Source: an uncultured Bacteroidota bacterium
Lineage (GTDB): Bacteria > Bacteroidota > Bacteroidia > Chitinophagales > UBA2359
Direction: 5' to 3'
Length of the DNA: 64,000 nt
Assembly: GCA_937907475.1 (NCBI GenBank)
Contig: CALCIK010000228.1
Location: 5,050 to 69,049, forward strand
This document shows positions 1 to 64,000 of the stretch, one piece after another; positions within the stretch are counted from its first letter, which is position 1, and every line of letters begins with the position of its first letter. The notes under the pieces were generated by a model. It was not told the DNA's origin, made no database searches, and saw only the letters and a list, made by a program, of their open reading frames with translations. The translations under genes were made by a program, and so were the position numbers.

Positions 1-2
1 TC

Positions 3-2255
3 AGCTTTGCGCAGTATTTTGGCATAGGCAGCCCTGTTTTGGTGGTGCAAAACAAAATAGATGCCACCTCCCATTTACACGACCCCTACCCGTATCCAAG
101 AGTTCAAAATGAGTTAAAAACTAAATTTCCCGCCATAGTTGATTTTATAGGGGTAAGCACCAAAACAGGCAAGGGTTTTATAGTACTGGCAGATGCCATA
201 GAGCGTTTGTTTACCGAAAACCCCACCCTCCGCAACGATTTATTAAACAAGCCCCTGCCCAAAACATGGTTGCAAGTGCGCCACCGCATACGCCAAGAGC
301 AAGAAAACGAAAAAGGCTTAGACCTTATACCTTTCAGCCTTTTTGAACAATGGTGCCATGATGCTGGCATAGCCGCTTCTGCCCCCACCCTTGCCCATTT
401 TTTACACCAAACCGGCGTTGTGTATTACCAACCTCCCTATTTTTCTGGGCAAATTATCCTAAATCAGGCATGGGCAATAGAAGCCGTTTACCAAGTCCTT
501 GACCGCGAAGGCGATTATTTTGAGATATTGGAATATCGCCAAGGAACATTAGATTATACTACCCTATGCAGAATTTGGGCAAAAAATACCAATGATGAGC
601 GTAACTTGTTTATAGATTTTATGTTGAGCAGCGAGTTGTGTTTTGAAACCACCCCAAACAAAAAATACCATACGCCCTTACAAGAGCGCACTTTTACCGT
701 ACCACAAGCTTTGCCCCCCACAGAGCCGCCCTCTATTGCCACAGAGCAAACCCGCCTGCAAGCAAATGAAACTATTACACGGTCTTATACCTTTTTACCC
801 TCCATCTTTATACAGCGTTTTATGATTAGGGCGCATCGATTTTCGGAACATCGGTATATGTGGCAGCACGGCATCGGTTTATATAATACTGATGAAGCGT
901 ATGCCGTAGTAAGGGCAAATTATACGCACGGTCAGCACACCATTACCATTCATTACAATGCAGCCGCCGTAGCCAGCAAATTGCTACAAGCTATAGAAGA
1001 AGAAGTGCAAATTTTAGAAGCCGAAGATAAAGACCAATCTAAACCATTTAAAGAAAAATCGGGTTTTAAAGCATTGAACTATTATCAAAAACCAAAAACT
1101 GAATCAGTTATGTCCCAAAACAAACTTAACCTTTTCATTTCGTACTCGCCCGAAGATGAAACCTTTAAAAAAGCATTTGATAAGCATTTAACAAGCCTTA
1201 GACGAAGTGAGCAAATTGCTACTTGGGATAGCAGTAACGTGTTGGCAGGCAGTAATTTAAGCTCTGCCATAGAAGGCCTTCAAAATGCCCATGTCATTCT
1301 AATTTTAGTAAGTACCAACTACATTTCAGATGATAAATTGTGGAAACAGCATTTGCTAAATGCTATATATCGGCATGAACGAGGTTTTGCCCGCATAATC
1401 CCCATAAAAATTACCGATTTTGACGATAAAAATCTCCCCTTCAGCAAAATACAGGGACTGCCCCGAAATGGAAAAGCCATAGGCTCACCTAACAACAATG
1501 CAGCATGGTTAGAAGTAGCCAAAGAAATTCGCGCAGTGGTAGAGGATATGTTGGCAAAAGGCATTGGCGTTCAAAATAATATACCACCACAGTACAAGCA
1601 AGAAGGACAGGGTAATAACAAACCAAAGGATAACCCATATCCACAGAGCAAAGAGAAGAAAAAAGTACTCTTTATTTGCTCCAGCCCAAGTAATGTGGAT
1701 GTAACCCTAAATTTTGGTACCGAGTTTCGAAATATCGCAGATGCGCTCAATAGTAGCTCTCATAGGCAAAAATTCAACATCTCTATTAAAACCGGTGTAC
1801 AATTTGACGAACTTACACGGTTGTTATTACAAGAAAAATCCGATGTACTGCATATTTCCATGCACAGTTCACTTGAAAAAGGTGGTTTATTATTTGAGTA
1901 CAAAGATAGCAGCTTACAACCGCTTAACCCTGAATCCCTAACAGGTATGATACGAATTGCAAACTACCAATTAGATTTGGTAGTTTTGAGCGCTTGTAAC
2001 TCAAAAGCTCACGCAGTAGCTGTTGCCAGCCTTACTACTGTTGCAAATGTAATTGGCATGAATGATTTAATTTCGGACGAAGCGGCAGCTTATTACGCTG
2101 AGAAATTTTATGAAATTTATTTTGACCATCAAAATGTCTTGCAAGCTCACCAAAATGCTCAAGAATCGTTAAAAGCTAACAGCAGAATTGGAGATCATAC
2201 TATCTTTGCGGAAGTTCCTTATATCCAAAAATTAAACAACCACATACTACCATGA
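3..2255 (+). CDS. Roco-family protein, 5'-truncated by window edge: (Roc GTPase end)-COR-TIR-linker-CHAT caspase-like protease
   Basis: Frame is open from base 3 (SFAQYFGIGSPVLVVQNKID) and is collinear with the paralogue at 5482. Roc G4 NKID and G5 VSTKTG; COR motifs LPKTWLQVR, FLHQTGVVYY, ILNQAWAIEAVYQVLD; TIR LFISYSPED...IIPIKI...PFSKIQGLP; CHAT KVLFICSSP, DVLHISMHS (His codon 1863) and LVVLSACNS (Cys codon 1995). Confidence 0.92.
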   Translation, partial: SFAQYFGIGSPVLVVQNKIDATSHLHDPYPYPRVQNELKTKFPAIVDFIGVSTKTGKGFIVLADAIERLFTENPTLRNDLLNKPLPKTWLQVRHRIRQEQENEKGLDLIPFSLFEQWCHDAGIAASAPTLAHFLHQTGVVYYQPPYFSGQIILNQAWAIEAVYQVLDREGDYFEILEYRQGTLDYTTLCRIWAKNTNDERNLFIDFMLSSELCFETTPNKKYHTPLQERTFTVPQALPPTEPPSIATEQTRLQANETITRSYTFLPSIFIQRFMIRAHRFSEHRYMWQHGIGLYNTDEAYAVVRANYTHGQHTITIHYNAAAVASKLLQAIEEEVQILEAEDKDQSKPFKEKSGFKALNYYQKPKTESVMSQNKLNLFISYSPEDETFKKAFDKHLTSLRRSEQIATWDSSNVLAGSNLSSAIEGLQNAHVILILVSTNYISDDKLWKQHLLNAIYRHERGFARIIPIKITDFDDKNLPFSKIQGLPRNGKAIGSPNNNAAWLEVAKEIRAVVEDMLAKGIGVQNNIPPQYKQEGQGNNKPKDNPYPQSKEKKKVLFICSSPSNVDVTLNFGTEFRNIADALNSSSHRQKFNISIKTGVQFDELTRLLLQEKSDVLHISMHSSLEKGGLLFEYKDSSLQPLNPESLTGMIRIANYQLDLVVLSACNSKAHAVAVASLTTVANVIGMNDLISDEAAAYYAEKFYEIYFDHQNVLQAHQNAQESLKANSRIGDHTIFAEVPYIQKLNNHILP

Positions 2256-3061
2256 GTGAATTTCAAACAATTTTACAGAGTTACCACTATAATAGTGTAG
2301 TGCTACCCAGAACAGGCATAAAGCCACTACAAATGTTGAAACAAGACCAAAAAGGCACTGTTACTTCATTAGACATGAACATAGATGATTTTTTTAAGCC
2401 CGATATTGTGGCGAAGCCTAGCACTAAAACCGAAAAAGTCATCAGCATACAAGATGAACGCAAAGTAGATGTTAATGGCAAAGTAGATATTAGTTTTTTG
2501 GAACAACTACTTGCTAAATTTGGAATAGGCAGTATAAATGCCCATTTTAAATCAGCACCAAATTTTACTATTAGGGTTGGTATCAACAATATTGAAGTAG
2601 ATACAATTGGGCTTGGAACATTAGATAGATTTCTTAGTACTTCCATTTTACAAGAAAAAGAATTCGGGACATGGGGGAAAGAATTAAAAGATAGTAATTT
2701 GTTCGTAATAACCAGTGTTTTGAAATCAAATGAAATAAACATCACCGTTGAATCAAACAGCAGTTTAGACACCGGTGCTGCAGTTAAATTAGAAAACATC
2801 ATTGATTTCAATGCCGGCTATGACAAAACAAATCTAAAAGATTATAGTCTGAAACACGAAAGTGAGAGCGAGCAAATGGTATTCGGAATTAGAGGCGTTA
2901 GGATAAACTATGACAAACCGGGCTTGTTTGACCGCAGTGAAAAAGTCCGATTTACCATAGGAAAAGAGCTCAATAATGTTGTCATGAAAGGCGTAGAAGA
3001 TATAGAACCAATTTGGTTAGACGCTACTAATTGGGATTTAACACCACCTGTTCGCGACTAA
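2252..3061 (+). CDS. bGSDM: Bacterial gasdermin (pore-forming effector)
   Basis: 269 aa. YNSVVLPRTGIKPL, NLFVITSVLKSNEI and MVFGIRGVRI match recalled bGSDM motifs (Runella YSLVAYPKTSIRPL, NFFVATSLLRAKKM, IVFGVKLVRL). Short C-terminal tail after VVMK/G. ATGA overlap with the CHAT protease gene. Confidence 0.88.
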   Translation: MSEFQTILQSYHYNSVVLPRTGIKPLQMLKQDQKGTVTSLDMNIDDFFKPDIVAKPSTKTEKVISIQDERKVDVNGKVDISFLEQLLAKFGIGSINAHFKSAPNFTIRVGINNIEVDTIGLGTLDRFLSTSILQEKEFGTWGKELKDSNLFVITSVLKSNEINITVESNSSLDTGAAVKLENIIDFNAGYDKTNLKDYSLKHESESEQMVFGIRGVRINYDKPGLFDRSEKVRFTIGKELNNVVMKGVEDIEPIWLDATNWDLTPPVRD

Positions 3062-3063
3062 TA

Positions 3064-3135
3064 ATGTCTGCCCCGTTTTTTATTTCCCCCTATCGGAAAA
3101 GCACCCCCGTTACCCCCAAGGATTTATATAGGTAA
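3064..3135 (+). other. 23-codon mini-ORF coupled to the gasdermin stop; possible N-terminal relic of a deleted gene
   Basis: ATG lies 2 nt after the gasdermin TAA; MSAPFFISPYRKSTPVTPKDLYR*. Confidence 0.35.
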
Positions 3136-3181
3136 TAGCGTGCAACTTTATGTTGCTTCGTGTTCTTTGTATTTCACCTCG

Positions 3182-3220
3182 TTTGCTTGGTGGTTAGCAA
3201 CCATTTAACCACCAAGCAAA
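3182..3220. repeat. Perfect 15-bp inverted repeat with 9-nt loop
   Basis: tttgcttggtggtta-gcaaccatt-taaccaccaagcaaa; no U-tract on either strand. Confidence 0.85.
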
Positions 3221-3223
3221 TAA

Positions 3224-3424
3224 AGGCGGGCACAAAACGCACAAAAGTATACTGCGCCAAGCCTTAAACCAAGCCCCCAAGATGATATAGAAATTGTACA
3301 GTTGCAAGCCCGCCTCAGCAGTGTAGAACAGCAAGAGTGCCTGGGTACTATCTCCTATGACAATGCCCGATTAGAGAAGAACCAAATTACCGCCGCCCTG
3401 CTTAGTTGGTTAGGCAAACAATAA
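3224..3424 (+). pseudogene. EAD11-like (effector-associated domain) relic, start-less
   Basis: Open frame with no ATG: ...DDIEIVQLQARLSSVEQQECLGTISYDNARLEKNQITAALLSWLGKQ*. It matches the recalled EAD11 pattern I..L.AR...L......G.IS...A....N.I..ALL. Confidence 0.65.
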
Positions 3425-3426
3425 GT

Positions 3427-3456
3427 TTTGCAAATTTTATTATTTGGTTATTTTTG
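3427..3456 (+). promoter_or_regulatory. Bacteroidota sigma-70 promoter for the second Roco gene
   Basis: TTTG (3427-3430), 18-nt spacer, TATTTTTG (3449-3456), about 55 nt before the ATG at 3510. Confidence 0.55.
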
Positions 3457-3509
3457 TGCAAAGAGAAGGGAAGCCTTACAAAACTCCTGTAATTCTTAAT
3501 CCATAAGCC

Positions 3510-6500
3510 ATGAGCCAACTTGCCTTAGACCTTATAACCCAAGAAGCCACACAAAAAACCGGCTACCTTGAACTGGGTAAATGCGGACTAACCCCCGACA
3601 ACCCTCAGCTGCAACAAGTATGGAAGGAATTAGGTAAACTCAGCCACTTGCAAACACTGATTTTGAGTGATGCGTGGTGGGAGTGGGATGGTGAAAAGAA
3701 ATATTGGAAAGAAAAGCAAAGTCAAAATTCAGGAAACGATAACTTTTTGGCAGAACACCCCGATACGCTGCAAGAATTGTATAATTTAACAACCTACATT
3801 TGCGGGGGATTTCGGGATAATAGATGGCAAATAAGCAAAATCCCCCAATTTGCCAGCCCCAATAAATTGCTATACTTATATTTAAGTGTCAATCAAATTG
3901 CCCGAATAGAAAACCTAGAAAACCTGCCCGATTTGCAGGTATTAGACCTTAGCGGTAACCAATTCACTAAGATAGCAAACTTAGATAACCTGCCCAAGTT
4001 GGAGCGGTTAAACCTTAACAACAACTACCTCACCAAGATAGAAAACTTAGATAACCTGCCTAAGTTGCAAGAGTTAATGTTTGGTTACAACCAACTCTCT
4101 AAGATAGAAAACTTAGAGAGGCTGCCCAATTTGCAGGGGTTATTCCTAAACAACAATCAACTCAGCATTATAGAAAACTTAGATAGGCTACCTAAATTGA
4201 AAAAGTTAGCCCTTGTAAATAATAAAATTGCTAAAATAGGGACTACGTTTGACTTGCCTTGTTTAGAAAAATTAGACCTAAGCAAACATCAACTTACCAA
4301 AATAGAAAATTTAGATAAACTGCCCAATTTACATGAGTTAGACCTAAGCCATAATTACCTCACCAAGATAGAAAACTTGGATAGTTTGTATAATTTACAA
4401 GTGTTGAACCTTGAAAGCAACCAACTCACCAAGATTGAAAACTTAGATAACCTGCCCAATTTGCATGAACTAAAATTTGGGAGTAATCAACTTGCCAAGA
4501 TTGAGAACTTAGATAACTTACCTAAGTTAAAAAAACTGTATTTTAGTTTAAGGTTTTCTCCAAATTATGGGAACGCACTCGCTAAGATTGAAAACTTAGA
4601 TAATCTATCAAATTTGGAGGAGTTATATCTTGGAGGCAACCGCATCACCAAGATAGAAAACTTAGATAGACTATCTAATTTACACAGATTAGATATTTGG
4701 GCTAACTCACTCACTAAAATAGAAAATTTAGACAACCTACCAAATTTACAATGGCTAACTCTTGGTAATAATGGAATTACCAAAATAGAAAATTTAGACA
4801 ACTTATTACTACTAAAAACTTTAGACCTCAGCGTCAATCTAATCACCAAGATAGAAAACTTAGATAAGCTGCTCAATTTGCAGGGGTTATTTCTTAACTT
4901 CAACCAACTCACCAAGATAGAAAATTTAGATAGCTATCTCAATTTGCAGGGGTTAGACCTTAGCAATAACAAAATCACCACCCCCATTACCCTTACCTTC
5001 TTGCGGCAGTTCCCTAAATTGTATTCGTTAAATTTGAGCAGTAACCCCATATCCAATATCCAATCCGAAATAATTTCGGATAGTGATTGTTTACCCACCC
5101 TACGCACCTACCTACAAGACTTAGAAGAAGGCGGCGAACCCAACAACGAAGTAAAAGTACTGTTTATAGGCAATGGTAATGTGGGCAAAACACAAATAGC
5201 CGGGCGCTTGGCGTGGCAAGATAAGTTTGTTTTTAATATACAACACCACTCTACTCATGCCATTTGTTTGCTTAGGCGGCATTTACCCACCACCCTGCTA
5301 CCACAAGGTTTGCAACTCAACCTTTGGGATTTTGGGGGGCAAGCTATGTACCATGCTACTCACCGTTTGTTTATGCGCACCCGCGCCTTGTTTTTATTGG
5401 TTTGGGACAAAGAAAACGAAGCCGCTCCGTACCATATTTGGGAAAACCGGCAGTACAACAATGAAAAACTGCTCTACTGGCTCAGTTATGCGCAGTATTT
5501 TGGCAAGGGTAGCCCTGTTTTGGTGTTACAAAACAAAAAAGATGCCACCGCCCATTTACCCGACCCCTACCCGCCGCTGCCGGTACAGCGGGAGCTAAAA
5601 AACAAATTTCCCGCCATAGTTGATTTTATATGGGTAAGTGCTAAAACCGGCAATGGTTTTAGAGTGCTGGTAGATACCATAGAGCGTTTGTTTACCCAAA
5701 ACCCCACCCTCCGCAACGATTTAGTAAACAAACCCCTGCCCAAAACTTGGTTGCAAGTGCGCCACCGCATACGCCAAGAGCAAGAAAAAGAAGAAGGCTT
5801 GCCCATTATACCGTTCAGCCTTTTTGAACAATGGTGCCAAGATGCCGGCATAGCCACCTCTGCTCCTACCCTTGTCTATTTTTTACACCAAACCGGGGTT
5901 TTGTATTACCAACCTCCCTATTTTTCGGGGCAAATTATCCTAAATCAGGCATGGGCAATAGAAGCTGTTTACCAAGTCCTTGACCGCGAAGGCGATTATT
6001 TTGAGCTATTGGAACATTACCAAGGAAAATTAGATTATACCACGCTATGCAAAATTTGGGCAAAAAATACCAATGATGAGCGCAACTTGTTTATAGATTT
6101 TATGTTGAGCAGCGAGCTGTGTTTTGAAACCACCTCATTTGAAAAATACAATGCCAGCTTACAAGAGCGCACTTTTACCATACCGCAAGCATTGCCCACC
6201 ACAGAGCCGCCCACTATTGCCACAGAGCAAACCCGTCTGCAAGCAACTGAAATTGCTACACGATCTTATGACTTTTTACCCTCCGTCTTTATACAGCGTT
6301 TTATTATTAGAGCGCATCGGTTTTCGGAGCATCAGGATATGTGGCAGCATGGCATTGGTTTGTCTTATACTAAAGAAGATTACGCCGTAGTAAGGGCAAA
6401 TTATACGCTCGGTCAGCACACCATTACCATTCATTACAACCCAGCCGCCGATGCAAGTGGATTACTAAAAGCCATTCAAGAAGAACTGCAAATTTTAGAA

Positions 6501-7061
6501 GCCGAAGATAAAGACCAACCTAATCTATTTAAAGAAAATTCGGGTTTTAAAGCATTGAATTATTACCAAAAACAGGAGATTAAGCCACTCATGACCCAAA
6601 ACAAACTTAACCTTTTCATTTCGTACTCGCCTGAAGATGAAGCCTTTAAAAAAGCATTAGATAAGCATTTAACAAGCCTTAAACGAAGTGAGCAAATTGC
6701 TACATGGGATAGCAGTAACGTTTTAGCAGGCAGCAATTTAAGCTCTGCCATAGAAAGCCTTCAAAATGCCCATGTCATTCTAATTTTAGTAAGTACCAAC
6801 TACATTTCAGATGATAAATTGTGGAAACAGCATTTGCTAAATGCTATATATCGGCATGAACGAGGTTTTGCCCGCATAATCCCCATAAAAATTACCGATT
6901 TTGACGATAAAAATCTCCCCTTCAGCAAAATACAGGGATTGCCCCGAAATGGAACATCCATAGGCTCACCCAACAACGATGAAGCATGGGTAGAAGTAGT
7001 CAAAGAAATTCGCGCAGTGGTAGAGGATATGTTGGGAATAGGCATTTGTATTTTTCGGTAA
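3510..7061 (+). CDS. Roco-family protein LRR-Roc-COR-TIR (no protease domain)
   Basis: About 18 SDS22-like 22-aa LRRs. Intact Roc motifs GNGNVGKT (G1), LWDFGGQ (G3), QNKKD (G4), VSAKTG (G5). COR domain, then a C-terminal TIR ending 10 codons after the TIR helix. No signal peptide. Confidence 0.93.
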   Translation: MSQLALDLITQEATQKTGYLELGKCGLTPDNPQLQQVWKELGKLSHLQTLILSDAWWEWDGEKKYWKEKQSQNSGNDNFLAEHPDTLQELYNLTTYICGGFRDNRWQISKIPQFASPNKLLYLYLSVNQIARIENLENLPDLQVLDLSGNQFTKIANLDNLPKLERLNLNNNYLTKIENLDNLPKLQELMFGYNQLSKIENLERLPNLQGLFLNNNQLSIIENLDRLPKLKKLALVNNKIAKIGTTFDLPCLEKLDLSKHQLTKIENLDKLPNLHELDLSHNYLTKIENLDSLYNLQVLNLESNQLTKIENLDNLPNLHELKFGSNQLAKIENLDNLPKLKKLYFSLRFSPNYGNALAKIENLDNLSNLEELYLGGNRITKIENLDRLSNLHRLDIWANSLTKIENLDNLPNLQWLTLGNNGITKIENLDNLLLLKTLDLSVNLITKIENLDKLLNLQGLFLNFNQLTKIENLDSYLNLQGLDLSNNKITTPITLTFLRQFPKLYSLNLSSNPISNIQSEIISDSDCLPTLRTYLQDLEEGGEPNNEVKVLFIGNGNVGKTQIAGRLAWQDKFVFNIQHHSTHAICLLRRHLPTTLLPQGLQLNLWDFGGQAMYHATHRLFMRTRALFLLVWDKENEAAPYHIWENRQYNNEKLLYWLSYAQYFGKGSPVLVLQNKKDATAHLPDPYPPLPVQRELKNKFPAIVDFIWVSAKTGNGFRVLVDTIERLFTQNPTLRNDLVNKPLPKTWLQVRHRIRQEQEKEEGLPIIPFSLFEQWCQDAGIATSAPTLVYFLHQTGVLYYQPPYFSGQIILNQAWAIEAVYQVLDREGDYFELLEHYQGKLDYTTLCKIWAKNTNDERNLFIDFMLSSELCFETTSFEKYNASLQERTFTIPQALPTTEPPTIATEQTRLQATEIATRSYDFLPSVFIQRFIIRAHRFSEHQDMWQHGIGLSYTKEDYAVVRANYTLGQHTITIHYNPAADASGLLKAIQEELQILEAEDKDQPNLFKENSGFKALNYYQKQEIKPLMTQNKLNLFISYSPEDEAFKKALDKHLTSLKRSEQIATWDSSNVLAGSNLSSAIESLQNAHVILILVSTNYISDDKLWKQHLLNAIYRHERGFARIIPIKITDFDDKNLPFSKIQGLPRNGTSIGSPNNDEAWVEVVKEIRAVVEDMLGIGICIFR
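3861..5060 (+). repeat. Intragenic 66-bp LRR tandem array
   Basis: Repeating (T)KIENLDNLPxLxxLxLxxNQL unit, DNA 'accaagatagaaaacttagat'; one repeat has a 7-aa insertion (SLRFSPNYGN). Confidence 0.9.
5482..7046 (+). repeat. Direct repeat of bases 1-1565 (paralogous Roc-COR-TIR segment)
   Basis: Constant offset of 5481 bp with no indels (1 to 5482; ggcatt at 1560 to 7041); high but patchy identity. Confidence 0.93.
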
Positions 7062-7457
7062 TCGGTAGCAGCGGGTTGTCGGGGATGGCAGGTTTCAATC
7101 TCCATCGCAATATAGCTTTAATACTACCTGCATTTCATTTTTCCTATAAGTGGCAGAATAAAGCACAGAAAAGCCCTGCTCTTGTATGTTACAAAATATC
7201 AGCCTGTAAAAATGCCCTCTACTACTATTTTTAAGACGTTTATACTTTTCTTTGTTCAAGATGAACGAAAAACCCAAAAGTTGCGGTTGCTTATGTGACA
7301 AATTCTTTTTAAACATAAGTGCTATAACTGTTTAAGTGCAAAACCACTATGTTGTGTTTTTGGTGACAAGCAAAAGATAAACCTTTTATAGTAAATTCAT
7401 TCTACCCAACAAACACCCGCTCTTCCTTGTTATCAAAAAGTTCCATCTATTTTACCC

Positions 7458-8324
7458 ATGCCTACTCCTACTATTAAGAATTACCTCTCCTTAATTAAGT
7501 TCAGCCATACTATTTTTGCATTGCCTTTTGCGGTGGTAGGATTTTTTTTAGCTACCCAACATTTTCATTATCCTTTTGAGTGGTATAAGTTATTGTTAGT
7601 GGTGTTGTGTATGGTTTTTGCACGAAGTGCCGCAATGGCTTTTAACCGGTATGCCGACTACCGATACGATGCTCAAAACCCGCGTACTGCAATTCGCGAA
7701 ATTCCGGGGGGTATTATCCGACCAACCAATGCACTGCTGTTTGTGGTGGTCAATTGTTTGTTGTTTGTAGCAGCAACTTGGTTTATCAATCCGCTTTGTT
7801 TTTACCTTTCTCCTGTGGCGTTGTTGGTCGTTTTGGGATACAGCTACACTAAGCGGTTTACCGCCCTTTGCCATTTTATACTCGGTATCGGGTTGGGGTT
7901 AGCACCCGTTGGCGCTTTTTTGGCTGTCAGCAGCCAATTTGAATGGCTGCCGGTGCTGTTTGGTTTTGCAGTCTTGTTTTGGGTGAGTGGCTTTGATATT
8001 ATCTATGCCCTGCAAGACGAAGAGTTTGACAAAACGCTGGGTCTCAACTCCATCCCCGCTTGGTTGGGTAAGAAAAAAGCCTTGTATCTTTCAAACGCTT
8101 TGCACTTCATTTCTGCCATGTTTATCATTGGAGCAGGTGTTCTTGCCGACTTTGGAATTTGGTATTGGGTAGCCTCATCGGTATTTTTAGGGCTGTTGTT
8201 TTACCAACATACGCTTGTTTCACCTACCGATTTGAGCAAGGTAAATCTCGCCTTTTTTACTACTAATGGCATTGCAAGCGTTACATTTGCCGTGTTGGTG
8301 TTGATAGAGTTATTTGTGGGTTAG
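7458..8324 (+). CDS. ubiA: UbiA-family 4-hydroxybenzoate polyprenyltransferase (MqnP-like)
   Basis: LIKFSHTIFALPFA, MAFNRYADYRYDAQNPRT, GFDIIYALQD motifs; multi-pass membrane protein. Confidence 0.88.
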   Translation: MPTPTIKNYLSLIKFSHTIFALPFAVVGFFLATQHFHYPFEWYKLLLVVLCMVFARSAAMAFNRYADYRYDAQNPRTAIREIPGGIIRPTNALLFVVVNCLLFVAATWFINPLCFYLSPVALLVVLGYSYTKRFTALCHFILGIGLGLAPVGAFLAVSSQFEWLPVLFGFAVLFWVSGFDIIYALQDEEFDKTLGLNSIPAWLGKKKALYLSNALHFISAMFIIGAGVLADFGIWYWVASSVFLGLLFYQHTLVSPTDLSKVNLAFFTTNGIASVTFAVLVLIELFVG

Positions 8325-8369
8325 CTTTACCACAGCACATACTACCGTTTTTTGCCGTATCTTTGCAAT

Positions 8370-9428
8370 ATGATGGAAACGGAAATAATTACAGCAAACA
8401 AAAAGGATATACGGGAACTCTCCTTACCCGAACTTCAAGCCACGATGACCGGAATGTGTGAAAAACCGTTTAGGGCAAAACAGGTCTATGAGTGGCTTTG
8501 GCAAAAGTCTGCTTATTCATTTGAAGAAATGACCAACCTGTCCAAAGAGCTTCGTCAAAAATTGGATGAGAACTTTGTTATCAACGCGGTGGTCATAGAC
8601 AAAGAACAACGGAGTATTGATGGTACCGTCAAGTTGGGATTCCGGTTATTTGACGGGCATATCATAGAAGGCGTACTCATTCCGGCCGATGGACGAATGA
8701 CGGCTTGTGTTTCTTCGCAAGTGGGATGCAGTTTGGCGTGTAAGTTTTGCGCCACCGGTTTTTTACCCCGCTTACGCAATCTCAGTGGTGCAGAAATATA
8801 CGACCAAGTCGTCCAAATAGCCCGCCTTGCCCAAAAATATTACGATCAGCCTTTGAGCAACATCGTTTATATGGGGATGGGTGAACCACTCCTAAACTAT
8901 AAAAACGTATTGCAAAGTGTTGACCGCATCACTCAGCCCGACGGGTTGGGAATGTCGCCACAACGAATCACCGTTTCTACTGCCGGCATTGCCAAAATGA
9001 TTAAACAACTTGCCGATGATAATACACGCTTCAATCTTGCCTTGTCGCTTCATGCGGCAAACGACGAAAAGCGCAACAAAATCATGGCCATTAACGAAAG
9101 CAACTCTTTATCTGTCCTGTCTGATGCCCTTCGTTACTACTATGCTCATACCAACCGCCCTGTTACATACGAGTACATTGTTTTCCACTTGTTTAATGAT
9201 TCATTGGAAGATGCCCGGCAATTGGCAGATTTTTGCAGAATAGTGCCGTGTAAGGTAAACCTCATCGAGTACAACTCGATAGAGGGGGTTGATTTTTTAA
9301 AAACAACCGAAGACCGTTTAGAAAAATTTCAGCAATACCTCGAACGAAAAGGAATAGTCGCCACCCTTCGAAGAAGCAGGGGTAAAGATATTGATGCTGC
9401 CTGTGGGCAGTTGGCTAATAAGGAATAG
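8370..9428 (+). CDS. rlmN: 23S rRNA (A2503-C2) methyltransferase RlmN
   Basis: Radical SAM CVSSQVGCSLACKFCATG, MGMGEP, DIDAACGQL. Start moved to ATG 8370 because TATCTTTG (-7 box) covers 8358-8365. Confidence 0.96.
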   Translation: MMETEIITANKKDIRELSLPELQATMTGMCEKPFRAKQVYEWLWQKSAYSFEEMTNLSKELRQKLDENFVINAVVIDKEQRSIDGTVKLGFRLFDGHIIEGVLIPADGRMTACVSSQVGCSLACKFCATGFLPRLRNLSGAEIYDQVVQIARLAQKYYDQPLSNIVYMGMGEPLLNYKNVLQSVDRITQPDGLGMSPQRITVSTAGIAKMIKQLADDNTRFNLALSLHAANDEKRNKIMAINESNSLSVLSDALRYYYAHTNRPVTYEYIVFHLFNDSLEDARQLADFCRIVPCKVNLIEYNSIEGVDFLKTTEDRLEKFQQYLERKGIVATLRRSRGKDIDAACGQLANKE

Positions 9429-9437
9429 GAGGGGGAG

Positions 9438-9645
9438 ATTTTAGACATTAGATTTAAGACTATAGACGTAAGACGATAGATTTTAGACTTAAGACGTAAG
9501 ATAATAGACTTTGAAAGTATTGCGATTGACTTTGGATTTTAGACATAAGGCTTTGTTCTTCAGACTTTAGTCTTTGGTCTCTATTCTTCTGTTTATAGTC
9601 TTCTGTCTTAAGTCTAATGTCTATTGTCTAAAGTCTAATATCTCA
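9438..9645. repeat. Degenerate heptamer (TTAGACx) array arranged as a long imperfect inverted repeat
   Basis: AGAC units in the left half and GTCT units in the right half; 9442-9460 pairs with 9605-9623 at 18/19 nt. Confidence 0.8.
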
Positions 9646-9679
9646 AATTTTTACCTACCCTATCGTAAACCCAACAAAC

Positions 9680-10729
9680 ATGACCAAACGCAACCCTAAC
9701 CTTCAAGCCAACAAAGAAACCCTATCTAACAAAGAACAGGAAGTAGAAAAGGTACTTCGCCCAAGGGTATTGACCGATTTTAGAGGGCAGCCGCACATTA
9801 TAGACAACCTTAAAATTTTTATTGAGGCAGCCAAATTGCGCGGCGAAGCCTTAGACCATGTATTGTTGCATGGCCCGCCCGGTTTGGGTAAAACCACGCT
9901 GTCGTATATCGTGGCCAATGAGTTGGGGGTAAATGTAAAAGTAACCTCCGGTCCTGTTTTAGAAAAACCGGCCGACCTTGCCGGATTGCTTACCAATCTC
10001 GAAGAGCGCGATGTATTGTTTATTGACGAAATTCACCGCCTTAGCATTACCGTTGAAGAGTACCTCTATGCGGCGATGGAAGATTTCACCATAGACATTA
10101 TGATTGATAGCGGCCCCAGTGCCCGAAGCATACAAATAGCCCTCAACCCCTTTACCTTAGTAGGGGCTACCACCCGTTCTGGTTTACTCTCCTCTCCCAT
10201 GCGTTCTCGGTTTGGCATCACTTTCCGCATGGATTATTACGACATCGGAACCCTAACCAACATCATCAACCGTTCTGCCTCTATTTTACACACCCCCATT
10301 ACTCCCGAAGGTGCTTGCGAAATAGCTTCTCGTAGTCGAGGCACTCCCCGTATTGCCAATGCCTTACTTCGCAGAGTGCGCGATTTTGCACAAATATTGG
10401 GTAATGGCTCTATTGACCTCGACATTACCCGACATGCGTTGAACGCCTTGAGCGTAGATGCAGCAGGATTGGACGAAATGGACAACCGCATCTTACTGGC
10501 CATTATCGAAAAATTTAACGGCGGACCGGTTGGAATTACCACTATTGCTATGGCCGTAGGGGAAGAACCCGGCACTTTGGAAGAAGTATATGAGCCGTTT
10601 TTGGTTCAGGAAGGCTTTTTAAAACGCACTGCACGAGGCCGAGAAGCTACCGAAAAGGCCTACCGCCACCTCAACAAAGTGCCTCCTGCTCGCATCCTCC
10701 CTGATTTGTTTTCTGATACCAACCAATAG
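9680..10729 (+). CDS. ruvB: Holliday junction branch migration helicase RuvB
   Basis: [49 protein letters not shown]. Confidence 0.98.
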
Positions 10730-10996
10730 GGGATTACACCCATCCTCTTAGTATTCTAGTTTGAGCATTGTATTTCAAGTCCTCAAAACATCGGCTGATT
10801 ACCCATTCGGAATAAGGAGCGTTTGGGTTAAAAAATGTTCCTTTATGGCAAAAATAAGGCTTTTTAAAAGTTTTTTTTAACTTTAACGTTTAAACTAAAT
10901 ACGACAAGGATTGCATTTGAAACCAAATGAGCTATCTTTGCTTTTATTTACATCAATTTATTTACCAATCGTACAAACCCAACTAAACTCAATACC

Positions 10997-11689
10997 ATGA
11001 GAAAGTCAAATTTGTTTTCTTCATTCTTACTTCTTACAGCATTTTTCATTGCTTCTGTTACCATGTTTTGTGTGAATGCTCAGGCACAAACACCGGAAAC
11101 CAAAAAAGATAAAACCACTATTTACAAAATACAACTCGGGGCATTCAAAGATATCCCTACCGAAAAATTTGAAAATCTCACCGGGGTTTTTCCCACCTAT
11201 ATGGAAGAAACCGGAAAGGGTTTACAACGCATTATTGTCGGCGATTACCCAACTCGCGAAAAAGCAGAAAAAGTGCTTGAAAAATTAAAAGAGATGGGGC
11301 ATACGAAAGCCTATATTGTAACCCAAAAGGTTGAAATTCCAAAGACCAAACCCGTCGTGGCAAACAATACCGCCACACCTGCCACCACCACTGCTACCAA
11401 TAAAAAGGCAGAACCGGTCGAAAAGATGGAAACCCTAAGTGTGCTCACCCCCGCAGCTACAACGACTGCTGCTGAAACAATTTTTGTTATTCAATTGGGT
11501 GCTTACAAAAACCTTGATTTAAAAAGTTTTGGCAATATCGTTGATTTGGGCGATTTAATGGTCGAAAACGAAAACGGACTAACCAAAGTTTATATATCGA
11601 AATTTGTTAGCAAGCCCGCTGCCGAAAAAGCCCTTTCGGTTGTAAAACAACGTGGATATACAAATGCCTTTATCCGCGAAGACAAATAA
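10997..11689 (+). CDS. Secreted SPOR-domain protein (two SPOR domains)
   Basis: Signal peptide; YKIQLGAF and FVIQLGAY...A.KAL..VKQRGY.NAFI. Confidence 0.8.
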   Translation: MRKSNLFSSFLLLTAFFIASVTMFCVNAQAQTPETKKDKTTIYKIQLGAFKDIPTEKFENLTGVFPTYMEETGKGLQRIIVGDYPTREKAEKVLEKLKEMGHTKAYIVTQKVEIPKTKPVVANNTATPATTTATNKKAEPVEKMETLSVLTPAATTTAAETIFVIQLGAYKNLDLKSFGNIVDLGDLMVENENGLTKVYISKFVSKPAAEKALSVVKQRGYTNAFIREDK

Positions 11690-11748
11690 TTTATCCTTTT
11701 ACATGCTCTTACAGCCATATCTATTTATCTTACCACAAATATTGGCTC

Positions 11749-13137
11749 ATGAAACAAACGATTACGACACTCGTCCTCCTATTCGCCCTTTTACAAGTCG
11801 GCATTTCATCGGCTTGGGGGCAAGAAGTAGTGCCTCCTACTTACTTGAAAATACAAGTAGCGGCATACAAAAATCTTAAACAAGCTAAACTAGACAGCCT
11901 TTTTAAGATAGGCAGCGTATATGCCGAAGATGCCGGAAACGGAGTGAGCCGCATAGTGGTGGGTTATTATACCGATGCCGTAACCGCAAATATTGCATTA
12001 GACGAAGTTCGAAAATCAGGCTTTCCCGAAGCTTTTATCAGTAAACACAAAGGAGGATTTGATTCTAAAGCGATTAGCCCCATCACTCCTGCAACAATGC
12101 AAGCCCTAAATACTCAATATTTGGTCGTTTTAGGGCGATTTAATGATTTGAAAGACGTGAAATTAGGGCCTATTGTCAAAATGTCCGACATGTATGTGGA
12201 AGAAGATAACGGCATGAAAAAAATAGTGATGGGCCCATTTGCTGAAAAAGAAAAGGCCGAAACTATTTTAAAAACAGTACACGAAAATGGTTTTAACGAC
12301 GCTGTTATTCAAAATGTAGTGGTGACACCTAAGGGAAATAAAAAACCCGTTGCAACGCCTTCTGCCATCACCAAAACCACTCAACCCCCTACCGGTACAT
12401 CTGCCAATCAACCCGATGCCAACAAAAACATCCCGGTAACGACCTTTAATGCTCCGTCAGAAACACCGTCAACAGGATTAACAACACCCAGACCCGGTGC
12501 TCCAATAAACAAACCTACAAACGAAACAAAGCCTTCTAATCAATTATTTGACACCGGACAATTCTTTACCTTCTTTACCAGCCCCAGTTTTAAGGTGTTT
12601 CATATTCCTCCTTTCAGCCCCGTAGCAGAGGACAAAAACACTTTACCAATCAATAACCCTGCTCCAAATTCGCTTGGCAAAGACTTGAAAGGCAATAAAT
12701 TACCGGATAGATTGCTCTATTTGTTCCATCCGGCCCCATCTCCCGATTTAAGTTTTTTCGCACTTTACCGCTACACGCTTAGCACATCTTTTTATGGCTT
12801 TATCATCCGTAGCGGCAAAGATAAACTTGACCAAGCCAATGAAATTACCCTCTACATTTTTGATAAAACAAAAATGAAATTTGTAGGAAAAGAACTGATA
12901 AGCACTTCCATAGGTAAGCAGGGATTTTTAAGTACTACCGAAAGTTGGTTAATGGACTTGAATGCAGATAATGTTCCCGACCTGCTCTCCTACACTATTG
13001 TAGAAACAAATACTCCCCAAAAAGAGTACAATAAAAGCAGTTCGTTCAAAGCCAAGCTATGGTTGGACAATAAATTTATGGATGCCCAAATTGTAAATGA
13101 AGAAGCCCTGCGCAAACAAGTAAGCATCAAAGACTAA
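11749..13137 (+). CDS. Secreted SPOR-domain protein with Pro/Thr linker and C-terminal domain of unknown function
   Basis: Signal peptide; LKIQVAAY...SGFPEAFI and YLVVLGRF...NGFNDAVI. Confidence 0.75.
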   Translation: MKQTITTLVLLFALLQVGISSAWGQEVVPPTYLKIQVAAYKNLKQAKLDSLFKIGSVYAEDAGNGVSRIVVGYYTDAVTANIALDEVRKSGFPEAFISKHKGGFDSKAISPITPATMQALNTQYLVVLGRFNDLKDVKLGPIVKMSDMYVEEDNGMKKIVMGPFAEKEKAETILKTVHENGFNDAVIQNVVVTPKGNKKPVATPSAITKTTQPPTGTSANQPDANKNIPVTTFNAPSETPSTGLTTPRPGAPINKPTNETKPSNQLFDTGQFFTFFTSPSFKVFHIPPFSPVAEDKNTLPINNPAPNSLGKDLKGNKLPDRLLYLFHPAPSPDLSFFALYRYTLSTSFYGFIIRSGKDKLDQANEITLYIFDKTKMKFVGKELISTSIGKQGFLSTTESWLMDLNADNVPDLLSYTIVETNTPQKEYNKSSSFKAKLWLDNKFMDAQIVNEEALRKQVSIKD

Positions 13138-13263
13138 TCATCAAAAAGCAGAAATTAAACTGCCATACCTACTCCTGCCCATTCAATATAGAGAGGTAAA
13201 GCGATAAAATATTTGTTGATTTTAGCGTTTAAATAGCAGAATAAGCATATTAGAGTGCTATTT

Positions 13264-13532
13264 TAAAACCTTTTTTAGGGCTTAAAAAACAATTGTTAAG
13301 GGATAAAAAACCTTTTTTAGAGCCTGCAAAACAATTGTTAGGGGATAAAAAACCTTTTTTAGAGCTTACAAAACAATTGTTAAGGGATAAAAAACCTTTT
13401 TTAAAGCCTACAAAACAATTGTTAAGGAATAAAAAACCTTTTTTAGAGCCTACAAAACAATTGTTAGGGAATAAAAAACCTTTTTTAAAGCCTACAAAAC
13501 AATTGCTAGGAGATAAAAAACCTTTTTTAGAG
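13264..13532. repeat. 42-bp tandem repeat, about 6.4 copies, each with two dyads
   Basis: AACAATTGTT palindrome recurs at 13288, 13330, 13372, 13414, 13456 and 13498 (last has one mismatch); each unit also has AAAAAACCTTTTTT. Confidence 0.92.
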
Positions 13533-13882
13533 GCGAAAAATCTATTTTTAAAGCTACCCAAAGCATTTTTGGGGCTAAAATTTTTATCAAAACAACCCAT
13601 TACGCCATCTATCCTCCCTCACAATATTTAGCGTGCCCTTTTTTATCTTCCCCTTTAAAACAACACTAAGGCATTGCGTTGATGCTATAAATTAAAGGCC
13701 TGTTGACTAAAAACTGCTTGTTTTGCTGATTTCGACAGCCGCGCAAATTTACTTACAATTTTAGCATTCACCAACTTATCCAGTACTATTTAAACAGTAA
13801 CCCCACAGGATTTATTCCCTTTTTGTTGTTAAATCAAGATATGCTGTTTCATATTTACAACTGCTTTCTCAATTACACATCG

Positions 13883-13923
13883 CTAAAATTCCCCCTTTTT
13901 CAAAGGGGGCAAGGGGGATTTAG
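13883..13923. repeat. REP-like CCCCCTT...AAGGGGG palindromic element
   Basis: ctaaaattcccccttttt-caaagggggcaagggggatttag. Confidence 0.6.
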
Positions 13924-14116
13924 CACTATTTCGGGCTTATTTTACTCTATAAACAGGTGCGTTTGCTCAAAAATCATGTTAAACCGTAATGTTGTAACTG
14001 TAATATCTAACGCCCGAATGGGAGTAGATAACAGGTTTTCGATTTTTACCCTCCAATCCACTGTGCAGGATTGTTTATAGTAAAGCCTCTTTTATGAATA
14101 TAGGATGATGCAACAA

Positions 14117-15502
14117 TCACAATAACGACCTCATCAAAGCCTGTGCTTTTAACAAGCACTCCTCATATTCGCTTTGAGCATCTGACCCGTAAGTAATGGC
14201 GCTCCCAACTTGCAGCGACAAATAAGCAGCCGCCTCGTTGTATAGCAAGCTGCGTATGACCACGTTAAAATCAAAATCGCCTTGGGGGGTGATATAACCT
14301 ACTGCTCCCGAAAAAAGACCGCGTCCGGTAAGTTCATGCTTTTCAATCAGTTGCATAGCCATTATCTTAGGTGCGCCGGTCATCGAACCCATCGGAAAAG
14401 CATTTGATAAAGCCTCTGACCAATGCACATCGGGACGCATATTGGCCGTAATGGTTGAAATTAAATGATGCACGGTTTTAAAGGAATAAGTGCCGAAAAG
14501 CTCCGGTACACTTATCGTACCCAATATAGCAGAACGAGTTAAATCATTGCGCACCAAGTCCACAATCATCACATTTTCGGCTCGCTCCTTAGCATTGTTG
14601 AACAGTTGAATTTTTAGCCGTTCGTCTTCGTCTGCATGATTCAGATTGCGCTTTGAAGTGCCTTTTATGGGTTGCGAAATCAGTAATCCGTCTTGATTTT
14701 TTAAAAACCGCTCAGGGCTGGCGCATAACAAGTACTTTTGCTCATATTTCACAAAAGCCGAAAAAGGAGCTTGGGTTAATTCGAGGAGTTTAGTAAAAAC
14801 TTGGTACGGGTTGATGACCACATCCGTTGCAAACCATTCCTGACATAGGTTTACCTCATACAAATCCCCCTGTCTGATATGTTCCCTCAATCGTTCAACC
14901 CTTTTTAGATAGTCCTCCCGACTCATTCGGGGTGTCAGTTCAACAGCATCTTGTTCACTTGTTGCTTCGCCCGTGTTTTGTTGCTCAACTTGTTCAAAAA
15001 CCTCTTCGGGGCTTTTCGGGTAGCTTGCCGCCACACTTATCGTCAGATGAGTAGAATTAACCGTCAATGCCATCAACACTTCCGGTTCAAAAAAAAACAA
15101 ATCGGGCATTTGTACCCAATCGGGTAGATTTGATTCCAGCTTTTCAGTTTCATTTTTTAAATCATAGCCCAAAAACCCAAACAACCATGCAGGTCGCTGT
15201 TCGTGTAGTAGTCTGAGTTGTTCAAAACTGTTGCTCGCTGCATTTTGATGAGTTGTCAGCCTTTGAGGAGGGGTTTGGGCAACAGCCAATAAGCATTCAT
15301 AAGTTGCATATCGGTCAAAAAGATACTCGTTGCTATCCAAATAAATGATGGTTTCAAAATTTGTCGACCATGCCCTCATTTTCTCTTTAAACGCTGATAC
15401 ATCAGTAATGACAAATTGGCGCGTTCTATGGGTATTCATGTATACAGCAGTGTTGTTTAAAGGGTCAACGCAAGTATCTTCAGGAGTGGAATGGTTCAGC
15501 AA
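14117..15502 (-). CDS. pabB: Aminodeoxychorismate synthase component I (chorismate-binding enzyme)
   Basis: GDLYEVNLC, ASPERFL, PIKGT, ENVMIVDLVRNDL, FPMGSMTGAPKI, FNVVIRS. The true start may be a downstream ATG. Confidence 0.9.
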   Translation of the reverse strand: MLNHSTPEDTCVDPLNNTAVYMNTHRTRQFVITDVSAFKEKMRAWSTNFETIIYLDSNEYLFDRYATYECLLAVAQTPPQRLTTHQNAASNSFEQLRLLHEQRPAWLFGFLGYDLKNETEKLESNLPDWVQMPDLFFFEPEVLMALTVNSTHLTISVAASYPKSPEEVFEQVEQQNTGEATSEQDAVELTPRMSREDYLKRVERLREHIRQGDLYEVNLCQEWFATDVVINPYQVFTKLLELTQAPFSAFVKYEQKYLLCASPERFLKNQDGLLISQPIKGTSKRNLNHADEDERLKIQLFNNAKERAENVMIVDLVRNDLTRSAILGTISVPELFGTYSFKTVHHLISTITANMRPDVHWSEALSNAFPMGSMTGAPKIMAMQLIEKHELTGRGLFSGAVGYITPQGDFDFNVVIRSLLYNEAAAYLSLQVGSAITYGSDAQSEYEECLLKAQALMRSLL

Positions 15503-15516
15503 TTTATCTTAAAAGG

Positions 15517-15700
15517 TTAGCGATTCGACCAAATAAAATCTAATCGTGCTTGTCCACGCAAAACGCGGGGAAATTTATGCTGCCCACCCATTTTTCCTTG
15601 TTTTTCCATCCATCCATAATAGGTTTGGGTAGGCAATACTTCCAGAAATAGTTCTTTCAATACATGCGCTTTGCGCTTTGCGCTTGGTTTGGTAATCAAT
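15517..15700 (-). pseudogene. C-terminal relic of a GH3 auxin-responsive-promoter family (acyl-adenylate ligase-like) gene
   Basis: IDYQTKR / LEVLPTQTYYGWMEKQGKMGGQHKFPRVL is the GH3 C-terminal motif; a heptamer duplication (gcgcttt, 15666-15685) shifts the frame. Confidence 0.7.
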
Positions 15701-15799
15701 ATATATGCTAAACATACTAAATTCATCTTCTTCTGAACTCAATGCGCTGTATGATAATCTTTTCAGTCGTTCAAACGTTTAATTAACGAATGTAGAATT

Positions 15800-16339
15800 A
15801 TGAAGCAACAAGATACAAAAAGCATACAATTTGCCGATATTGTAATCGTAAAATCGGCCTTAAAGCGCGATCGCAACCTTAAAGTTTGCATTGGATTGTG
15901 TTTGATACTGATAAGTATTGGGCTCCTAATAGCCCTCAATCGAGTATTCCCTACCAAGACCGTATATGCCCTTTCTGTTTTCCTTTTATTAACCGGATTT
16001 ACCGGATTGTACTTTTTCCTGCAAGGACTGTTTCGTTACGACACACAGTGCAATTACCTTTTAAAGCTACTCATCCAACAACCCGATGAAGTGGTTTGGG
16101 TCTATTACCGAAAAGTGGAAAGCAACCCTTTTGGAATCCAATTATTGAAGTTTACGACTTTGTTTATTTGTTTGCGAAACCGCGACTTTATTGCCCTTCC
16201 CATGCCCGAAAAACAAATTCGCCAACTGATGGATTTGCTCAAATTGCGCCTTACCGCTGCTGCATTTGGTTACAGCATCCAACGGGCACAGTTGTATGAC
16301 ATTTCTCCCGACCTAGTCAGTTCTGAGAAAGATTCTTAG
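15800..16339 (+). CDS. Hypothetical membrane protein (2 TM helices)
   Basis: 179 aa with two hydrophobic segments near the N-terminus. Confidence 0.6.
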   Translation: MKQQDTKSIQFADIVIVKSALKRDRNLKVCIGLCLILISIGLLIALNRVFPTKTVYALSVFLLLTGFTGLYFFLQGLFRYDTQCNYLLKLLIQQPDEVVWVYYRKVESNPFGIQLLKFTTLFICLRNRDFIALPMPEKQIRQLMDLLKLRLTAAAFGYSIQRAQLYDISPDLVSSEKDS

Positions 16340-16374
16340 AATCTGTCTGAAATGTTCTATTACTTGTTCCAATG

Positions 16375-16431
16375 CCATTAGGCATGATACATAGCGTTTG
16401 CCATAAGTTATATCCCTACAGGATTTTATTG
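16375..16431. repeat. Dispersed ~57-bp REP-like element, copy 1
   Basis: Aligns with 38778-38834 (ggcatgatac...gccataa...atatccctaca.gattttattg). Confidence 0.75.
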
Positions 16432-16674
16432 TTAATTTATACTATGCTGCCGGTATAACCTATTTTCCACTCCCATCCTAGTTTTAAAATTCCAGATGGT
16501 TTGGAGTTGAACTATTCCCCAAACTTACCTTAACCGGCGCTTTCCATATAAATGAGGATGTATTAAATTAAGGCGACTTAAAAATTATTGTCCTTTTGAA
16601 ACTTTTTAGTACTATTTTCTACTTACATTAGTGTTCTCAATTTAACAACACTCAAAATTAAGTTTTAAAAAGTT

Positions 16675-17472
16675 ATGGAAGAAAATCGATTGCCCATGGA
16701 GCCGATAGTACTGATTGACAAGTCTAAAAGCAAAGAAGTACATATTGTAGCGGGTACCAACAACTCTTTTGAAGATGTGGTACGTTCTGCACAACGTATT
16801 AGCACCGGTTTGTTCGAAGGCGATTGGAATCTATGTTATATTCACCCTGATTCTAAACAGGCCGTTCCCATTGATAAGGAACAGACTGTCGGTGAGTTGA
16901 TAGACAAAAACATTGATACTTTCTATTGGAATTATGTCAAACCGGCTTTCAAAATACCAACCGCTTCCGATTACAGAAATACCAGACGACACGAAACCAA
17001 TACTCAATGGCAGCAAAAAAGCCAAAACCAACCGTTAAATTCGGGAAAAACGATTTTTGCTGATGAGTCGGCTGTTGCTTCAGCAGGTAGTGGTCCAAAA
17101 GTGATTGAATATGCCGATGCCGGTAAGCGCATTAGTGCCTTCATCATTGATTGGATTTTATTGTTTTTGTTGTTAAGATTGTTTGGGTCTAATGCCGGTG
17201 GTTTTAGTGTGATAATTTGGTGGCTTTACTTTGCCCTAATGGAAAGTTCTACTAAACAAGCAACCTTTGGAAAGCAAATTATGGGCTTAAAAGTTACCGA
17301 TATGCAAGGGCGACGAATCTCTTTTGGAAAAGCTACCGGACGCTTCTTTGCTAAATTGCTCAGTTGGATGACCTTGTTAATAGGGTTCTTTTTAGCCTTT
17401 TTCACCGAAAAAAAACAAGCCCTGCACGACATCATTACCAACTGTTTGGTGCTTGAAGTGAAGGAAAAATAA
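16675..17472 (+). CDS. RDD family protein with an N-terminal soluble domain
   Basis: YADAGKRISAFIIDW...QATFGKQIMGLKVTD..GRRISFGKATGR...KKQALHD. Confidence 0.88.
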   Translation: MEENRLPMEPIVLIDKSKSKEVHIVAGTNNSFEDVVRSAQRISTGLFEGDWNLCYIHPDSKQAVPIDKEQTVGELIDKNIDTFYWNYVKPAFKIPTASDYRNTRRHETNTQWQQKSQNQPLNSGKTIFADESAVASAGSGPKVIEYADAGKRISAFIIDWILLFLLLRLFGSNAGGFSVIIWWLYFALMESSTKQATFGKQIMGLKVTDMQGRRISFGKATGRFFAKLLSWMTLLIGFFLAFFTEKKQALHDIITNCLVLEVKEK

Positions 17473-17507
17473 GCGTTTCGTACAAATATTTAGCGGTCAA
17501 ATCCGTC

Positions 17508-18251
17508 ATGAACTTTAAAGACTATTTTTCTTCGCAATCCGACTTGTATGCTAAATATCGCCCGGATTACCCTGATGACTTATACCAATTTTTGCTCGGG
17601 TTAGTCCCTACACATCAAACAGCTTGGGATTGCGGTACCGGTAATGGGCAAGTAGCCAATCAACTTGCCCATTACTTTGATTCTGTGATAGCAACCGATG
17701 CCAGTCAAGCACAAATCAGCCAAGCACAGCAACATCCCAAAATTCAATATCGTGTCGCTACTGCCGAAAATAGTGGACTTCCTGCTCAGAGTATTGATTT
17801 AATTACCGTTGGTCAGGCTTTGCATTGGTTCAATTTTGAAGCCTTTTATTCCGAAGTACGCAGGGTGGCCAAACCCGATGCTATTCTCGCGGTATGGGGA
17901 TATGAATTGTGCGAGATTGATGATGCGGTTGATTCTGTTGTCATGCACTACTACTCCAACATTTTAGCCGGTTATTGGGCTAAAGAACGTAAGTATGTCG
18001 AAAACAGATACCAAACGATTCCCTTTCCATTCAGAGAACTTGAGGCACCCAATTTATTTCTTTATCTACATTGCAATCTAGCCGATTTCAAAGGCTATCT
18101 GAGCACTTGGTCTGCTGCCCAAAAATACTTGCAACAAGTTGGGGAGAACCCTTTCGATCTGATAGAACAGACATTGTGTGAGGCTTGGGGCGATGGGGAA
18201 GTAGTGAAAACGCTAAAGTTCCCTCTGTTTCTAAGGGTTGCTAAGTTATAA
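17508..18251 (+). CDS. Class I SAM-dependent methyltransferase
   Basis: YAKYRPDYP, AWDCGTGNGQ, DLITVGQALHWF. Confidence 0.9.
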   Translation: MNFKDYFSSQSDLYAKYRPDYPDDLYQFLLGLVPTHQTAWDCGTGNGQVANQLAHYFDSVIATDASQAQISQAQQHPKIQYRVATAENSGLPAQSIDLITVGQALHWFNFEAFYSEVRRVAKPDAILAVWGYELCEIDDAVDSVVMHYYSNILAGYWAKERKYVENRYQTIPFPFRELEAPNLFLYLHCNLADFKGYLSTWSAAQKYLQQVGENPFDLIEQTLCEAWGDGEVVKTLKFPLFLRVAKL

Positions 18252-19505
18252 TGCTTCTGTGGCAGCTAACTCATCGGCTAGCACATTTTTGGCTAATTTT
18301 ATAGGTATGCCAATGTATTTTTGCTCCAGATACCCGACTACCTTTTGCAATAGTGCCTGGGATTTTTCATCCATCTCGGCAATTTCTTTTTGAAAAACGC
18401 TGTTAAAGGCTCTCTCTTTTACCTCTTTTATTTGATCGGGAATAACCGACATTGCTCTTTCAACCCGCCTTTGTCGAATGAGCAGTTTAAATTCAGCCAA
18501 TTTTTCATCAACCATCTGTTGGGCATGTACCATTTCTTCCTTCCTCAAATTAAGGTTGACTTCTGCCAATTCGCGCAATTTTTCTACTTCAATATAGCAA
18601 ATGGGATACTTTCGTTGAATGGTTATTGCCACATCACTGGGCACTGCTAAATCAACAATGATTTTTTTCGAGGTATCTCCGCCAATCAATTGCCGGTAAA
18701 TAGGTTCGGTAATGATGGCATCCTTTGCCCCCGTACACGATATCAAGACATCAAACCCTTCTGTATAAGTTTCAAGACCCGTTAATGGGTATGCCGTACC
18801 TTTTAGCTTGTGGGCCAAATGTTGTGCCGTACTTAAAGTACGGTTAAATAACGCAAAATGTTTAAAGCCTTGTTTAATCAAAAATTTAGCCACTAATGTA
18901 TTCGTCTGCCCCGCCCCAACTAATATAAACCGTGCATTTATATCGGGATTTAGTTCTTGCAATTGTTGCATGGCCAACGATACGACTGATATACTATTTT
19001 CCCCGATACGGGTTCGCGTATAGATGTCTTTGGCTAATGGTATTGCTGTTTTGATAGCCAAACGAATACTATCTCCGGTTAAGTGGTGGGTGTTACAATA
19101 ATCGTAAGCATCTTTTATTTGCCTTAAAATCTCCCTCTCCCCTATTACTAAAGAGTCCAAAGATGTAGCGACTTCAAAAATATGTTTAACCGCATGGGTT
19201 CCTGTGTAAATACTAACCAAGTCCGCCATCTCGGAGAGGCAATGTTCGGGGATGTTAGGATGTAAATGGGCAAAAAAGCGCAATAAATATGCCCTGTCTA
19301 TGGTAGTATTATCCTGAACCATAAAAAAGGTAAGCCGATTACACGTTGCAAGGTACATTAACTCAGATATGCCCAAATCGGATTTTATCTGTTCTAAGGT
19401 TTTTGCTAATTCGGACGGATTGTCGCTTACTGAGGGAAGATATTTGCCAATATGGTTAATATTGGCTGTTTTATGGGTAATGGTGATTACGCTGAAATGG
19501 TTCAC
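18246..19505 (-). CDS. hemA: Glutamyl-tRNA reductase
   Basis: YLATCNR, SLDSLVIGEREILRQ, VGAGQTN, DLAVPSDV. Confidence 0.95.
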   Translation of the reverse strand: MNHFSVITITHKTANINHIGKYLPSVSDNPSELAKTLEQIKSDLGISELMYLATCNRLTFFMVQDNTTIDRAYLLRFFAHLHPNIPEHCLSEMADLVSIYTGTHAVKHIFEVATSLDSLVIGEREILRQIKDAYDYCNTHHLTGDSIRLAIKTAIPLAKDIYTRTRIGENSISVVSLAMQQLQELNPDINARFILVGAGQTNTLVAKFLIKQGFKHFALFNRTLSTAQHLAHKLKGTAYPLTGLETYTEGFDVLISCTGAKDAIITEPIYRQLIGGDTSKKIIVDLAVPSDVAITIQRKYPICYIEVEKLRELAEVNLNLRKEEMVHAQQMVDEKLAEFKLLIRQRRVERAMSVIPDQIKEVKERAFNSVFQKEIAEMDEKSQALLQKVVGYLEQKYIGIPIKLAKNVLADELAATEAL

Positions 19506-19815
19506 AGATATTGCTTAGGTTTTGGGTGCAAATATAGTGCAGTACTTACTCTTACCTGTCATGTTCTTGTAAAGAAGCCCAATTTAAGTTGAGGTAAAAC
19601 TGATGCCGTAAAATCTATGATGGGCTAATTTAGGTCTATTTGTATAGCATACACAACGCTCTACTCCGATATGAAGTTGCAAACAATATAACAAGTTGTG
19701 ACTTGATTGGTTGAACAGATTTTGTTAACCAATTAACGAAGCATCACCTTTTTGTATTGCTCAAATTTGCAATCATCAATGGTGGCTTAAATTATGTTTG
19801 ATTAAGGGAGCGTAA

Positions 19816-20475
19816 TTATTTGCTCAATGTCATCGGAAAATACTGACCATAAGCATTATAGGCAACGCCGGTCATCTGTCTGCCATCAGGACTAATTTCC
19901 AATGAACCGGTATAGGTACTTTGCATGTCCATAGCTTCAAACTGTATCATATTTCCGTCTATATAACCTTGCCCACTTCCGGTATTCACTCCGTTATTCA
20001 TCATTGTAAAAGTTACACTTGACCCATTAATTGAAAAAACATATTGCATGCCCGGATAACCTGCAACATTCCATCTCCCACTTATTTTTATGGGTTTGTA
20101 ATAGACATCGTCTTCTCCTGAGCTTGTCGAACTACCTGACGATGCGTTTCCTCTCTTCTTTTGAGCCTCTAAATCTTTTTTCATTTGCTCCATTTGCCTT
20201 TCTAAGTCCGCTTGCTTTTGTTTGAGTGCTTCCTTTTCGGCATCTGTAGAATTAGTGGGCACAAACCCTCCTCCTTGATTTCCTCCCTGACCCTGTGGAG
20301 TAACCGGGGTTATCTGTTGACCTGTCCCTCCCTCATTAGAGATTTTCTCGGTCTTTTCTTGAGGTATTGTTTCCAACAATTTCGGTACTATGCTTACAAC
20401 AGTTGTCAGCAATCCTATTACTGCTACAATGATAGTAGCAGTAGCTCCTAAGTTCGATTTGCCGCCTTCACTCAT
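19816..20475 (-). CDS. Hypothetical membrane-anchored protein (TM, Gly/Gln linker, coiled coil, beta domain)
   Basis: N-terminal hydrophobic helix, EKEALKQKQADLERQMEQMKKDLE coiled coil, ISGRW-type beta-rich C-terminus. Confidence 0.6.
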   Translation of the reverse strand: MSEGGKSNLGATATIIVAVIGLLTTVVSIVPKLLETIPQEKTEKISNEGGTGQQITPVTPQGQGGNQGGGFVPTNSTDAEKEALKQKQADLERQMEQMKKDLEAQKKRGNASSGSSTSSGEDDVYYKPIKISGRWNVAGYPGMQYVFSINGSSVTFTMMNNGVNTGSGQGYIDGNMIQFEAMDMQSTYTGSLEISPDGRQMTGVAYNAYGQYFPMTLSK

Positions 20476-20556
20476 TTTATTGTATTTTATTTAGACTTGC
20501 AATTACAAAGATACTCACAAAAATAATTTGCGTGTCATAATTTTGAAATCAAATTG

Positions 20557-22482
20557 TTAGGGCATCTTTTCATTCGAGTTATAAATAAGCCTGCCAGCCA
20601 CTTTCAGATAATCCTGTTCGGTGATAATGCCCAGTAATTCACCTTTTCTAACTACTGGTAAGCAGCCTATTCGGTTCTCCTGCATAATCTCAATGGCATG
20701 TTTTAAACTGGCATCAGGGTCAATTACGATAGGATTTTCAATCATCAACTCTTTAACCGTTATCCTTTTTTGTTGTTTTTGATCTGTTGCATAATAGTTT
20801 TGCAACAAATACCTCAAAACTAATCTGGCTGTAACCAACCCGATGAGTTTTCCTGCACTGTTTTCTACGGGTACATACTTCAACCTTTGCCAATCCATGA
20901 TTTCAGCGACTAATTCTATGGCATCGTCTTCATATACCGTAAACAAGTCTGTTTGCATAAAATCTTCTACCAACAAACTTGTCGGATTCCAACCCGCAAT
21001 TTCGTCCAAACTTGCGAGTTCCCAATCATGTACTGCTTCTCCATTTTTTTGACGGCTCACAATTGCTGCGGTAATTGCTGAACGTGCTTCTTCTCTCGAG
21101 GTGACTTTCAATAGTTTATTGTAAGACTTCAATATCCATTGTGAACCTGTTTGCCCAGTTCGAATCCTTTCTTCCAGAATACCCATATATTTACCGATAT
21201 CATCATCGTCTATTTTAGCCTTTCTCAAGCCCTCAATAGCAATCGGGATTAGCTCTTTTAACAACTCAGGGGCATGAATTTTTTTGCCCCCTACCCATGT
21301 AAAAGTTGTGTTCAAGCCATTACGGGCTGCCATGATAAAGTTAGACTTAGCATCTTCAAAATCCAATACTTTGGTGATATCGGGATAATGATCATCCAAT
21401 GCATTCATCAAGCCCAACCAAAATGCAGAATTGGCTACTTCGTCTTTCACTGTAGGACCTGATGGGAAGACTCTGTTTTCGATTCTCAAATGCGGTTTTC
21501 CATCTGTGATACCATAACAAGGGCGATTCCATCGATACACCGTTGAATTATGCACTTGTAATGCACTTAGTTTAGGAATACCTCCTTTTTTTAAAACTTC
21601 AAAAGGATCTTCTACTGCTTCACTACTTGCAAGAAGCACCCTAAACCTCATTATATCCTCGCGGTAAATGTCTAGGATGGATCCGTTTACCCAAGAGTTT
21701 CCAAACATAACCCTTGCACTTCGATTTCTCAAATTATCTCCTATTGTGCGCACATCAATGGATTGTTGAAACAAAGCAATGCGAGTTTCGTGCCATAAAC
21801 GGTGGCCAAATAATAATGGTGAATTAGTAGCAACAGACATTACCGGTCCGGTGATAGCTTGTGCGATATTGTATTTTCGGACAAAGTCATCCGGCGATAC
21901 TTGTAAATGAACTTGAAACCCTGTATTACAACCTTCGACTAAGATGCTGCCATGTTTGGTAATCAATTCGTCTATACCTTGTATTTTCAATTCTACATTG
22001 TTACCCCTTAATTCCTTTAGTGCATCCATCAAGGCTTTGTATCTTGGCTTTGGAGTTAGATACATGTCGTTTAAATCATGCTTTCTGACCGTTGGTAAAA
22101 TTCCGGTTAAGATGAGTTGTGCATTAAAGTACTTCGCTGCATTGTCCAATATCCGTATTAAACGGCCAATTTCCAATTCAAGATTACTCAAACATCTATC
22201 CGTAAAAATTTCCGGATCAATGTTCATTTCCAGATTAAATTGGGCAAGTTCTGTTGTAAACGCCGGGTTGTTGACTTTTTCTAAAACCTGCATATTTAAC
22301 ATAGCCGGTTTCCAGTTTTTGTCTATCAAACACAACTCTTGTTCTGCTCCGATTCGTACTTTATCGGTTTCAAACATGCCCTTTTCCAACATGTACTCCA
22401 AAGCCTTAACATCTCTGAGGATATGAACTAAGAATTCTTGGAGTTTAGCTTTTTCCAGCAATTTAACATTCTCGCTTCCCAT
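20557..22482 (-). CDS. Glutamate-cysteine ligase (GCS2)-family protein fused to a CBS pair
   Basis: IGAEQEL, ELAQFNLE, FQVHLQV, SPLLFG..LWHETRIALFQQS, HLRIENRV; C-terminal MQTDLFTV...IGCLPVV CBS pair. Confidence 0.88.
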   Translation of the reverse strand: MGSENVKLLEKAKLQEFLVHILRDVKALEYMLEKGMFETDKVRIGAEQELCLIDKNWKPAMLNMQVLEKVNNPAFTTELAQFNLEMNIDPEIFTDRCLSNLELEIGRLIRILDNAAKYFNAQLILTGILPTVRKHDLNDMYLTPKPRYKALMDALKELRGNNVELKIQGIDELITKHGSILVEGCNTGFQVHLQVSPDDFVRKYNIAQAITGPVMSVATNSPLLFGHRLWHETRIALFQQSIDVRTIGDNLRNRSARVMFGNSWVNGSILDIYREDIMRFRVLLASSEAVEDPFEVLKKGGIPKLSALQVHNSTVYRWNRPCYGITDGKPHLRIENRVFPSGPTVKDEVANSAFWLGLMNALDDHYPDITKVLDFEDAKSNFIMAARNGLNTTFTWVGGKKIHAPELLKELIPIAIEGLRKAKIDDDDIGKYMGILEERIRTGQTGSQWILKSYNKLLKVTSREEARSAITAAIVSRQKNGEAVHDWELASLDEIAGWNPTSLLVEDFMQTDLFTVYEDDAIELVAEIMDWQRLKYVPVENSAGKLIGLVTARLVLRYLLQNYYATDQKQQKRITVKELMIENPIVIDPDASLKHAIEIMQENRIGCLPVVRKGELLGIITEQDYLKVAGRLIYNSNEKMP

Positions 22483-22583
22483 ATTAGATTAGTGTTGTTT
22501 TTTGCTTTCAAATTTACCAATTTTTCTTCTACTTATTCATCACTCCTTGAAAAGTTTAAAAAAATATTCTTCTCAAGTGCTCA

Positions 22584-22632
22584 TAAAACAAAAAGCCCGA
22601 AAGGGGTTTAATCCTTCCGGGCTTTTGTTTTA
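22584..22632 (-). terminator. Intrinsic terminator of the giant T9SS gene
   Basis: taaaacaaaaagcccg...cgggcttttgtttta stem with A/T tracts on both sides. Confidence 0.8.
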
Positions 22633-22684
22633 TCAGTTCAAAGTAAGGCCTTGCTAATGCAAGACCCTACTAATGAGGCAGAAA

Positions 22685-25600
22685 TTATTCTACAACAAAC
22701 TTGATAGTAGCTACTTCAGTACCGTTGTTGATAGTTAAGAAGTATGTGCCTACGGCATAAGCTTTAACATCAACAGATACATTGTTCATACCACTTAAGG
22801 CATCAACAGCTTGGGTAGCAACTAATTGACCAGTTACATTATAGATGTCCATACGTACAGAAGCGTTAGCTACTGCGCTGAAGTTTACGTTCAACGTTTC
22901 ACGTGCGGGCACGGGGAATACGTTTACGAAACCAAATCCAACTTGACCTCTTACTAAGGTTACAACACCATGGTTTTCAACGTTGCCATTGAAGTCAGTA
23001 GTGCTTAGACGATAGTAGCTTAAACCTGCCGGAGCATTGGTGTGCAAGAAGTCATAATTGTTAGTCAACGAAGTAGTACCGGCACCATCTACGTTAGCGA
23101 TTACTTTGTAAGTAACGCCATCGGTTGAATGTTCGAGTGTAAAGAAGTCGTTGTCAACTTCAGATGCAGTCGTCCATTTCAAGAAGTTACCGTTGTTTTG
23201 TACAGTACCGGTATAGCTTACTATCGTTACAGCTACTTTAGAACAAGCTTCGGGGTTTTCATCAATTGTTTTGATTGCACCTGCAGCGTCGAGTACCGTT
23301 ACAAAGAACGGATCGCCATCTGATTTTGTGAAGCTGAATGAAGTGTTGCTGTTGATAGTACCGTTGTAATCACCTGTTACAGTGAACGGAGCAGTACCGC
23401 CAAGTATGTTTACAAATACAGTGTACTCTGTGTTGTTGTTGATACACTCACGATCCCAAACCACGTTAAGCGGAGCACCTACAGAACCTACTGTCAATAC
23501 AACAGTAGCTGTGCTGGTGTAACCGAATTGGTTTTGAATTTCGTAAGTAATAGCATCTGTTCCAACGAAACCTGGGTTAGGTATGTAGGTAAAGTTACCG
23601 GCAGCATCCCAAATGATAGAACCATTAGCGGGCTGGATAACATTGATTACCTGAATACCAAGACCGTAGTCATTACCAAGTACGTTGAAGTTGATAGGCT
23701 CATCAACTAAGGTAGCTGCGAAGTCATTACCTGCACCCAAACCACAATCTACATCAGGTATGGTTAAGGTAACAGCAGCAGAACATAAGCTACCATCGCT
23801 GGTTACACTTACAGCTACTACTTGACCTGCGTTAAACGGAGTAGCTTCACCGTTGGTAATAGTTCCTTCAACATATCCGTTTGCAGTTGCATCTGCATCC
23901 CAGAAGAAGTCGAATGAATTAGTAGGATCGGGAACTACACCGTAAGAACCAGCACCATTGTATTGAGGAGCACCACCGGAGATACGTACTTGAAGTACAT
24001 AACCACCTAATACATCATCACATACTGGGGTAACTTCGATAACGATGTCGTTTACTACATCAACTGTAATAGGACCAGCAACATCAATTACACCTGCTGG
24101 AACAGATCCAACGATAGCAATGATATCGCTCACAGATGTTGCACCTGGAGTGATAGCGGGTAAGCCACCGGGGAAGCCGGCAAGGCAAAGGTTTGCATAC
24201 CATACTTGATATTGACCTGATTCGCTAACGAATGGGAAGTTACCGCTTAATGAGGTTTGAGATACAAGACCTGTTGCATTGTTGGTCAATACAAAGATAC
24301 CTGCATAACCGGCAGCAGTATTGTTACCGCTTACGAATGCTGTCAAACCGTCAGGAGCACATACTAAACCTGATTGTAAGAGCGACAAGGTACCTGCATC
24401 AGCAGCACATTGTGCGGGGCACTCAGAAGTACCCGTAGCAACGACTGAGCTACAAACTCCACTGTCATCAACAATTAAGGTATAAGTATCACCAGAAGGA
24501 TAGTTGCCTACATAAGTGTTACCTGCAACTGCTTGACCGTTTACAGTGTAGCTACCACTACCACCAGAGATGGTAAGGGTTACAGTGTATTGGTTAGAAG
24601 AAGCACAGTCATCTTGAGAAATGCTTTCGCTTACGCTGATAGGCTCAAGTACGTTGATAGTTACGTTACCGCTTACACCGCAAGAGCTTGAACCGGCACT
24701 GTAGCTAAGTGTATAGGTACCGGCACCTGAAGGTGTGAAAGTGTTGCCACTTACACCACTACCACTCCAAGTGGCAGCAGGTAAACTGATAGATGACAAG
24801 CTACATACAGAAGTGGGGATACCACTTGTATTAACTGAACCTGATTGTTCAACAACGATAGTCAATACATCGCTATCAGCACAAGCAGTTCCTGCATTTA
24901 CAGTGTAAGTAACAGAGAATGTACCTGCAGTAGTAGCATTGAATGAACCTGAACCGTTAGAGAATGTACCACCTGCGGGGCTAGCCAAAGCAGCCAAATC
25001 AATTACATCACCTGTACAAGCACTTACACTTGCAACAGAGAACGATGCGTTAGAACCGGGTAAGATGGTAACTTCTTGTTGACGTACAGTTTGGTTAGCA
25101 ATATCTAAACAAGCTAAGTCATCAGTTACGTCGTCAGCTTCAATTTGGTTGTAGTTGGTGGTGTTATAGTTCACCTCTACGTCCATAATGTCGTTGGTAT
25201 ATAACCACTCTGGGCTAAGTGTCCAATAAGGATTATCCCAATCTTCGGTGTTCAAAGTAACAGGACCATTAGTCATGTTAGAACCAAATGAAGGAGCATG
25301 TTGACTTGCACCACCTTGGTCTAAGTTCGTATAGAAGTTACCTGTAGGAGTACACTGACGATAGTTAATGATAACACGAATGCTAACATTAAACGTAGAA
25401 GGCTCAACAATAAGGTTACGGCAAGTATCTTCTTGGAATTGAATTACGTTGCCTTCATAGATATAAGCAGACAAGTTGCTAACCGTATAAGTAGTTTTAG
25501 CAGTACCTGTACACTCACCTACATAACAGTCATTGTCTAAAGCATCTTCACCATTACCATCGAAGAATGCAGTTTCCCACAAACCATCGTTAAGGTCTTG

Positions 25601-28600
25601 GATACCGGGAGCAGACAATTCATCCGTTGGAGAAGGAGTGAAAGGTTCGTTGCAATCAAAGTTGTAACCATAGGGTTGACCTTGGTAATCAACGTTGTTA
25701 TCGCCACCGTTACCTAATTGATACGGGAACGCATCAATAAACTCACCACGGATACAAGCGTTATCAAGAACGTTTGCACAGTTTTGGCAAATTTCACCGG
25801 GAGTATAAGCCCAGCTAAGGTCACCAATGTTGCAAATATTGCTGTTCCAGTTGGTATCATCGTGAATATCCCAATCGCCGGTTGTACCTGATTGTACGGT
25901 TGAGGAGTTACAGTTGCCTGAGTTTACAGTATAAGTATAAACTTGGAAGTCACCTGCGTTACCTGTACCAATTGTTACAACAACCGTATGGCTGGTGATA
26001 ACAGCATCGTTGGGTAATTCAGTGTTGCCTGTAAGGTCAAGAGAGAATGTATAACGATCGTTGAACCAGTCAGCATCTGCAGTACAGTTATAGTAACCAA
26101 TAGAGTTACTGTAAGCGAAGTCTTCAAGAATACCGGTTTCAACTCCTGTGCCAGGAATTGTGAACGCGCCACCATTGTAAACTAATACCCAAACTAATCC
26201 ATCGTCACCACATAAGTTCTGATATTCAGCAGGAAGTTGGTTACAATGTACTAATTGAAGTGTTCTTTGGTCGCCTAAACTGCTTGTGTTTTGAGATGTA
26301 TCAATGACAGTTGAGGTTAATTGCTCAAATGGTCCTGTAGCCAATGAGAAGCCTTCTTTGTCTTCTACACAAAGTTGACCACCCCAGCTAATGAACTCAA
26401 GCAATTCGCCGGTACATTTGTTCCACAAACCAACACCACCAACGTTGTCGGGCATGTTAACTATAGGGAACCAACGTGAACCAACACCTGCGCCATCAGA
26501 ACATTCGTTTGCACGCTCCCATGGGAAGTCAGTAGCATCTAATGCTACGTCACCTGCATCATACAAGCCGTTATTGTTAACGTCTTCAAACAAACCACCT
26601 GTTGTAGGCTCGTTTCCTAAACCAAACCATTGTGTGGGGTTCACACCAATAGGAGATGGGGTAAAGCCTGCATAATAAGGCACACCACTAGCATTTGAGT
26701 TATTACCACCAAATACATAGTTGTTAAAGGTAGGTGCATAAAGAATAGTACCTGCGGGTGGGTTAGTGTTGTCTTCATCAACAATACCGTATAACTGCAT
26801 GAAGCTGTTTTGGGCAACGTTTGTTAGATGCAACAAACCATCCGGACCAACATAGGTAACGTTTACACCGATACCGTTTGCTACGGTATTAGGCAAAACT
26901 TCTTCTTTGAAGAACGCTAACTGATAGCAAGACAAGTCTGTTCCGGCAGGAGCAGAAATCTCGATACCTTCACAAATCCACAATTGGTTGTATGAATCGT
27001 CTGAGTTATTAGGCGTATTCAATCCAGAGTAGAAGTTGTAAAGAATACAGTGATCATCAGCAGCATTGCTTGCAACAGAATTTTGAGCAGTACCGATTTG
27101 AGATACACCATACTGAGCATACCATTGGTAGTGAAGCTCAGAAAGATACGGAGCAGGCATATTTTCTTCAAAAGTAGTATCTACTGAAGCTTCGAATGAA
27201 CCTGTTCTGGTATAAGGCTGAATGTAGTGTACTTCGTCGTTAATGAGGTCAGTCAAACTGAAATCATCTGAGTTAGCACATACAGGTACTTCAGGAGCAC
27301 TCCATTGATCTTCGATATCCATCAAGACGGTTAAGTAGAAGATACCTTCTGTTGAACCGCAGCTCGTAGAAGTAGGAGGAACTTGATAAGCGAAAGGAAT
27401 TGTATAAACCGGATTAGAACAGTTGAAATGTACAATTTCTTCGTCTAAGTTTGACAATCCACCAGGTTGGTCATCCACTTCAAATTCTTCAATTTCAAAT
27501 GGGGTATAACCATTGAATTTGCAACCGTTTTGGTGGTTGGTATTTTGACCAACGTTTTGACCAACAGCAAATAACTGCCAGCACAAACGCTCGATTTTGA
27601 ACACGTCACCATTGGGAGCAATGTAGTTATAGTAGTAGTCATCACCACCAAGTGCGCTCAAGCCGAAGTTAATAACCCCTGCATTACCACCTGTTCCACC
27701 ACTTTGACCGGCAGCATTACCTTGGAAGGTGCTGTAAGGAGCGGTGTCATCATAAGCTAATTGAGGATCGGTAACGTTCGGTACTTGCCAGCAAGCGTTG
27801 GTGAATTGAATTGAACGACTGTTGCCACCGTTATCAATAACACCTAAGTCAATTGATACCATTGTTGCAGCAGGACCGTTACAAGCTGAGAAGATACCAA
27901 GGTTGGTATTTGCATCAATTCCGTAACCTACAAACTGAACTACGTCGTCGTTGTTTCTCCAGTCAATTTCACGGGTAAGGAAGTGCAAGAAGTCCAAAGA
28001 ACCGGCTTGCATAGCATCAAATTCAGCGTTAGTGTAACCTAAACGCCATGCAGCTTGACGGATATTTACCAATGCAAGACCAGCAGGACCGGCTTGAACA
28101 TCAATAATCGGGTCGAAAGCAACAGCACCATAAGCAATACCGTTTGAGGCAGCTACAGTTACGTTGTCAGAAATTACATCAACATCATCAATAGGAGCAC
28201 CATCGGGTTCGCCATCAGGATGCCAGTTGTAGCTGGTACCACCGTTAGCAACAACAACGCCTCTATAGTCAGTGTGGTAAAGCGGATCGGGTTGGCGTAC
28301 ACCATTGGGTACGTTTCCAACTTCGTAGTTCAATTGCATGATACCATACAAACGACCACTTGCTTTTCCTGTGTTTACACCACCGTCAACATCAACGTTT
28401 CCGTATTCTGTATTATCGGCAGAGTTTGCACGACGATAGAAATAAACTGCATAGTCTGAAAGGTCTGTGCCTTCAGCTGCCATTACCTCTACATATTCCA
28501 TTGCGTTAGAAGAAGCATCATACTCAACCTCAGAGATGAACGGAGCAACTGTACCCATGGTGAACGTGCCACCGTTAAGAACACCACTACCGCTTGGCAA

Positions 28601-31600
28601 GTACTGAGAAAGGTTGATATGGGTTCCGTTGCCGGCTGATTGGCAAACGAAGCCATAAGACTCAACTTGTACATCCTCGGGAGCATATACTTGAAGAGCT
28701 TCTGTATCACTCACTTGGCAAGAACCTGTACCTACTGTGTAAGTAATATAAACTACTTGAGTAGTACCGGGAGAAGTGTACATATTACCACTAACTGTAC
28801 CTGCTGTTGCCGTAAACGTACCACCTGTGGTCGTTTGAGGAGTTAAGAAGGTAGTAAGGTCAAACGTTTGGTTAGTACATACGTAGCTGGGAAGGTCGAA
28901 ATCAGCATTTGCTTGGCTCACTACCGTAATAGTAAAGGTAGTAGAAGCAGTACATGTAGTTCCGGCTTGACCAATTGTGTAAGTTACTGAAACTGTTCCG
29001 GGAGTACCGGTAGCTAAGAGCACACCACCGACAACTTGACCTGAAGCACTAGAGCCTGTAAACACACCACCTAATGAAGATGATCCGTTTACATATTGGG
29101 TAAGGTTGGTGATAGAGCCTGTACAAACTGTACCATTAGTTGAAACAGCAACAGGAGTATTTACTACTGCTACTTCCAAAGAATAGGTATCAGAACACAA
29201 ACCGTTAGCTTTTGTATAGGTTAAGGTATATAAACCTGTAGCAGTACCTGCAGTAACAGTAACTTGATCACCTACGACAGTAACTACACCAAGTAAAGTA
29301 CCTGACCATGTTCCACCGGTTTCAACAGGTGTAAGCGTATAAGTAGAACCTGTGCATACAGTTTCGGGGAACGAGAACATTGCACTAGGTTGACGATGAA
29401 TAGTTAACGTAGCACAAGACTGTCCACCACCGCAAGTAGGATTGGTACCTACATTGTAGCAAATAGAAACAGGAATTGAGTCATAACTACCGTTTGCAAT
29501 AGCTGTAGCAGCATCGCAGTCAGCCTGAGCAGCGTTAGCATCAGCAATAGCGGTTTGCCAAGCTGTAAAAGCGTTTGCAGCAGCAGTTGCCAAAGCAACA
29601 TCACCGGGGTTGGCAGTAGAAGCAGCGGCAGCAGCAGTGTATGCAGCCTCGGCAGCAGTTTCAGCAGCAGCAGCAGCAGCAGCTAAGTTGCAAGTAGCGG
29701 TAGCAATGGCGGCAGCTTGAGCAAGCGTAGCATCACGAACACCACATACATCAATAATGTCACCACTTACAAACTGATTGAAGTCAACCAAACCGTTGAT
29801 TACACCGGCGTTGCCAAATTCAGCATAGAACTCACCACCATTCAAGTTAAAGCCTGGAGCGAATGTACCTGAAATCATAGAAGTTAAATCAAACTGACAA
29901 TCGTCATCTTCTTCACAAACTTCAGCATTTACTAATTCAGGATCAAAGCTTTCTACAACCCAGAATGATTGGTTGTCAACACCGTTACAGTATTCGCCAT
30001 TCACCAATTCGCAACCGTAGATAACTTGCTCAATTTCGACTTCACTGATTTCTTCTAAGTCAGTAGCATCGAATGTCCAGTTGCCATTACCTTGATAGTA
30101 AACACCACCGGCAAGTTCGCCATCACCATCCACTAAACCATCACCATTTTGATCATAAGGTAAAGGCAATTGGAATGGGTTAGCAGAAGCATCCAAGAAC
30201 TCGTGTGTGCGAGCTTTGTATTCACCAACAGTATAGGTAACTGTAACAGAAATAGAGATATTCCAGTTAGCACTGTTTGAGTTTAATGTCAAAGTGAAAG
30301 GTAAACCTTGGCACTCGTTAGAAATTAAACCACCTGCACGAACGATGTCGCACCAGTCAAGAACAGTACTGCCGTCGGGAGTCATATAACCGGGAACAGG
30401 AAGACCTGTTGCGGGGTCAATGAAACCAGATTCTAAACCGAAACTGTGAATAATGGTAGAGTTACCGCAAAGACCGGTACCATCGCCATCATTGTTATCG
30501 TCTGAACCATCGAAAGCATCCATATCTTCAATGTTGTTCAAACCAAAGTGGTCGTTACCGCCACCTAAACCTGAACTACCAACAGCATCGGGGTCGTTTC
30601 CGGGACCTACGTTCGGGCCGCAAGCACCATCACTCCATGACATCACAGAGATTGCACCACCGGGACCGGCAGTAACGTTCAATGAGTTGATATCACCTTG
30701 TGAAGTAGGTTGTGTACCTTGGTAAGCAATAGAGATTTCCAAGTTTTCGATGATTGCTTGGTCGGGGATACCGGCAAAGGTAACGGAAACGCTTTGTGTA
30801 CCGGGAGCTGCAAAAGCAGGTGAGGTAGCAGAAAGTGTTTGAGTTTCGATTAGCGGACCAACGCAAGAAAGTACATCCAAATCATGAGCACCATATAATT
30901 CGATTAGCGGAGTAGGTTGTACTGCACATCCGTTGGGTGTGGGTAAATCAGGACCGCCTGTTACATAGAAAGGATCGTTCAGCGTAGGATCTACATCGAA
31001 ATCACCATCGGTACCGGCACCTTCGCAGATGATCGGGCCAAGTTCGTCGTTGCAATTCCATGAAGCTTCGGGAGCTACTTGTACGGTAATTACTGCATTA
31101 TCGCAGAATTCGCAACCGATAGCAGCATCGCCACCACAATAAGTAACGTTAAATACTTGTGTTCCACCGGGGCCGGTTGTAACTGTAACTTCAGCACCTG
31201 CAATAGGGTTACCGTTAACCGTAAATACACCACCTAAATCGGTAGCGGGGTCAAGTTGGGGAAGGTTGGGGAAGATGAACAAGAGGTCAATCAAATTCAA
31301 TACATCACCGGTTACTTGGCAAAGCTCCAAATCTTCGCCCAATTGTGGGTCAAAGTCGGGATATACCTCAATAGCAAAAGGATAAGTAGTAGGACAGTTT
31401 GTGTAACCAACAGTTACGTTGATAACGTGTGTTCCTACACCTGCTACTGCGGGATCAAAGGTAGCCGAACCGGTACCGTTGTTAAGGTCGGTTACACCGG
31501 GACCACTCCAACTGATATAGTCGTTCAACTCGTTAATAGTGTTACCAGGATCAAGTCCTTGAAGTCCGGCAGCCGTAAAGTCGGCAGCGATATTGGCGAT

Positions 31601-32998
31601 ACCATCAGAAACCAACGTTTGAACATCACCGCCTACGCAGATAGAAGTCAATACGTTAGTTACTTGAACATCAGTTATAGAGAACACGGGTAATACATAA
31701 ACTACTTTTTCGGTACAAGTTGTACAGTTGCCACCATTAAAGGTAATGCAATAAGTAATGGTATGACGACCGGGGCCTGCTACGAAAGGATCGAAAGTAG
31801 CGGTACCGTTAGCACCATTGACAATAGCACCTGCAACGGGGAACGAAGCAAATGTACCGAAAGCGGGAGCTAAGGGGTTGGTGGTGTTTGCATCGGCAAA
31901 CAAGGTAAGGATGGGATCATCTTCACACATTGTGCCACCGTCAATGCCGTCAAATTCGGTATTGGGAGTATCAAAGTTGCCTTCAGCAGCTACAATACAA
32001 CCACTTGCATCTTGTACAAGCACTTGCCAAGGTTGGTTTGCGTTTACTAAGAATGGGAAAATACCACCTAATACAGCGGGATCCCAAGAAATACCAAACG
32101 GATCAGCACCAAAGTCAAAAACATCACCTTGAGCAAGGAAGCCGTTAGCAAGACCGGGGTAGTCAAAACCGCCAACTGCATAAATGCCTACACCCATAAT
32201 TTTGTAGGGGCCTAAGCCACCGCCAATACTTACGGAAGTAGTAGCTTGCTCAACACCGGTAAAGGGGTCGGGCGTACCAAGACAGTTGTAGCCCAAACCA
32301 TCGGGTGCAAGTACATCTAAGGTACAGGTAGCCAAAGAAGGAGCACTTGCTTGTACATTGACGGTGAGGTTTGCACCATAGAAACCTTCGCCACCACTAA
32401 AGGGGCCGATAGTAACCGGATAAGAACCGGCAATGGGTTGACCGTTAGCATCTACGGGCACAACAGCAGAAAAGTCAATGTTAGCCAAGACTGAAGCAAA
32501 TGAATCATCGCCGTTGACTGTACAAGCTATTCCTGTTTCAAATTGGAACAACTCGCCGCAGTCATTTTCCCATGCTTCAAAGCTAAAATCGTAGCCCGCT
32601 GCCAAAGCTGTACCTACGTTGTCTCCTACATTAATCAGTGTAAGCCCGATAAGGTCTTCAAGGGGAACACCAAGATTGTAGTTAGCAACATAGCTGCCTG
32701 TGTTAGGCATTGCGTCGGGAGGTAGCGGATAGGCGTTACCGCCTACAATAAAGCCAAATTCACCGGGAGATTCCGATGAAAGCGGAATACCCGCACAAAC
32801 ATTTAAATCTAAGGCACAGTCAGCTTCCGGATAATTCCATGTGAGGTTAGTGACATTCACCCCAATGATGTAATTAGCGGTAGCCGGCTGAGCAACAAGG
32901 TTGGTAGTATAATTACTACCGATGACGAATGCAAAAAGGAGGGCAAAAAGATATTTTGCCCCTGCACGCCATGTTTCCGTCCGTACTGTTTTTTTCAT
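22685..32998 (-). CDS. Giant T9SS type A-sorted surface protein (~3437 aa): Ig-like repeats, two lamin-tail-like domains, Big_9/cadherin-like domain
   Basis: Signal peptide from ATG 32998 (MKKT...LVAQ). Repeated C..DL...GG.F modules. LTD-like ISEVEYD..EYVEV.A.EGTDL and LSELHY..IEISAPAGTDL. NDFAAT...PANG...FTYIPNPGFVGTDAITY. KWTTASEVDNDFF domain. CTD VFPVPA...IYNVTGQLV...GTYFLTI...KFVVE. Confidence 0.9.
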   Translation of the reverse strand: MKKTVRTETWRAGAKYLFALLFAFVIGSNYTTNLVAQPATANYIIGVNVTNLTWNYPEADCALDLNVCAGIPLSSESPGEFGFIVGGNAYPLPPDAMPNTGSYVANYNLGVPLEDLIGLTLINVGDNVGTALAAGYDFSFEAWENDCGELFQFETGIACTVNGDDSFASVLANIDFSAVVPVDANGQPIAGSYPVTIGPFSGGEGFYGANLTVNVQASAPSLATCTLDVLAPDGLGYNCLGTPDPFTGVEQATTSVSIGGGLGPYKIMGVGIYAVGGFDYPGLANGFLAQGDVFDFGADPFGISWDPAVLGGIFPFLVNANQPWQVLVQDASGCIVAAEGNFDTPNTEFDGIDGGTMCEDDPILTLFADANTTNPLAPAFGTFASFPVAGAIVNGANGTATFDPFVAGPGRHTITYCITFNGGNCTTCTEKVVYVLPVFSITDVQVTNVLTSICVGGDVQTLVSDGIANIAADFTAAGLQGLDPGNTINELNDYISWSGPGVTDLNNGTGSATFDPAVAGVGTHVINVTVGYTNCPTTYPFAIEVYPDFDPQLGEDLELCQVTGDVLNLIDLLFIFPNLPQLDPATDLGGVFTVNGNPIAGAEVTVTTGPGGTQVFNVTYCGGDAAIGCEFCDNAVITVQVAPEASWNCNDELGPIICEGAGTDGDFDVDPTLNDPFYVTGGPDLPTPNGCAVQPTPLIELYGAHDLDVLSCVGPLIETQTLSATSPAFAAPGTQSVSVTFAGIPDQAIIENLEISIAYQGTQPTSQGDINSLNVTAGPGGAISVMSWSDGACGPNVGPGNDPDAVGSSGLGGGNDHFGLNNIEDMDAFDGSDDNNDGDGTGLCGNSTIIHSFGLESGFIDPATGLPVPGYMTPDGSTVLDWCDIVRAGGLISNECQGLPFTLTLNSNSANWNISISVTVTYTVGEYKARTHEFLDASANPFQLPLPYDQNGDGLVDGDGELAGGVYYQGNGNWTFDATDLEEISEVEIEQVIYGCELVNGEYCNGVDNQSFWVVESFDPELVNAEVCEEDDDCQFDLTSMISGTFAPGFNLNGGEFYAEFGNAGVINGLVDFNQFVSGDIIDVCGVRDATLAQAAAIATATCNLAAAAAAAETAAEAAYTAAAAASTANPGDVALATAAANAFTAWQTAIADANAAQADCDAATAIANGSYDSIPVSICYNVGTNPTCGGGQSCATLTIHRQPSAMFSFPETVCTGSTYTLTPVETGGTWSGTLLGVVTVVGDQVTVTAGTATGLYTLTYTKANGLCSDTYSLEVAVVNTPVAVSTNGTVCTGSITNLTQYVNGSSSLGGVFTGSSASGQVVGGVLLATGTPGTVSVTYTIGQAGTTCTASTTFTITVVSQANADFDLPSYVCTNQTFDLTTFLTPQTTTGGTFTATAGTVSGNMYTSPGTTQVVYITYTVGTGSCQVSDTEALQVYAPEDVQVESYGFVCQSAGNGTHINLSQYLPSGSGVLNGGTFTMGTVAPFISEVEYDASSNAMEYVEVMAAEGTDLSDYAVYFYRRANSADNTEYGNVDVDGGVNTGKASGRLYGIMQLNYEVGNVPNGVRQPDPLYHTDYRGVVVANGGTSYNWHPDGEPDGAPIDDVDVISDNVTVAASNGIAYGAVAFDPIIDVQAGPAGLALVNIRQAAWRLGYTNAEFDAMQAGSLDFLHFLTREIDWRNNDDVVQFVGYGIDANTNLGIFSACNGPAATMVSIDLGVIDNGGNSRSIQFTNACWQVPNVTDPQLAYDDTAPYSTFQGNAAGQSGGTGGNAGVINFGLSALGGDDYYYNYIAPNGDVFKIERLCWQLFAVGQNVGQNTNHQNGCKFNGYTPFEIEEFEVDDQPGGLSNLDEEIVHFNCSNPVYTIPFAYQVPPTSTSCGSTEGIFYLTVLMDIEDQWSAPEVPVCANSDDFSLTDLINDEVHYIQPYTRTGSFEASVDTTFEENMPAPYLSELHYQWYAQYGVSQIGTAQNSVASNAADDHCILYNFYSGLNTPNNSDDSYNQLWICEGIEISAPAGTDLSCYQLAFFKEEVLPNTVANGIGVNVTYVGPDGLLHLTNVAQNSFMQLYGIVDEDNTNPPAGTILYAPTFNNYVFGGNNSNASGVPYYAGFTPSPIGVNPTQWFGLGNEPTTGGLFEDVNNNGLYDAGDVALDATDFPWERANECSDGAGVGSRWFPIVNMPDNVGGVGLWNKCTGELLEFISWGGQLCVEDKEGFSLATGPFEQLTSTVIDTSQNTSSLGDQRTLQLVHCNQLPAEYQNLCGDDGLVWVLVYNGGAFTIPGTGVETGILEDFAYSNSIGYYNCTADADWFNDRYTFSLDLTGNTELPNDAVITSHTVVVTIGTGNAGDFQVYTYTVNSGNCNSSTVQSGTTGDWDIHDDTNWNSNICNIGDLSWAYTPGEICQNCANVLDNACIRGEFIDAFPYQLGNGGDNNVDYQGQPYGYNFDCNEPFTPSPTDELSAPGIQDLNDGLWETAFFDGNGEDALDNDCYVGECTGTAKTTYTVSNLSAYIYEGNVIQFQEDTCRNLIVEPSTFNVSIRVIINYRQCTPTGNFYTNLDQGGASQHAPSFGSNMTNGPVTLNTEDWDNPYWTLSPEWLYTNDIMDVEVNYNTTNYNQIEADDVTDDLACLDIANQTVRQQEVTILPGSNASFSVASVSACTGDVIDLAALASPAGGTFSNGSGSFNATTAGTFSVTYTVNAGTACADSDVLTIVVEQSGSVNTSGIPTSVCSLSSISLPAATWSGSGVSGNTFTPSGAGTYTLSYSAGSSSCGVSGNVTINVLEPISVSESISQDDCASSNQYTVTLTISGGSGSYTVNGQAVAGNTYVGNYPSGDTYTLIVDDSGVCSSVVATGTSECPAQCAADAGTLSLLQSGLVCAPDGLTAFVSGNNTAAGYAGIFVLTNNATGLVSQTSLSGNFPFVSESGQYQVWYANLCLAGFPGGLPAITPGATSVSDIIAIVGSVPAGVIDVAGPITVDVVNDIVIEVTPVCDDVLGGYVLQVRISGGAPQYNGAGSYGVVPDPTNSFDFFWDADATANGYVEGTITNGEATPFNAGQVVAVSVTSDGSLCSAAVTLTIPDVDCGLGAGNDFAATLVDEPINFNVLGNDYGLGIQVINVIQPANGSIIWDAAGNFTYIPNPGFVGTDAITYEIQNQFGYTSTATVVLTVGSVGAPLNVVWDRECINNNTEYTVFVNILGGTAPFTVTGDYNGTINSNTSFSFTKSDGDPFFVTVLDAAGAIKTIDENPEACSKVAVTIVSYTGTVQNNGNFLKWTTASEVDNDFFTLEHSTDGVTYKVIANVDGAGTTSLTNNYDFLHTNAPAGLSYYRLSTTDFNGNVENHGVVTLVRGQVGFGFVNVFPVPARETLNVNFSAVANASVRMDIYNVTGQLVATQAVDALSGMNNVSVDVKAYAVGTYFLTINNGTEVATIKFVVE

Positions 32999-33264
32999 GT
33001 TAAACAATTTTTATTCGGGAATTAGTTAACTTTTTTTCGTAAGTTAGTGATTAAAAAATAATTAAATTAAATTTGTGTGTGTGTGCTTTGCACGCCTTTT
33101 CATCATACGGCGCAAAATTAAAGAATTTGCTTCAATTTTCGCACCACTTTTTTATTCGGAATGCAAAGTAAAGGAAGAAATTTTGATTTTGCGATTATTA
33201 TGAACAAAAAATGTACAATTAGCATCGTTTTTTGGTTAAGAAAAAACTGTTCCTGATGTCGGTT

Positions 33265-33738
33265 CTATTTGCAATTTTGGGTAGCAGTGTCGAACATACT
33301 TTTGATGAGATTTTTTTCATCGTTGGTAAGTCCCATTCCTGTATCTTTCATCACCGTGTCAAGTTCTGAAGTAACTTTATCTCGACAGGTTTTGACTTCA
33401 CTGCTGCTTCCCTTACAGGCGCAATATTTACCGGATATCATGTCAGCAAATTCCATTATTCTTTCTTGACGCACAAGCGGTTCACTTGCTTTATCCCTGT
33501 CTTCGGCTGCTTTAATGTCTTCGGCACTTCGCAGTTGTTTAACCGACCCATAATCTGTTTTATAGGTACCGGTATCGCCGGCTTCTATAGATTGTCCGGG
33601 TTTCTGCGTGTGCTCGCCGACTTTATTGTTTTCTTTGCCTTGCGTTTGAGTATCAAGCACCTGCTTGTTACTATTACACGAAACAAGGAAAAACAGCAGC
33701 AAAGCAGTAAAAAGCGATAGAACAAAGTAATGTTTCAT
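33265..33738 (-). CDS. Lipoprotein with a four-cysteine C-terminal helical domain
   Basis: Lipobox LLFFLVSC; YCAC...C...CK C-terminus. Confidence 0.72.
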   Translation of the reverse strand: MKHYFVLSLFTALLLFFLVSCNSNKQVLDTQTQGKENNKVGEHTQKPGQSIEAGDTGTYKTDYGSVKQLRSAEDIKAAEDRDKASEPLVRQERIMEFADMISGKYCACKGSSSEVKTCRDKVTSELDTVMKDTGMGLTNDEKNLIKSMFDTATQNCK

Positions 33739-33852
33739 AACGGTAGTGGGGAACATGAGTAACTGAGTGTTGTGAAATTCTGAAATGAGCAGTTAATTGT
33801 TTTTACATTTTCGGGCCATCCTGGCAAAATTACTTAGAGTTTAGACACCTTT

Positions 33853-33891
33853 GGGGAGTATTGAACGGCAATAATGCCGTTTAATACCCCC
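33853..33891. terminator. Hairpin terminator between lipoprotein genes
   Basis: ggggagtattgaacggca-ataa-tgccgtttaatacccc. Confidence 0.6.
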
Positions 33892-33917
33892 TTAAAGATG
33901 TTAGCGCGCACGTTGGA

Positions 33918-34094
33918 CTATTGTCCGGCCTTTGTCGTATCAGCCTTCATTGCCGAAGTATCGGCAGCTTCGGTGGTCGTCGTGGTCGTCGTAGTCGTAG
34001 TCGTTTCTTCTGTTTTAGCGTCAGCAGGTTTGCTTTCACCACTACAAGCAGCAAAAAAAGCAAGTGCTGCGAAAACAAGTAGTAATTTCTTCAT
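33918..34094 (-). CDS. 58-aa poly-Thr small lipoprotein (absent from the ORF track)
   Basis: MKKLLLVFAALAFFAAC-SGESKPADAKTEE-T11-EAADTSAMKADTTKAGQ*; clean lipobox and A-rich start. Confidence 0.85.
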   Translation of the reverse strand: MKKLLLVFAALAFFAACSGESKPADAKTEETTTTTTTTTTTEAADTSAMKADTTKAGQ

Positions 34095-34137
34095 TGTTGG
34101 TTGTTTTTAAATTTATGATAAATATGGGTAGGACAAT

Positions 34138-34482
34138 TTACTTGCAAGACTTAGTACCTTCGTTATAAGTGGCTTCAAAAGCATCTTTTTCCGCTCCTTT
34201 CAACACTGCCGTAATTTGGTTTACGGCTCCTAATACTTGCTCTTTACACTCTTTTCGCGAGGTCTCAGCTGCGCGTTCAGTACATTTACAATATACGCCG
34301 GCAAGTTGTGCGGCTTGATTAACAATATCTTGCGCTCTTTTTGCCCTGTTGGAAGTAGCAATGGAGTCGACACTACTCACTTTCGGCTGCTCTTTTTGTC
34401 CTGATTTATCCCCTTCCTCGCTGCAAGCACTATGCAACACAACCATCAACACAAATGCACTTAAAACTATTATTTTCTTCAT
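34138..34482 (-). CDS. Lipoprotein with a four-cysteine helical domain (paralogue of 33265-33738)
   Basis: MKKIIVLSAFVLMVVLHSAC lipobox; YCKC...C...EK...CK C-terminus. Confidence 0.75.
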   Translation of the reverse strand: MKKIIVLSAFVLMVVLHSACSEEGDKSGQKEQPKVSSVDSIATSNRAKRAQDIVNQAAQLAGVYCKCTERAAETSRKECKEQVLGAVNQITAVLKGAEKDAFEATYNEGTKSCK

Positions 34483-35007
34483 CAATACTGTTACTTGTTT
34501 CAATTCGGGCTGCAAGATACGGCCTTTTCCAATCAATGCGTGCATCTGCCCTTATCTTATTTCGTTTTTATAGCGTCTTAATAAATGAGATTGTTTTTAT
34601 TTAAGCCCTTTTCGGGTGCAAAGCTAAATACAGTTTTTGGTTATTCAGCAAACATTTTCTAAAAACAGCGTTTTTTTTACAAATGGCTTACTTATTTGGA
34701 CGACTTGTTGCCAAGCATTTAATTTTATAAAACGATACGATACCTTACTAATTCGTCTTGCTTTAGCAACTTTTCCGGCGTTGATTGACGTAATCTACTA
34801 TATGCAGCGACAAATTCGTTCATTTTTTTTGCAGAATGGCATACACAAACATTAAACGGCAATATAAGTGCCAACCTAATGAAATTGACGCTAACCGCTT
34901 GATTTACACTGCTTGCTTACCCACCCTTACCTAAGCAGCAACTTATCATATATATATTCCTGCGTAAAGGAAATTAAAAAGTTTACCTTTGCCGCCAAAA
35001 TACCGGT

Positions 35008-36282
35008 TTGCAAAACAAGTCTGCGATTCTACGTTTATTTGCCGCCAACACCATTTCAGGAGCTGCACAAGGTATCAGCATGTTGGCCGTACCTTGGTAC
35101 TTTGCCGATGTGTTAAAAGAAATTTCGATGTTCAACGCCATCTATGCCATTGCAACGTTCACTTCTTTGTTTTGGGGCTTGTATGCGGGCACACTTATTG
35201 ACCGCTACAGTAGAAAAGGTATTTTTTTGGCCGAAAACATGATCGGTGCTTTCGTACTGTTGAGCATCGCGCTCACCGGATTTATTTGGGGGCATCTGCC
35301 CATACCTTTGGTAGCGTTGGTATTTCTAACCACTTTTTTCAACTACAATATACACTACCCTGCTTTGTATGCCTTTGCTCAGGAAATCAGCAGCCGCGAG
35401 GACTACTCCCGTATCACTTCTTATCTTGAAATACAGGGGCAATTTACCAATGCCGTTGCAGGCGGGTTGGCGGCAGTTCTCTTGAGTGGCATTCCAAAAG
35501 GTGCTTTGGACTTTGCAGGCTATACCTTATATATACCGTTTGCCATCGAAAAGTGGAGTCTGCAAAAGGTATTCCTTCTCGATGGGTTGACCTATCTGCT
35601 TTCGTTCCTGCTCATCCTGACCATTAAATATACCCCGCAAACCAATAGACATGCCGAAAATCTGACTTTGCGGGAGCGTTTCAAGATTGGCATCGGCTTC
35701 CTTAAAGAACATCCAATCGTCTTGCTATTCGGCAATATTTCTTATTTCGTCTTTGTAACCACAATGGTGCTCAATTTTGTGCTCATGCCTAATTTTGTAA
35801 AAAATTATCTCCATGCCTCAGCCGATGCTTATGCCATTGGCGATGTGGCGTTTGCAGTAGGGGCTATCGTGGCGGGCATTTTTGTGGCTAAACTTTTTTC
35901 GCAACAGGCCACTGTTAAGGGTAGTATCTTGATGGCTCTTTTTTCGGCATCGGCTTTCGCCATTTTGATGTACAACCGTCAGGTAGGCATTTTCTACCTA
36001 ATGGCTTTTATATTGGGACTTGCCAACGCCGGTGCCCGAATTATGCGGGTAACCTATTTGTTCAATCATATTCCCAACCAAATTATTGGCCGAACCTCCA
36101 GCGTGTTTCAGGTGGTCAATGTGCTGATGCGTTTCGGTTTCATCGGATTGTTATCGGGAGCGTTCTTTGTCAGTCATATTCAATACTCGTTCCTCATCAT
36201 GTCCCTCCTTTGTGTTTCTTCGGCCTTAGTATTAAGCCTCTTTTATAAACGCTTGGTTGGTTTGGGAGGGGTTAAATCTTGA
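35008..36282 (+). CDS. MFS transporter
   Basis: About 12 TM helices, GTLIDRYSRK motif A; TACCTTTG promoter box at 34984. Confidence 0.88.
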   Translation: MQNKSAILRLFAANTISGAAQGISMLAVPWYFADVLKEISMFNAIYAIATFTSLFWGLYAGTLIDRYSRKGIFLAENMIGAFVLLSIALTGFIWGHLPIPLVALVFLTTFFNYNIHYPALYAFAQEISSREDYSRITSYLEIQGQFTNAVAGGLAAVLLSGIPKGALDFAGYTLYIPFAIEKWSLQKVFLLDGLTYLLSFLLILTIKYTPQTNRHAENLTLRERFKIGIGFLKEHPIVLLFGNISYFVFVTTMVLNFVLMPNFVKNYLHASADAYAIGDVAFAVGAIVAGIFVAKLFSQQATVKGSILMALFSASAFAILMYNRQVGIFYLMAFILGLANAGARIMRVTYLFNHIPNQIIGRTSSVFQVVNVLMRFGFIGLLSGAFFVSHIQYSFLIMSLLCVSSALVLSLFYKRLVGLGGVKS

Positions 36283-36417
36283 GACTTGGGATTTGAGACG
36301 TAAGACTTTAGATTTGAGACCTTAGACGTTAGATTTGAGACGTAAGACGTAAGACTTTAGATTTGAGATGTTAGACTTGAGACTTATCACTTATCACTTG
36401 CCACTTACCACTTATTA
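36279..36417. repeat. Degenerate heptamer array (TTAGACx/TGAGACx, then CTTATCA)
   Basis: ttgagac, taagact, ttagacg units; same family as 9438-9645. Confidence 0.8.
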
Positions 36418-36529
36418 CTTGGAGTTGCACAACAACAGACTTTACACGAAAATAAACGGGCAGGCAAAACCGGTAAAAATGCCTGCCATGATGTTTTTGG
36501 CATCCACCGGCAGGGTAGATGCATCGAAT

Positions 36530-36830
36530 TTTACGGTTGACAAAGCCCCCTTGTCGGTTGACAATTTGATAAAACAGGGTGACAATGCTTCATTGCAGAG
36601 GCGTTTTATCAAAAAACAAAGGGAACAAAAACCCTTGCAGGTGGGATTTGACCCAAAACAGGGTGGCTTTGCTTCATTGCAAAGGCGTTTTCTGATAAAA
36701 CCGGTGGGTTAAAAACTTTAACAGGGTGGATATTTTTAAAAACAAAGGGGACTATACTCCATTGCAGGGGTGTTTTGCTTCTTTGCGGGGGGACTTTGCT
36801 GCTTTGCAGGGGTGCAAGGCGTTCTTGCAA
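36530..36830. repeat. Degenerate repeat with 21-bp-multiple periodicity
   Basis: aacagggtg recurs at 36573, 36657 and 36720 (spacings 84 and 63); gcttcattgca.aggcgtttt occurs twice. Confidence 0.55.
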
Positions 36831-36890
36831 GGATGCAATTTTGACTTCAAAACGCTATAAACTATGGAATAATGCAGTAGCCGATAAACC

Positions 36891-37535
36891 CTACTGCTTT
36901 ACCGTAATCGAGGTAATCGTGTTTTGAGTTCTTTGTTCGTAATAGCCCGTTACCTGTTTGCCGTTAGCCTTCACAATATCGAGGGTAATAAAGAACGGAA
37001 ATTTTTCGGTAATTTCTTCTTCTGTCTGAATATAAAGCTCACCGGGCAGGTCGCCCGTTGTTTCTTCGGCGGCATTGCTTAGAATGCCGGTGATGCTTTT
37101 AATATCGCTGCTCAATTCCATCGCTTCGCCTTCGTTTATCAGCGATATGCCGTTCATTTGCAAATCAATCAGCGCATTGCTTATTTCGCTGTCATACTCA
37201 AATGATAGGTATTTTCCTATTGAATTAGTCAACGTGGCTGCATCTATCGTATTCACCTCTTCTACATTTAGGTTGAAAGTTTCGGTAAACCCTCTTTCGG
37301 GAAACGCTATGGTAAGCGTAAAAAAAGGATAGCCCGAGTCTTCAACGTTCTTGAGTAATCCAAACTCCTTAATGCTATCATGATCTGCAGTTTCTGATTC
37401 GTATAATAAATCCGTTTCGGCCGGCATAGCAGTCTCTTCATTTGAATTTGAAGCCGACGGCTTACAAGAAACAATCATTGCATTGACGCAGAAATACATC
37501 AGTAAAATCGTGATAAAACGGCAAAATGTGCGCAT
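36891..37535 (-). CDS. Acidic hypothetical lipoprotein
   Basis: Probable start MRTFCRFITILL...MIVSC (lipobox); Glu-rich. Confidence 0.6.
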   Translation of the reverse strand: MRTFCRFITILLMYFCVNAMIVSCKPSASNSNEETAMPAETDLLYESETADHDSIKEFGLLKNVEDSGYPFFTLTIAFPERGFTETFNLNVEEVNTIDAATLTNSIGKYLSFEYDSEISNALIDLQMNGISLINEGEAMELSSDIKSITGILSNAAEETTGDLPGELYIQTEEEITEKFPFFITLDIVKANGKQVTGYYEQRTQNTITSITVKQ

Positions 37536-37657
37536 TCCGATGTTTTGTTGATGAGTTAAAAAATAAGCACTCAAAGGTAGCAGAAGTTTTACATGAATTG
37601 ATGAGAAGTTGAACCCGAAAAAAAAAATTGCCGATCCGTCAAAATTTTTGTCAAAAA

Positions 37658-37704
37658 TTTGCGCAACCAAAAAGTTGCACTTACATTTGCAACCAATTAG
37701 TTGC
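37658..37704 (+). promoter_or_regulatory. Bacteroidota promoter flanked by two GCAAC-N6-GTTGC operator boxes
   Basis: TTTG(37658), 20-nt spacer, TACATTTG(37682); palindromes at 37663-37678 and 37689-37704. Confidence 0.75.
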
Positions 37705-37721
37705 TAACCAACTCAGTAAAC

Positions 37722-38040
37722 ATGAGAAGATATGTATTTCAAGCCATCGCCGACCCGACACGCAGGGCAATCATGGAGCTAATTGCCCTTCAAGCAATGC
37801 CTCCCAATGCCTTGGCAGAACGATTTGACACGAGAAGACAAGCGGGTTCAAAACATATCAAGATATTGACCGAATGTCAATTGGTTGAACAAGAACAGTC
37901 GGGGGCGTGAAATTTACTACCATTTCAATCCGAACAAAATGAAAGAAATAGCAGATTTCATCGAACCCTTCCGTCAAATACGGGAAGATAAATTTAATCA
38001 ACCGGACAGTCTATTATCCAATCACTCAAATTTCGATTAA
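37722..38040 (+). pseudogene. ArsR/SmtB-family repressor, frameshifted
   Basis: MRRYVFQAIADPTRRAI...; an extra G in the G5 run at 37901-37905 gives a stop at 37910, while the other frame continues [10 protein letters not shown]...FD* to 38040. Confidence 0.85.
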
Positions 38041-38042
38041 AA

Positions 38043-38546
38043 ATGAACACGAACAACAAAACCCAAGTCTTTAAGGATTTGCCGAACAAATCCATCCTAA
38101 TTTCAAGAGAATTTAACGCGCCGTTAAAAAATGTTTGGAGAGCCTATACCGAAAGTGAATTGCTGGAACAATGGTGGGCACCAAAACCGTGGAGAGCCGA
38201 AACAAAATCAATGAATTTTACCGTTGGCGGCTTTTGGCTTTACGCAATGGTTGGTCCCGACAATTCAAAACATTGGGGCAGGGCGAATTATCTTTCGATT
38301 AACCCTTTGGTCAATTTTGAAGTTGAAGATGCCTTTTGTGATGAGGAAGGGAATATGAACACAGAACTACCCGTTACCAAATGGAACATCATTTTTACCG
38401 AATCAAATACAGGAACAAAAATTGAAGTCAAACTCATTTTCGGTACCGAAAACGATTTGCAAAAATTGGTCGAAATGGGATTTGAACAAGGATTTTCAAT
38501 CGGACTTAACCAACTTGAAGAATTGCTTAATCAAAGTGTGCTTTAA
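38043..38546 (+). CDS. SRPBCC/AHSA1 domain protein
   Basis: ISREFNAPLKNVWRAYT..ELLEQWWAP, GFEQGF...LNQLEELL. Confidence 0.9.
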   Translation: MNTNNKTQVFKDLPNKSILISREFNAPLKNVWRAYTESELLEQWWAPKPWRAETKSMNFTVGGFWLYAMVGPDNSKHWGRANYLSINPLVNFEVEDAFCDEEGNMNTELPVTKWNIIFTESNTGTKIEVKLIFGTENDLQKLVEMGFEQGFSIGLNQLEELLNQSVL

Positions 38547-38571
38547 AAAAACAAAATTGGTTTTTATTTTT

Positions 38572-38608
38572 AAAAGAATTTAAGAAAATGAATTTCTTAA
38601 ATTCTTTT
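38572..38608 (+). terminator. Perfect 16-bp AT-rich hairpin terminator
   Basis: aaaagaatttaagaaa-atgaa-tttcttaaattctttt. Confidence 0.7.
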
Positions 38609-38777
38609 TCTTTTTAAAGACAATTCGCCCAATTCACCATTCACCATTCACCATTCTAATCGGTAAAGGTAATTGCCACATTGCACTGTATATGGTCAAA
38701 GGGTTTGAAAAAATTCAAAACCATCAAGGAGTTTCGTCTTGAAGCCCTAGAATAGCAACTAAAAAGATGTGTATAAA

Positions 38778-38834
38778 CCGTAGGTATGATACCAAGTGTT
38801 CGCCATAACTCATATCCCTACATGATTTTTATTG
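38778..38834. repeat. Dispersed ~57-bp REP-like element, copy 2
   Basis: Aligns with 16375-16431; ccgtagg...atccctac arms. Confidence 0.75.
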
Positions 38835-38893
38835 CAATCCCAATATTTTTCTGTTGCTTATTACCGCAAAATTTCGCAAAGTACTACAAAGAA

Positions 38894-38937
38894 AACTCTG
38901 CGCAACTTTGCGGTTAACTTTGCGCAACTCTGCGGTA
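38894..38937. repeat. Tandem 22-bp CT(C/T)TGCG repeat
   Basis: aactctgcgcaactttgcggtt / aactttgcgcaactctgcggta. Confidence 0.7.
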
Positions 38938-39179
38938 AAACTATTTCACAAAACTCATTAAATGGTTAACTTCTTTTCAGAAATTAACATTGTAATAAAA
39001 AAATAAGGTGGCTTTCGGTCAGCTTCTCCCCCCCTAATCCTTAAAATAATACTGTCTTTTTTCTCCTTGCCTGAAATTTTTTTTAGAAACCACTTACAAA
39101 TAGCTTGTTTGTTTCTCCTACGGATGTAGATTTGAGGACAATAAATAATTTTGAGTAACCTGATACAAAAACAAGGAGC

Positions 39180-40157
39180 ATGGATAAGGGTAAAATGAAA
39201 GCAATGGTTTATACGGAATATGGGGCACCCGAAGTTTTACAACTCAAAGAAGTAGATAAGCCGGTGCCGGACAATCATGACCTATTGATAGCCGTAAAAG
39301 CAACAGCCGTCAATTCAGGGGATTGTCGCTTGCGAAGGGCAGACCCTTTCGTAGCAAGGTTTATCTTTGGTTTGTTCAAACCTAAAGCGACTATCTTGGG
39401 AGTTGTTTTTTCGGGAAAAATTGTTGAAGTAGGCAACGAGGTAACTCTTTTTAAAGCGGGGGATGAAGTTTTTGGCTTAACCGATATGCGTATGGGTGCT
39501 TATGCCGAGTACCTTTGCCTTCCGGAAACCGGGTCTTTGGCTTTGAAACCCAACAGCTTGACAAACGAAGAAGCCGCCGTGATTCCATTTGGCGGACACA
39601 CCGCTTTGTATTTTCTTAAAAAGGCAAACATACAAAAGGGGCAAAAAGTGCTGATTTATGGGGCTTCCGGTGCAGTGGGTACAGCCGCCGTTCAGCTTGC
39701 GAAATACTATGGGGCAGAAGTTACCGGAGTTTGCAGTACCGTTAATGTAGAAATGGTCAAGTCATTGGGTGCCGACAAAGTATTGGATTATACCAAAGGA
39801 GACATTACTCAAACCGAAGACCAATTTGATATTATTTTTGAAACGGTTAACAAGATTTCAATTTCTAAAATCAATAAATTGTTAAAGAAAACAGGAATCT
39901 TAATTTTAGGTTCTGCCATGCTTGCAGAAGCCTTTCAAGGGTTGTGGATTTCTTTAACGAGCAATAAAAAAGTGTTGATGGGCGAAGCAAAAGTTACTGC
40001 TGAAGACATGGCTTTTATAAAAAAACTTGTTGAAGACGGTCAATTTAAACCGGTTATTGACAGAACTTACCCCTTGGAACAAATGGTGGAGGCTCATACT
40101 TACGCCGAAAAGGGGCATAAAAAAGGAAATGTAGCTATTGTTGTCGCCGAAAAATAA
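39180..40157 (+). CDS. NAD(P)-dependent alcohol dehydrogenase / quinone oxidoreductase (MDR family)
   Basis: YGAPEVLQL, GAYAEY, VLIYGASGAVG, KPVIDRTYPLE. Confidence 0.9.
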   Translation: MDKGKMKAMVYTEYGAPEVLQLKEVDKPVPDNHDLLIAVKATAVNSGDCRLRRADPFVARFIFGLFKPKATILGVVFSGKIVEVGNEVTLFKAGDEVFGLTDMRMGAYAEYLCLPETGSLALKPNSLTNEEAAVIPFGGHTALYFLKKANIQKGQKVLIYGASGAVGTAAVQLAKYYGAEVTGVCSTVNVEMVKSLGADKVLDYTKGDITQTEDQFDIIFETVNKISISKINKLLKKTGILILGSAMLAEAFQGLWISLTSNKKVLMGEAKVTAEDMAFIKKLVEDGQFKPVIDRTYPLEQMVEAHTYAEKGHKKGNVAIVVAEK

Positions 40158-40214
40158 ACTCAAAAAAAAGAATCTACAAAACCCGATTACCTTGATTTTG
40201 AAACAATAAATTTT

Positions 40215-40637
40215 ATGCAGACACATTTCAAATCCATTTACCAAACAACCGTCAAAGCCCCTATTAACAAAGTTTGGGAGGCACTGACAAATCCGGTAAT
40301 TGTCAAGCAGTATTTCTTTGGCTCAAATTTAGAAACCGATTGGGTGGTTGGTCATCCGATTATTTTTAAAGGCGAGTATGACGGACAATCTTACCAAGAC
40401 AAAGGAATTGTTCAGGAGTTTGTGCCTCATCAAACCCTTAGCTTTAGCTATCTAAGCAATTGGAGCGGGTTGCCCGACAAGCCCGAAAACTACCTGCTTG
40501 TCAAATATGAAGTGCAAGACCTCGGAGATTCCACAGCACTCACCATCACGCAATCAAATTATGACGAAGAGCGCGCGAAACACTCCGCCGAAAATTGGGC
40601 AGGCGTGATTGATGGTTTGAAAAAAATTGTGGAATAA
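40215..40637 (+). CDS. SRPBCC domain protein
   Basis: KAPINKVWEALTNP..VKQYFFG, ENWAGVIDGLKKIVE. Confidence 0.88.
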   Translation: MQTHFKSIYQTTVKAPINKVWEALTNPVIVKQYFFGSNLETDWVVGHPIIFKGEYDGQSYQDKGIVQEFVPHQTLSFSYLSNWSGLPDKPENYLLVKYEVQDLGDSTALTITQSNYDEERAKHSAENWAGVIDGLKKIVE

Positions 40638-41238
40638 ATACCCCTTCATTAACACAGTATTCATAGGAACAGGGTTCTTCAACATCGTTCAAACCCGATA
40701 TTCCTCGACCATTTTTACCCGATTTAGCTTTGATTTTATCAACTGCTAGACCTGGAGGCGGATGCTTTGTATATCAGTTAGCCGACTTGAACAATTTCAG
40801 GTTTGGGTAACCTGAGATGCCTTGACATGCAGGGTTCGGACTTAGAAACCGTTAAAACAGCTATCTGCTATTTATTTGCATATTTATTTTGTGCAACAGG
40901 CAACGGTCTTAGGGGAGGTTTACGTTTAGATAGCAATAAGCATTTTTTCGCAATCGCGGTAAGGTAGGCAATCGTACTGGTTGATGATATTGTGTATTGC
41001 CGAAACGGTAGTTTGTTCGCTTATGTTTTCCTTCCTTATTTTACTTTATCTATGTTGGTAATTTAAAGCCGACAGCAACAGGATTGAATTGATGACGGCA
41101 ACATTTTTATAAACAAGGGAAGTATAGTGGGTAAAGGGTGTTGAAGGTTTTTTTGAGTGTATTGGTTTCAAAGCCATTCATATACAAGCCCACAAATTTG
41201 ATGTAATTCTGTTTTCTATCACCTCTAAATGTATAAAG

Positions 41239-43323
41239 ATGAAAAAGCTATTGTTTCTCTTGACCTTGTTGTTTGCCGGGTTATCTGTATATGCAAACGG
41301 CGTTTGTATTGTGGATGCCGACGAAGGACAATACCTGCGACTGTTAAGTTCTGATGTTCAGGTGGAAGTGTACAACCAAATTGCCATCACTGTTGCCACA
41401 CAAACCTATAAAAATGAATTTGCTGAGGAGGTGAATTTCAAATACGGTTTTCCTGTTCCGGATGGCGGGAGTGCTACTTCTTTGCGTTGGTTCATCAACG
41501 GGCAATGGAACGAAGCCGAATTTAGTGCCGAACCGCAGGACACCTTACTACCGGGCGGCCCGGGTGGTGGAAGCAACAATACCGCGCTGATAAACTATCT
41601 TGGAGCATCGCCATTATTCCTCGAATTTATCGAAGCATTAGCCCCTGATTCGACAATCACCATAGAACTAACTTACGTAGAGCTGCTCCCCTATAAGTTT
41701 AGTGTGGTTAAATATTCTTACCCCAACAACTATCAGACACTACAAAGTACGCCCCTTGACATGCAAAGTTTCAACCTTGTCATCAGTTCGGGCAGGGTGA
41801 TAACAAACTTAGTCATGACCTCGCATGATGCAGAAGCCAATGTTGCTTTTTCCGATTATGAGGGCATGGCAACTGTTGCTTTATTTGAACAGGCTGCCGA
41901 TCGAAATTACCAATTCCAATATACTTTGAGTGGCGGTGATTTGGGTTTAGTGGGCTTTAGCAATTTTTTCCCCGAACCATCGGCTTGTGATGCGTTTGGG
42001 CAGGGCTTTTGCGCTTTTATTGCAGAACCCGACGGCTCTGCAAGTTCACCCGTAATCAATAAAGTGTTTACCCTCATCATAGACCGGTCGGGGAGTATGA
42101 GTGGCGATAAAATAGTGCAAGCCCGTAATGCGGCTTCCTTCATTGTTCAAAACCTAAACGAAGGCGACCGTTTTAATGTCATTGATTTTGACGAAACGAT
42201 TACCAGTTTGTTCAGCTCCCACCAATACTATACCCCCGATACAGAAACTAGCGCACTGAACTATATAAACAGTTTGACTGCCGATGGTTCTACCAATATT
42301 TCGGGTGCTTTCCAAACTGCCATACCTCAATTTTCGGCTGCCGGTAGCGATACCTATAATGTTATTATTTTCCTTACCGATGGCGAAGCAACAGCAGGCA
42401 TTACCGATACCGACGGTATTTTGGAAATGGTCAATAACCTTATTACCACACTCGAAAACGACATCAGCATTTTTTCGTTCGGGATTGGCGACTATGTAAA
42501 TGAGCAATTGCTTAGTCAGCTTGCCAACCAAAACAACGGTATCGCTACTTTTCTTAAAAATGATGAACTGGAAGAAGTCATTTCCGATTTTTACTTAACC
42601 ATACAAAATCCGGTAATGCTCAATACGACCATGAGTTTTAGCCCCGATTTAGTGTATGAAACCTACCCCATACCACTACCCAGCCTGTTTAAAGGTATTC
42701 AGATGTTGGTTGTCGGCCGCTACAATACGCCGGGAATGGTGAACGTAAACTTAAGCGGTGAAGCCTTTGGTACACCGGTAAGCTATGATTACCCGCTTAC
42801 CCTTACCGAATCCAATACCTTGCAAATGCAGTTTTTACCCAAATTATGGGCAAAACAAAAAATTGGTTACTTGTTGCAACAGTACTACAGTTCCGTTGGT
42901 ACAGTTGCCGAGGACATTCACGACCAAATTGTGGAACTGAGTACTTGTTATGGGGTTATTTCGCCCTTTACCAGTTTTACCGACAATACCAATCCTACCG
43001 GCATTGAACAGGAATGGGTGCAAGAACCCAACGCCAACAATACCGATATTAGCATCAGCAGCATATCCCCCAACCCGGCCATCAACTTTGCACAAATAAA
43101 ATTTGTCTGCACACAAGCCCTTACCGAAAATGCTACGCTCACCATTTACAATATGTTGGGGCAAGCAGTAGCCACTTATACCACTGTCCTCAACGGCACA
43201 GGTGAATATGTTTTTGACTGGAATCTACAAAACGCACAAGGGCAAAGGGTTTCGAGTGGTTATTATTTTGCCGTTATAACGACAAGCAGCAGCAGTACCT
43301 CGGGTAAAATTTTCGTTCTTTAA
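41239..43323 (+). CDS. Secreted VIT-vWA protein with a T9SS type A sorting domain
   Basis: Signal peptide; VIT-like N-terminus; vWA MIDAS LIIDRSGSMSG, GSTNI, FLTDGEAT; ISPNPA...IYNMLGQAV...SGYYF CTD. Confidence 0.88.
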   Translation: MKKLLFLLTLLFAGLSVYANGVCIVDADEGQYLRLLSSDVQVEVYNQIAITVATQTYKNEFAEEVNFKYGFPVPDGGSATSLRWFINGQWNEAEFSAEPQDTLLPGGPGGGSNNTALINYLGASPLFLEFIEALAPDSTITIELTYVELLPYKFSVVKYSYPNNYQTLQSTPLDMQSFNLVISSGRVITNLVMTSHDAEANVAFSDYEGMATVALFEQAADRNYQFQYTLSGGDLGLVGFSNFFPEPSACDAFGQGFCAFIAEPDGSASSPVINKVFTLIIDRSGSMSGDKIVQARNAASFIVQNLNEGDRFNVIDFDETITSLFSSHQYYTPDTETSALNYINSLTADGSTNISGAFQTAIPQFSAAGSDTYNVIIFLTDGEATAGITDTDGILEMVNNLITTLENDISIFSFGIGDYVNEQLLSQLANQNNGIATFLKNDELEEVISDFYLTIQNPVMLNTTMSFSPDLVYETYPIPLPSLFKGIQMLVVGRYNTPGMVNVNLSGEAFGTPVSYDYPLTLTESNTLQMQFLPKLWAKQKIGYLLQQYYSSVGTVAEDIHDQIVELSTCYGVISPFTSFTDNTNPTGIEQEWVQEPNANNTDISISSISPNPAINFAQIKFVCTQALTENATLTIYNMLGQAVATYTTVLNGTGEYVFDWNLQNAQGQRVSSGYYFAVITTSSSSTSGKIFVL

Positions 43324-43349
43324 GCCCTAAACGCTGTACTGCGAATAGA

Positions 43350-43419
43350 AAAATGGTGGTGAATAGGTTTTTAGCATGAGGGCTTCCCCCGCATGAGCTA
43401 ACTTATTCACCACCATTTT
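43350..43419. terminator. Long hairpin downstream of the VIT-vWA gene
   Basis: aaaatggtggtgaata ... tattcaccaccatttt, a 16-bp perfect outer stem. Confidence 0.55.
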
Positions 43420-43660
43420 ATCACAGAAGAAATATACTGCTCACTCATAAACGTTTCGGTTATCAACTCTCGGTAGAATAGCTATGCGATATTGGGAAAT
43501 GGGGCTCAATATGGAACAGTTCTGAAAATGCAGGTGCCCTGCCACCCCTCAACAAGGGCTTTGCACTTTTTTAGTTTCCTAAATGTCATTTTACGGGCAA
43601 TTGTTTGTAACTTTGCCCTGCTTTCATTGTTGAACCATAACATCTAAAAATCATCAGGTC

Positions 43661-43750
43661 ATGTTAGGCTATCTGTTAACACTTGCTCTTCCTGCTATCA
43701 TTGGTATTGCCGTTGCTTTGGCACGTTTAAGCAAACCCCGCACCAAATAG
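43661..43750 (+). CDS. 29-aa single-TM small protein (absent from the ORF track)
   Basis: MLGYLLTLALPAIIGIAVALARLSKPRTK*; TAACTTTG box at 43608; followed by a ggcagta...tactgcc-ttttt hairpin. Confidence 0.45.
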   Translation: MLGYLLTLALPAIIGIAVALARLSKPRTK

Positions 43751-43860
43751 GTATTGGCAGTAGTTTTCTTTGATGGTGCGGCACTGTTTACCTGTTAAAC
43801 AGGATGCTCGATACTGCCTTTTTGCACTTCCAAACAGGATGAGTGATGTCCTCAAGTTCG

Positions 43861-44649
43861 TTAGTGTCCTGTAAAGTCTGCTTTTCGTTTGCTCATAAAA
43901 GCCTGAGTACCTTCCTTAAAGTCGTGGGTATCAAAACAAGCAGCAAATAATTCCATTTCCGTTTCAAAGCCATTTTGCCCTTCGGTAAAATAAGCATCTA
44001 CGCTTGCTATGACCTTCGCAATGGCAAGCGGAGCTTTGGCGGTTATCTTACTCAGAATTTCCTTACACTTAACCATCAGTTCTTCTTGGGGCACAACGTG
44101 GTTGACCAACCCCAATCGCAAGGCTTCCTCGGCGTTAATGATGTCGGCAGTCATCAACAGTTCAAGGGCTTTGCCTTTGCCGATCAGTTGCACCAAGCGT
44201 TGTGTGCCGCCGTAGCCGGGAATAATACCAAGGTTTACTTCGGGTTGTCCAAACCTTGCATTGGGCGAGGCCACACGCAAATGACAGGCCATTGCCAACT
44301 CACAACCACCCCCTAATGCAAATCCGTTTACGGCAGCAATAATGGGTTTGGGGTAGCTCTCTACGGTTTTAAAAATGCGATATCCGCGTTCGACCATCTC
44401 TCTACCTTCGTCATTGCTAAAGTCGGCAAATTCTGCAATATCGGCTCCGGCAGCAAATGCTTTTGGTCCGGCACCGGTCAGGATAATGCCCTTTATCTGT
44501 TCGTCATCACGATGGTTTTGTAGGGTTAGAAACAGTTCTTTTAGTAGCGTCGTGTTCAATGCGTTGAGCTTTTCTTCGCGGTTGATGGTAATCGTCAAGA
44601 TACCCGCATCATCGGTTTGGGTAAGCAGTTGGGTAGGTGTAGTTGTCAT
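43861..44649 (-). CDS. Enoyl-CoA hydratase/isomerase (crotonase family)
   Basis: AFAAGADI, NGFALGGGCELAMAC, GQPEVNLGIIPGYGGTQRL. Confidence 0.93.
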   Translation of the reverse strand: MTTTPTQLLTQTDDAGILTITINREEKLNALNTTLLKELFLTLQNHRDDEQIKGIILTGAGPKAFAAGADIAEFADFSNDEGREMVERGYRIFKTVESYPKPIIAAVNGFALGGGCELAMACHLRVASPNARFGQPEVNLGIIPGYGGTQRLVQLIGKGKALELLMTADIINAEEALRLGLVNHVVPQEELMVKCKEILSKITAKAPLAIAKVIASVDAYFTEGQNGFETEMELFAACFDTHDFKEGTQAFMSKRKADFTGH

Positions 44650-44795
44650 GATAGGATGTGGATTGGTTTAAAAATATTGTCAGGATGGATGAGAATGTTT
44701 TCTTAGGATGGATGAGAGCATTTTGAAAAAAAGCAGGTTATTCAATATGGTTTTACAATAAGCCGGTAGATTAGCCGGGAACAATGTTTGAGAAC

Positions 44796-46625
44796 TCAAC
44801 TACCGGTCTGAAGGAAGTCGGCTATTTCTTTGATAAAGATTTCGCCGTAGTCTGTCATTTTTCTGAGACCGATGCCGTTGATTCTCAACATATCGTCCGG
44901 AGTAAGCGGGTGGCTGTTCGCCATTTCATGCAATACCGCATCGGAAAAAACCACATAAGGCGGAACCCCCTGCTCATCGGAAAGTTTTTTGCGCAAACGG
45001 CGCAAGCGTTCAAACAAAGCATTGGAGGGTTGCTCTTGTTGGTTGATGGAGCGGCCGGCCGCTTTGGTGGTTTGATTTTGCCTGTCGCCGGTGATGGGTA
45101 CAAATTTTACAAGGTTCACCTTTTGCCCTTCAAACAATACGGCATTACTGGCAGAGGTCAACACGAGGGCGTAATGTTGCTGATAGGCTATTTCCAACAA
45201 ACCCAATTGGATAAGCTGAATAAGGTAGTCCGACCATTCGGGATATTTCAGGTCTTTCCCTGCGCCAAAGGTTTTGACTTGGTCGTAGTCGTTTTTAATC
45301 ACCGTTGCACTGCGCACCCCTCTTAACACATCAATCACCACCCCCATTGGGGCAGCTTGTTTCAAACGCGCCACTGCCGAAAGTGCTTTTTGGGCTATGA
45401 GTGTGCCGTCAAACGCTTGTCTCGGATGCCGGCAAACATCACAATTCCCGCAATTGCTGTCGGTTTGTTGCCCGAAATAATTGAGCAATACTCTGCGGCG
45501 ACATAACTGTGTTTCGGCAAAACGCTGGAGCAGTTGGAGTTTGGTCAACTTTAGTTCCTGCCTGTTGCCCCCTTCGTCTTCAATAAACTGCCTTCGTTGC
45601 ATAACATCGGAAATGGTGTAAAACATGATTGCTTTACCCGGCAGTCCGTCTCGACCGGCGCGTCCTATTTCTTGATAGTAGCTTTCTATGTTAGTGGGCA
45701 AGTTGTAGTGCAATACAAATCGCACGTTAGATTTGTCAATACCCATTCCGAAAGCCACCGTCGCACAAACCACCCGGATATTGTCCCGCAAAAATGCTTC
45801 TTGTACCCTGCTTCGCTCATCGGGCGACAAACCGGCATGGTATGCGGCGGCATTTATGCCTTTTAACCTTAGTTTCTCAGCCAATCCGACCGTTCCGTTT
45901 CGGCTGAGGCAGTAAATAATACCGGCTTCTCTGGGATGTTGTTCCAAAAACCGCAATACATGCTTCACTCGGTCAATAGCAGGTAATACGGCAAGGCTAA
46001 GGTTGGGGCGGTCGAAAGAAGTAACAAAAATGCGGGGGTCTTTAAAACCCAATTGCTGCACAATATCGGTACGCGTTGCTTTATCTGCCGTAGCGGTCAA
46101 TGCAATGAAAGGGGTGTTCGGAAATCGCTCTTTGAGGATACGCAATTGTCCGTATTCAGGTCTGAAATCATGTCCCCAAAACGAAACACAATGCGCTTCG
46201 TCGATGGCAAACAGGTTGACTTGCAGTCGAGCCAAGAAATTTTGGAAATTATCGGTCTGCAATTTTTCGGGCGAAACGTAGAGCAGTTTTATTTGTCCGG
46301 AAAGACATTGTTGTTCTGTTTGGTACTGCATCTCATAGTCTTGACCACTGTTGATAAATGCCGCCGGAATGCCGTTTTGTTTAAGGGCTTCTACCTGATC
46401 TTTCATCAGGGCAATGAGGGGCGACACAACAATACCAATGCCCGGCATGATCATGGCCGGAATTTGAAAACAAACCGACTTGCCTCCGCCGGTAGGCATT
46501 AAAACTAAAGTGTCGGTACCGCTAAGGACGGATTCTATTATATCGGCCTGCATTGGTCTAAACTGGGAGTAACCAAAATAGGCTTTTAACGTCTGTAACG
46601 GGGTTTGGGGATATATAGGAATCAT
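44796..46625 (-). CDS. recQ: ATP-dependent DNA helicase RecQ
   Basis: MPTGGGKS, IDEAHCVSFWGHDFRPEY, ATVAFGMGIDK, YQEIGRAGRDG, Zn-binding CRR...CGNCDVC, RQC and HRDC domains. Confidence 0.97.
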   Translation of the reverse strand: MIPIYPQTPLQTLKAYFGYSQFRPMQADIIESVLSGTDTLVLMPTGGGKSVCFQIPAMIMPGIGIVVSPLIALMKDQVEALKQNGIPAAFINSGQDYEMQYQTEQQCLSGQIKLLYVSPEKLQTDNFQNFLARLQVNLFAIDEAHCVSFWGHDFRPEYGQLRILKERFPNTPFIALTATADKATRTDIVQQLGFKDPRIFVTSFDRPNLSLAVLPAIDRVKHVLRFLEQHPREAGIIYCLSRNGTVGLAEKLRLKGINAAAYHAGLSPDERSRVQEAFLRDNIRVVCATVAFGMGIDKSNVRFVLHYNLPTNIESYYQEIGRAGRDGLPGKAIMFYTISDVMQRRQFIEDEGGNRQELKLTKLQLLQRFAETQLCRRRVLLNYFGQQTDSNCGNCDVCRHPRQAFDGTLIAQKALSAVARLKQAAPMGVVIDVLRGVRSATVIKNDYDQVKTFGAGKDLKYPEWSDYLIQLIQLGLLEIAYQQHYALVLTSASNAVLFEGQKVNLVKFVPITGDRQNQTTKAAGRSINQQEQPSNALFERLRRLRKKLSDEQGVPPYVVFSDAVLHEMANSHPLTPDDMLRINGIGLRKMTDYGEIFIKEIADFLQTGS

Positions 46626-46835
46626 TAAAACAATATCTTTGCACCAAAAGTACGCTAATAATTATAAAATACAAACTCTAAAGTCATAATTGCCCTTTGA
46701 TAGCAACAAGGCTACTTATCTTCTTAGATTTGCACCGATTTATAAGAGTGCCTTTTCCGACAGGATGGTTGTGGATGCCATTCAAACATTTCTCCCGTGT
46801 TATCTTCTAAATTAACAAGCACATAACTTTATCCT

Positions 46836-48014
46836 ATGAGTATGTTAAAGGCTATTGCCAATTACAAAAGTCAAATAGCACTGCCTGCCATTAGTGGCGG
46901 TAATTTAAAAGCCCTGTTTAAAACCATCAGACAGGGAAGGGTGTCTCCAAACTTTTATGGAAGAACTGTTGCTTCCTTTTTCATGAGTGCTATAACACAA
47001 CCTTTCAGATTTATAGAGCGAATGCGCTATAATGCAGGTCTCGACCGCACACTTCTAAAAAATCCGCCTGTATTTATCATCGGTCATTGGCGAAGCGGCA
47101 CTACTCATTTGCACAATTTTATGGGACAAGACCCACAAATGGGGTACGTGTCCACCTATCATTCCGTTTTTCCCGAAATGCTGTTTGTACAGCCGGCAAG
47201 ATTTATATTTGAGAGCTTTATGCGTTTTGCACTACCCAAAAAACGGCAAGGCGATAATGTGGTGATGAATGCCGATTACCCACAGGAAGAAGAATTTGCA
47301 TTGGGCAATATACATGCCTTATGCTATTACAATTTTTGGTATTTCCCCAACAAAACGCTGGAGTTTTACCGCCGATATATAGACTTTGAAGGCATCAGCG
47401 ATGAAGATTTGCGAACATGGAAAATAGAATACGAGCGGCTCATCAAAAAAGCATTAATCAATACCAAGGGAGATCGCTTTGTGTCGAAAAACCCGCCCAA
47501 TACCGGCAGGATTAAATTGCTGTTGGAACTTTTCCCAAACGCTAAGTTCATTCACATTCACCGCAACCCTATTGAGGTGTTTTTGTCAACCAAAAAGTTT
47601 ATTACCAGCATGATGCCCAGCCTTCAGCTGGACGATTCGAGTGACGAAATGATTACCAACAATATATTTGAGGTGTATAAAAAAATAATGCCCAAGTATT
47701 TAGAAACGCGCTCGTTGATTCCTGCCGGCCAGTTGTCGGAGGTTTGTTTTGACACGTTAGAACAAGACCCCTTATCGGAACTGCACCGCATCTATACGGA
47801 ACTAAACCTGCCGGGGTTTGAACAAGCGGCCCCCTTGTTTTCCCATTACGCCGCCCAACAAAAGAGTTACCAGAAAAACCTTTTTTATATAGACCCCGCA
47901 CTTTTAAATCGCATTCTGAACGAATGGGGCTTTGCGATGAAGGAATGGGACTATCAAGTACCTACGCATATTGAGGTAAAACAAGAGGTTGGTGCCCTTA
48001 CCACAGTTGGTTAG
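46836..48014 (+). CDS. PAPS-dependent sulfotransferase
   Basis: 5'-PSB PVFIIGHWRSGTTHLH; KNPPNTGRI; FIHIHRNP.EVF.S. Confidence 0.9.
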   Translation: MSMLKAIANYKSQIALPAISGGNLKALFKTIRQGRVSPNFYGRTVASFFMSAITQPFRFIERMRYNAGLDRTLLKNPPVFIIGHWRSGTTHLHNFMGQDPQMGYVSTYHSVFPEMLFVQPARFIFESFMRFALPKKRQGDNVVMNADYPQEEEFALGNIHALCYYNFWYFPNKTLEFYRRYIDFEGISDEDLRTWKIEYERLIKKALINTKGDRFVSKNPPNTGRIKLLLELFPNAKFIHIHRNPIEVFLSTKKFITSMMPSLQLDDSSDEMITNNIFEVYKKIMPKYLETRSLIPAGQLSEVCFDTLEQDPLSELHRIYTELNLPGFEQAAPLFSHYAAQQKSYQKNLFYIDPALLNRILNEWGFAMKEWDYQVPTHIEVKQEVGALTTVG

Positions 48015-48016
48015 CA

Positions 48017-49681
48017 CTATGACCCACTGAATTGGCGCGCACGCTCTAATGCTTCGGCAATCGTTGTGCAGATATTGTTTTCACCAAGAATTTCCTCCAA
48101 GCCGGCTTTGGCAATCACCGACATCGGTTGGTCATTGACTTCGGTTAAGATAATCTGTATTTGTTCGGTCTTCGATTTTTTGCACAAACTTCGCAGGTTA
48201 TTTAACCCCGTTGAGTCAATAAAAGGCACTTTCGACATGCGGATGATTCGCACTTTGGGACGGCGGCCTCCTACCCTACGCAGGGCTTCGTCAAACTTGT
48301 TGGCGGCACCGAAGAAAAACGGTCCGTTAATTTCATATACTTCAGTGTTAGGTGGCAGAATTAACCCGAGGTTATCATCGGTATCTTTTACCTCATCGGC
48401 AAGATCCCCGTCAAACTGATTTTTAATCACTTGAATTTCAGAGGTCTCGGCAGTCCGTTTGACAAACAATACCATAGCCATCAACACCCCTACTTGAATG
48501 GCTACGGTTAAGTCTATCACTACAGTCAAAAAAAACGTGCTCAATAATACCAACACATCGCTTTTGGGGTGCGAAAGCAAGTTTTTAAAAGACCGCCATT
48601 CGCTCATGTTATAGGCCACAACTACCAACACTCCTGCCAAGCAAGGCATCGGGATAAGACGTGCCCATTTACCTAAAAACAGCATGATAAACAAAAGGGT
48701 AATGGCATGAACAATGCCCGCTATGGGCGTGCGCCCGCCGTTTTTAATGTTGGTCATTGTTCGGGCAATCGCTCCGGTAGCGGGAATGCCGCCTACAAAA
48801 GGCACGACCATATTAGCCACTCCTTGCGCCACCAACTCCATATTCGAGCGGTGATTACCCCCGATAATGCCATCGGCAACCATCGCAGAAAGCAGCGACT
48901 CAATGGCCCCCAACAAGGCAATGGTAAAGGCGGGCTGAATGAGCGATTTCAATACTTCAAAACTCTCTACCGATGGAAACCGAAAGGCAGGAAGTTCGCC
49001 CGATATTTGTCCAAAACGACTGCCGATGGTTTCTACAGGAATATTCCATATAAGGGTAGCAATAGTGGTGAGCAATATGGCTACCAACGAACCGGGAATG
49101 GTGCGGTTAATGCGTGGAAAATAAATAATCAGCAGTACCGACACCACCGCCATGCCGAAAGCATACCAATTTATGCTGCCTATATGTTGAACGTATAATA
49201 TCCATTTGTCAAAAAAATCGGCAGGCACTTTATCAATCGGCAAGCCCAAAAAGTCTTTTACCTGTGACGAAAAAATGACCACGGCTATACCACTTGTAAA
49301 ACCGACTATGACGGGATAGGGCATAAATTTAATGATAGAACCCAGTTTAAATAACCCCATCAGCACCAACATCACTCCGGCCATAAAGGTAGCTACCAAC
49401 AATCCGTCTATGCCGAATTTTTCTACAATGCCATACAAGACAACGATAAAAGCACCGGTAGGCCCGCCAATCTGTACACGACTACCGCCCAGCAAAGAAA
49501 TGATAAATCCGGCAACAACAGCAGTAATCAACCCGCTTTGAGGCGATACGCCCGAAGCTATCCCAAAGGCAATCGCCAATGGTAATGCCACTATGCCGAC
49601 AATGATACCCGCAATCAGGTCGGCAGTAAACTGCTTGCGGTTGTAGTTTTTGAGGGTGGTAATAATCTTGGGTTGCAACAT
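48017..49681 (-). CDS. sulP: SulP-family sulfate/anion permease with a STAS domain
   Basis: GIVALPLAIAF, GGPTGAF, ESLLSAMVAD, GAIART; STAS INGPFFFGAA...IDSTG. Confidence 0.93.
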   Translation of the reverse strand: MLQPKIITTLKNYNRKQFTADLIAGIIVGIVALPLAIAFGIASGVSPQSGLITAVVAGFIISLLGGSRVQIGGPTGAFIVVLYGIVEKFGIDGLLVATFMAGVMLVLMGLFKLGSIIKFMPYPVIVGFTSGIAVVIFSSQVKDFLGLPIDKVPADFFDKWILYVQHIGSINWYAFGMAVVSVLLIIYFPRINRTIPGSLVAILLTTIATLIWNIPVETIGSRFGQISGELPAFRFPSVESFEVLKSLIQPAFTIALLGAIESLLSAMVADGIIGGNHRSNMELVAQGVANMVVPFVGGIPATGAIARTMTNIKNGGRTPIAGIVHAITLLFIMLFLGKWARLIPMPCLAGVLVVVAYNMSEWRSFKNLLSHPKSDVLVLLSTFFLTVVIDLTVAIQVGVLMAMVLFVKRTAETSEIQVIKNQFDGDLADEVKDTDDNLGLILPPNTEVYEINGPFFFGAANKFDEALRRVGGRRPKVRIIRMSKVPFIDSTGLNNLRSLCKKSKTEQIQIILTEVNDQPMSVIAKAGLEEILGENNICTTIAEALERARQFSGS

Positions 49682-49940
49682 ATTAGAGGTGTTTGGTCAT
49701 ACGGTCGCAAAATTACTTCAAATACCAACTCCAAATCGGAAACTTTTACCAACGTCTAATAATATACCGGCCATTGTCAATCTATACCGCCACTAAAAAA
49801 AGCGGGTTAGCTTCAATCCCTTTTCTCCCACAAGCGTATAGGGACTAAGAACACCACCAATATTCAATATAAAGTAGTAACTTTGCAGGCTTTTAAAGGT
49901 GCTGCTCAAGCCCCGATTATACCAAAATCAAGTTGAAATT

Positions 49941-50450
49941 ATGAAATTTAAAGACATCGTATCCATCAGCCAACTACCCGGACTATTTGAAATGATATCC
50001 TCCAAGCCAAACGGGGCAGTTGTTCGCTCCCTGCAAGACGGGAAAACTCAATTTGTATCTAGCCGAGTCCATAATTTTTCGCCATTAGATAAAATATCTG
50101 TTTATACCACCGATACCGACAGCGAACTTCTAGAAGTGGTTATCAAAAACATACAACAATACGAAGCCGACAACTCCGGAGCAACCTTGCCAACCCCTAA
50201 AGATGCTCCCGATTCGCTGCGCAATTTTTTAACCACTGTTTTACCAAACGCCGATCATGAGCGTATCTATGTGAGCGACATTCAAAAACTACTCCGATGG
50301 TATGTTTTACTCAAAACCGTTGAGTTGGAATTTGAAGTGAAGGAAGACAGCACCGATGATGCCTTACCCACTGATATGGAGGAGGAAACAGAAAACCTCA
50401 CCGATGCCCCGATAGAAACGGAGCAGAGCGAACCAGACAACAAAGAGTAG
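49941..50450 (+). CDS. DUF5606-like conserved Bacteroidota protein
   Basis: IVSISQLPGLFEM, ERIYVSDIQKLLRWY; start moved to ATG 49941 after TAACTTTG at 49878. Confidence 0.75.
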   Translation: MKFKDIVSISQLPGLFEMISSKPNGAVVRSLQDGKTQFVSSRVHNFSPLDKISVYTTDTDSELLEVVIKNIQQYEADNSGATLPTPKDAPDSLRNFLTTVLPNADHERIYVSDIQKLLRWYVLLKTVELEFEVKEDSTDDALPTDMEEETENLTDAPIETEQSEPDNKE

Positions 50451-50624
50451 CCTAACAATAGCAATGACTATTGAAGGAATGTTTTTTATGGCAAAAAGCG
50501 TGATTAGCTTTTGACCTATTCTTCCCGTCTTTATTTATTTACAATAGAAAGGGGTAAATATCAAAAAGGTCTATATACCTTTGCAACCTTATTTTGCATT
50601 TATCTTCACCAATCTCCTTTGTAA

Positions 50625-52520
50625 ATGTTGGAGTGGTCTGCTTTTCCCGGAAAAGCCAAAAGTGTCATTACACAATTTAGGAAACTAATTACCCGCTTAG
50701 TAGATGCTACTTTGCTGTGGATAAGCCTTACCGCCCTTCTGCTCGCAATTTACGATATAGGATTTACCAACCTGCCCGAAACTAAAGCGCAGTTTTTTAC
50801 GGCCTATATCGTCTTTATAGCCATCTTTTTCATTGCTTTCTTATTTCGCAACTTGTTGACCTTTGTCGGCAAATCCTTTACTTTTAAGGACAATTGGGGG
50901 CAATTAGGCTTGTTGTTGCTCAGTCTGTTGTTTTTATTAGGCGTTCTGTTTTGGCCGAGTTTGTTTAAATCTTACCATCAGGATGTAGATGCAATGCTGA
51001 CCAATGCTTTGATTTATATCATTATCCTATTGGTATTTATTGAAGAAATTTCTAACCGAAGTGCCAACATACACTTGATAGCCAGCAATCCGGCCATCAT
51101 TTTATCTATTAGTTTTGCCTTCATTATTTTTATTGGGGCTTTGTTGTTGATGCTCCCCAATGCCTCGGCAGACGTTATGAGTACGACCGGCAAACGCCTG
51201 ACGTTTGTAGATGCCTTGTTTACCTCCACCAGTGCTGTATGTGTAACAGGTCTGATTGTCGTAGATACCGCCCATGATTTTACCCGTTTGGGGCAAATTA
51301 TTATTATGATCTTGATACAGATCGGCGGGCTGGGAATTATGACCTTTACCAACTTTTTCGCCTTTTTCTTCAAAGGGGCAAGTTCGTTTCAAAACCAACT
51401 GTTGGTCAAAGACCTGATTAATGCAGACCAAATAGGTCAGGTTTTTAAAACCCTCATCAAGATTATTGTTGTAACCTTTAGCATTGAAATTATTGGTGCA
51501 ATGTTTATATTTTTCAGCATAGACACTACGACTATGCCTTCCTTGAATGAAAGATTGTTTTTTGCTGTTTTCCATTCCGTATCGGCATTTTGCAATGCCG
51601 GCTTTTCTACATTTACCTCCGGACTGTATGAAGAGCCTATCAGATATAACTACAATATACATTTGATCGTAGCCATGCTCATCATTTTGGGGGGGATTGG
51701 TTTTGTGATTTTGTTTGACTATTACACCTACCTCAAAAACATTATAAAAGATAAACTTTACCGCTTTCTTAAATCAGAACGTTATTACTACACCCGACCG
51801 GTGGTATCGCTCAATACCAAAATAGTCGTTTACACAACGCTTATTTTACTCATTGTTGGGACGCTTTTGTATGGCTTTTTTGAGTATGATCATTCCCTTG
51901 CAGAACACCCAAGTTGGTGGGGGAAAGCAGTAACGTCCTTTTTTGGGTCGGTAACCCCTCGTACTGCTGGTTTTAATTCGGTAAACATGTCCTTACTGGC
52001 AGCACCTACTATTATGATTTACCTGCTGTTGATGTGGATTGGTGCTTCTCCCGGATCAACGGGCGGCGGGATTAAAACAACTACCTTTGCCATTGGTACG
52101 CTCAACTTTATCAGTGTAGCACGAGGTAAAAAGCAAATTGAAATCGGTTGGAAAGAAGTGCCCGGCGAAGCAGTACGTCGGTCGTTTGCCATTATCGCTT
52201 TGTCGTTGATTGTCATCGGGCTTTCGGTCTTTTTCGTTACCTATTTTGAAGAAAACAATCAAGGTATTATGACCGTAAACAATAACGAAACATTGGTCAA
52301 TATCGCTTTCGAATGTTTTTCGGCATTCGGCACTGTAGGACTTAGTTTGGGAATTACCGCTAAACTAACTGCGGCAAGTAAGATCGTGCTCATCATTACC
52401 ATGTTTATCGGCAGGGTAGGTACGCTTACCCTGCTTATCGGACTTATCAATGTGCTTGCAATTATGCCTTCTAAAGGCAATTTATACCAATATCCAAAAG
52501 AGGAGATTTTTATATCTTAA
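50625..52520 (+). CDS. ktrB: Trk/Ktr potassium uptake membrane subunit
   Basis: TSAVCVTGL, SAFCNAGF, TPRTAGF, SAFGTVGLSLG pore motifs. Confidence 0.9.
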   Translation: MLEWSAFPGKAKSVITQFRKLITRLVDATLLWISLTALLLAIYDIGFTNLPETKAQFFTAYIVFIAIFFIAFLFRNLLTFVGKSFTFKDNWGQLGLLLLSLLFLLGVLFWPSLFKSYHQDVDAMLTNALIYIIILLVFIEEISNRSANIHLIASNPAIILSISFAFIIFIGALLLMLPNASADVMSTTGKRLTFVDALFTSTSAVCVTGLIVVDTAHDFTRLGQIIIMILIQIGGLGIMTFTNFFAFFFKGASSFQNQLLVKDLINADQIGQVFKTLIKIIVVTFSIEIIGAMFIFFSIDTTTMPSLNERLFFAVFHSVSAFCNAGFSTFTSGLYEEPIRYNYNIHLIVAMLIILGGIGFVILFDYYTYLKNIIKDKLYRFLKSERYYYTRPVVSLNTKIVVYTTLILLIVGTLLYGFFEYDHSLAEHPSWWGKAVTSFFGSVTPRTAGFNSVNMSLLAAPTIMIYLLLMWIGASPGSTGGGIKTTTFAIGTLNFISVARGKKQIEIGWKEVPGEAVRRSFAIIALSLIVIGLSVFFVTYFEENNQGIMTVNNNETLVNIAFECFSAFGTVGLSLGITAKLTAASKIVLIITMFIGRVGTLTLLIGLINVLAIMPSKGNLYQYPKEEIFIS

Positions 52521-52672
52521 CGAGTGTCTGATAGTATGAAGAAGGTATAGGGCATCGTAAAACGCCGGAAACAACGGTTTTCAAGTTTATAAAAAAGATT
52601 TCACTAACTTTGACTACCTGCTGACGACAATCAAGGGACAAGTTTTTTAACATTCTCAAATACAAATACCCG

Positions 52673-53362
52673 ATGAAATTTATAGTAGTGGGATTAGGTA
52701 ATTTTGGCGCTTCGTTGGCACTTAAACTGACCGAAATGGGGCACGAGGTAATAGGTGTAGATAATTCTATGGCTAAAGTTTCGCTGCTGAGGGATTCGAT
52801 TACCCATACCGTTTGTTTAGATTCTACCGATGTTCAGGCGGTAGGAACGCTTCCACTGCGCGAAACCGATGTGGCGATTGTAGCCATTGGGGAAGATGTG
52901 GGGGCTTCTATTATGGCAACTGCTGTTTTAAAACAATTAAAAGTAAAACGGGTGATCGGCAGGGCAATTTCCCCCTTGCACGAAACCGTCTTGGGAGCGA
53001 TGGGCATTACCGATGTGGTTCACCCCGAAGCCGAAACCGCCGAACGATTGGCCAAAAAATTAGACATCAAAGGAATTATCGACTCCTTCAACCTGACCGA
53101 CCGATACAATATCATCGAAGCCACCGTACCCAACCGTTATGTCGGGCAAACCATCGGCGAGGTCAATTTCAGAAACAAATACAATGTTGTCATCCTGACC
53201 ATCATCCGAAAAACCGAGCAGAAAAACATGCTCGGAGTTGTACACAAAGTCAGCGAAGTAATAGGAGTGGCAGCACCCGAAATGCGGTTTGAACAAGACG
53301 ACGTGTTGGTGCTGTTCGGCAACATCAAGGACATTCAACGAATACTTGCTGAGGATGGTTAA
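52673..53362 (+). CDS. ktrA: Trk/Ktr potassium uptake RCK subunit
   Basis: VVGLGNFG Rossmann fold, VVHPEAETAERLA, TrkA-C domain. Confidence 0.92.
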   Translation: MKFIVVGLGNFGASLALKLTEMGHEVIGVDNSMAKVSLLRDSITHTVCLDSTDVQAVGTLPLRETDVAIVAIGEDVGASIMATAVLKQLKVKRVIGRAISPLHETVLGAMGITDVVHPEAETAERLAKKLDIKGIIDSFNLTDRYNIIEATVPNRYVGQTIGEVNFRNKYNVVILTIIRKTEQKNMLGVVHKVSEVIGVAAPEMRFEQDDVLVLFGNIKDIQRILAEDG

Positions 53363-53552
53363 CCGGTAATGATTATGTGCTGGAAATTCGGTAGCAATAG
53401 TTCGATAAAAAATATCGAAGCAAAAGATTCTAAGATAAGAGTTCTAAGACATTGGGGTGATTTTTTTATAACTCACCACAATTAGCAGAGATGTCAAAAA
53501 TACGGTCATTCCAAAATTGATTGTGTAGCCTTGTTTTGTTACAGCATTTATT

Positions 53553-53583
53553 AAGGAGCCTTCGCTTAAAGCGAAGGCTCCTT
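53553..53583. terminator. Bidirectional intrinsic terminator
   Basis: aaggagccttcgct-taa-agcgaaggctcctt followed by a T run; lies between convergent genes. Confidence 0.88.
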
Positions 53584-53633
53584 TTTTCCAAACCTAAATA
53601 ACTCAACGAACTATTGCTTTATCCGACAGTTGC

Positions 53634-54806
53634 TTAATCAGCTTTCCCTTCATCCTTCTCCTCAACAGCTTCCTCTAACGCAGCAGCCCCTCCTTCGCTC
53701 TGCTCGACAGATTGTATAAAATGTTGGTAGTAACCGAGGATGACAGAGGTAAGGGGTAGGGCGATGATTAAACCCAAAATTCCCAACAGTTTGCCCCAAA
53801 CGGAAAGCGATAACAAGATAATGGCGGGGTTCAATCCGGTGGCATTGCCCATGATTTTGGGAACAAGGATGACATCTTGAATGATTTGCACAACGACTTG
53901 TACCAACAATACTAAGCCCATCATCACCCAAAAGCTGCCCCCGGTTTCTAAAGAGTAGAGCAAAGCAAAAAACGATGCCGGAATAAACCCTACAATCTGT
54001 AGATACGGCACCAAGTTGAGCATTCCTATAAACAAGCCCAACGCAATTCCCATGGGTAGCCCGATGATTGAAAAACCGGTAGCGATTAAAATGCCTACGA
54101 TGAGTGCAATAGATGCCTGTGCCCGGAAATAGGTATTCATCGAACGTTCTGTGTCGCTGACCACATCCACCACCACTGCGCGGTATTGCGGGGGGATAAG
54201 CGTTTTCCAATGATGGGAGATTAAATCGTAGTCTTTTAAAATGAAGATAAGGTAAAGTCCGATGATGGTAATCCCTAAAATGGTAATCAACACACTCACC
54301 GAGCCAGAAAACACCCCCCATGCACTGGGTAAAATCTTTTGTGCCAACATGTCAATAGTGGTTTCCAAGTTTTCAAATTTTAGAAACTCCTCAATGTTGA
54401 TGTTTTGGGTAAATTCATCAATTTTATCTTGTAAGCCTTTGGGGAAATATGATTCAAATTTGTACCTCAATGCACTGTTGTTGACATATTCACCGGCTAA
54501 CACACCTATATGTTTTGCATCGCGAACTAATCGGGGAATCAATAGGGTAAGCAAAAAGGTTAAGGAACCAAAAACCAACAACAAGGTGATGACCACCGAG
54601 ATTAATCGGTTTTTTACCCGCAGTTTGTTTTGAATAAAAACAACCAAGGGATTGAGTAAATAGGCTAAGACCAACGCCACTGCAAAAGGAATCAGTACGT
54701 CGCTTAGGTAGTTTAGCAATTGAAGGGTGCCCCAAAAAAGGGCCACAAAAATGACAAGTCGTACTGTGCGGTCAAAGGTATAGGGTTTGTTGGTGTTAAA
54801 AGGCAT
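53634..54806 (-). CDS. AI-2E (PerM) family transporter
   Basis: LAYLLNPLV, YFRAQ, GMLNLVPYL, PKIMGNATGLNP, GLIIALPL. Confidence 0.9.
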   Translation of the reverse strand: MPFNTNKPYTFDRTVRLVIFVALFWGTLQLLNYLSDVLIPFAVALVLAYLLNPLVVFIQNKLRVKNRLISVVITLLLVFGSLTFLLTLLIPRLVRDAKHIGVLAGEYVNNSALRYKFESYFPKGLQDKIDEFTQNINIEEFLKFENLETTIDMLAQKILPSAWGVFSGSVSVLITILGITIIGLYLIFILKDYDLISHHWKTLIPPQYRAVVVDVVSDTERSMNTYFRAQASIALIVGILIATGFSIIGLPMGIALGLFIGMLNLVPYLQIVGFIPASFFALLYSLETGGSFWVMMGLVLLVQVVVQIIQDVILVPKIMGNATGLNPAIILLSLSVWGKLLGILGLIIALPLTSVILGYYQHFIQSVEQSEGGAAALEEAVEEKDEGKAD

Positions 54807-55033
54807 AGGGTAGGCGTTGAATAGCGTATGAATAATCCATGAAAAGTTGAGAGATATTAGCAAAGATATAACATCACCAAGTTCATTGTAATACTCCGTA
54901 AGATTTTTATCTCATCGGCTACAAATATAGTTCGCAATCAAATTGAACCCATCTGAAATGGGGGTAACTGCCGGTAATGTTTTCAGCGCAATCCTTCAAT
55001 TTGTTAGCTATTTGCAAAAAACGAAAAAAACTT

Positions 55034-55084
55034 TGGAAACTTTAGAACCTTTCGGCGTTTCCATCGTTTATGGTAGTATCTTTG
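55034..55084 (+). promoter_or_regulatory. Candidate TetR operator and -7 box
   Basis: TGGAAAC-N16-GTTTCCA inverted repeat followed by TATCTTTG (55077-55084). Confidence 0.55.
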
Positions 55085-55102
55085 CATCTCCTAACTTCAA
55101 TT

Positions 55103-55738
55103 ATGGACGAAACACTTAAAAAGATATTGCTTCAGGCATTCATCTTGTTTACTAAATATGGTATCCGCAACGTAAGTATGGACGACATAGCCGCACACCT
55201 GGGCGTATCAAAAAAAACCCTTTACCAACACATTGACAACAAAGCCGAGTTAATACACAAGGCAGTGGCAATGCACTTATCCAATGAGTGCGAAGTTACA
55301 AATGAACTTTTTGGCTCCGCAACGAATGCGATTGAAGAAATGTTGAGTATAGCCGATCATGTATGCAGACAGTTGAGCATGATGCACCCTTCGGCAATTT
55401 TCGAATTGAAAAAGTATTATCCCGAAAGTTGGGAACTGCTCGAAAACCACCGTAGTCAACATATTTATGGCAGTATTATTCAGAACATTACCAAAGGAAT
55501 TAAGCAGGGGCTGTACCGTTCCGATTTAAAGCCCGAACTGATAGCGCGGTTCTATATTGCCAAGTCAAGGATATTGGTGGGCGATGACTATTTTTCAAAA
55601 ACAGATTATCGTCCTGCAGAAATCATGTTAGAAATGATGCAATACCATATCTATGGCATTGCCACTCCTGAAGGAGTAGCTTACTTCCAGAAAAATGTCG
55701 AAAAAATTAAAACTCAAAAATATGTCCCGTATTCATAG
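55103..55738 (+). CDS. TetR/AcrR family regulator
   Basis: YGIRNVSMDDIAAHLGVSKKTLYQH HTH. Confidence 0.92.
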   Translation: MDETLKKILLQAFILFTKYGIRNVSMDDIAAHLGVSKKTLYQHIDNKAELIHKAVAMHLSNECEVTNELFGSATNAIEEMLSIADHVCRQLSMMHPSAIFELKKYYPESWELLENHRSQHIYGSIIQNITKGIKQGLYRSDLKPELIARFYIAKSRILVGDDYFSKTDYRPAEIMLEMMQYHIYGIATPEGVAYFQKNVEKIKTQKYVPYS

Positions 55739-57080
55739 AATATTACTAATCACCCTAACTGTTTTATTTACACTTCCCTCCGTCCTCTTTGCACAAAGCC
55801 CAACATCAGCCGATACTTTGCGTTTAAGTTTATCGGATGCCATCAACCGAGGGCTTCAAAACAATTTGACCAAGCAAAATGCAGCGTTAGATGTGCTTTC
55901 GGCACATAAGCAGGTCAATATATTGGTAGCAAGCGGGTTGCCGCAGGTAAATGCTACGATAAACTATAACCGTTATTTGCAATTGCCCGTCAGTTTGGTG
56001 CCGGCAGAGTTTTTTGGCGGCAACCCCGGTGAATTTGCAGAGCTTGCATTTGGAACAAACAATACTTTGGCGGTTGGCGGAACGGTCAACCAACTACTGT
56101 TTAGCGGAAGTTTTTTCATTGCTCTTAAAGCGACTCAAAGATTGATTGAACAGGCTGAACTGCAAGTAGAAGCATCCGACCTTCAAATTCGCGATGCCAT
56201 TACCCGTACATATTTCTCTGCACTCATTATTCAAGAGAACATTGCCATTTTTGAAAAAAATATAGCGGTGTTGGCGAAGGTATTGTATGAAACAACCGCC
56301 CTGTACAATGCCGGCTTTGTCGAAAACATTGATGTTGACAGGTTAACGTTGCAACTTGCCAATCTCAAAACCCAACAGAGTTCACTCAAACGGCAATTAG
56401 AGAGTGTTTACAACCTCATCAAACTTCAGTTGGTGATGGACTTTTCCCAGCCCATCGCCCTTAATCAATCGCTCAAAGAGTTTATTGACCTGAATAATGT
56501 TGCTTTGCAAATAGATTCGCTTTCGGTACAAAATCGCATAGAGTTAAAGCAGTTGTCCCTATCAGACCAACTCAATGACTTGGGTATCAAACAACTTAAT
56601 GCCACGCGATTACCTACGGTAACTGCTTTCTTGTCTTACGAGCGCAGGTTTCAAAGCAATGATTTTGATTTTTTTGCCGATAAATGGTTTCCCACCTCTA
56701 TTGCGGGACTGCAAGTAGCAGTACCCATCTTTGATGGTTTGAGCAGAAGGAACCAAGTCGCCCAACGCCTGATTAACAAAAAGAAAATTCAAAACGGCCG
56801 AAGTCAGTTGTTGCAAAGCATTGACTTGGAAGTGGCGCAAGCAAAAATTGCTTACCAAAACGCCTTGGAACAACTCAAAAGCCAAGAGGCAAACGTTGCA
56901 TTGGCTCAAAAAATTTACAACGTCAGTTTAGTAAAATATAAGGAGGGCATAGGGTCGAGCCTTGAACTGACCGATGCAGAATCCAAGTTATTTCAAAATC
57001 AAGGCTTATACCTTCAAGCCTTTTACAATTTGCTCATAGCACAAACCGACTTGCGCAAGTCTATGGGTATTTATTACTAA
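55722..57080 (+). CDS. TolC-family outer membrane efflux protein
   Basis: Signal peptide; LSLSDAINRGLQNN, VPIFDGL, YKEGIGSSLELTDAE. Confidence 0.92.
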   Translation: MSRIHRILLITLTVLFTLPSVLFAQSPTSADTLRLSLSDAINRGLQNNLTKQNAALDVLSAHKQVNILVASGLPQVNATINYNRYLQLPVSLVPAEFFGGNPGEFAELAFGTNNTLAVGGTVNQLLFSGSFFIALKATQRLIEQAELQVEASDLQIRDAITRTYFSALIIQENIAIFEKNIAVLAKVLYETTALYNAGFVENIDVDRLTLQLANLKTQQSSLKRQLESVYNLIKLQLVMDFSQPIALNQSLKEFIDLNNVALQIDSLSVQNRIELKQLSLSDQLNDLGIKQLNATRLPTVTAFLSYERRFQSNDFDFFADKWFPTSIAGLQVAVPIFDGLSRRNQVAQRLINKKKIQNGRSQLLQSIDLEVAQAKIAYQNALEQLKSQEANVALAQKIYNVSLVKYKEGIGSSLELTDAESKLFQNQGLYLQAFYNLLIAQTDLRKSMGIYY

Positions 57081-57120
57081 TCAACCTATCCAACACACAA
57101 AACACTACAAACGATATTTC

Positions 57121-58254
57121 ATGAAACAGTCTATTCTTATTACCACCATAAGTTTTATTTTGTTGTTTTTTGCAGCCTGCCAAGCCACTAACGGCGATAA
57201 AGCGACTGAATTAAAAACGCTAAAAGAACAGCAAAATAAATTGAACGAACAAATTGCCGCCCTTGAACAAGAAGTAGGCGGAAACGGCACTTCCGTAGCA
57301 CAACCTTCTAAAGAAACAGCTGTGGAAGTCGTAGAACTACGCCCCCGCCCCTTTAACCACTTTTTAGAAGTTCAGGGAAAAGTAGAGTGTAGCGACAACA
57401 TAGCGGTAAGCCCCAAGCAACCCGGAATTATGACCCAAGTATTTGTAGTAAGAGGTCAATCTGTCTCTAAAGGCGATATTTTGGGCACGCTTGACGATGC
57501 TGTTTTTCAACAGAGTCTTCAAGAGCTACAAACCAATATCTCATTTGCCCGAACGATTTTCGAAAAACAAAAAGCGTTGTGGGATCAAAAAATAGGTACG
57601 GAAGTTCAGTACCTGACCGCTAAAAACAACGTGGAAACCTTAGAGTATAAAATGGCTACGTTGCAAAAACAAGCCGATTTATATAATGTGCGCGCACCGA
57701 TAAGCGGCACAGTAGAAGAGGTAAACATCAAAGTAGGCGAGGGCGCGATGATTGGTTCGCCGGTACCACCCTTTAGAATTGTGAACCTTGGCAACATGAA
57801 AGTGTTGGCAGACTTGGCCGAAACTTATGTCAGCAAAGTAAAGGTAGGCGATAATGCCGAAGTATTTTTACCCGATTTGGGCAAAACCGTTAATTGTAAA
57901 ATAAAAACCATCGGGAATATCATTAGCAATGCCGGCAGAACCTTTCAGGTAGAACTTAAACTACCAAACATTTCCGGTATTAGGACAAATATGGTAGCCA
58001 TGGTGAAAATACAGGATTATGCAGTAGGCAGTGCTATTGTTGCACCTATCAATGCCATTCAAAATTCAGATGAAGGGAACTATGTGTTTGTTGCCGAAAA
58101 AGCCGATGGCAAGTTTGTGGCAAAAAGACAAATCATCGAGATGGGTATTGCGGGCGGCAACGAAGTTGAAGTAAAAAGCGGCTTAAAATCAGGCGATATG
58201 CTGATAACTACCGGATACCAAGACCTCAATACCGGTCAGTTGGTCAAGTTTTAA
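57121..58254 (+). CDS. RND efflux periplasmic adaptor (lipoprotein)
   Basis: Lipobox FFAAC; VRAPISGTV; EVKSGLKSGD.LIT.G. Confidence 0.92.
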   Translation: MKQSILITTISFILLFFAACQATNGDKATELKTLKEQQNKLNEQIAALEQEVGGNGTSVAQPSKETAVEVVELRPRPFNHFLEVQGKVECSDNIAVSPKQPGIMTQVFVVRGQSVSKGDILGTLDDAVFQQSLQELQTNISFARTIFEKQKALWDQKIGTEVQYLTAKNNVETLEYKMATLQKQADLYNVRAPISGTVEEVNIKVGEGAMIGSPVPPFRIVNLGNMKVLADLAETYVSKVKVGDNAEVFLPDLGKTVNCKIKTIGNIISNAGRTFQVELKLPNISGIRTNMVAMVKIQDYAVGSAIVAPINAIQNSDEGNYVFVAEKADGKFVAKRQIIEMGIAGGNEVEVKSGLKSGDMLITTGYQDLNTGQLVKF

Positions 58255-58383
58255 CGGTCAATACCGAGTATTACATTTGTAGAAAAGCACTTCTTTATTT
58301 TGCCCTACTGTTTCTGTCGGGCAAAAGAGTAGCAGTAATGTCATCAACTATTCATTGCTTAACACACACCTCTCAAGATATAT

Positions 58384-61300
58384 ATGAAACCCTTCAAAGA
58401 GTTTGGACCCACAAGTTGGTCTATAGATAATAAAACCAGTATTTTTGTAGTAACGGCAATCTTAACCATTTTCGGTATTTCCACTTATTTCAGTCTGCCC
58501 AAAAACCAATTTCCGGATATTGTCATACCCACCATGTATGTCAGCACCATCTACCCGGGCACTTCGCCGGCAGATATGGAAAACTTGGTTACCCGCCCTA
58601 TAGAAAAGCAAATCAAATCTATTGCCGGTGTAAAAAAGATAACGAGCAACTCCATTCAAGATTTCTCGAATGTGGTGGTGGAGTTTAACACCGATGTCAA
58701 GGTTGATGCCGCCAAACAAAAGGTAAAAGATGCCGTTGACCGTGCCGCAACCAATCTGCCTAAGGACTTGCCTAATGCCCCAACAGTATTGGAAGTAGAT
58801 TTTTCGGAAATCCCGATTATGAACATTAACATATCGGGGGAGTTCGACCTCATCAAGCTGAAAAACTACGCCGAAGACATTAAAGACGAAATTGAGCAGT
58901 TAAAACAGATTACCCGCGTGGATATGGTGGGTGCTTTGGAACGCGAAATCCAAATCAACGTGGATATGTTTAAACTGCAAAGTGCCAATGTTACCTTTGG
59001 TGATATTGAGCGGGCGGTTTCAACCGAAAACATGACCATCTCAGGCGGTTTGATTAACATGACCGACATGAAACGGGCACTTCGCGTAAAAGGGCAGTTT
59101 AGCAATGCGATGCAAATAGGCGATATAGTGGTCAAAAGCATGACCGGTACGCCGGTCTATCTCAAAGATATTGCAGAAATAAACGACACTTTTAAAGAGA
59201 AAGAAAGTTTTGCCAGATACAACGGCAAGAACGTGATTACCTTAAATGTTATCAAACGCAGCGGTGAAAACTTAGTGGAGGCATCAGACAAAATACATGC
59301 CTTGGTAGATAAACTCAAATCAGAAAAATTCCCCTCCGAATTGAACGTTACGATTACTGCCGACCAATCGGAACAAACCCGCACAACCTTAAACGACCTG
59401 ATTAACTCCATCATCATTGGGTTTATATTGGTTACCATTGTCTTGATGTTTTTCATGGGGGTAACCAATGCATTTTTTGTGGGCTTGTCTGTTCCGTTGT
59501 CTATCTTTTTGGCGTTTATCGTGATGCCAACTATTGGGTTTGAGTTAAACATGATTGTGCTTTTTGCCCTGCTTTTTGCGTTGGGCATTATTGTAGATGA
59601 CGCGATTGTGGTGATAGAAAACACCTATCGCCTTTATAAAAACGGGCAAATTCCGATTATTACCGCCGCTAAAATGGCAGCAGGTGAAGTTTTTGTGCCC
59701 GTTTTAGCAGGCACGCTCACCACGCTCGCCCCTTTTGTGCCTTTGGCATTTTGGGGCGGAATAGTGGGTAAGTTTATGATGTATTTGCCCATTACCCTCA
59801 TTCTTACCTTAGTGGCTTCGTTGATTGTGGCGTTTATCATCAACCCTGTGTTTGCAGCAACTTTTATGAAGCCCGAAATCTTGCACCCCACTCCCGAGGA
59901 AAGGCGCAAGCGAACCCGTTCATTTATTACGACTGCCATAGTCATGGCCATTGTTGCCGGCATCTCTTATTTGATTGCTCCTAAAGGGGTGGGCAACTTT
60001 TTTGCTATTGCTTTAGTACTGTACCTTTCTTACAAACTCTTTATCAAGTATTTGGTCATCGGGTTCGAACATAAAGTGCTTCCTGTTTTAATGGATGCCT
60101 ACGAATCAGTATTAATTTTTCTGCTCAAATCGTGGCGACCTTATGCCATGCTGTTCTTCACGATATTTTTACTTTTTTTCTCTTTCTACCTGATAGGTGT
60201 TAGAACGCCACCAATAGAGTTTTTTCCAAAAGGCGACCCCAACTACATCTATGTGTATATGAATTTGCCGGTAGGAACGAACCAAAACTATACCGACTCT
60301 ATTACTCAATTGGTTGAAAAGAAGGTAGAAAAAATAATGGGCAAAGACAACCCTATTGTTGAAGCCATCAGCAGTAATGTCGCCGTAGGTGCAGGAGACC
60401 CTTCAAGTGGCGACCGTAGTGCCGCCTCCAACCGTAGCAAGGTGAGTGTCTCTTTTGTGAAATTTGCAGAGCGTCAAGGTCAATCTACACAGGATTATAT
60501 GGACAAAATAAGGGCGGAGGTAAAAGATATGCCCGGCGTTCAGGTAACAGTGGATCAGGAACGAAACGGTCCTCCTACCGGTGCACCCATCAATATAGAA
60601 ATCAGCGGAGAAAACTTAGAGGAATTGGTAGATGCATCCGCTCGATTTAAATACTATTTGCAAGACTCCCTTCAAATTCCGGGTATAGAAGAATTGAAAT
60701 CAGACTTTGTTAACAACAACCCCGAAATTATCGTCAGTGTCAACCGCGAGCGCGCCAATCGCGAAGGAGTTTCTACAGCCTTTATCGGTTCTGAACTTCG
60801 AACCGCTGTTTTCGGCAAAGAGGTATCTAAGTTTAAAGACAACGAAGACGAGTATCCCATTCAGTTGCGCTATAAATACGACCAACGAAACGATATTGAT
60901 GCGCTTCTTAACACCAAACTGACTTTCCGTTCCGAAACAGGGCAAGTCAAAAACCTCCCTTTGGCCGCCGTAGCAGATGTGAAATATACAAGTACTTACG
61001 GGGGGATTAAACGCAAAAACCTCAAACGGGTAATTACACTCAGCTCAAATGTTTTGAGTGGCTATACGGCAAACGAGGTAAACGAAACCATCCAAAAAGC
61101 GGCAACTAAATTTACCCTCCCTAAAGGTATAGACGTTAGCTTTACCGGTGAACAGGAAGAACAAGCCGAAACCTCTGCCTTTTTAATGCGCTCACTGTTG
61201 ATTTCCTTGGGGTTGATTTTCCTCATTTTGGTAACGCAGTTTAATTCGATAAGTAAAACCGTCATCATCCTTAGCGAAATCATTTTCAGTATTACCGGTG

Positions 61301-61800
61301 TTCTGTTGGGTTTCAGCTTTTTCAATATGACCATTTCCATCGTCATGGTGGGGATTGGAATTGTCGGATTGGCGGGAATTGTGGTCAAGAACGGAATTCT
61401 CATCGTTGAGTTTGCCGATTTGATGCGAGAAAAGGGAATTGGACTACATCAGTCGGTGGCATTGGCTGGAAAAATTAGGATAAAACCGGTATTGCTGACT
61501 GCTGCTTCTACAACACTAGGTTTAATTCCCTTAGCATTAGGAATGAATATCAATTTCTATACCCTCTTTACCGACCTCAACCCGCAGTTTTTCTTAGGCG
61601 GCGATAGCGTGGTATTTTGGGGACCTCTATCTTGGACTATTATCTTTGGACTAACCTTTGCTACTTTTCTTACTCTATTAGTCTTGCCGGCAATGTATGC
61701 CATTCGATACGACCTAGGAGAAAAATATCATAATCGGTTTGGTAAAAAAGCAACTGCAATAGAAACCGAAACTCCGGCAGAAACTGTTCCATTTGTATAA
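58384..61800 (+). CDS. RND efflux permease (AcrB/AcrD/AcrF family)
   Basis: YPGTSPADME, GIIVDDAIVVIEN, GIVVKNGILIVEF, RIKPVLLTA. Confidence 0.95.
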   Translation: MKPFKEFGPTSWSIDNKTSIFVVTAILTIFGISTYFSLPKNQFPDIVIPTMYVSTIYPGTSPADMENLVTRPIEKQIKSIAGVKKITSNSIQDFSNVVVEFNTDVKVDAAKQKVKDAVDRAATNLPKDLPNAPTVLEVDFSEIPIMNINISGEFDLIKLKNYAEDIKDEIEQLKQITRVDMVGALEREIQINVDMFKLQSANVTFGDIERAVSTENMTISGGLINMTDMKRALRVKGQFSNAMQIGDIVVKSMTGTPVYLKDIAEINDTFKEKESFARYNGKNVITLNVIKRSGENLVEASDKIHALVDKLKSEKFPSELNVTITADQSEQTRTTLNDLINSIIIGFILVTIVLMFFMGVTNAFFVGLSVPLSIFLAFIVMPTIGFELNMIVLFALLFALGIIVDDAIVVIENTYRLYKNGQIPIITAAKMAAGEVFVPVLAGTLTTLAPFVPLAFWGGIVGKFMMYLPITLILTLVASLIVAFIINPVFAATFMKPEILHPTPEERRKRTRSFITTAIVMAIVAGISYLIAPKGVGNFFAIALVLYLSYKLFIKYLVIGFEHKVLPVLMDAYESVLIFLLKSWRPYAMLFFTIFLLFFSFYLIGVRTPPIEFFPKGDPNYIYVYMNLPVGTNQNYTDSITQLVEKKVEKIMGKDNPIVEAISSNVAVGAGDPSSGDRSAASNRSKVSVSFVKFAERQGQSTQDYMDKIRAEVKDMPGVQVTVDQERNGPPTGAPINIEISGENLEELVDASARFKYYLQDSLQIPGIEELKSDFVNNNPEIIVSVNRERANREGVSTAFIGSELRTAVFGKEVSKFKDNEDEYPIQLRYKYDQRNDIDALLNTKLTFRSETGQVKNLPLAAVADVKYTSTYGGIKRKNLKRVITLSSNVLSGYTANEVNETIQKAATKFTLPKGIDVSFTGEQEEQAETSAFLMRSLLISLGLIFLILVTQFNSISKTVIILSEIIFSITGVLLGFSFFNMTISIVMVGIGIVGLAGIVVKNGILIVEFADLMREKGIGLHQSVALAGKIRIKPVLLTAASTTLGLIPLALGMNINFYTLFTDLNPQFFLGGDSVVFWGPLSWTIIFGLTFATFLTLLVLPAMYAIRYDLGEKYHNRFGKKATAIETETPAETVPFV

Positions 61801-61830
61801 ATCGGTAAAAACAGTAACCTTAAACATCAT

Positions 61831-61873
61831 AAAAAAACGCTGACAGGAAATATTACCTTGTCAGCGTTTTTTT
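61831..61873. terminator. Bidirectional intrinsic terminator
   Basis: aaaaaaacgctgaca...tgtcagcgttttttt between convergent genes. Confidence 0.88.
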
Positions 61874-61886
61874 TTATTGCTTTGTT

Positions 61887-62267
61887 TCAGTCGTCTTCTT
61901 CATTTTCATCCTCTTTACTGTCGGTATGTTTTGATGATTTGGAAGTTCTGCCGGAGGTAACACCAAGGTAAGTTTCCAAGGTTAGTAATAGGTTGATGAA
62001 TAAATCGCTGATTTGTTTCATCAACATCGCCCTTTTGCGTTTGCGTTTGGCAATAGCTTTCAAATCATCCTCACCGGCTTCGCCCGATGCTAAAACGGCA
62101 TTATCATCTACCGAATCCCAAAACATGCGACTGGCGTATTGAATCGGACTAAAAGCTGCTTTCAGTTGTAGCAGGCTTTTTTGGATTTCCAACTCCTGTT
62201 CTTTCATTTTAAGTTTCAGGCGTTGCTTTTCGAGATCTAGCTTATAGGCGTTTCTGCTTTTAATCAT
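61887..62267 (-). CDS. Hypothetical protein (third gene of the YtxH operon)
   Basis: LEKQRLKLKMKEQELEI coiled coil; overlaps the upstream gene. Confidence 0.6.
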   Translation of the reverse strand: MIKSRNAYKLDLEKQRLKLKMKEQELEIQKSLLQLKAAFSPIQYASRMFWDSVDDNAVLASGEAGEDDLKAIAKRKRKRAMLMKQISDLFINLLLTLETYLGVTSGRTSKSSKHTDSKEDENEEDD

Positions 62268-62733
62268 TTTTTTCGTTTTCTTCGATGCTTTCTAAAATAA
62301 AGGCAAAGAAACGGTGGTCAATAAACCGCTTGATGCGTTTCCAAAACAGGATGATAATGAGGGTGAACAACAGATAAGAACCTGCAAAAATCCCAAATCC
62401 TAAAGGCAAAGACTGGAACACATGTGCTATCAAAATAGCCACAAATATATTGGCAAACAGGAATGTGAAAAACAAAAACAAAATGATAATCACCGACAAC
62501 AGGATGAAAGAGGAGGTAGATGCCGCTTTCTCTAATCCGCTGATGCGATAGTATTCTAGGCGCAATTCAACATACTTATGTACATCTTTTATCAGTTGCT
62601 CTGCTGCCGATAAATTTCCTGTTTCCAAACTTTTTGATTTTTGTTGAGGGTTAAAACAATACGAAACTAAAAGAACATTCGGAAAGGGTAAGACTTTGAG
62701 TGCAGGAATATTTATACCGAAAACACCAATCAT
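62260..62733 (-). CDS. Phage-holin-3.6/YqjE-like membrane protein
   Basis: KYVELRLEYY..SGLEK followed by two TM helices; start uncertain. Confidence 0.7.
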   Translation of the reverse strand: MIGVFGINIPALKVLPFPNVLLVSYCFNPQQKSKSLETGNLSAAEQLIKDVHKYVELRLEYYRISGLEKAASTSSFILLSVIIILFLFFTFLFANIFVAILIAHVFQSLPLGFGIFAGSYLLFTLIIILFWKRIKRFIDHRFFAFILESIEENEKND

Positions 62734-62932
62734 ACCATTCCCTAAATATCTGTTTCAAAACACCAATCTACAACATAAAGACATGTTTCGATTTCAGGGA
62801 TGAAACCGATGTATGTTGTAATTTGATTAGTTGCTAATCTTAAAACATGGTCGGAAAAAATACGACCATACTTCGTTTTTAGCTCGACCATCAATATGCT
62901 TAAACGAAGGTCAAACGTTGACCCCTGCCCTA

Positions 62933-63202
62933 TTAAGCATTTGCACCGGTGATGGTATCTACATCTAACTTGCCATTACCGTTCATTTGTTTAGCGGCAT
63001 CTTCGGCAAGTTCTTCGACCGATACTTTCCAATCATTCAGTGCATCCATGCTTTTCTCAGCTTTGGCTTCCAACTCTAAACGAATTTTTTTAGCCTGACG
63101 AAGTAATCTCTTACGGGTTTTTTTACCGCTTTGTGGTGCAAACAACATGGCTACGGCAAAACCCATAGCAAAAACAAATAAAAACCAAATTAACTTTCTC
63201 AT
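62933..63202 (-). CDS. YtxH domain protein
   Basis: AMLFAPQSGKKTRKRL motif. Confidence 0.88.
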   Translation of the reverse strand: MRKLIWFLFVFAMGFAVAMLFAPQSGKKTRKRLLRQAKKIRLELEAKAEKSMDALNDWKVSVEELAEDAAKQMNGNGKLDVDTITGANA

Positions 63203-63422
63203 GATTTAACTTTTCTTAGAGTAATTTTAAAAATAAAGAATAATGCAAAGTTAATAATAAACATCCAAAATGGAACTATTTTGGCAAACAGTTTTCTGAA
63301 CACCTCAACTTATCAACTGATGTAAGTTTTGGACTGTTTAATTCACTTATATAACAATCGAATTTACCCTCCTTTAGTTTATACGGCATTATTGCATTTA
63401 CAATGTTTATCTACTTGATACT

Positions 63423-64000
63423 ATGGATTTATTGGTGATAGAGAACGTGGTGAAGGTCTTTGGAAATACAAATGCGGTGGATCATATTAGCCTGCGTGTA
63501 CCCGAACAAACTATTTTCGGGCTTTTAGGTCCTAACGGGGCGGGTAAAACAACCCTCATTCGAATGATTACCGATATTCTTTACCAAGATAGTGGGACTA
63601 TCCGGCTAAACAATATACCCGATAACTCTGAGAGGAGTCTTTTCATTGGGTATATGCCCGAAGAGCGAGGGTTATACAAAAAGATGAAAGTGGGCGAACA
63701 CCTGCTTTATTTGGCACAACTTAAAAACCTTTCGGCAAAACAGGCTAAAGAAAAGCTCCAATATTGGTCAGAAAAATTTGCCATTACCGATTGGTGGAAC
63801 AAACAGGTGGGCGAACTTTCTAAAGGAATGCAACAAAAAGTGCAATTTATTGCAACGGTTATTCACGAACCTAAGCTCATCATTCTCGATGAGCCATTTT
63901 CGGGATTAGATCCCATCAATACCAACCTCATCAAAGACGAAATTTACAATCTTAAACAAAACGGCGCGACCATTCTTTTTTCGACCCACCGAATGGAACA
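63423..64000 (+). CDS. ABC transporter ATP-binding protein, 3'-truncated by window edge
   Basis: Manual translation: GLLGPNGAGKTT, IGYMPEERGLY, LSKGMQQK, ILDEPFSGLDP, FSTH. Confidence 0.93.
   Translation, partial: MDLLVIENVVKVFGNTNAVDHISLRVPEQTIFGLLGPNGAGKTTLIRMITDILYQDSGTIRLNNIPDNSERSLFIGYMPEERGLYKKMKVGEHLLYLAQLKNLSAKQAKEKLQYWSEKFAITDWWNKQVGELSKGMQQKVQFIATVIHEPKLIILDEPFSGLDPINTNLIKDEIYNLKQNGATILFSTHRME

What the first reader, a model, noticed from the sequence alone, without database searches (positions are those of the whole stretch)
3..7061. Roco-GTPase-gated gasdermin system: Roc-COR-TIR-CHAT protease, gasdermin and a protease-less LRR-Roc-COR-TIR partner
Seen: a Roc-COR-TIR protein ending in a CHAT domain with His (codon 1863) and Cys (codon 1995) overlaps the start of a 269-aa gasdermin-like gene by ATGA. 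A second Roco gene with ~18 LRRs, an intact GTPase and a TIR but no protease follows. Established: bacterial gasdermins are anti-phage pore formers released by cleavage of a short C-terminal peptide, often by adjacent caspase-like CHAT proteases. Roc-COR (LRRK2/Roco family) is a GTP-dependent dimerisation switch. Inference: LRRs sense a trigger, the Roc-COR cycle controls oligomerisation, CHAT is activated by proximity, and gasdermin pores kill the cell. This would be an inflammasome in which a Roco GTPase replaces the usual STAND/NLR ATPase. I know of no functionally characterised Roco-controlled gasdermin system.
Basis: partly seen in the sequence, partly recalled or inferred. Interest (0 to 1): 0.96.

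Follow-up and report, generated by a model that had tools for sequence, protein, structure and literature searches.

The report
Roco-GTPase caspase-like protease with gasdermin
This is a real three-gene cell-suicide island: a sensor/GTPase/caspase-like protease, the pore-forming gasdermin it most likely cleaves, and a second sensor without a protease. It is the same kind of system as the already studied Runella gasdermin system, with two new twists.

Summary
With the upstream 1.8 kb added, gene 1 is a 1356-aa LRR-Roc-COR-TIR-CHAT protein (His1227/Cys1271). It overlaps by ATGA a 269-aa bacterial gasdermin (PADLOC bGSDM E=3.5e-33; gasdermin fold). Gene 3 is a 1183-aa LRR-Roc-COR-TIR paralog with an intact GTPase and no protease.

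The three genes form a 9.8-kb accessory insertion between sucC and ubiA, which are adjacent in three same-genus genomes. Roc-COR-CHAT directly upstream of a gasdermin recurs in a second locus of this genome and in at least five other Bacteroidota lineages.

The novelty claim fails. The best-studied bacterial gasdermin protease, from Runella zeae, is itself an LRR/Roc-COR/CHAT protein shown to cleave its gasdermin. Only the GTPase's role is untested.

Two things are new here:
- A TIR domain sits between COR and CHAT, with His in place of the catalytic Glu. The paralogous locus has an EAD11 adaptor domain in that position, so the TIR is probably an adaptor and not an NADase.
- A protease-less sensor paralog has a TIR 96-97% identical in DNA to gene 1's, while its LRRs have diverged.

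Verdict: new variant of a known kind; moderate interest.

The parts
3..2255 (+). 3' 750 codons of gene 1. The complete gene starts 1816 nt before the window, at C228:3234, and encodes a 1356-aa LRR-Roc-COR-TIR-CHAT protein.
258..1019 (+). COR-A and COR-B domains of gene 1
   Evidence: Pfam PF16095 1.1e-23 and PF25497 5e-11
1107..1562 (+). TIR domain of gene 1. The His codon at 1350-1352 (His1056) stands where the catalytic Glu of TIR NADases aligns.
   Evidence: TIR_2 1.5e-10; PADLOC ThsB-like 6.8e-27; profile alignment to AbTIR/Cat1; family alignment
1719..2189 (+). CHAT caspase-like protease domain; catalytic His codon 1863-1865 (His1227), catalytic Cys codon 1995-1997 (Cys1271)
   Evidence: Pfam CHAT 1.3e-10; dyad invariant in 8 relatives; PDB SAVED-CHAT 8tl0 E=9e-20
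2252..3061 (+). Bacterial gasdermin, 269 aa. Its start overlaps the gene 1 stop (ATGA). The conserved C-terminal tail includes [KR]-G at 246-247 and PIWL at 253-256.
3062..3509 (.). 448-nt spacer between the gasdermin and gene 3. Similarity to the region upstream of gene 1 starts only about 28 nt before the start codon.
   Evidence: consensus scans uninformative
3510..7061 (+). Gene 3: 1183-aa LRR-Roc-COR-TIR paralog of gene 1 without a protease. Its TIR has the same Glu-to-His change (His1108, codon 6831-6833).
3837..5069 (+). LRR array of gene 3 (about 17 units of 22 residues), the most diverged part relative to gene 1
5154..6500 (+). Roc GTPase (P-loop Lys560, DFGGQ, NKKD) and COR-A/B of gene 3
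   Evidence: PDB C. tepidum Roco and LRRK2
7458..8324 (+). ubiA-family prenyltransferase: the first housekeeping gene to the right of the island. The island is C228:2717-12506, and its right end is at window 7457.

Best explanation
This is an accessory 9.8-kb island carrying a Runella-type bacterial gasdermin cell-death system.

Shown by sequence:
- Gene 1 joins about 15 LRRs, a Roc GTPase with intact G motifs, COR-A/B, a TIR domain whose catalytic Glu is replaced by His, and a compact 190-aa CHAT protease with an intact His/Cys dyad.
- It is translationally coupled to a gasdermin with a short C-terminal tail.
- Gene 3 repeats the LRR-Roc-COR-TIR module with a different LRR surface and no protease.

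Inferred:
- The LRRs recognise an infection-derived cue.
- The Roc-COR nucleotide cycle converts recognition into a change of oligomeric state.
- The non-enzymatic TIR acts as a homotypic assembly or adaptor domain, as the EAD11 domain does in the paralogous locus.
- Assembly brings CHAT domains together and activates them. The closest solved CHAT, SAVED-CHAT, is switched on by filament formation.
- CHAT removes the last roughly 20-35 residues of the gasdermin. My guess for the site is at the conserved [KR]-Gly 246/247.
- The freed gasdermin forms membrane pores and kills the cell before phage release.
- Gene 3 is most likely a second sensor that has no executioner of its own and uses gene 1's TIR-CHAT through TIR-TIR and/or COR-COR contacts. 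This would be a sensor/helper pair.

Confidence is about 0.85 for the core (a protease-activated gasdermin system of the Roc-COR-CHAT kind). It is about 0.55 for the TIR as adaptor and about 0.4 for gene 3 as a coupled sensor.
For: - Domains and motifs.
- Gasdermin identity and fold.
- Translational coupling (ATGA) here and in L010/L032, L030 and G026.
- Recurrence of (LRR)-Roc-COR-[TIR|EAD11|linker]-CHAT directly upstream of a gasdermin:
  - the second own-genome locus C45;
  - MAG GCA_002344145 / ERZ761602;
  - Logan contigs;
  - a Chitinophagales MAG, G026;
  - Phaeodactylibacter and Saprospiraceae MAGs.
- Published biochemistry of the same architecture in Runella.
- Accessory status: sucC and ubiA are adjacent in 3 same-genus genomes, and homology breaks exactly at the sucC stop and the ubiA start. 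The gasdermin was found in 3 of 61 related genomes and 4 of 401 phylum genomes.
- TIR: the catalytic Glu column holds His in gene 1, gene 3 and P0007/L032. It holds Glu in five other TIR paralogs of this genome and in P0014-P0016. The TIR occupies the position of EAD11 in C45/P0008.
- A separately encoded TIR(no Glu)-caspase lies beside the closest outside relative of gene 3.
- The closest solved CHAT is oligomerisation-activated SAVED-CHAT.
- Gene 3 is under purifying selection (dN/dS 0.2-0.4). Its TIR is 96-97% identical in DNA to gene 1's, against 57-76% in the LRRs.
Against: - There is no functional data for this locus.
- GTPase gating is untested even in Runella. The Runella preprint does not mention GTP, and the protease was active on overexpression and in vitro without an added trigger.
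- From my own knowledge, GTP binding monomerises C. tepidum Roco. A simple 'GTP means oligomerise' model may therefore be backwards.
- The Glu-to-His call rests on profile alignments, not a structure. P0007 has a Glu one residue earlier.
- The low synonymous divergence of the TIR is only modestly significant (4/48 against 17/70 four-fold sites, p=0.03).
- A gasdermin-proximal second Roco was seen in only one other locus, and there the contig ends before its C-terminus.
- Five other Roco-CHAT genes have no gasdermin next to them.
- The flanking genes are housekeeping genes, not other defence genes.
Confidence: 0.8

Rival explanations
1. Gene 3 is an independent LRR-Roc-COR-TIR defence protein with its own TIR effector activity (NAD+ depletion or signal synthesis). 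It sits beside the gasdermin system only because defence genes cluster.
For: LRR-Roc-COR-TIR proteins without a protease are a common stand-alone architecture (P0016 context). This genome has several more. Kaur et al. list TIR among the effector domains of such GTPases.
Against: The TIR of gene 3 has His at the catalytic Glu column, while stand-alone relatives keep Glu. Its TIR is nearly identical to that of gene 1. The duplication unit ends exactly at the TIR/CHAT junction.
Confidence: 0.2
2. Gene 3 is a negative regulator or decoy. By pairing with gene 1 through COR/TIR it keeps the CHAT protease from self-associating until a trigger removes it. In that role it would act like an antitoxin or guard.
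For: It shares a near-identical interaction module (COR-TIR) with gene 1 and lacks a protease. Overexpressed Runella protease without such a partner is constitutively toxic with its gasdermin.
Against: Most gasdermin-linked Roco-CHAT loci have no such partner. Gene 3 keeps a full, diverged LRR array and an intact GTPase, which fits a sensor better than a plug.
Confidence: 0.15
3. The locus is not an anti-phage system. It would instead be a regulated cell-death or kin-conflict module of filamentous or social Bacteroidota, triggered by non-viral cues.
For: Kaur et al. tie these NTPase conflict systems to multicellular prokaryotes. The flanks are housekeeping genes. Several bGSDM operons were tested for phage plating in E. 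coli in Johnson et al. (legend of fig.
Against: The patchy, strain-variable distribution and the swapping of sensor cassettes between near-identical loci are typical of defence genes under an arms race. One relative lies beside a type I restriction-modification methylase and a helicase.
Confidence: 0.1
4. Gene 3 is a decaying partial duplicate with no function.
For: It arose by duplication of the LRR-Roc-COR-TIR part of a gene-1-like gene.
Against: It has an intact 1183-codon frame, intact G motifs and dN/dS of 0.2-0.4 in every domain. No CHAT remnant lies downstream. Natural relatives end at the same point after the TIR (P0014).
Confidence: 0.07

Closest known systems
Runella zeae bGSDM with its Roc-COR-CHAT protease (Johnson et al., bioRxiv 10.1101/2021.06.07.447441; Su et al. 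2026, PMC13475620)
   Same: An LRR + Roc-COR NTPase + C-terminal CHAT protease is encoded directly upstream of a roughly 268-aa gasdermin with a short inhibitory tail. In Runella, cleavage and pore formation were shown.
   Different: No TIR is mentioned in the Runella protease descriptions read here, and it has only 7 LRRs. The Runella gasdermin has a palmitoylated Cys3, while this one has no N-terminal Cys. The gasdermins are distant (phmmer E=3.5e-5). No protease-less partner is described. The role of the GTPase is untested in both.
Prokaryotic AP-GTPase (LRR-Roc-COR-effector) conflict systems (Kaur, Burroughs, Iyer, Aravind; PMC7159879, PMC8195603)
   Same: Rapidly evolving LRRs + Roc-COR + a variable C-terminal effector or EAD (TIR, caspase and EADs are listed), with many paralogs per genome. 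This genome has at least 9 Roc-COR genes.
   Different: Those papers are purely computational and do not mention gasdermin (0 occurrences). They do not describe TIR used as an internal adaptor in front of a protease.
SAVED-CHAT of the Haliangium type III-B CRISPR/CBASS hybrid (PDB 8tl0; 10.1101/2023.06.23.546230)
   Same: It is the closest solved CHAT domain (E=9e-20). The protease is switched on by sensor-driven oligomerisation.
   Different: Its sensor is a cA3-binding SAVED domain, not LRR-Roc-COR. Its substrate is a second caspase, not a gasdermin.
CARD-containing gasdermin system of Lysobacter (PMC10312443)
   Same: An NTPase sensor, an adaptor domain, a protease and a gasdermin: inflammasome-like logic with a dedicated adaptor.
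   Different: It uses a STAND/NLR-like ATPase, trypsin-like proteases and a CARD-like adaptor on separate proteins. Here a Roco GTPase, a TIR or EAD11 domain and a CHAT are fused in one chain.
Chlorobium tepidum Roco / human LRRK2 Roc-COR
   Same: The Roc-COR tandem is homologous (PDB 3dpu/6hlu E~1e-23; LRRK2 E~1e-11).
   Different: Those proteins have no protease, TIR or gasdermin partner. In LRRK2 the output is a kinase.

Membership tests
Bacterial gasdermin (bGSDM) | Sequence match to bGSDM profiles and solved bGSDMs | tested here: met
   PADLOC bGSDM 3.5e-33; PDB 7n51/8sl0 2e-12; profile 3e-27; Pfam Bact_GSDM precomputed
Bacterial gasdermin (bGSDM) | Gasdermin N-terminal-domain fold | tested here: met
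   The model has moderate confidence (pLDDT 58, pTM 0.60). Its top 18 Foldseek PDB hits are all gasdermins; the best is 7n51, E=1.6e-10, TM 0.57.
Bacterial gasdermin (bGSDM) | Short C-terminal inhibitory peptide removed by an adjacent protease | tested here: inconclusive
   About 33 residues follow the last core strand, with conserved [KR]-G and PIWL motifs. The adjacent CHAT protease is present. Cleavage itself cannot be tested here.
Bacterial gasdermin (bGSDM) | N-terminal palmitoylated cysteine (present in Runella and some other bGSDMs) | tested here: not met
   The N-terminus is MSEFQT... with no Cys. The paralog P0006 starts MPNLHE.... From my own knowledge, this feature is not universal in the family.
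Roco proteins (Roc-COR) | Roc GTPase immediately followed by COR-A/COR-B | tested here: met
   Pfam Roc, COR-A and COR-B in both genes; PDB C. tepidum and M. barkeri Roco and LRRK2
Roco proteins (Roc-COR) | Intact G1 (GxxxxGKT), G3 (DxxGQ) and G4 (NKxD) motifs | tested here: met
   GNGNVGKT / DLGGQ or DFGGQ / NKID or NKKD in genes 1 and 3
Roco proteins (Roc-COR) | Nucleotide-dependent change of oligomeric state | not testable with these tools
   Needs biochemistry
CHAT / clan CD caspase-like protease | CHAT domain with a catalytic His...Cys dyad | tested here: met
   Pfam CHAT 1.3e-10; His1227 and Cys1271 invariant in 8 relatives; 8tl0 E=9e-20
Runella-type Roc-COR-CHAT/gasdermin system | Roc-COR-CHAT protease gene directly upstream of, and co-directional with, a gasdermin | tested here: met
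   ATGA overlap here; the same arrangement is found in 6 further loci
Runella-type Roc-COR-CHAT/gasdermin system | Protease cleaves its cognate gasdermin and the pair is toxic | not testable with these tools
   Shown only for Runella
TIR NADase / signal-producing TIR (Thoeris ThsB-like) | TIR fold or domain | tested here: met
   TIR_2 1e-10; PADLOC ThsB 7e-27; PDB Cat1, AbTIR, MyD88
TIR NADase / signal-producing TIR (Thoeris ThsB-like) | Catalytic glutamate in the alpha-C region | tested here: not met
   In the profile alignment the Glu of AbTIR and Cat1 aligns with His1056 (gene 1) and His1108 (gene 3). There is no Asp or Glu in LWKQHLLNAIY. Other TIR paralogs keep Glu.
TIR NADase / signal-producing TIR (Thoeris ThsB-like) | Partner effector that reads the TIR signal (ThsA-like) | tested here: not met
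   The island holds only three genes between sucC and ubiA.
CARD-type (Lysobacter) gasdermin system | STAND/NLR-like ATPase, trypsin-like proteases and a CARD-like domain | tested here: not met
   No such domains are present in the island.

The most novel reading that the evidence does not exclude
This would be a bacterial sensor/helper pair built on Roco GTPases.
- A protease-less LRR-Roc-COR-TIR sensor (gene 3) and a protease-bearing paralog (gene 1) co-assemble through a catalytically dead TIR domain.
- That TIR is kept nearly identical in the two genes by gene conversion.
- Two different LRR specificities then fire one CHAT protease and one gasdermin.

TIR would be acting as a pure assembly adaptor in bacteria, as in animal MyD88/TLR signalling. 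It would be interchangeable with EAD11, and the LRR-Roc-COR cassettes would be swappable between otherwise near-identical loci.
Probability: 0.33. Interest if true: 0.72.

Novelty: new variant of a known kind. Interest (0 to 1): 0.45.

Why it matters
Roc-COR GTPases are the core of human LRRK2, and how their nucleotide cycle controls an output domain is still debated. Bacterial Roco-CHAT/gasdermin systems offer a simple lethal read-out for that switch.

This locus adds a natural experiment to the known Runella system. It has the same switch with and without the protease, different LRRs, and a TIR domain that seems to have lost catalysis and become an adaptor. If the pair works as sensor and helper, it would extend to GTPase-based bacterial systems the paired-receptor logic known from plant and animal NLRs. 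It would also show non-enzymatic TIR scaffolding outside animals.

If not, it remains a well-documented further member of the gasdermin defence family.

Tried and rejected
- The first related-loci scan of genome contigs, with a two-sequence gasdermin alignment, found nothing. A broader alignment found 3 loci, and the metagenome scan found 3.
- The search for homologous proteins with the gasdermin gave only one relative, because of the word index.
- I looked for a CHAT remnant downstream of gene 3. There is none; homology to gene 1 stops 15 nt before the gene 3 stop.
- I looked for gasdermins beside five other Roco-CHAT genes with an HMM built from 11 gasdermins and found none. Roco-CHAT therefore does not always imply a gasdermin.
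- The Nei-Gojobori dS values first suggested a steep 5'-to-3' gradient. Four-fold degenerate sites showed that only the TIR is clearly less diverged, so I weakened that claim.
- Sigma-70 promoter and terminator scans of the three spacers were uninformative. Bacteroidota promoters are not covered by that tool.
- Thoeris membership was considered because of the ThsB hit and rejected: there is no ThsA and no catalytic Glu.
- Earlier scan notes held nothing for this genome.
- The exact cleavage site could not be fixed. The alignment to Runella stops at residue 243 of the Runella protein, just before its Leu247 site.

Full report
**What is there**

The window begins inside a gene. The reading frame 3..2255 encodes COR-A, COR-B, TIR_2 and CHAT domains. 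The window is C228:5050-69049 of its assembly, so I fetched the upstream sequence. The complete gene (C228:3234-7304) encodes 1356 residues: about 15 leucine-rich repeats of 22 residues, a Roc GTPase, COR-A/B, TIR and CHAT.

They are invariant in eight related proteases.

The gene's stop overlaps the start of a 269-codon gene (ATGA at 2252-2255). That product is a bacterial gasdermin by every test:
- PADLOC bGSDM, E=3.5e-33.
- Solved Vitiosangium and Runella bGSDMs.
- A moderate-confidence AlphaFold model whose top 18 PDB matches are all gasdermins.

It has no N-terminal cysteine, so it lacks the palmitoylation site of the Runella protein.

After a 448-nt spacer comes gene 3 (3510..7061). It encodes 1183 residues: about 17 LRRs, Roc with intact GNGNVGKT/DFGGQ/NKKD motifs, COR-A/B and TIR, with no protease.

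The Roc-COR parts match C. tepidum and M. barkeri Roco and LRRK2.

**The island**

Upstream of gene 1 lies sucC. Downstream of gene 3 lie a UbiA prenyltransferase, RlmN, RuvB and a SPOR protein.

In three genomes of the same genus, sucC and ubiA are neighbours, 51 to 596 nt apart. Homology to those genomes stops at the sucC stop codon and resumes at the ubiA start. The three genes are therefore a 9.8-kb accessory insertion with no integrase.

Relatives of the gasdermin occur in 3 of 61 related genomes and 4 of 401 genomes of the phylum. This patchy distribution is typical of defence genes.

**Recurrence**

The same genome has a second locus on contig C45. It encodes a 1240-aa LRR-Roc-COR-EAD11-CHAT protein followed by a gasdermin 38% identical to the first.

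Outside this genome, a Roc-COR-CHAT gene sits directly upstream of a gasdermin in these places:
- A MAG and an ENA contig that carry the TIR version. The TIR is 64%, the CHAT 59% and the gasdermin 44% identical to the window's, but the Roc-COR is only 25% identical.
- Logan contigs with the EAD11 version.
- A Chitinophagales MAG.
- Phaeodactylibacter and Saprospiraceae MAGs.

Of eleven gasdermin loci of this subfamily that I could read:
- seven have Roc-COR-CHAT upstream;
- three have a CHAT protein without Roc-COR;
- one short contig shows none.

The converse does not hold. Five other Roco-CHAT genes have no gasdermin beside them.

**What is already known**

- The preprint of Johnson et al. 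calls the Runella zeae gasdermin protease 'Roc-COR-CHAT'.
- It shows that this protease and its gasdermin are toxic together, that the catalytic residues are needed, and that the purified protease cuts the gasdermin after Leu247.
- A 2026 paper describes the same protease as seven LRRs, an NTPase domain and CHAT. It states that the role of the NTPase awaits discovery.
- Kaur and colleagues catalogued bacterial LRR-Roc-COR proteins with TIR, caspase, EAD and about 20 other C-terminal domains as conflict systems with many paralogs per genome. They did not mention gasdermin.
- I found no paper in the library that tests GTP control of a gasdermin protease.

**What is new here**

*The TIR domain.* In a profile alignment to solved TIR enzymes, the catalytic Glu of AbTIR and Cat1 falls on His1056 of gene 1 and His1108 of gene 3. 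The surrounding LWKQHLLNAIY has no acidic residue.
- The other gasdermin-linked TIR-CHAT protein also has His there.
- Five other TIR paralogs in this genome keep Glu, as do the relatives P0014, P0015 and P0016, which have no gasdermin beside them.
- In the C45 locus and its relatives, the same position between COR and CHAT is held by EAD11, one of the proposed homotypic adaptor domains.
- The closest outside relative of gene 3 lies beside a separately encoded TIR-caspase whose TIR also lacks the Glu.

Together these observations point to a TIR used for assembly and not for NAD+ chemistry.

*Gene 3.* It is a duplicate of the LRR-Roc-COR-TIR part of a gene-1-like gene.
- DNA similarity starts 28 nt before the start codons and ends 15 nt before the gene 3 stop, exactly at the TIR/CHAT junction. 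No CHAT remnant is left.
- All domains are under purifying selection (dN/dS 0.2-0.4).
- Nucleotide identity is 57-76% across the LRRs, 83-93% across Roc-COR and 96-97% across the TIR.
- At four-fold degenerate sites the TIR differs at 4 of 48 positions, against 35 of 154 in Roc plus COR. This suggests homogenisation of the TIR, but the statistics are modest (p=0.03 against Roc).

*Modular exchange.* A metagenomic contig shares 95% DNA identity with the C45 flank and 92% with its EAD11-CHAT-gasdermin part. Its LRR-Roc-COR part is only about 40% identical in protein. It also has a further Roco gene after the gasdermin, whose N-terminus is 61% identical to gene 3. The sensor/switch cassette is therefore swapped independently of the adaptor-protease-gasdermin cassette.

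**Mechanism**

Shown by sequence and by analogy to Runella: a CHAT protease with an intact dyad is translationally coupled to a gasdermin that has a short C-terminal tail.

Inferred:
- The LRRs sense a cue.
- Roc-COR changes oligomeric state.
- The dead TIR helps assembly.
- CHAT domains are activated by proximity. The closest solved CHAT domain is that of SAVED-CHAT (E=9e-20), which is activated by ligand-induced filament formation.
- The tail of the gasdermin is cut somewhere between residue 237 and the conserved PIWL motif. My guess is at the conserved [KR]-Gly 246/247.
- Pores then kill the cell.

I rate gene 3 as most likely a second sensor that borrows gene 1's protease. The alternatives are an independent TIR protein, a negative regulator or a dying duplicate.

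Two cautions apply:
- In C. tepidum Roco, GTP binding favours the monomer (my own knowledge), so the direction of the switch is open.
- The Runella protease is active without a known trigger when overexpressed.

**Verdict**

The system belongs to a kind that is already described and partly characterised. The TIR-as-adaptor feature, the protease-less paralog and the cassette swapping make it a new variant of moderate interest.

Noticed in passing
G000 contig C45 (L005) 1796-6354: There is a second Roco-CHAT/gasdermin locus in the same genome: a 1240-aa LRR-Roc-COR-EAD11-CHAT protein plus a 267-aa gasdermin. The Roc-COR is 63%, the CHAT 58% and the gasdermin 38% identical to the window's genes.
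   Followed up: yes
L011 1-6840 versus L005: A metagenomic contig is 92-95% identical in DNA to the C45 flank and to its EAD11-CHAT-gasdermin part. Its LRR-Roc-COR part is only about 40% identical in protein. A further LRR-Roco gene starts 256 nt after the gasdermin, and the contig ends there.
   Followed up: partly
L022 8109-8915 (G026) and L029 5164-5595: In two other Roco-CHAT/gasdermin loci, an FGE-sulfatase (formylglycine-generating-enzyme-like) gene follows the gasdermin. Kaur et al. have proposed this domain as a sensor or effector in conflict systems.
   Followed up: no
L025 3064-12819: This island holds a TIR(no catalytic Glu)-Peptidase_C14 gene, an LRR gene and a Roc-COR-TIR gene (probably one split gene), an EAD11 protein and nSTAND/AAA_35 NTPases. 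It is a possible case of TIR coupling a Roco sensor to a separate caspase.
   Followed up: partly
L035 1217-8029: A Roco-CHAT gene is followed after 31 nt by a second LRR-Roc-COR gene (1213 aa) with no gasdermin. Tandem Roco pairs therefore also occur without gasdermins.
   Followed up: partly
G000 contigs C36, C85, C66, C169, C108, C31: The genome has six more Roc-COR paralogs (24-26% identical). Three of them (C36, C169, C31) lie next to or are fused to TIR domains that keep the catalytic Glu.
   Followed up: partly
L010 6490-7094 / L032 7017-7392: Downstream of the gasdermin there are repeated hairpin-containing elements and a tandem array of about 33-nt units. They were not analysed.
   Followed up: no
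L038 3172-3747: A 191-aa protein with no Pfam match lies 14 nt after a Roco-CHAT gene that has no gasdermin. It could be an alternative protease substrate.
   Followed up: no

Follow-up and report, generated by a model that had tools for sequence, protein, structure and literature searches.

A cysteine-free bacterial gasdermin encoded beside a presumed activating LRR-Roc-COR-TIR-CHAT protease in an uncultured Bacteroidota bacterium

In the 64,000-nucleotide stretch of an uncultured Bacteroidota contig analysed here (the window), a gene at 2252-3061 (+ strand) encodes a 269-residue protein that had been taken, from its sequence, for a gasdermin devoid of Cys. The mechanistic work on bacterial gasdermins (bGSDMs) that is published and accessible deals only with Cys-bearing proteins, in which palmitoylation matters, and a large natural clade is without such a Cys. 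The locus raises the question of whether this protein is a gasdermin, where it may be cut, and how it might act in the membrane when it cannot be palmitoylated.

The product of 2252-3061 is a genuine bacterial gasdermin and adds a member to a cell-suicide system that was already known. It matched the NCBIfam profile NF051890 (prok_gasdermin) over residues 8-212 with 118.3 bits (cutoff 100) and the PADLOC bGSDM profile at 3.5e-33, and its sequence matched 7N52 in the PDB at 3.5e-5. The closest solved structure is that of the Vitiosangium sp. bGSDM (PDB 7N51, 8SL0, 9A84), both by sequence (7N51 and 8SL0, 1.8e-12) and by fold: the top Foldseek matches of the AF2 model (pLDDT 80.6, pTM 0.80) were 7N51 (TM 0.66/0.68), 7N52 and 7N50, with probability 1.00 and TM 0.53-0.68, and eukaryotic gasdermins ranked after the bGSDM structures. 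The model thus has the gasdermin fold in the autoinhibited conformation of the inactive bGSDM crystal structures, and the assignment made in the initial annotation is borne out by NCBIfam, PADLOC and AF2/Foldseek. A short C-terminal peptide follows an exposed loop, with no large C-terminal domain, and on the model this peptide would be autoinhibitory; the Vitiosangium protein shares this architecture, with its C-terminal brace, but differs by a palmitoylated C4 needed for toxicity and by a tail of 29 residues. An N-terminal palmitoylated Cys is absent; this trait is frequent in bGSDMs, but it is missing in many of them and so does not define the family.

A protease gene is adjacent, as in other bGSDM loci. 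The ATG start codon of the gasdermin gene shares bases with the stop codon of the preceding gene (ATGA, 2252-2255), and that gene ends in a CHAT domain. The window contains the C-terminal 750 residues (3-2255, + strand) of this 1356-residue LRR-Roc-COR-TIR-CHAT protein, the gene of which starts at contig position 3234, 1815 nt before the window. In Pfam searches the full-length protein matched LRR_4 (1.4e-57), Roc (5.8e-18), COR-A (1.1e-23), COR-B (9.9e-11), TIR_2 (3.6e-10) and CHAT (3.1e-10). The TIR domain, at 1134-1451 (+ strand; Pfam TIR_2 1.5e-10, PADLOC ThsB-like TIR 6.8e-27), lies between COR and CHAT; the CHAT domain, a caspase-like protease domain of clan CD, is at 1719-2189 (+ strand; Pfam 1.3e-10). 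Compared by BLASTP with the Runella LRR-Roc-COR-CHAT protease, the protein showed 24% identity over 717 residues (6e-36), the homology running along LRR-Roc-COR and also covering the CHAT core. The putative catalytic codons, His at 1863-1865 (HISMH) and Cys at 1995-1997 (SACNS), align with Runella HITVH796 and IAC840NS. The protein thus has the LRR-Roc-COR region of the Runella type and, at its C-terminus, a CHAT domain in which the His/Cys dyad is present, plus an extra TIR domain, and is presumed to be the protease that activates the gasdermin.

The C-terminus of the gasdermin reads, as initially quoted, ELNNVVMK up to K246 and then GVEDIEPIWLDATNWDLTPPVRD from G247 to D269. In the AF2 model, strand 233-235 is followed by a coil of lower confidence (pLDDT 69 for block 241-250), and residues 236-247 (GKELNNVVMKG; 2957-2992, + strand) are the predicted exposed cleavage loop. 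The 23 residues G247-D269 (2990-3058, + strand) constitute the predicted autoinhibitory peptide, from the model (pLDDT 86 for residues 251-260) and from conservation, E249, D250, P253, W255 and L256 being invariant across the four closest relatives. A modelled coil ahead of a confidently docked tail supports a cut in this region. In characterised bGSDMs the tail measures 16-29 residues (papers including Johnson et al., 2021 preprint and Science 2022), and the Runella cleavage loop is roughly 12 residues long (Johnson et al., 2021 preprint; Science 2022).

The Runella bGSDM is palmitoylated on C3 and cleaved after L247, and its cleavage requires a Gly at P1' (Johnson et al., 2021 preprint; Science 2022). 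Translation of the Runella zeae locus (MEC3NDPF at the N-terminus, FNRVL247|G248ENMALNLFTEIQDAGFIEVT at the other end), together with the papers, confirmed what the initial annotation says of this protein, namely a palmitoylated N-terminal Cys and a cut at NRVL|GEN. When 129 bGSDMs were aligned with MAFFT L-INS-i, Runella L247 and G248 shared columns with K246 and G247 and no gap was needed. This alignment points to K246|G247 (codons aaa and ggc, 2987-2992, + strand) as the best homology-based guess for the scissile bond, and a cut there is moderately probable; the bond predicted before G247 in the initial annotation falls on the columns of the mapped Runella site and stays a prediction. The K246 column is basic in 99 of the 129 sequences (77%; R63 and K36, next to L10 and M3), the G247 column is occupied by G, S or A in 97 (G62, S27, A8), and the residue preceding the basic position is hydrophobic in 117 (V50, L37, M15, I7, F6, Y2), which gives the family-wide motif hydrophobic-[KR]-[GSA]-x-E-D. 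K246|G247 also conforms to the rule by which Johnson et al. designed active truncations, i.e. an exposed loop in which the residue after the cut (P1') is small. In place of the Runella Leu-Gly, the alignment gives Lys-Gly; as P1' is conserved and P1 is different, this would be a specificity variant and not the same site. More generally, as K or R occupies the Runella P1 column in most relatives, most bGSDM-associated CHAT proteins are predicted to be specific for Arg/Lys.

The same system could also work with a cut one residue earlier, after the conserved hydrophobic residue (M245, atg at 2984-2986, + strand, | K246), which would release a 24-residue tail starting with Lys. Another CHAT protease, Csx29, cleaves Csx30 behind a Leu or a Met, and M245 would match the P1 Leu of Runella, the sole mapped bGSDM CHAT site, as would the hydrophobic residue conserved at this position in 117 of 129 sequences. 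Furthermore, the basic position can be Leu in relatives with similar CHAT domains, as in one genome (G087) where a CHAT protein 37% identical is paired with a gasdermin bearing Leu at the K246-aligned position, and shifting the alignment by one residue (RVL-GE against VMKGV) would make M245 the P1. However, it is the ungapped alignment that pairs Runella L247 with K246 and G248 with G247; the Gly needed at P1' in Runella corresponds to the small-residue column, which is that of G247 and not of K246; and K or R in 77% of relatives is what is expected at P1 of a clan CD protease, metacaspases and paracaspases cutting after Arg/Lys (Johnson et al., 2021 preprint). A cut at M245|K246 is consequently unlikely. 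A switch between acidic and hydrophobic S1 pockets in the CHAT proteins of K/R and Leu sites showed no clean correlation in the five pairs compared, a number too small for such a test. Neither cut sites nor Cys residues are dealt with in the CARD-gasdermin preprint.

It is quite likely that this functional-looking bGSDM of the large Cys-less branch and the upstream LRR-Roc-COR-TIR-CHAT protein form a two-gene cell-suicide module. The domains and homologies described above are the basis of the mechanism proposed, and its steps are modelled on the Runella system. The LRR/Roc-COR part would sense a trigger, probably phage infection, and the C-terminal CHAT protease would be turned on; CHAT would then cut the gasdermin within the exposed 236-247 loop, somewhat more often than not expected at K246|G247, with a minor chance for M245|K246 and the rest for another bond of the loop. 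The autoinhibitory 23-residue tail would depart, and fragment 1-246 would oligomerise and form a beta-barrel pore in the cytoplasmic membrane, without a palmitoyl anchor because no Cys exists. Pore formation without acylation is thus what we infer for this gasdermin. As the inserted TIR domain has no Runella counterpart, the two modules may differ somewhat in the way they work.

The absence of Cys was verified in the 269-residue translation, and S-acylation of an N-terminal Cys is indeed impossible in this protein, which has no Cys and no longer N-terminus available. With a Cys background of 1.07%, calculated from the 24 window ORFs of at least 250 residues, zero Cys in 269 residues is expected by chance with p ~0.056; the absence of Cys in this single gasdermin is therefore only marginally unusual, and the signal sits at the level of the clade. 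The rarity implied by the initial annotation did not hold. The 46 nearest full-length relatives were all without an N-terminal Cys, as were 97 of the 133 full-length representatives; 57 of these 133 had no Cys whatever. The gasdermin falls in one half of the tree, with 66 members, in which no N-terminal Cys occurs, and the N-terminal-Cys label changes 13 times on the tree, compared with 31.6 times in shuffles. By sequence comparison, the absence of Cys is thus a clade trait and no peculiarity of this gene, which, its nearest relatives all lacking the N-terminal Cys, is an ordinary clade member. A bGSDM without N-terminal Cys, that of Gillisia, was already noted in the founding bGSDM paper (Johnson et al.). 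The larger set of relatives came from an exhaustive HMMER search; a k-mer-indexed homologue search returned only the gasdermin itself and one 80%-identical fragment, the profile version of this search returned 6 proteins, and a locus search of genome contigs with the four closest gasdermin sequences found no relative. When residues of the Vitiosangium palmitoyl pocket were compared between Cys-bearing and Cys-less proteins, positions 89 and 111 were hydrophobic in both, with no clear gain of bulk, two of the four positions having been mis-registered by mafft --keeplength.

Cys-to-Ala mutants of the Runella, Vitiosangium and Nostoc bGSDMs lose most of their toxicity and of their capacity to make liposomes leak (papers including Johnson et al.). 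As such mutants are nearly inactive, the activity of a natural Cys-less gasdermin is not to be taken for granted, and the present protein could have a weaker effect or act in another way. It would then be weak or non-lytic, making small depolarising pores or being secondary to the TIR domain, with the main killing elsewhere; the extra TIR domain of the CHAT protease, with its ThsB-like match, would fit such a division of roles. However, the large Cys-less clade has kept the whole gasdermin fold together with the inhibitory tail and the cleavage motif, which argues for selection for the same cleavage-activated mechanism, and in the second gasdermin system of this genome the gasdermin is Cys-less although TIR is absent. 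We consider a weak effector improbable, and the cleavage-activated pore remains the preferred reading.

A wrongly annotated start, with a longer and Cys-bearing N-terminus, can be dismissed as extremely improbable: the 24 in-frame codons that precede the ATG do encode one Cys (...YYLCGSS...), extending the open frame to 293 residues compared with the 269 called, but, as initially noted, they contain no ATG, GTG or TTG between the in-frame TAA at 2177-2179 and 2252, they are the 3' end of the protease gene read in another frame, the gasdermin gene of the second system has just 2 upstream codons before a stop, and relatives in independent assemblies begin at the same alignment position. The scan for promoters and terminators around the gasdermin gene gave nothing exceeding the shuffled background.

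With this locus, a class of bacterial abortive-infection systems that is already known gains a further gasdermin-protease module. The Runella zeae system (PDB 7N52, pore 9V2S) is likewise a two-gene operon, protease then gasdermin, with a homologous protease of the same LRR-Roc-COR...CHAT order, a gasdermin fold that is followed by a loop (about 12 residues) and then by a tail 21-23 residues long, and coinciding scissile-bond columns with Gly at P1'. In contrast with Runella, the gasdermin described here (about 23% identical) has no C3 and no other Cys and cannot be palmitoylated, the predicted P1 is Lys and not Leu, a TIR domain absent from the Runella protease separates COR from CHAT, and a second, protease-less LRR-Roc-COR-TIR paralogue follows. 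It may be, although this is doubtful, that the palmitoylated, Leu-cut Runella protein is the exception, and that about half of the sampled bGSDMs, including this one, are palmitoyl-independent and cut after Lys/Arg by metacaspase-like CHAT proteins. If Runella were the exception, Trp and Leu residues of the tail or a borrowed lipid could possibly substitute for the palmitoyl group by filling the hydrophobic groove, and in this locus the activation of the gasdermin could involve a second level of sensing or signalling, provided by TIR and by the protease-less LRR-Roc-COR-TIR partner.

Two other systems bear on palmitoyl-independent pore formation. The Gillisia bGSDM (Gilli_2518) is, like the present one, a natural gasdermin without an acylated Cys that adjoins a protease gene; no cut-site or pore data were found for it in the accessible literature. 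The other gasdermin system of this genome, the second one, on contig C45, consists of an LRR-Roc-COR-EAD11-CHAT protein, with the same protease backbone, and of a 267-residue bGSDM that is also Cys-free, 38% identical, with the same tail motif (RVILK|GPEDLTPIWL); it differs by EAD11 in the place of TIR and by the lack of a protease-less partner gene. Either of the two gasdermins would lend itself well to testing whether pores can form independently of palmitoyl.

The protease-less partner gene (3510-7061, + strand; domains from Pfam) encodes a protein of 1183 residues with a diverged LRR array. It is 86% identical to the upstream CHAT-protein gene over 2475 nt, the homology stopping just past TIR, at 1565 in the upstream gene and at the equivalent position 7046 in the paralogue. 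Between the gasdermin gene and this paralogue, the spacer carries a start-less coding remnant of EAD11 (effector-associated domain 11; 3224-3424, + strand), which matched PF19964 at 2.7e-12 (46.9 bits, cutoff 26) over profile positions 31-77 of 80 and resembles the EAD11 of the contig C45 paralogue.

The open reading frame at 2252-3061 (+ strand) starts with an ATG that overlaps the stop codon of the upstream gene (ATGA) and encodes 269 residues. Its product scored 118.3 bits with the NCBIfam model NF051890 'prok_gasdermin', for which the cutoff is 100, and also matched the bGSDM model of PADLOC (3.5e-33); a Pfam search of the same protein gave no match. By sequence, the PDB matches were the Vitiosangium (7N51/8SL0, 1.8e-12) and Runella (7N52, 3.5e-5) gasdermins. 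An AF2 model built from an alignment of 47 relatives (pLDDT 80.6, pTM 0.80) retrieved the inactive bGSDM crystal structures as top Foldseek PDB matches, 7N51 first (TM 0.66/0.68), then 7N52 and 7N50, with eukaryotic gasdermins ranking after them. The protein is a member of the bGSDM family and belongs to the ROCO-CHAT type of system.

The initial annotation described this gasdermin as cysteine-free and lacking any upstream start, and both statements held: there are no Cys among the 269 residues, and no ATG, GTG or TTG in the 24 codons between the in-frame TAA at 2177-2179 and the start (open frame, 293 aa). Taken alone, one Cys-free protein of this length is barely notable, because its chance probability is about 0.056 given the Cys content of the window itself (1.07%). 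HMMER, run exhaustively against 1.84 billion representatives, yielded 171 relatives. The 46 full-length relatives within ranks 1-50 all lack a Cys at residues 2-8, and 29 of them are wholly Cys-free; among all 133 full-length relatives, 36 carry an N-terminal Cys and 57 are Cys-free. Cys-bearing bGSDMs share M-x-C-x-D-P before helix 1, and Cys-less ones begin about three residues later, right at helix 1. In a FastTree of 129 sequences, computed after removal of the first 10 residues, the query falls in a 66-row half devoid of N-terminal Cys, and this trait requires 13 changes versus 31.6 in shuffles (0 of 500 as low). These counts, the tree and the statement by Johnson et al. that 'most' bacterial gasdermins conserve the Cys show that the observation, although right, concerns a clade trait already on record. 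Replacing the Cys by Ala in the proteins of Runella, Vitiosangium and Nostoc removes most of their toxicity and leakage, so activity of the present Cys-less gasdermin is not to be presumed; provided that the protein is active at all, it follows logically that it works without S-acylation.

The C-terminus, ELNNVVMK246-G247VEDIEPIWLDATNWDLTPPVRD, reads as first annotated, with 23 residues beyond K246. When 129 bGSDMs were aligned with MAFFT L-INS-i, the mapped Runella bond L247-G248 coincided with K246-G247, the cleavage site proposed at VVMK/G (TIDKKQDFNRVL/G versus TIGKELNNVVMK/G). The K246 column contains R63 K36 L10 M3 and the G247 column G62 S27 A8 D8 N6; the preceding column is hydrophobic (V50 L37 M15), and E-D usually follows. 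In the AF2 model, a strand (233-235) leads into a lower-confidence coil (236-247), and tail residues 251-260 have a pLDDT of 86. K246-G247 lies inside this modelled loop and satisfies the rule of Johnson et al. for designing active truncations (exposed loop, cut before Gly, Ala or Ser). Together, the columns, the loop and the rule make K246-G247 the best homology-based prediction of the scissile bond, and somewhat probably the correct one. Basic residues and Leu replace each other repeatedly in the K246 column (17 changes on the tree), which fits a specificity position that would co-evolve with the protease.

A cut one residue earlier, at M245-K246, is rather unlikely. In its favour, the one bGSDM CHAT site that has been mapped has Leu at P1, shifting the alignment by one residue would pair Runella RVL with VVM, and the gasdermin of genome G087 has VLL-N at these columns and is paired with a CHAT domain 37% identical to that of the window. 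Five protease-substrate pairs did not separate the two bonds. The G087 pair (locus L014) consists of a 264-aa Cys-free bGSDM (4497-5291) with VLL-NDEDIP at the cut-site columns, and of a 555-aa partner (5312-6979) that has no Pfam match and whose C-terminus is the CHAT-like part; here the putative P1 has switched naturally from Lys to Leu alongside a closely related protease.

The window (C228:5050-69049, from a genome of 5.7 Mb) truncates the upstream gene, whose full product of 1356 aa has the order LRR, Roc, COR-A, COR-B, TIR, CHAT. In BLASTP it matched the 927-aa LRR-Roc-COR-CHAT protease of Runella zeae (L021 5192-7975, genome-derived; 6e-36, 24% over 717 aa, plus the CHAT core), which activates the Runella bGSDM experimentally by cutting after L247 (Johnson et al.). 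The putative catalytic His (codon 1863-1865, +) aligns with Runella HITVH796, and the putative catalytic Cys (codon 1995-1997, +) with IAC840NS. The catalytic residues of the Runella protease were given as H796 and C804 in the 2021 preprint; in the genome-derived protein residue 796 is the His of HITVH, residue 804 is Phe, and it is C840 that aligns with the catalytic Cys of CHAT, so C804 is probably a numbering slip. Compared with the Runella model, the window gasdermin has no Cys and an aligned P1 Lys instead of Leu, the protease carries a TIR insert, and the locus includes a partner paralogue.

This protease-less LRR-Roc-COR-TIR paralogue (3510-7061, +) was compared with window 3-1565. The DNAs are 86% identical over 2475 nt spanning Roc-COR-TIR; identity in the first ~1 kb is 73%, and the LRR stretch between these blocks is unmatched (diverged LRR array). 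Homology stops exactly after TIR, at 1565, equivalent to 7046, 15 nt short of the paralogue's stop. The paralogue may be a second sensor acting via the protease-bearing copy. The spacer between the gasdermin and this second ROCO gene holds a start-less EAD11 remnant (3224-3424, +; PF19964, 46.9 bits, profile positions 31-77 of 80), which suggests a past EAD11-containing gene at this locus, or its rearrangement.

With the domains as described and the steps taken from the Runella system, the LRR/Roc-COR sensor-switch would turn on the CHAT protease, which would cut the 236-247 loop; the 23-residue brace would depart, and residues 1-246 would oligomerise into a membrane pore, causing cell death, probably as abortive infection. 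The interest of this member lies mostly in offering a convenient case in which to test both palmitoyl-independent pore formation and Lys/Arg-specific CHAT cleavage.

A second system occurs on contig C45 of the same genome (L004): an LRR-Roc-COR-EAD11-CHAT protein (1796-5518) and a 267-aa Cys-free bGSDM (5551-6354), 38% identical to the window gasdermin, with the tail RVILKGPEDLTPIWL. Its EAD11, between COR and CHAT, resembles the remnant at 3224-3424; the same slot holds TIR in the window protease and EAD11 in its C45 paralogue.

A subfamily of gasdermin-like proteins of 233 aa was found at four other loci (L016 4868-5569, L017 7161-7862, L018 7462-8163, L019 8258-8827). They end in LVTDNRxFF and lack an inhibitory tail at the C-terminus, and the ORF lists of L016-L019 showed no neighbour of protease size; these proteins may be cleavage-independent gasdermin relatives. 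Two of the four contain an in-frame stop, TAA (G123) or TAG (G575).

Follow-up and report, generated by a model that had tools for sequence, protein, structure and literature searches.

The window, the whole stretch of 64,000 nucleotides analysed from an uncultured Bacteroidota bacterium, opens within a gene (gene A) whose start lies 1816 nt to the left on contig C228, as shown by extending the open reading frame; the entire product is 1357 aa long. Gene A is followed by a gasdermin gene and then by a second, related gene (gene B), and these three make up the whole content of the locus, which lies between housekeeping-looking ORFs (Table 1). Read by eye, the flanking ORFs are sucC-like and UbiA-like. 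A scan for sigma-70 promoters and terminators gave no signal above that of shuffled sequences.

Table 1. Positions of the genes, domains and individual codons discussed in the text, numbered from the first nucleotide of the window.
Feature	Position	Strand	Evidence and remarks
Gene A, 3′ part	3..2255	+	LRR-Roc-COR-TIR(His)-CHAT; Pfam COR-A, COR-B, TIR_2, CHAT
TIR domain, gene A (154 aa)	1110..1571	+	TIR_2 42.1 bits; PADLOC ThsB1 6.8e-27; AF2; Foldseek
Ser at family BB-loop Asp column (D41)	1230..1232	+	Asp in 140/216 domains
Identical run, 182 nt	1276..1457	+	Equals 6757-6938 in gene B; gene-conversion tract; covers TIR core and His codon
Lys at family aromatic column	1335..1337	+	Tyr/Phe in 154/216 domains; profile-aligned with AbTir W204
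His codon CAT at catalytic-Glu column, helix alphaC, gene A	1350..1352	+	Alignment, codon check
TIR-CHAT linker, gene A	1572..1718	+	Low complexity by translation; no Pfam match
CHAT (caspase-like) protease domain, gene A	1719..2189	+	Pfam CHAT 41.7 bits
Bacterial gasdermin (269 aa)	2252..3061	+	PADLOC bGSDM 3.5e-33; NCBIfam prok_gasdermin 118 bits (cut-off 100)
Gene B (1183 aa)	3510..7061	+	LRR-Roc-COR-TIR(His), without protease; Pfam
TIR domain, gene B	6591..7043	+	Pfam TIR_2 42.6 bits; His codon 6831-6833

The Roc motifs of gene A (GNGNVGKT, DLGGQ and NKID) are all intact, as is the CHAT catalytic dyad (His at 1863-1865 and Cys at 1995-1997, codons checked), and alignment places the HISMHS and LSACNS segments of CHAT on the dyad motifs of PDB 8tl0. 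There is a 4-nt overlap between the end of gene A and the beginning of the gasdermin gene, which directly adjoins the protease gene in this way, and the gasdermin also matches PDB 7n51/8sl0 (2e-12). The sensor-protease and the pore-forming gasdermin are predicted to constitute a bacterial cell-suicide system, and the locus is a variant, not described before, of the known Roc-COR-CHAT gasdermin system. In the Runella zeae example (Johnson et al., Science 2022; 10.1101/2021.06.07.447441) a gasdermin likewise adjoins an LRR/Roc-COR protein ending in CHAT, and by analogy the protease in both systems would be expected to free a short C-terminal inhibitory peptide. The window gasdermin is only distantly related to that of Runella (E = 3.5e-5 to PDB 7n52). 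Compared by text, TIR has 0 occurrences in the Runella preprint, whereas the window protein carries between COR and CHAT a TIR domain that lacks the catalytic Glu, and in the window, unlike Runella as the preprint describes it, a protease-less LRR-Roc-COR-TIR paralogue follows the gasdermin.

Membership of the TIR family is secure for both copies, which score above the Pfam TIR_2 (PF13676) cut-off of 28 bits. The AF2 model of the gene A domain (pLDDT 87.7, pTM 0.85) predicts alternating strands and helices in a flavodoxin-like fold, and in a Foldseek comparison with the PDB TIR structures account for every one of the 15 matches at E <= 0.001 and for almost the whole list of 50. Adaptor and enzyme TIRs occur side by side among them, and the comparison does not tell one kind from the other. 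The top match is the filament of MAL, which with MyD88 represents the animal adaptor TIRs that use the fold for assembly (TM 0.61-0.65); sequence identity to these adaptors is only 12-20%, and there is no specific kinship to MAL or MyD88 because enzyme TIRs (AbTir, BtpA, L6) score about equally. A phmmer search of 1.84 billion representatives yielded 14,543 relatives, and a gapless family alignment was built of 216 TIR domains from the best 150 of these proteins.

The sequence NYISDDKLWKQHLL is found twice, with one copy in each paralogue, and the degenerate pattern NYISDDKLWK has exact matches at 1317-1346 and 6798-6827, with 0 expected in shuffles. The preliminary description had placed a His at the NADase glutamate of both paralogues, and this is borne out: CAT codons stand at 1350 and 6831, within KLWKQHLLNAI, at a column that, aligned without gaps, holds Glu in 171 of the 216 related domains, His in 8 and Gln in 8, the remainder being other residues or a gap. 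The family consensus around the column, DFLASDYCWDVEMKRALERH, is very close to the TIR_2 consensus given in the preliminary description. Aligning the family profile with PDB sequences places the Glu column at 'WTEYEL' of AbTir (E208), 'WTNYEL' of BtTir, 'WCWDEL' of Cat1 and 'YEL' of TLR6. E208 is the catalytic residue of AbTir, whose activity the substitution E208A abolishes (Manik et al. preprint). Over its first half, helix alphaC of the window's TIR is free of Glu and Asp. By these alignments the canonical catalytic Glu is truly replaced in both TIRs; another acidic side chain of the pocket may make up for it, which would count against an adaptor role.

Other pocket positions have changed as well. 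The family Asp in the BB loop, D41, which by sequence alignment only corresponds to Roq1 D45 and AbTir D167, is Ser, and a Lys occupies the family Tyr76 column, where gap placement is ambiguous; Trp78, two residues on, is kept. The AbTir counterpart of this aromatic position, W204, lies in alphaC and stacks on nicotinamide (Manik et al. preprint). The column of AbTir K202, which contacts the diphosphate, holds Asp in the window's TIR, and both the BB-loop Gly47 (AbTir G174), in LAGS, and the FISYS motif are retained. Loss of Glu and loss of D41 go together in the family: D41 is absent from 38 of the 45 Glu-less domains versus 38 of the 171 that bear Glu.

Gene B is a partial tandem duplicate of gene A that begins 28 nt ahead of the ATG and stops where the TIR ends, and the two are 84% identical over Roc-COR-TIR. 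A hidden CHAT after gene B was considered and rejected, since tblastn finds no match to a CHAT remnant downstream. Equally, gene B is not a pseudogene: its reading frame and GTPase motifs are intact and dN/dS is 0.17-0.37. Both paralogues are under purifying selection, with dN/dS of 0.17 in the TIR core and 0.2-0.4 across the two genes. The TIR-coding DNA of A and B is 99-100% identical, third codon positions included, and dS between them rises from 0.09 in the TIR to 0.26-0.35 in Roc-COR and 1.1 in the LRRs. The TIR DNA has thus been homogenised by gene conversion, and because of this the His in each paralogue, although correctly described as present in both, amounts to one observation and not two independent ones; nor is selection for heterotypic contact needed to account for the identity.

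How widely this TIR occurs was addressed by comparison with related proteins. The His-bearing sequences form one clade (95/80), sister to the Glu-bearing P0017 and P0018 (100/98), and the phylogeny indicates that in this CHAT-fused clade His arose once, from within Glu-bearing TIRs. The clade comprises three diverged lineages, each with TIR(His) fused upstream of CHAT, in all of which the motif DD[KD]LWK[QE]HL, including the His, is invariant; conservation in the clade is highest along the helix that once held the active site. One lineage (L011/L006) has LRR-Roc-COR-TIR(His)-CHAT with an overlapping gasdermin, and another (L032) has TIR(His)-EAD11-CHAT. Between gene A and the L011 protein identity is 63% in the TIR and 59% in CHAT, and only 29% in Roc and 26% in COR. 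By these comparisons TIR(His)-CHAT, with or without the gasdermin, behaves as a movable unit across unrelated Roc-COR scaffolds. In L006/L011, which represents the one further complete LRR-Roc-COR-TIR(His)-CHAT locus with a gasdermin, the 605 nt that follow the gasdermin contain no paralogue B; up to the end of the contig there is nothing but non-coding tandem repeats, a stretch that neither shows nor excludes a protease-less partner. L032 and the similar TIR(Glu)-EAD11-CHAT gene L033 are solitary, with no gasdermin or sensor neighbours, and are therefore uninformative as to an adaptor role. A one-genome-per-species scan with the His-clade alignment recovered only distant TIRs (28-34% identity), 401 genomes of the same order contained no close TIR(His)-CHAT (best TIR match 40%) and no orthologue even in the genus, and a metagenome scan added a single His locus (L011), the others having Glu in the column or one residue away from it.

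The position between COR and CHAT that is taken by the TIR in gene A is filled in sister systems by EAD11 (P0154, P0155 and P0161). Gene A and P0154 are 66% identical in Roc, 59% in COR and 58% in CHAT, with EAD11 in P0154 instead of TIR. EAD11 versions stand beside a gasdermin in L007, L008 and contig C45 of the source genome itself, which therefore has a second gasdermin system with an adaptor domain where the TIR sits. EADs work by placing matching adaptor domains on a sensor and its effector (PMC8195603), and the TIR shares two of their properties: the same domain lies on effector and sensor, A and B both carrying TIR(His), and it is interchangeable at one position with another EAD, namely EAD11. 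A search of the literature on EAD11 returned nothing relevant.

Glu has also been lost before a different caspase-family protease. The TIR-Peptidase_C14 protein P0163, sister to the TIR(Glu)-C14 protein P0039, has undergone an independent Glu-to-His change, and in the operon it is accompanied by a STAND NTPase that carries a Glu-bearing TIR; L055 has a TIR on both the caspase and the STAND NTPase, the effector-sensor sharing seen with EADs. Glu is absent from 15 of 30 TIRs fused to caspase-family proteases versus 36 of 243 in other contexts, in samples that are biased and related, and a phylogenetically independent-pairs test of protease fusion against Glu loss has just 3 supported pairs and no power. 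Many TIR-protease fusions retain Glu (P0026, P0030, P0039 and C142), and fusion by itself therefore does not imply a dead TIR.

We consider it about an even chance (a probability of roughly 0.5) that the TIRs of A and B are catalytically degenerate and have been kept as a self-association or adaptor module for CHAT. The TIR would then probably be a piece of protease assembly, much as adaptor domains are for animal caspases. Several observations lend indirect support: in sister systems, one of which lies in this very genome, EAD11 stands where the TIR does here; TIR(His) and CHAT keep together across unrelated Roc-COR scaffolds; the same TIR is found on a protease and on a protease-less paralogue; and a second Glu-to-His change has occurred in a TIR-caspase with a Glu-TIR NTPase in its operon. 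Conservation of the His, where variability might have been seen, counts against this interpretation, as it fits a chemical or ligand-binding role too. In the proposed mechanism, binding of a ligand by the LRRs would switch the Roc-COR GTPase, and CHAT domains would then be gathered for activation by proximity through TIR-TIR association, which is the ancestral way of activating TIR enzymes. CHAT would cut off the C-terminal inhibitory peptide of the gasdermin, giving pores and cell death. Gene B, with its diverged LRRs, would contribute a second recognition specificity and probably co-assemble with A via TIR (and COR). The preliminary description had gone further in casting these TIRs as scaffolds through which the protease-less sensor recruits or activates the protease; the scaffold part is favoured by the loss of Glu and of D41 also, but the absence of paralogue B within 605 nt at the related L006/L011 locus weakens the part that depends on it, and gene B may be better regarded as an add-on than as the reason for the His-TIR's existence.

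An alternative explanation is that the TIR is a dead former effector, a mere spacer between COR and CHAT, with gene B independent or functionless and TIR-TIR coupling irrelevant. The missing catalytic residues would be in keeping with this, as would the origin of B by partial tandem duplication, a TIR homogenised by gene conversion with no selection required, the related locus without B within 605 nt, and the abundance of stand-alone LRR-Roc-COR-TIR proteins in the source genome (C36, C31 and C169). We nonetheless think it unlikely: A and its L011 orthologue agree best in the TIR, far more than in Roc-COR, dN/dS is low both in the TIR core and in the two paralogues (0.2-0.4), whose GTPase motifs are intact, the His and its surrounding motif are invariant in three lineages, and a spacer alone would not be expected to accompany CHAT from one scaffold to another.

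It has also to be considered that the His-TIR is a pseudoenzyme receptor, its pocket binding an NAD-derived signal made by Glu-TIRs of the cell and thereby licensing CHAT, so that the logic of type IV Thoeris would operate in cis. In type IV Thoeris (Rousset et al., 10.1101/2024.10.24.620036), which shares with the window a TIR and a caspase-family protease in bacterial immunity, TIR-made N7-cADPR activates the protease. The genome encodes several Glu-TIR proteins (C40 and C142 as well as the three stand-alone proteins), the operon of the second His lineage includes an NTPase bearing a Glu-TIR, conservation within the His clade peaks in what was the active-site helix, and BB-loop Gly47 and FISYS are kept. 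Yet the window locus itself has no Glu-TIR, the K202 column holds Asp and the stacking aromatic residue is, by alignment, lost, and such signals are known to be sensed by SLOG, Macro and the Thoeris caspase's C-terminal domain but by no TIR; we regard this explanation as improbable. The two systems differ, moreover, in that the Thoeris TIR is a separate, active enzyme whereas the window TIR is fused and lacks the catalytic Glu, and in that the Thoeris protease degrades many proteins whereas that of the window is paired with a gasdermin. The ThsB1 model does match the window TIR, but the operon holds no SIR2/SLOG, Macro or similar effector such as accompanies a ThsB-like TIR in Thoeris.

Histidine can act as a general base in other NAD-using enzymes, and the one here is conserved, non-random and of a kind that arose twice in the family, so that it or another residue might conceivably run a different catalysis (slow NAD+ hydrolysis, base exchange or use of another nucleotide), leaving the TIR an effector or signal generator. 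The site does tolerate some change, AbTir E208D retaining reduced activity (Manik et al. preprint), but the inactivity of E208A, the joint loss, by alignment, of three catalytic-pocket positions, the family-wide correlation of Glu and Asp41 losses, which decay predicts rather than re-tooling, and the lack of any report, in the literature searched, of a TIR working with His at the catalytic site make this the most doubtful of the alternatives.

The adaptor interpretation has counterparts among better-known systems. In type II gasdermin systems with CARD-like domains (Wein et al., PMC10312443), and under the EAD principle (Kaur et al. 2020; PMC8195603), a small non-catalytic module common to sensor and protease recruits and activates ahead of the gasdermin; here the module would be a TIR fold derived from enzymatic TIRs, in contrast to the Death-fold or EAD of those systems. 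The CARD paper (PMC10312443) mentions TIR in passing only and not as an adaptor of gasdermin systems, and bacterial TIRs are treated mainly as NAD+-consuming enzymes in the literature searched. In the plant pair RRS1/RPS4 (PMC13732033) a sensor encoded next to its partner likewise has a TIR without the catalytic Glu and BB-loop Asp, and this TIR acts via TIR-TIR contacts and not by catalysis. The plant executor TIR keeps its Glu and is an enzyme, whereas both window TIRs are Glu-less and execution would fall to CHAT and the gasdermin. The contrast once drawn between bacterial enzymes and purely non-catalytic animal TLR TIRs is disputed: according to a preprint of 2026, TLR TIRs produce cADPR.

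A broader proposal is that TIRs fused to caspase-family proteases have repeatedly shed catalytic residues to become bacterial 'caspase-recruitment' TIRs that dock on TIR-bearing sensors, with several sensors of one cell feeding a single protease-gasdermin executioner. Sequence comparison would give it at least two independent Glu-to-His changes, before CHAT and before Peptidase_C14, together with other Glu-less lineages, and the docking partners might be His-TIR paralogues such as gene B or Glu-TIR Roco/STAND proteins elsewhere. We rate this as rather unlikely; if true, it would provide a prokaryotic counterpart of the Myddosome or inflammasome built on TIR and not on the Death-fold.

Roc-COR-CHAT gasdermin systems are known already. 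What this locus adds, in a form open to experiment, is a TIR that has apparently turned from enzyme into assembly module ahead of a caspase-like protease, at a position filled elsewhere by EAD11 or CARD-like adaptors. If confirmed, the use of TIR as an adaptor, best known from animal TLR and MyD88, would have evolved in bacteria too, from enzymatic ancestors, and genes A and B would form a simple pair in which to study paired sensors with one executioner, comparable to the paired NLRs of plants.

Three forward-strand genes of interest lie within the opening 7 kb of the window: gene A, of which the last 750 aa are the only part inside it, a bacterial gasdermin gene that overlaps the end of A by 4 nt, and gene B, a protease-less paralogue of A. 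The domains of A run in the order LRR, Roc GTPase, COR-A/COR-B, TIR_2, a low-complexity linker and a CHAT caspase-like protease, whose His/Cys dyad is kept (HISMHS, LSACNS), and the GTPase motifs GNGNVGKT, DxxGQ and NKxD are unbroken in both A and B. The B stop codon falls about ten residues past its TIR, and no CHAT remnant was found downstream of it.

Coordinates of the genes, related loci (L, other genomes or metagenomes; C, contigs of the source genome; P, related proteins) and repeats
Feature	Location	Strand	Description
Gene A	window, ends 2255	+	1357 aa on the genome contig; crosses the left window edge
Bacterial gasdermin	window 2252-3061	+	269 aa; PADLOC bGSDM 3.5e-33; NCBIfam prok_gasdermin 118 bits (cut-off 100)
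Gene B	window 3510-7061	+	1183 aa; LRR-Roc-COR-TIR; 449 nt after gasdermin
Repeat region	window 13250-13631		A recurring unit of ~33 nt (KKGFLSPNNCFVG / KKPFLEPTKQLLG) gives overlapping ORFs on either strand; probably a tandem repeat that is not coding
Second gasdermin system	C45:1796-6354		LRR-Roc-COR-EAD11-CHAT (P0154, 1240 aa), then a 269-aa gasdermin
Orthologue of A, LRR part	L006:1973-2822		MAG GCA_002344145.1; broken into separate ORFs, the likely cause being a frameshift in the assembly or decay of this copy
Orthologue of A	L011:2302-6213		Metagenome contig; one intact 1303-aa ORF
Repeats immediately 3′ of gasdermin	L006:6490-7094; L011:7017-7392		Non-coding direct repeats: two ~130-nt unit copies, then short tandem units translating as KILTFKRKILT
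P0163-type operon	L054:295-8968; L055:266-8478		AAA_22 ATPase, TIR(His)-Peptidase_C14, unknown 341-aa protein, MoxR-like AAA, VWA_CoxE, STAND NTPase

The preliminary description had placed His at the NADase glutamate of both TIRs, and this replacement is real. The motif occurs twice, with 0 occurrences expected by chance, both codons are CAT at the positions first assigned (1350 and 6831), and the TIR_2 consensus given there was nearly right, the local consensus of the family being DFLASDYCWDVEMKRALERH. An exhaustive phmmer search finds 14,543 relatives of the 154-aa TIR of A, and in a gapless alignment of the 216 TIR domains of the best 150 proteins the column holds Glu in 171, His in eight and Gln in eight. 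A profile built from 44 family members aligns this Glu with those of AbTir (WTEYEL), BtTir (WTNYEL), Cat1 (WCWDEL) and TLR6 (YEL); in AbTir it is E208, described as 'the key catalytic residue', and the E208A mutant is inactive while E208D is reduced (Manik et al. preprint). In an AF2 model (pLDDT 87.7) the His, at position 81 of the domain, lies within helix 75-90, which is alphaC.

Other positions conserved in the family are also changed. Ser replaces Asp41 where the BB loop begins (140 of the 216 domains have the Asp), and DFDD stands in place of the family motif PCDW beyond strand D. Position 76, Tyr or Phe in 154 of the 216, is Lys; it aligns with AbTir W204, which shares the E208 helix and stacks on a nicotinamide mimic (Manik et al. 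preprint), with Trp78 kept and a one-residue gap leaving the assignment uncertain. Gly47 of the BB loop is kept, as is the FISYS motif. In its first half alphaC has no acidic residue, and position 80 is Gln, Glu being present there in the two relatives. Across the 216 domains Asp41 is absent from 38 of the 45 without Glu81 and from 38 of the 171 with it, and because the two losses accompany one another the pattern points to active-site decay rather than re-tooling.

The nearest TIRs beyond the source genome are those of P0010/L011/L006 (64% identical; LRR-Roc-COR-TIR-CHAT with an overlapping gasdermin, from one MAG and one metagenome) and P0009/L032 (61%; TIR-EAD11-CHAT), both with His in DDDLWKEHL. 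In trees computed without the trait column the His sequences form a single clade (95/80) nested among Glu TIRs, with the TIR-EAD11 proteins P0017/P0018, which have Glu, as its sister group (100/98); this implies one Glu-to-His change in this lineage. Among 401 genomes from this order, the same genus included, none had a close relative of the His-TIR, a distribution typical for accessory defence genes. The TIR role had been tied to the protease-less sensor; however, in L011 and L006 only repeats occupy the 376-605 nt between the gasdermin and the contig ends, so the His-TIR appears to predate, and not to require, such a partner.

Genes A and B stem from a partial tandem duplication, in which the copied stretch begins 28 nt before the ATG and closes with the TIR domain. 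Because synonymous divergence drops along the gene (LRR 1.11, Roc 0.35, COR 0.26, TIR core 0.09) and a 182-nt run (1276-1457) spanning the His codon is identical in both, the TIRs must have been homogenised recently by gene conversion, and the two His residues represent one event. Purifying selection acts on both paralogues (dN/dS 0.17-0.37), which rules out that B is a pseudogene.

The His and its flanking motif are preserved in all three diverged lineages, with the TIR N-terminal to CHAT in each; B is their sole TIR(His) copy without CHAT. A scaffold or adaptor role for this TIR is plausible, and the comparative data lend it indirect support. That it is a vestigial spacer seems unlikely to us, and that it is a receptor for TIR-made nucleotides more doubtful still, although the conserved His fits a receptor as well as an interface. 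An enzyme re-tooled around His, which would fit that conservation equally, is slightly less probable again given the family-wide joint loss of Glu81 and Asp41.

Between A and its L011 orthologue identity is 29% in Roc and 26% in COR but 63% in TIR and 59% in CHAT (gasdermins 44%), whereas P0154 of the same genome matches A in Roc (66%), COR (59%) and CHAT (58%) with EAD11 substituted for the TIR; its gasdermin is 38% identical to that of the window, and L008 and P0161 are other EAD11 versions adjoining a gasdermin. Because TIR and CHAT remain similar while Roc and COR have diverged, and EAD11 is swapped in, TIR(His)-CHAT(+gasdermin) behaves as an effector unit that is portable. Its TIR occupies the slot of an effector-associated domain, the name that Kaur, Burroughs, Iyer and Aravind (PMC8195603) gave to a class of small adaptors without catalytic activity.

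In P0163, a TIR-Peptidase_C14 protein, the column again holds His (SEYLWNEHL) and Asp41 is missing, while the sister protein P0039 (98/97), of the same architecture, keeps Glu and Asp. The pair stands apart from the CHAT clade, a single origin is recovered in 0 bootstrap trees, and the P0163 His is a second, independent case. The STAND NTPase of the L054/L055 operon is double and has a C-terminal Glu-bearing TIR of the same family; with His on the C14 fusion and Glu on the NTPase, the operon, which resembles a MoxR-vWA ternary conflict system, would pair a dead TIR on a caspase with a live one. Among 273 collected TIR domains, a sample gathered with bias, Glu is missing in 15 of 30 fused to CHAT or C14 versus 36 of 243 others (Fisher 3e-5), with at least five changes among the fused; because of that bias and a phylogenetically independent-pairs test without power, an association of Glu loss with these fusions is suggestive only. 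Separately, metagenome loci L014, L017 and L019-L024 encode tandem TIRs, of which the first keeps Glu; the second, at about 24% identity to the query, has Arg, Leu, Gly or a gap in that column. Such a live-plus-degenerate pair is recurrent in soil metagenomes.

The source genome encodes many TIR proteins of this family and is unusually rich in Roco-TIR sensors. Because at least three LRR-Roc-COR-TIR proteins keep Glu (C36, C31, C169), B has a common stand-alone sensor-effector architecture but with a Glu-less TIR. A CHAT-TIR(Glu) protein of 386 aa is encoded on C142, and several further TIR proteins, in two of which the Glu column is Ala, lie among C36, C31, C169, C142 and C40.

Known systems differ from this one: the preprint text on the Runella zeae gasdermin system, Roc-COR-CHAT, does not mention a TIR (10.1101/2021.06.07.447441), TIR is merely touched on in the paper on CARD-like adaptors of gasdermin systems (PMC10312443), and in type IV Thoeris the TIR is active and separate (10.1101/2024.10.24.620036). 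In plant sensor NLRs such as RRS1 the corresponding Glu and the Asp of the BB loop are both missing, and these proteins work via TIR contacts (PMC13732033). The contrast first drawn between enzymatic bacterial and purely adaptor animal TIRs is weakened by a 2026 preprint in which cADPR production by animal TLR TIRs is reported.

Beyond the residue pattern, the phylogeny and the architecture, we infer the mechanism. TIR enzymes are activated by self-association, and a TIR preceding CHAT could keep association while losing catalysis, becoming a proximity-inducing module for the caspase-like protease, a part that falls to CARD or EAD domains elsewhere. This would be the most economical reading, and B may then serve as a second sensor plugging into the same executioner.

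What the first reader, a model, noticed from the sequence alone, without database searches (positions are those of the whole stretch)
5482..7046. Tandem Roco paralogues: patchy COR divergence, near-identical TIR core, and a break exactly after the TIR
Seen: bases 1-1565 and 5482-7046 align at a fixed 5481-bp offset. COR differences cluster in short patches (TPNKKYHTP vs TSFEKYNAS; LYNTDEAY vs LSYTKEDY). About 195 bp of TIR core (1277-1473 vs 6758-6954) differ at only one synonymous base by eye. Homology stops at GGCATT, after which copy 2 stops within 5 codons and copy 1 continues into linker plus CHAT. Inference: gene conversion or selection keeps the TIR interfaces compatible while other parts diverge. 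Copy 2 is either an extra sensor that widens the trigger range or a dominant-negative decoy, like caspase-less regulators.
Basis: partly seen in the sequence, partly recalled or inferred. Interest (0 to 1): 0.68.

Follow-up and report, generated by a model that had tools for sequence, protein, structure and literature searches.

The report
Tandem Roco paralogues in gasdermin island
Two neighbouring sensor genes of a bacterial gasdermin cell-suicide system have been partly homogenised towards their shared TIR end, but the striking "perfect" TIR stretch is absent from a second assembly of the same locus, so it may be an assembly artefact.

Summary
The repeat is real. Gene 1 is LRR-Roc-COR-TIR-CHAT, 1356 aa, and starts 1816 nt before the window. 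It is followed by a bacterial gasdermin and then by gene 2, LRR-Roc-COR-TIR, 1183 aa. The two genes are homologous from about 29 bp upstream of the ATG to GGCATT just after the TIR. Gene 2 then stops after 4 codons, with no CHAT or gasdermin remnant.

Synonymous divergence falls about 10-fold from 5' to 3': about 1 in the LRR, 0.40 in Roc, 0.21-0.32 in COR and 0.08-0.11 in TIR. The best breakpoint sits at the COR|TIR junction. TIR is among the most divergent domains against outgroups (with COR-B) but the most similar between the paralogues. This favours gene conversion or recombination over protein-level selection alone.

The main caveat concerns the perfect tract. An independent assembly of this locus differs from the window at only 7 bases in 22,110. 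All 7 lie inside gene 1's "perfect" tract (window 1335-1394). In that assembly the 182-bp run breaks into runs of 59 and 63 bp, which is not significant.

Both TIRs have His in place of the catalytic Glu. Gene 2 therefore has no obvious effector of its own and most likely acts through gene 1's TIR-CHAT. This is untested. The patchiness in COR is ordinary loop variation.

The parts
1..2255 (+). 3' 750 codons of gene 1. The full gene is 1356 aa, LRR-Roc-COR-TIR-CHAT, and starts 1816 nt upstream of the window at C228:3234. Within the window: COR-A 258-707, COR-B 783-1019, TIR about 1128-1559, CHAT 1719-2189.
1276..1457 (+). Stretch of 182 bp in gene 1's TIR that is identical to gene 2 (6757-6938) in this assembly. 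It covers beta-C, helix alpha-C and beta-D.
   Evidence: (0 of 20,000 permutations reach 182)
1335..1394 (+). Block where the two assemblies disagree. A second assembly (L030) has 7 other bases here: K1051E, Q1055K, I1061M, R1066Q, F1068I and one synonymous change. These are the only differences in 22,110 bp.
1560..1565 (+). GGCATT, the last homologous bases in gene 1. A linker and CHAT follow.
2252..3061 (+). Bacterial gasdermin, 269 aa. Its start overlaps the stop of gene 1 (ATGA).
   Evidence: PADLOC bGSDM, E = 3.5e-33; Pfam Bact_GSDM
3278..3412 (+). Relic of an EAD11 adaptor domain with no start codon, lying in the spacer between the gasdermin and gene 2.
   Evidence: tblastn: 62% identity over 45 aa to the EAD11 of the C45 paralogue, E = 7e-14
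3510..7061 (+). Gene 2, 1183 aa, LRR-Roc-COR-TIR with no protease domain. LRR about 3834-5070, Roc 5154-5543, COR-A 5739-6191, COR-B 6264-6500, TIR 6609-7028.
6757..6938 (+). Gene 2's counterpart of the perfect tract. It is the same in both assemblies.
7041..7061 (+). End of homology (GGCATT, 7041-7046), then TGT ATT TTT CGG TAA. Nothing downstream as far as ubiA (7458) resembles the linker, CHAT or gasdermin.

Best explanation
A 9.8-kb defence island sits between sucC and ubiA. It carries a gasdermin system of the Runella type: a Roco sensor-protease (LRR-Roc-COR-TIR-CHAT) and its gasdermin. It also carries a second, protease-less Roco paralogue (LRR-Roc-COR-TIR).

Evolution (about 0.7). The two Roco genes are old duplicates; their 5' parts are near synonymous saturation. 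Their 3' parts have been made more alike by gene conversion or recombination, with a step at the COR|TIR module junction. The perfect 182-bp stretch seen in the window has two possible origins. It may be the newest such conversion, present in only part of the population. More likely (about 0.65) it is a collapse of the two copies by the short-read assembler.

Function (inferred, about 0.35-0.4). Both TIRs have lost the catalytic glutamate, so they act as assembly pieces and not as NADases. Gene 2 is intact and under purifying selection, and its LRR surface is more diverse. It probably senses a different trigger. It would pass activation to gene 1's CHAT protease by co-assembling through the shared COR and TIR domains. 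CHAT would then cleave the gasdermin.
For: Anatomy and context
- Domains.
- Full-length homology from -29 bp to the end of TIR.
- sucC and ubiA are adjacent in three congeners, so the island is an insertion.

Mosaic divergence
- dS by domain: N-terminus 0.93, LRR 0.98, Roc 0.40, COR-A 0.21, COR-B 0.32, TIR 0.08.
- With the conservative L030 version of gene 1, TIR dS is 0.106. It is still lower than Roc+COR (Fisher P = 9e-4). Heterogeneity across domains has chi-square P = 0.0015.
- The max-chi-square breakpoint falls at aa 977, the COR|TIR junction.
- Genes 1 and 2 are sisters relative to the third paralogue in every segment.
- TIR is among the fastest domains against outgroups but the most similar between the paralogues.

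Assembly dependence
- All 7 differences between C228 and L030 over 22,110 bp lie at window 1335-1394.
- The 59- and 63-bp perfect flanks of that block are the only runs of 55 bp or more in the alignment.

Gene 2 looks functional
- The frame is open over 1183 codons.
- dN/dS is 0.21-0.49 in all domains.
- The G1, G3 and G4 motifs are present.

Glu-less TIR
- The family's conserved acidic column aligns with the Glu of AbTIR and Cat1. It is His in genes 1 and 2 and in P0043.
- The GEEWD loop motif is also lost.
- The TIR fold is confirmed.
- The same Glu-less TIR travels with CHAT and a gasdermin behind an unrelated Roc-COR in P0043: TIR 63%, CHAT 59%, GSDM 44%, Roc 31% identity.
- In the third paralogue of this genome an EAD11 adaptor occupies the TIR's position.

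LRR
- Entropy at the variable positions is 2.41 bits in gene 2 against 1.49 in gene 1.
Against: - With the L030 version of gene 1 the run-length test (P = 0.12) and the all-site max-chi-square test (P = 0.14) are not significant. The case for conversion then rests on synonymous and third-position counts from a single gene pair.
- No related strain carries the locus, so concerted evolution could not be shown by comparing paralogues with orthologues.
- No reads could be examined.
- Nothing shows that genes 1 and 2 interact, or that gene 2 is expressed.
- In a related locus (L026) a Roco-TIR protein is linked to a caspase through matched helical adaptor tails. The link is not through similar TIRs, which are only 25% identical.
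- In L030 the two TIRs differ at 5 residues of helix alpha-C and the following loop, which weakens the idea of identical interfaces.
Confidence: 0.5

Rival explanations
1. Gene 2 is a brake, not a sensor. By pairing with gene 1 through COR and TIR it yields complexes with too few CHAT domains. That would raise the activation threshold, as protease-less decoys do for caspases.
For: The architecture is the same as gene 1 minus the protease. The COR and TIR domains are highly similar. Gene 2 has no effector of its own, because its TIR lacks the catalytic Glu.
Against: A pure decoy has no need for an intact, diversified 17-18-repeat LRR. Yet gene 2's LRR is more varied than gene 1's, and gene 2 keeps its GTPase motifs under purifying selection. 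There are no direct data either way.
Confidence: 0.2
2. Gene 2 is an independent stand-alone Roco-TIR defence gene, like the many LRR-Roc-COR-TIR proteins of Saprospiraceae and Chitinophagales. It merely sits next to the gasdermin system, and its similarity to gene 1 is just common descent.
For: Stand-alone LRR-Roc-COR-TIR proteins are common among relatives (P0008, P0011-P0015, P0045, P0046). They end a few residues after the last TIR helix, as gene 2 does.
Against: Those stand-alone proteins keep the acidic catalytic residue and mostly the GEEWD motif. Gene 2 instead has the Glu-less TIR type that is otherwise found fused to CHAT, and it keeps the 'GIG' start of the TIR-CHAT linker. Simple common descent does not explain a 10-fold dS gradient.
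Confidence: 0.15
3. The low TIR divergence reflects stronger purifying selection on TIR alone, with no gene conversion.
For: dN is lowest in TIR: 0.036-0.052 against 0.07-0.12 elsewhere.
Against: Synonymous and third-position differences are also lowest in TIR: 5-7% against 12-23%. Against outgroups TIR is not the most conserved domain but among the least. dN/dS in TIR (0.45-0.49) is higher than in Roc (0.21).
Confidence: 0.08
4. Gene 2 is a truncated duplicate on its way to decay and has no function.
For: It lacks CHAT and a gasdermin of its own. The locus holds relics: an EAD11 fragment and a transposase fragment upstream of gene 1. Gene 2 lies at the edge of the island.
Against: The frame is open for 1183 codons even though dS is 0.4-1 over its 5' half, and dN/dS is 0.2-0.5 throughout.
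Confidence: 0.05
5. The duplication itself is an assembly artefact.
For: None beyond the general risk with MAG contigs.
Against: The copies differ at about 11% of sites and in LRR repeat number. Two independent assemblies give the same order and sequence.
Confidence: 0.02

Closest known systems
Runella zeae gasdermin with its Roc-COR-CHAT protease (Johnson et al., bioRxiv 10.1101/2021.06.07.447441; Science 2022)
   Same: A bacterial gasdermin is encoded directly after a caspase-like CHAT protease fused to Roc-COR. The paper notes LRR fusions among gasdermin-associated proteases, and that the protease cleaves a C-terminal inhibitory peptide.
   Different: Here a TIR without the catalytic Glu sits between COR and CHAT. 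A second, protease-less LRR-Roc-COR-TIR paralogue lies in the same island. The paper's text does not mention TIR (0 occurrences). I did not fetch or compare the Runella protease sequence.
Effector-associated domains (EADs) as homotypic coupling adaptors (Kaur, Burroughs, Iyer, Aravind, eLife 2020, PMC7159879), and the CARD-like domains of the Lysobacter gasdermin system (Wein et al., PMC10312443)
   Same: The same small non-enzymatic domain on a sensor and on an effector protein of one locus is proposed to bring them together. Here the third paralogue has EAD11 where genes 1 and 2 have TIR. A related locus shows a chain of matched adaptor tails.
   Different: The shared domain here is a degenerate TIR, not a helical EAD or CARD. 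The partner that lacks an effector is a full paralogue of the sensor-protease, not a separate class of protein.
Paired or helper immune receptors of eukaryotes: plant RPS4/RRS1 (TIR heterodimer, PDB 4c6t) and NAIP-NLRC4 (from my own knowledge)
   Same: Adjacent paralogous receptors in which one member carries the executing part. They associate through a shared signalling domain. 4c6t appears among the fold matches.
   Different: The central switch is different (Roc-COR GTPase, not a STAND ATPase). No interaction has been shown here. The resemblance is one of logic only.
Type IV Thoeris: a TIR-made signal activates a caspase-like protease (Rousset et al., bioRxiv 10.1101/2024.10.24.620036)
   Same: A TIR and a caspase-family protease work together in one defence system.
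   Different: That system needs a catalytic TIR that makes N7-cADPR. Here the catalytic Glu is His in both TIRs, and the TIR is fused to the protease.

Membership tests
Bacterial gasdermin + caspase-like protease system (Runella type) | A bacterial gasdermin gene | tested here: met
   PADLOC bGSDM, E = 3.5e-33; Pfam Bact_GSDM on the same gene in L030
Bacterial gasdermin + caspase-like protease system (Runella type) | An adjacent caspase-like protease with a His/Cys dyad | tested here: met
   CHAT, E = 1.3e-10. The His (SMHSS) and Cys (LSACNS) columns are invariant in the alignment with P0043 and P0007. The stop and start codons overlap.
Bacterial gasdermin + caspase-like protease system (Runella type) | The protease cleaves the gasdermin's C-terminal inhibitory peptide and releases a pore-forming fragment | not testable with these tools
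   Needs biochemistry
Roco proteins | A Roc GTPase directly followed by COR-A and COR-B, with intact G motifs | tested here: met
   Roc, COR-A and COR-B are above the Pfam cut-offs in both genes. GNGNVGKT, D[LF]GGQ and NK[IK]D are read.
Catalytic TIR NADases (AbTir, ThsB, SARM1 type) | TIR fold | tested here: met
   TIR_2, E = 1e-10; model pLDDT 82.6; Foldseek matches to AbTir, SPARTA, SARM1, MAL and MyD88 TIRs
Catalytic TIR NADases (AbTir, ThsB, SARM1 type) | A catalytic glutamate at the start of helix alpha-C | tested here: not met
   The family column W-x-x-E aligns with the Glu of AbTIR (NYEL) and Cat1 (WDEL). Genes 1 and 2 read W-K-Q-H-L, and the L030 version of gene 1 reads W-K-K-H-L.
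Type IV Thoeris (TIR signal activates a caspase-like protease) | An enzymatically competent TIR that produces a nucleotide signal | tested here: not met
   The catalytic Glu is absent in both TIRs. No separate TIR gene is present in the island.
Gene conversion / concerted evolution between paralogues | Synonymous divergence differs significantly between segments of the same gene pair | tested here: met
   Chi-square P = 3e-4 (C228) and 1.5e-3 (L030). TIR against Roc+COR, Fisher P = 9e-5 and 9e-4.
Gene conversion / concerted evolution between paralogues | An identical tract longer than chance allows | tested here: inconclusive
   182 bp, 0 of 20,000 permutations, in this assembly. 63 bp, P = 0.12, in the second assembly.
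Gene conversion / concerted evolution between paralogues | Paralogues within a genome are closer to each other than to their orthologues in other strains | not testable with these tools
   No other genome or metagenome contig carries the locus
Homotypic adaptor pair (EAD logic) | The same non-enzymatic domain is present on an effector-less protein and on the effector protein of one locus | tested here: met
   A Glu-less TIR is present on gene 2 and on the TIR-CHAT of gene 1, at 88-92% identity
Homotypic adaptor pair (EAD logic) | The two domains bind each other | not testable with these tools
   Needs pull-down or co-expression experiments

The most novel reading that the evidence does not exclude
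Genes 1 and 2 form a bacterial sensor/executor receptor pair. A protease-less Roco sensor with its own, more diversified LRR co-assembles through COR and a non-catalytic TIR with the Roco-TIR-CHAT executor and so triggers gasdermin cleavage. Recurrent gene conversion keeps the shared assembly end matched while the sensing ends diverge. This would be a prokaryotic counterpart of paired NLRs or NAIP-NLRC4, built on a GTPase switch.
Probability: 0.3. Interest if true: 0.72.

Novelty: new variant of a known kind. Interest (0 to 1): 0.42.

Why it matters
If the pair works together, it would be a bacterial example of two things. The first is division of labour between paralogous immune receptors: one senses, the other executes. 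The second is a TIR domain used purely as an assembly piece for a caspase-like protease upstream of gasdermin, a layout so far associated with animal and plant immunity.

It is also a practical warning. The most eye-catching feature of the finding, a perfect tract between paralogues, sits exactly where two assemblies of the same population disagree. Such tracts in MAG contigs need read-level confirmation before they are read as biology.

Tried and rejected
- Related strains: 4 congeners and 56 further relatives lack the locus, and the nearest homologues are 41% identical. Congeners have sucC next to ubiA.
- Genome-contig scan with the TIR-CHAT module: nothing with the single sequence. With an alignment, only distant TIR matches.
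- Two metagenome scans for the tract, with IUPAC letters that allow every A/B combination, found nothing.
- The L030 version of the tract is not present on any other contig of the MAG.
- Remnants of CHAT, linker or gasdermin after gene 2's break: none by blastn or tblastn.
- The 411 bp after gene 2 are unique in the genome. Promoter and terminator scans were uninformative.
- A simple tandem duplication of the segment from -29 bp to the TIR end is rejected. It would put the truncated copy before the full-length gene, not after the gasdermin.
- 'Matched TIR pair' in the related locus L026 is rejected. Its TIR-caspase and Roco TIRs are only 25% identical, and the matching parts are helical tails.
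- L042 turned out to be a different system (MoxR-vWA/STAND-TIR) and not a Roco pair.
- L024: there is no gasdermin after the LRR-Roc-COR-TIR-CHAT homologue P0007.
Full report
**What is there.**
The window is C228:5050-69049 of a 228-contig genome. Relatives found later are Saprospiraceae and Chitinophagales MAGs.

Copy 1 of the finding is the 3' part of a gene that starts 1816 nt before the window. The full gene 1 is 1356 aa: N-terminal cap, about 15 LRR units of 22 aa, Roc, COR-A, COR-B, TIR, a linker, and CHAT. Its stop overlaps the start of a 269-aa bacterial gasdermin (PADLOC bGSDM, E = 3.5e-33).

After a 448-bp spacer comes gene 2 (window 3510-7061, 1183 aa). It is LRR (about 17-18 units)-Roc-COR-A/B-TIR and nothing more.

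**Checking the observation.**
- Bases 1-1565 and 5482-7046 align without gaps at offset 5481, at about 89% identity.
- The quoted peptide patches are present.
- The longest perfect run is 182 bp (1276-1457 = 6757-6938), bounded by mismatches at 1275 and 1458.
- Homology ends at GGCATT. Gene 2 then reads TGT ATT TTT CGG TAA, while gene 1 continues into the linker and CHAT.
- Nothing after the break resembles the linker, CHAT or the gasdermin, by blastn or tblastn.
The genes are homologous over their whole length, starting about 29 bp upstream of each ATG.

**A second assembly contradicts the perfect tract.**
The exact product of gene 2 is also encoded on a 67,089-bp contig of JGI metagenome 3300014350 (L030). 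That contig has the same gene order. Over 22,110 aligned bases it differs from C228 at only 7 positions, and all 7 lie in gene 1 at window 1335-1394, inside the perfect tract.

At these positions the window's gene 1 equals gene 2, whereas L030's gene 1 does not. The L030 changes are K1051E, Q1055K (two bases), I1061M, R1066Q, F1068I and one synonymous change. In a confident TIR model (pLDDT 82.6) these residues lie on helix alpha-C and the loop after it.

With the L030 version the longest perfect runs are 63 and 59 bp, which random placement of the mismatches reaches 12% of the time. The window's 182 bp was reached in 0 of 20,000 permutations.

The 59- and 63-bp flanks are the only perfect runs of 55 bp or more in the Roc-to-TIR alignment. 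From my knowledge of de Bruijn assemblers, this is the one place where a k = 55 graph would form an equal-length bubble between the two copies, which an assembler may pop. It is equally the place where homologous recombination has the longest anchors. One assembly must contain a version the other lacks.
- If both assemblies come from the same reads, the window is a collapse.
- If they come from different samples of one otherwise identical population, the window may record a very recent conversion of 60-182 bp.

I put collapse at about 0.65. I could not decide the question. No other contig of the MAG holds the L030 version. Two metagenome scans found no further copies.

**Divergence is still not uniform.**
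Nei-Gojobori dS between the genes by domain:

| Segment | dS |
|---|---|
| N-terminus | 0.93 |
| LRR (repeat alignment uncertain) | 0.98 |
| Roc | 0.40 |
| COR-A | 0.21 |
| COR-B | 0.32 |
| TIR | 0.08 (0.106 with L030) |

- Heterogeneity of synonymous differences among Roc, COR-A, COR-B and TIR has P = 3e-4 (C228) and 1.5e-3 (L030).
- TIR against Roc+COR gives Fisher P = 9e-5 and 9e-4.
- Third-position differences are 23%, 12%, 21% and 5-7% for the four domains.
- The single best breakpoint is at aa 977, the COR|TIR junction, in both versions. All-site P is 0.010 for C228 and 0.14 for L030.
- Short low-dS patches also occur in codons 1-40 and 464-503.
- Genes 1 and 2 are each other's closest relatives in every segment compared with the third paralogue on contig C45.
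- Against the nearest outgroups, TIR is among the most divergent domains (37-52% identity, similar to COR-B at 43-48% and well below Roc at 63-69%). Between genes 1 and 2 it is the most similar (88-92% against 84% for Roc).

Purifying selection on the protein cannot lower synonymous divergence or invert that order. Partial homogenisation of the 3' end by gene conversion or recombination is therefore the best reading. The evidence is moderate: it comes from one gene pair with no strains for comparison.

The COR 'patches' are not special. Clustering is weak (maximum 6 differences in 9 residues, P = 0.18; variance/mean P = 0.027). The differences fall on positions that also vary or carry indels in outgroups (P = 4e-6).

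**History of the locus.**
- In three congeners sucC and ubiA are neighbours, 64-588 bp apart. Here they are 9.8 kb apart, so the whole set is an inserted island.
- Upstream of gene 1 lies a fragment 86% identical to a transposase-like sequence on contig C78.
- The spacer before gene 2 holds a start-less relic of an EAD11 domain, with 62% identity to the EAD11 of the C45 paralogue and E = 7e-14.
- The C45 paralogue is LRR-Roc-COR-EAD11-CHAT plus a gasdermin. An adaptor domain thus occupies the slot that TIR has in gene 1.
- In P0043 (L031) a TIR-CHAT-gasdermin set is 63%, 59% and 44% identical to this one, but it follows a Roc-COR that is only 31% identical. The module has therefore been exchanged at the same COR|TIR junction where the divergence step lies.
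- A simple tandem duplication of the homologous segment would place the truncated copy first, so it does not explain the layout.
- Gene 2 ends where stand-alone Roco-TIR proteins naturally end. It keeps 'GIG', the start of the TIR-CHAT linker, and it has the CHAT-associated TIR type. Its 3' end therefore derives from a TIR-CHAT gene, either by truncation or by conversion.

**What the TIR is.**
The family has a conserved acidic residue in W-x-x-E-[LIM]. A profile of the family aligns this column with the Glu of AbTIR and Cat1. From my own knowledge, that Glu is the catalytic residue. Genes 1 and 2 (both versions) and P0043 have His there, and they have also lost the GEEWD loop motif. The fold is a TIR. 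A Glu-less TIR that is kept together with CHAT and a gasdermin across different sensors is most simply an assembly domain for the protease.

**How it most likely works.**
Shown:
- Gene 2 is intact.
- It is under purifying selection (dN/dS 0.2-0.5).
- It keeps its GTPase motifs.
- Its LRR surface is more diverse than gene 1's: 2.41 against 1.49 bits at the variable positions. Gene 1 even has two identical adjacent repeats.
- It has no evident effector.

Inferred: gene 2 senses a different trigger and hands activation to gene 1's CHAT by co-assembly through COR and TIR. COR is the Roco dimerisation device, as cited in PMC7159879. CHAT then cleaves the gasdermin, as shown for the Runella Roc-COR-CHAT system.

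A threshold-raising decoy is the main rival. An independent stand-alone gene and a decaying duplicate are less likely. None of these has been tested.

**Comparison and novelty.**
The system is a member of the known gasdermin + Roc-COR-CHAT kind (Runella). Three things are new as a variant:
- the Glu-less TIR between COR and CHAT;
- the protease-less full paralogue that shares it;
- the 3'-biased homogenisation.

The logic resembles EAD and CARD adaptor coupling and eukaryotic receptor pairs. Type IV Thoeris does not fit, because it needs a catalytic TIR.

**Score.**
Interest is 0.42. The evolutionary pattern is real but moderate. Its most striking element is probably an artefact. The functional ideas are untested.

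Noticed in passing
window 3278-3412 (+): A relic of an EAD11 adaptor domain with no start codon lies in the spacer between the gasdermin and gene 2. It is 62% identical to the EAD11 of the C45 paralogue (E = 7e-14). The island therefore once held an EAD11-bearing gene.
   Followed up: partly
L011:2728-3040 (C228, upstream of the window): A fragment of about 315 bp upstream of gene 1 is 86% identical to contig C78:98950-99265. An ORF there reads like a DDE/rve-type transposase (...TFDNGTEFAGH...). This is probably an insertion-sequence relic at the left edge of the island.
   Followed up: partly
L012:1796-6354 (contig C45 of the same genome): A third paralogous system: LRR-Roc-COR-EAD11-CHAT (1240 aa) followed by a 267-aa gasdermin (PADLOC bGSDM, E = 7.6e-46). 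EAD11 occupies the position that TIR has in gene 1.
   Followed up: partly
L026:3064-9472: In a related metagenome locus three proteins are linked by matching tails. The Roc-COR-TIR protein P0006 ends in a tail that matches the N-terminus of the next gene, a 261-aa EAD11 protein. The C-terminus of that protein matches the tail of a TIR-Peptidase_C14 protein upstream. This is a chain of matched adaptors from sensor to caspase. The LRR part of the Roco gene is split off by a stop codon.
   Followed up: partly
L011:3885-4020 (gene 1 aa 219-262, upstream of the window) compared with window 3834-5070: Gene 1's LRR is of low diversity and has two identical adjacent 22-aa units (LDLDFNRLTKIDNLDNLPNLLR-type). 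Gene 2's variable positions are much more diverse: 2.41 against 1.49 bits.
   Followed up: partly
window 3510-4196: The IMG gene call for gene 2 (954 aa) starts 229 codons downstream of the ATG used here. The full 1183-aa frame is open and homologous to gene 1 from its first codon, so the short call is probably an annotation artefact.
   Followed up: partly
window 13223-13600: About 12 or more tandem copies of a 21-bp unit (alternate copies 83-93% alike) lie inside overlapping ORFs on both strands (13250-13600 on the minus strand, 13293-13631 on the plus strand).
   Followed up: no
L042:8918-18874: A Saprospiraceae MAG (UBA2329) carries a MoxR-like AAA / vWA locus with two different TIR proteins: an AAA_22-TIR of 635 aa and an LRR-STAND-TIR of 1478 aa. 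Their TIRs are 47-50% identical to the ones studied here.
   Followed up: partly
L024:10001-15342: The closest full-architecture homologue, P0007 (LRR-Roc-COR-TIR-CHAT, 1543 aa, with the catalytic Glu kept), has no gasdermin or other ORF in the 710 bp after it.
   Followed up: partly
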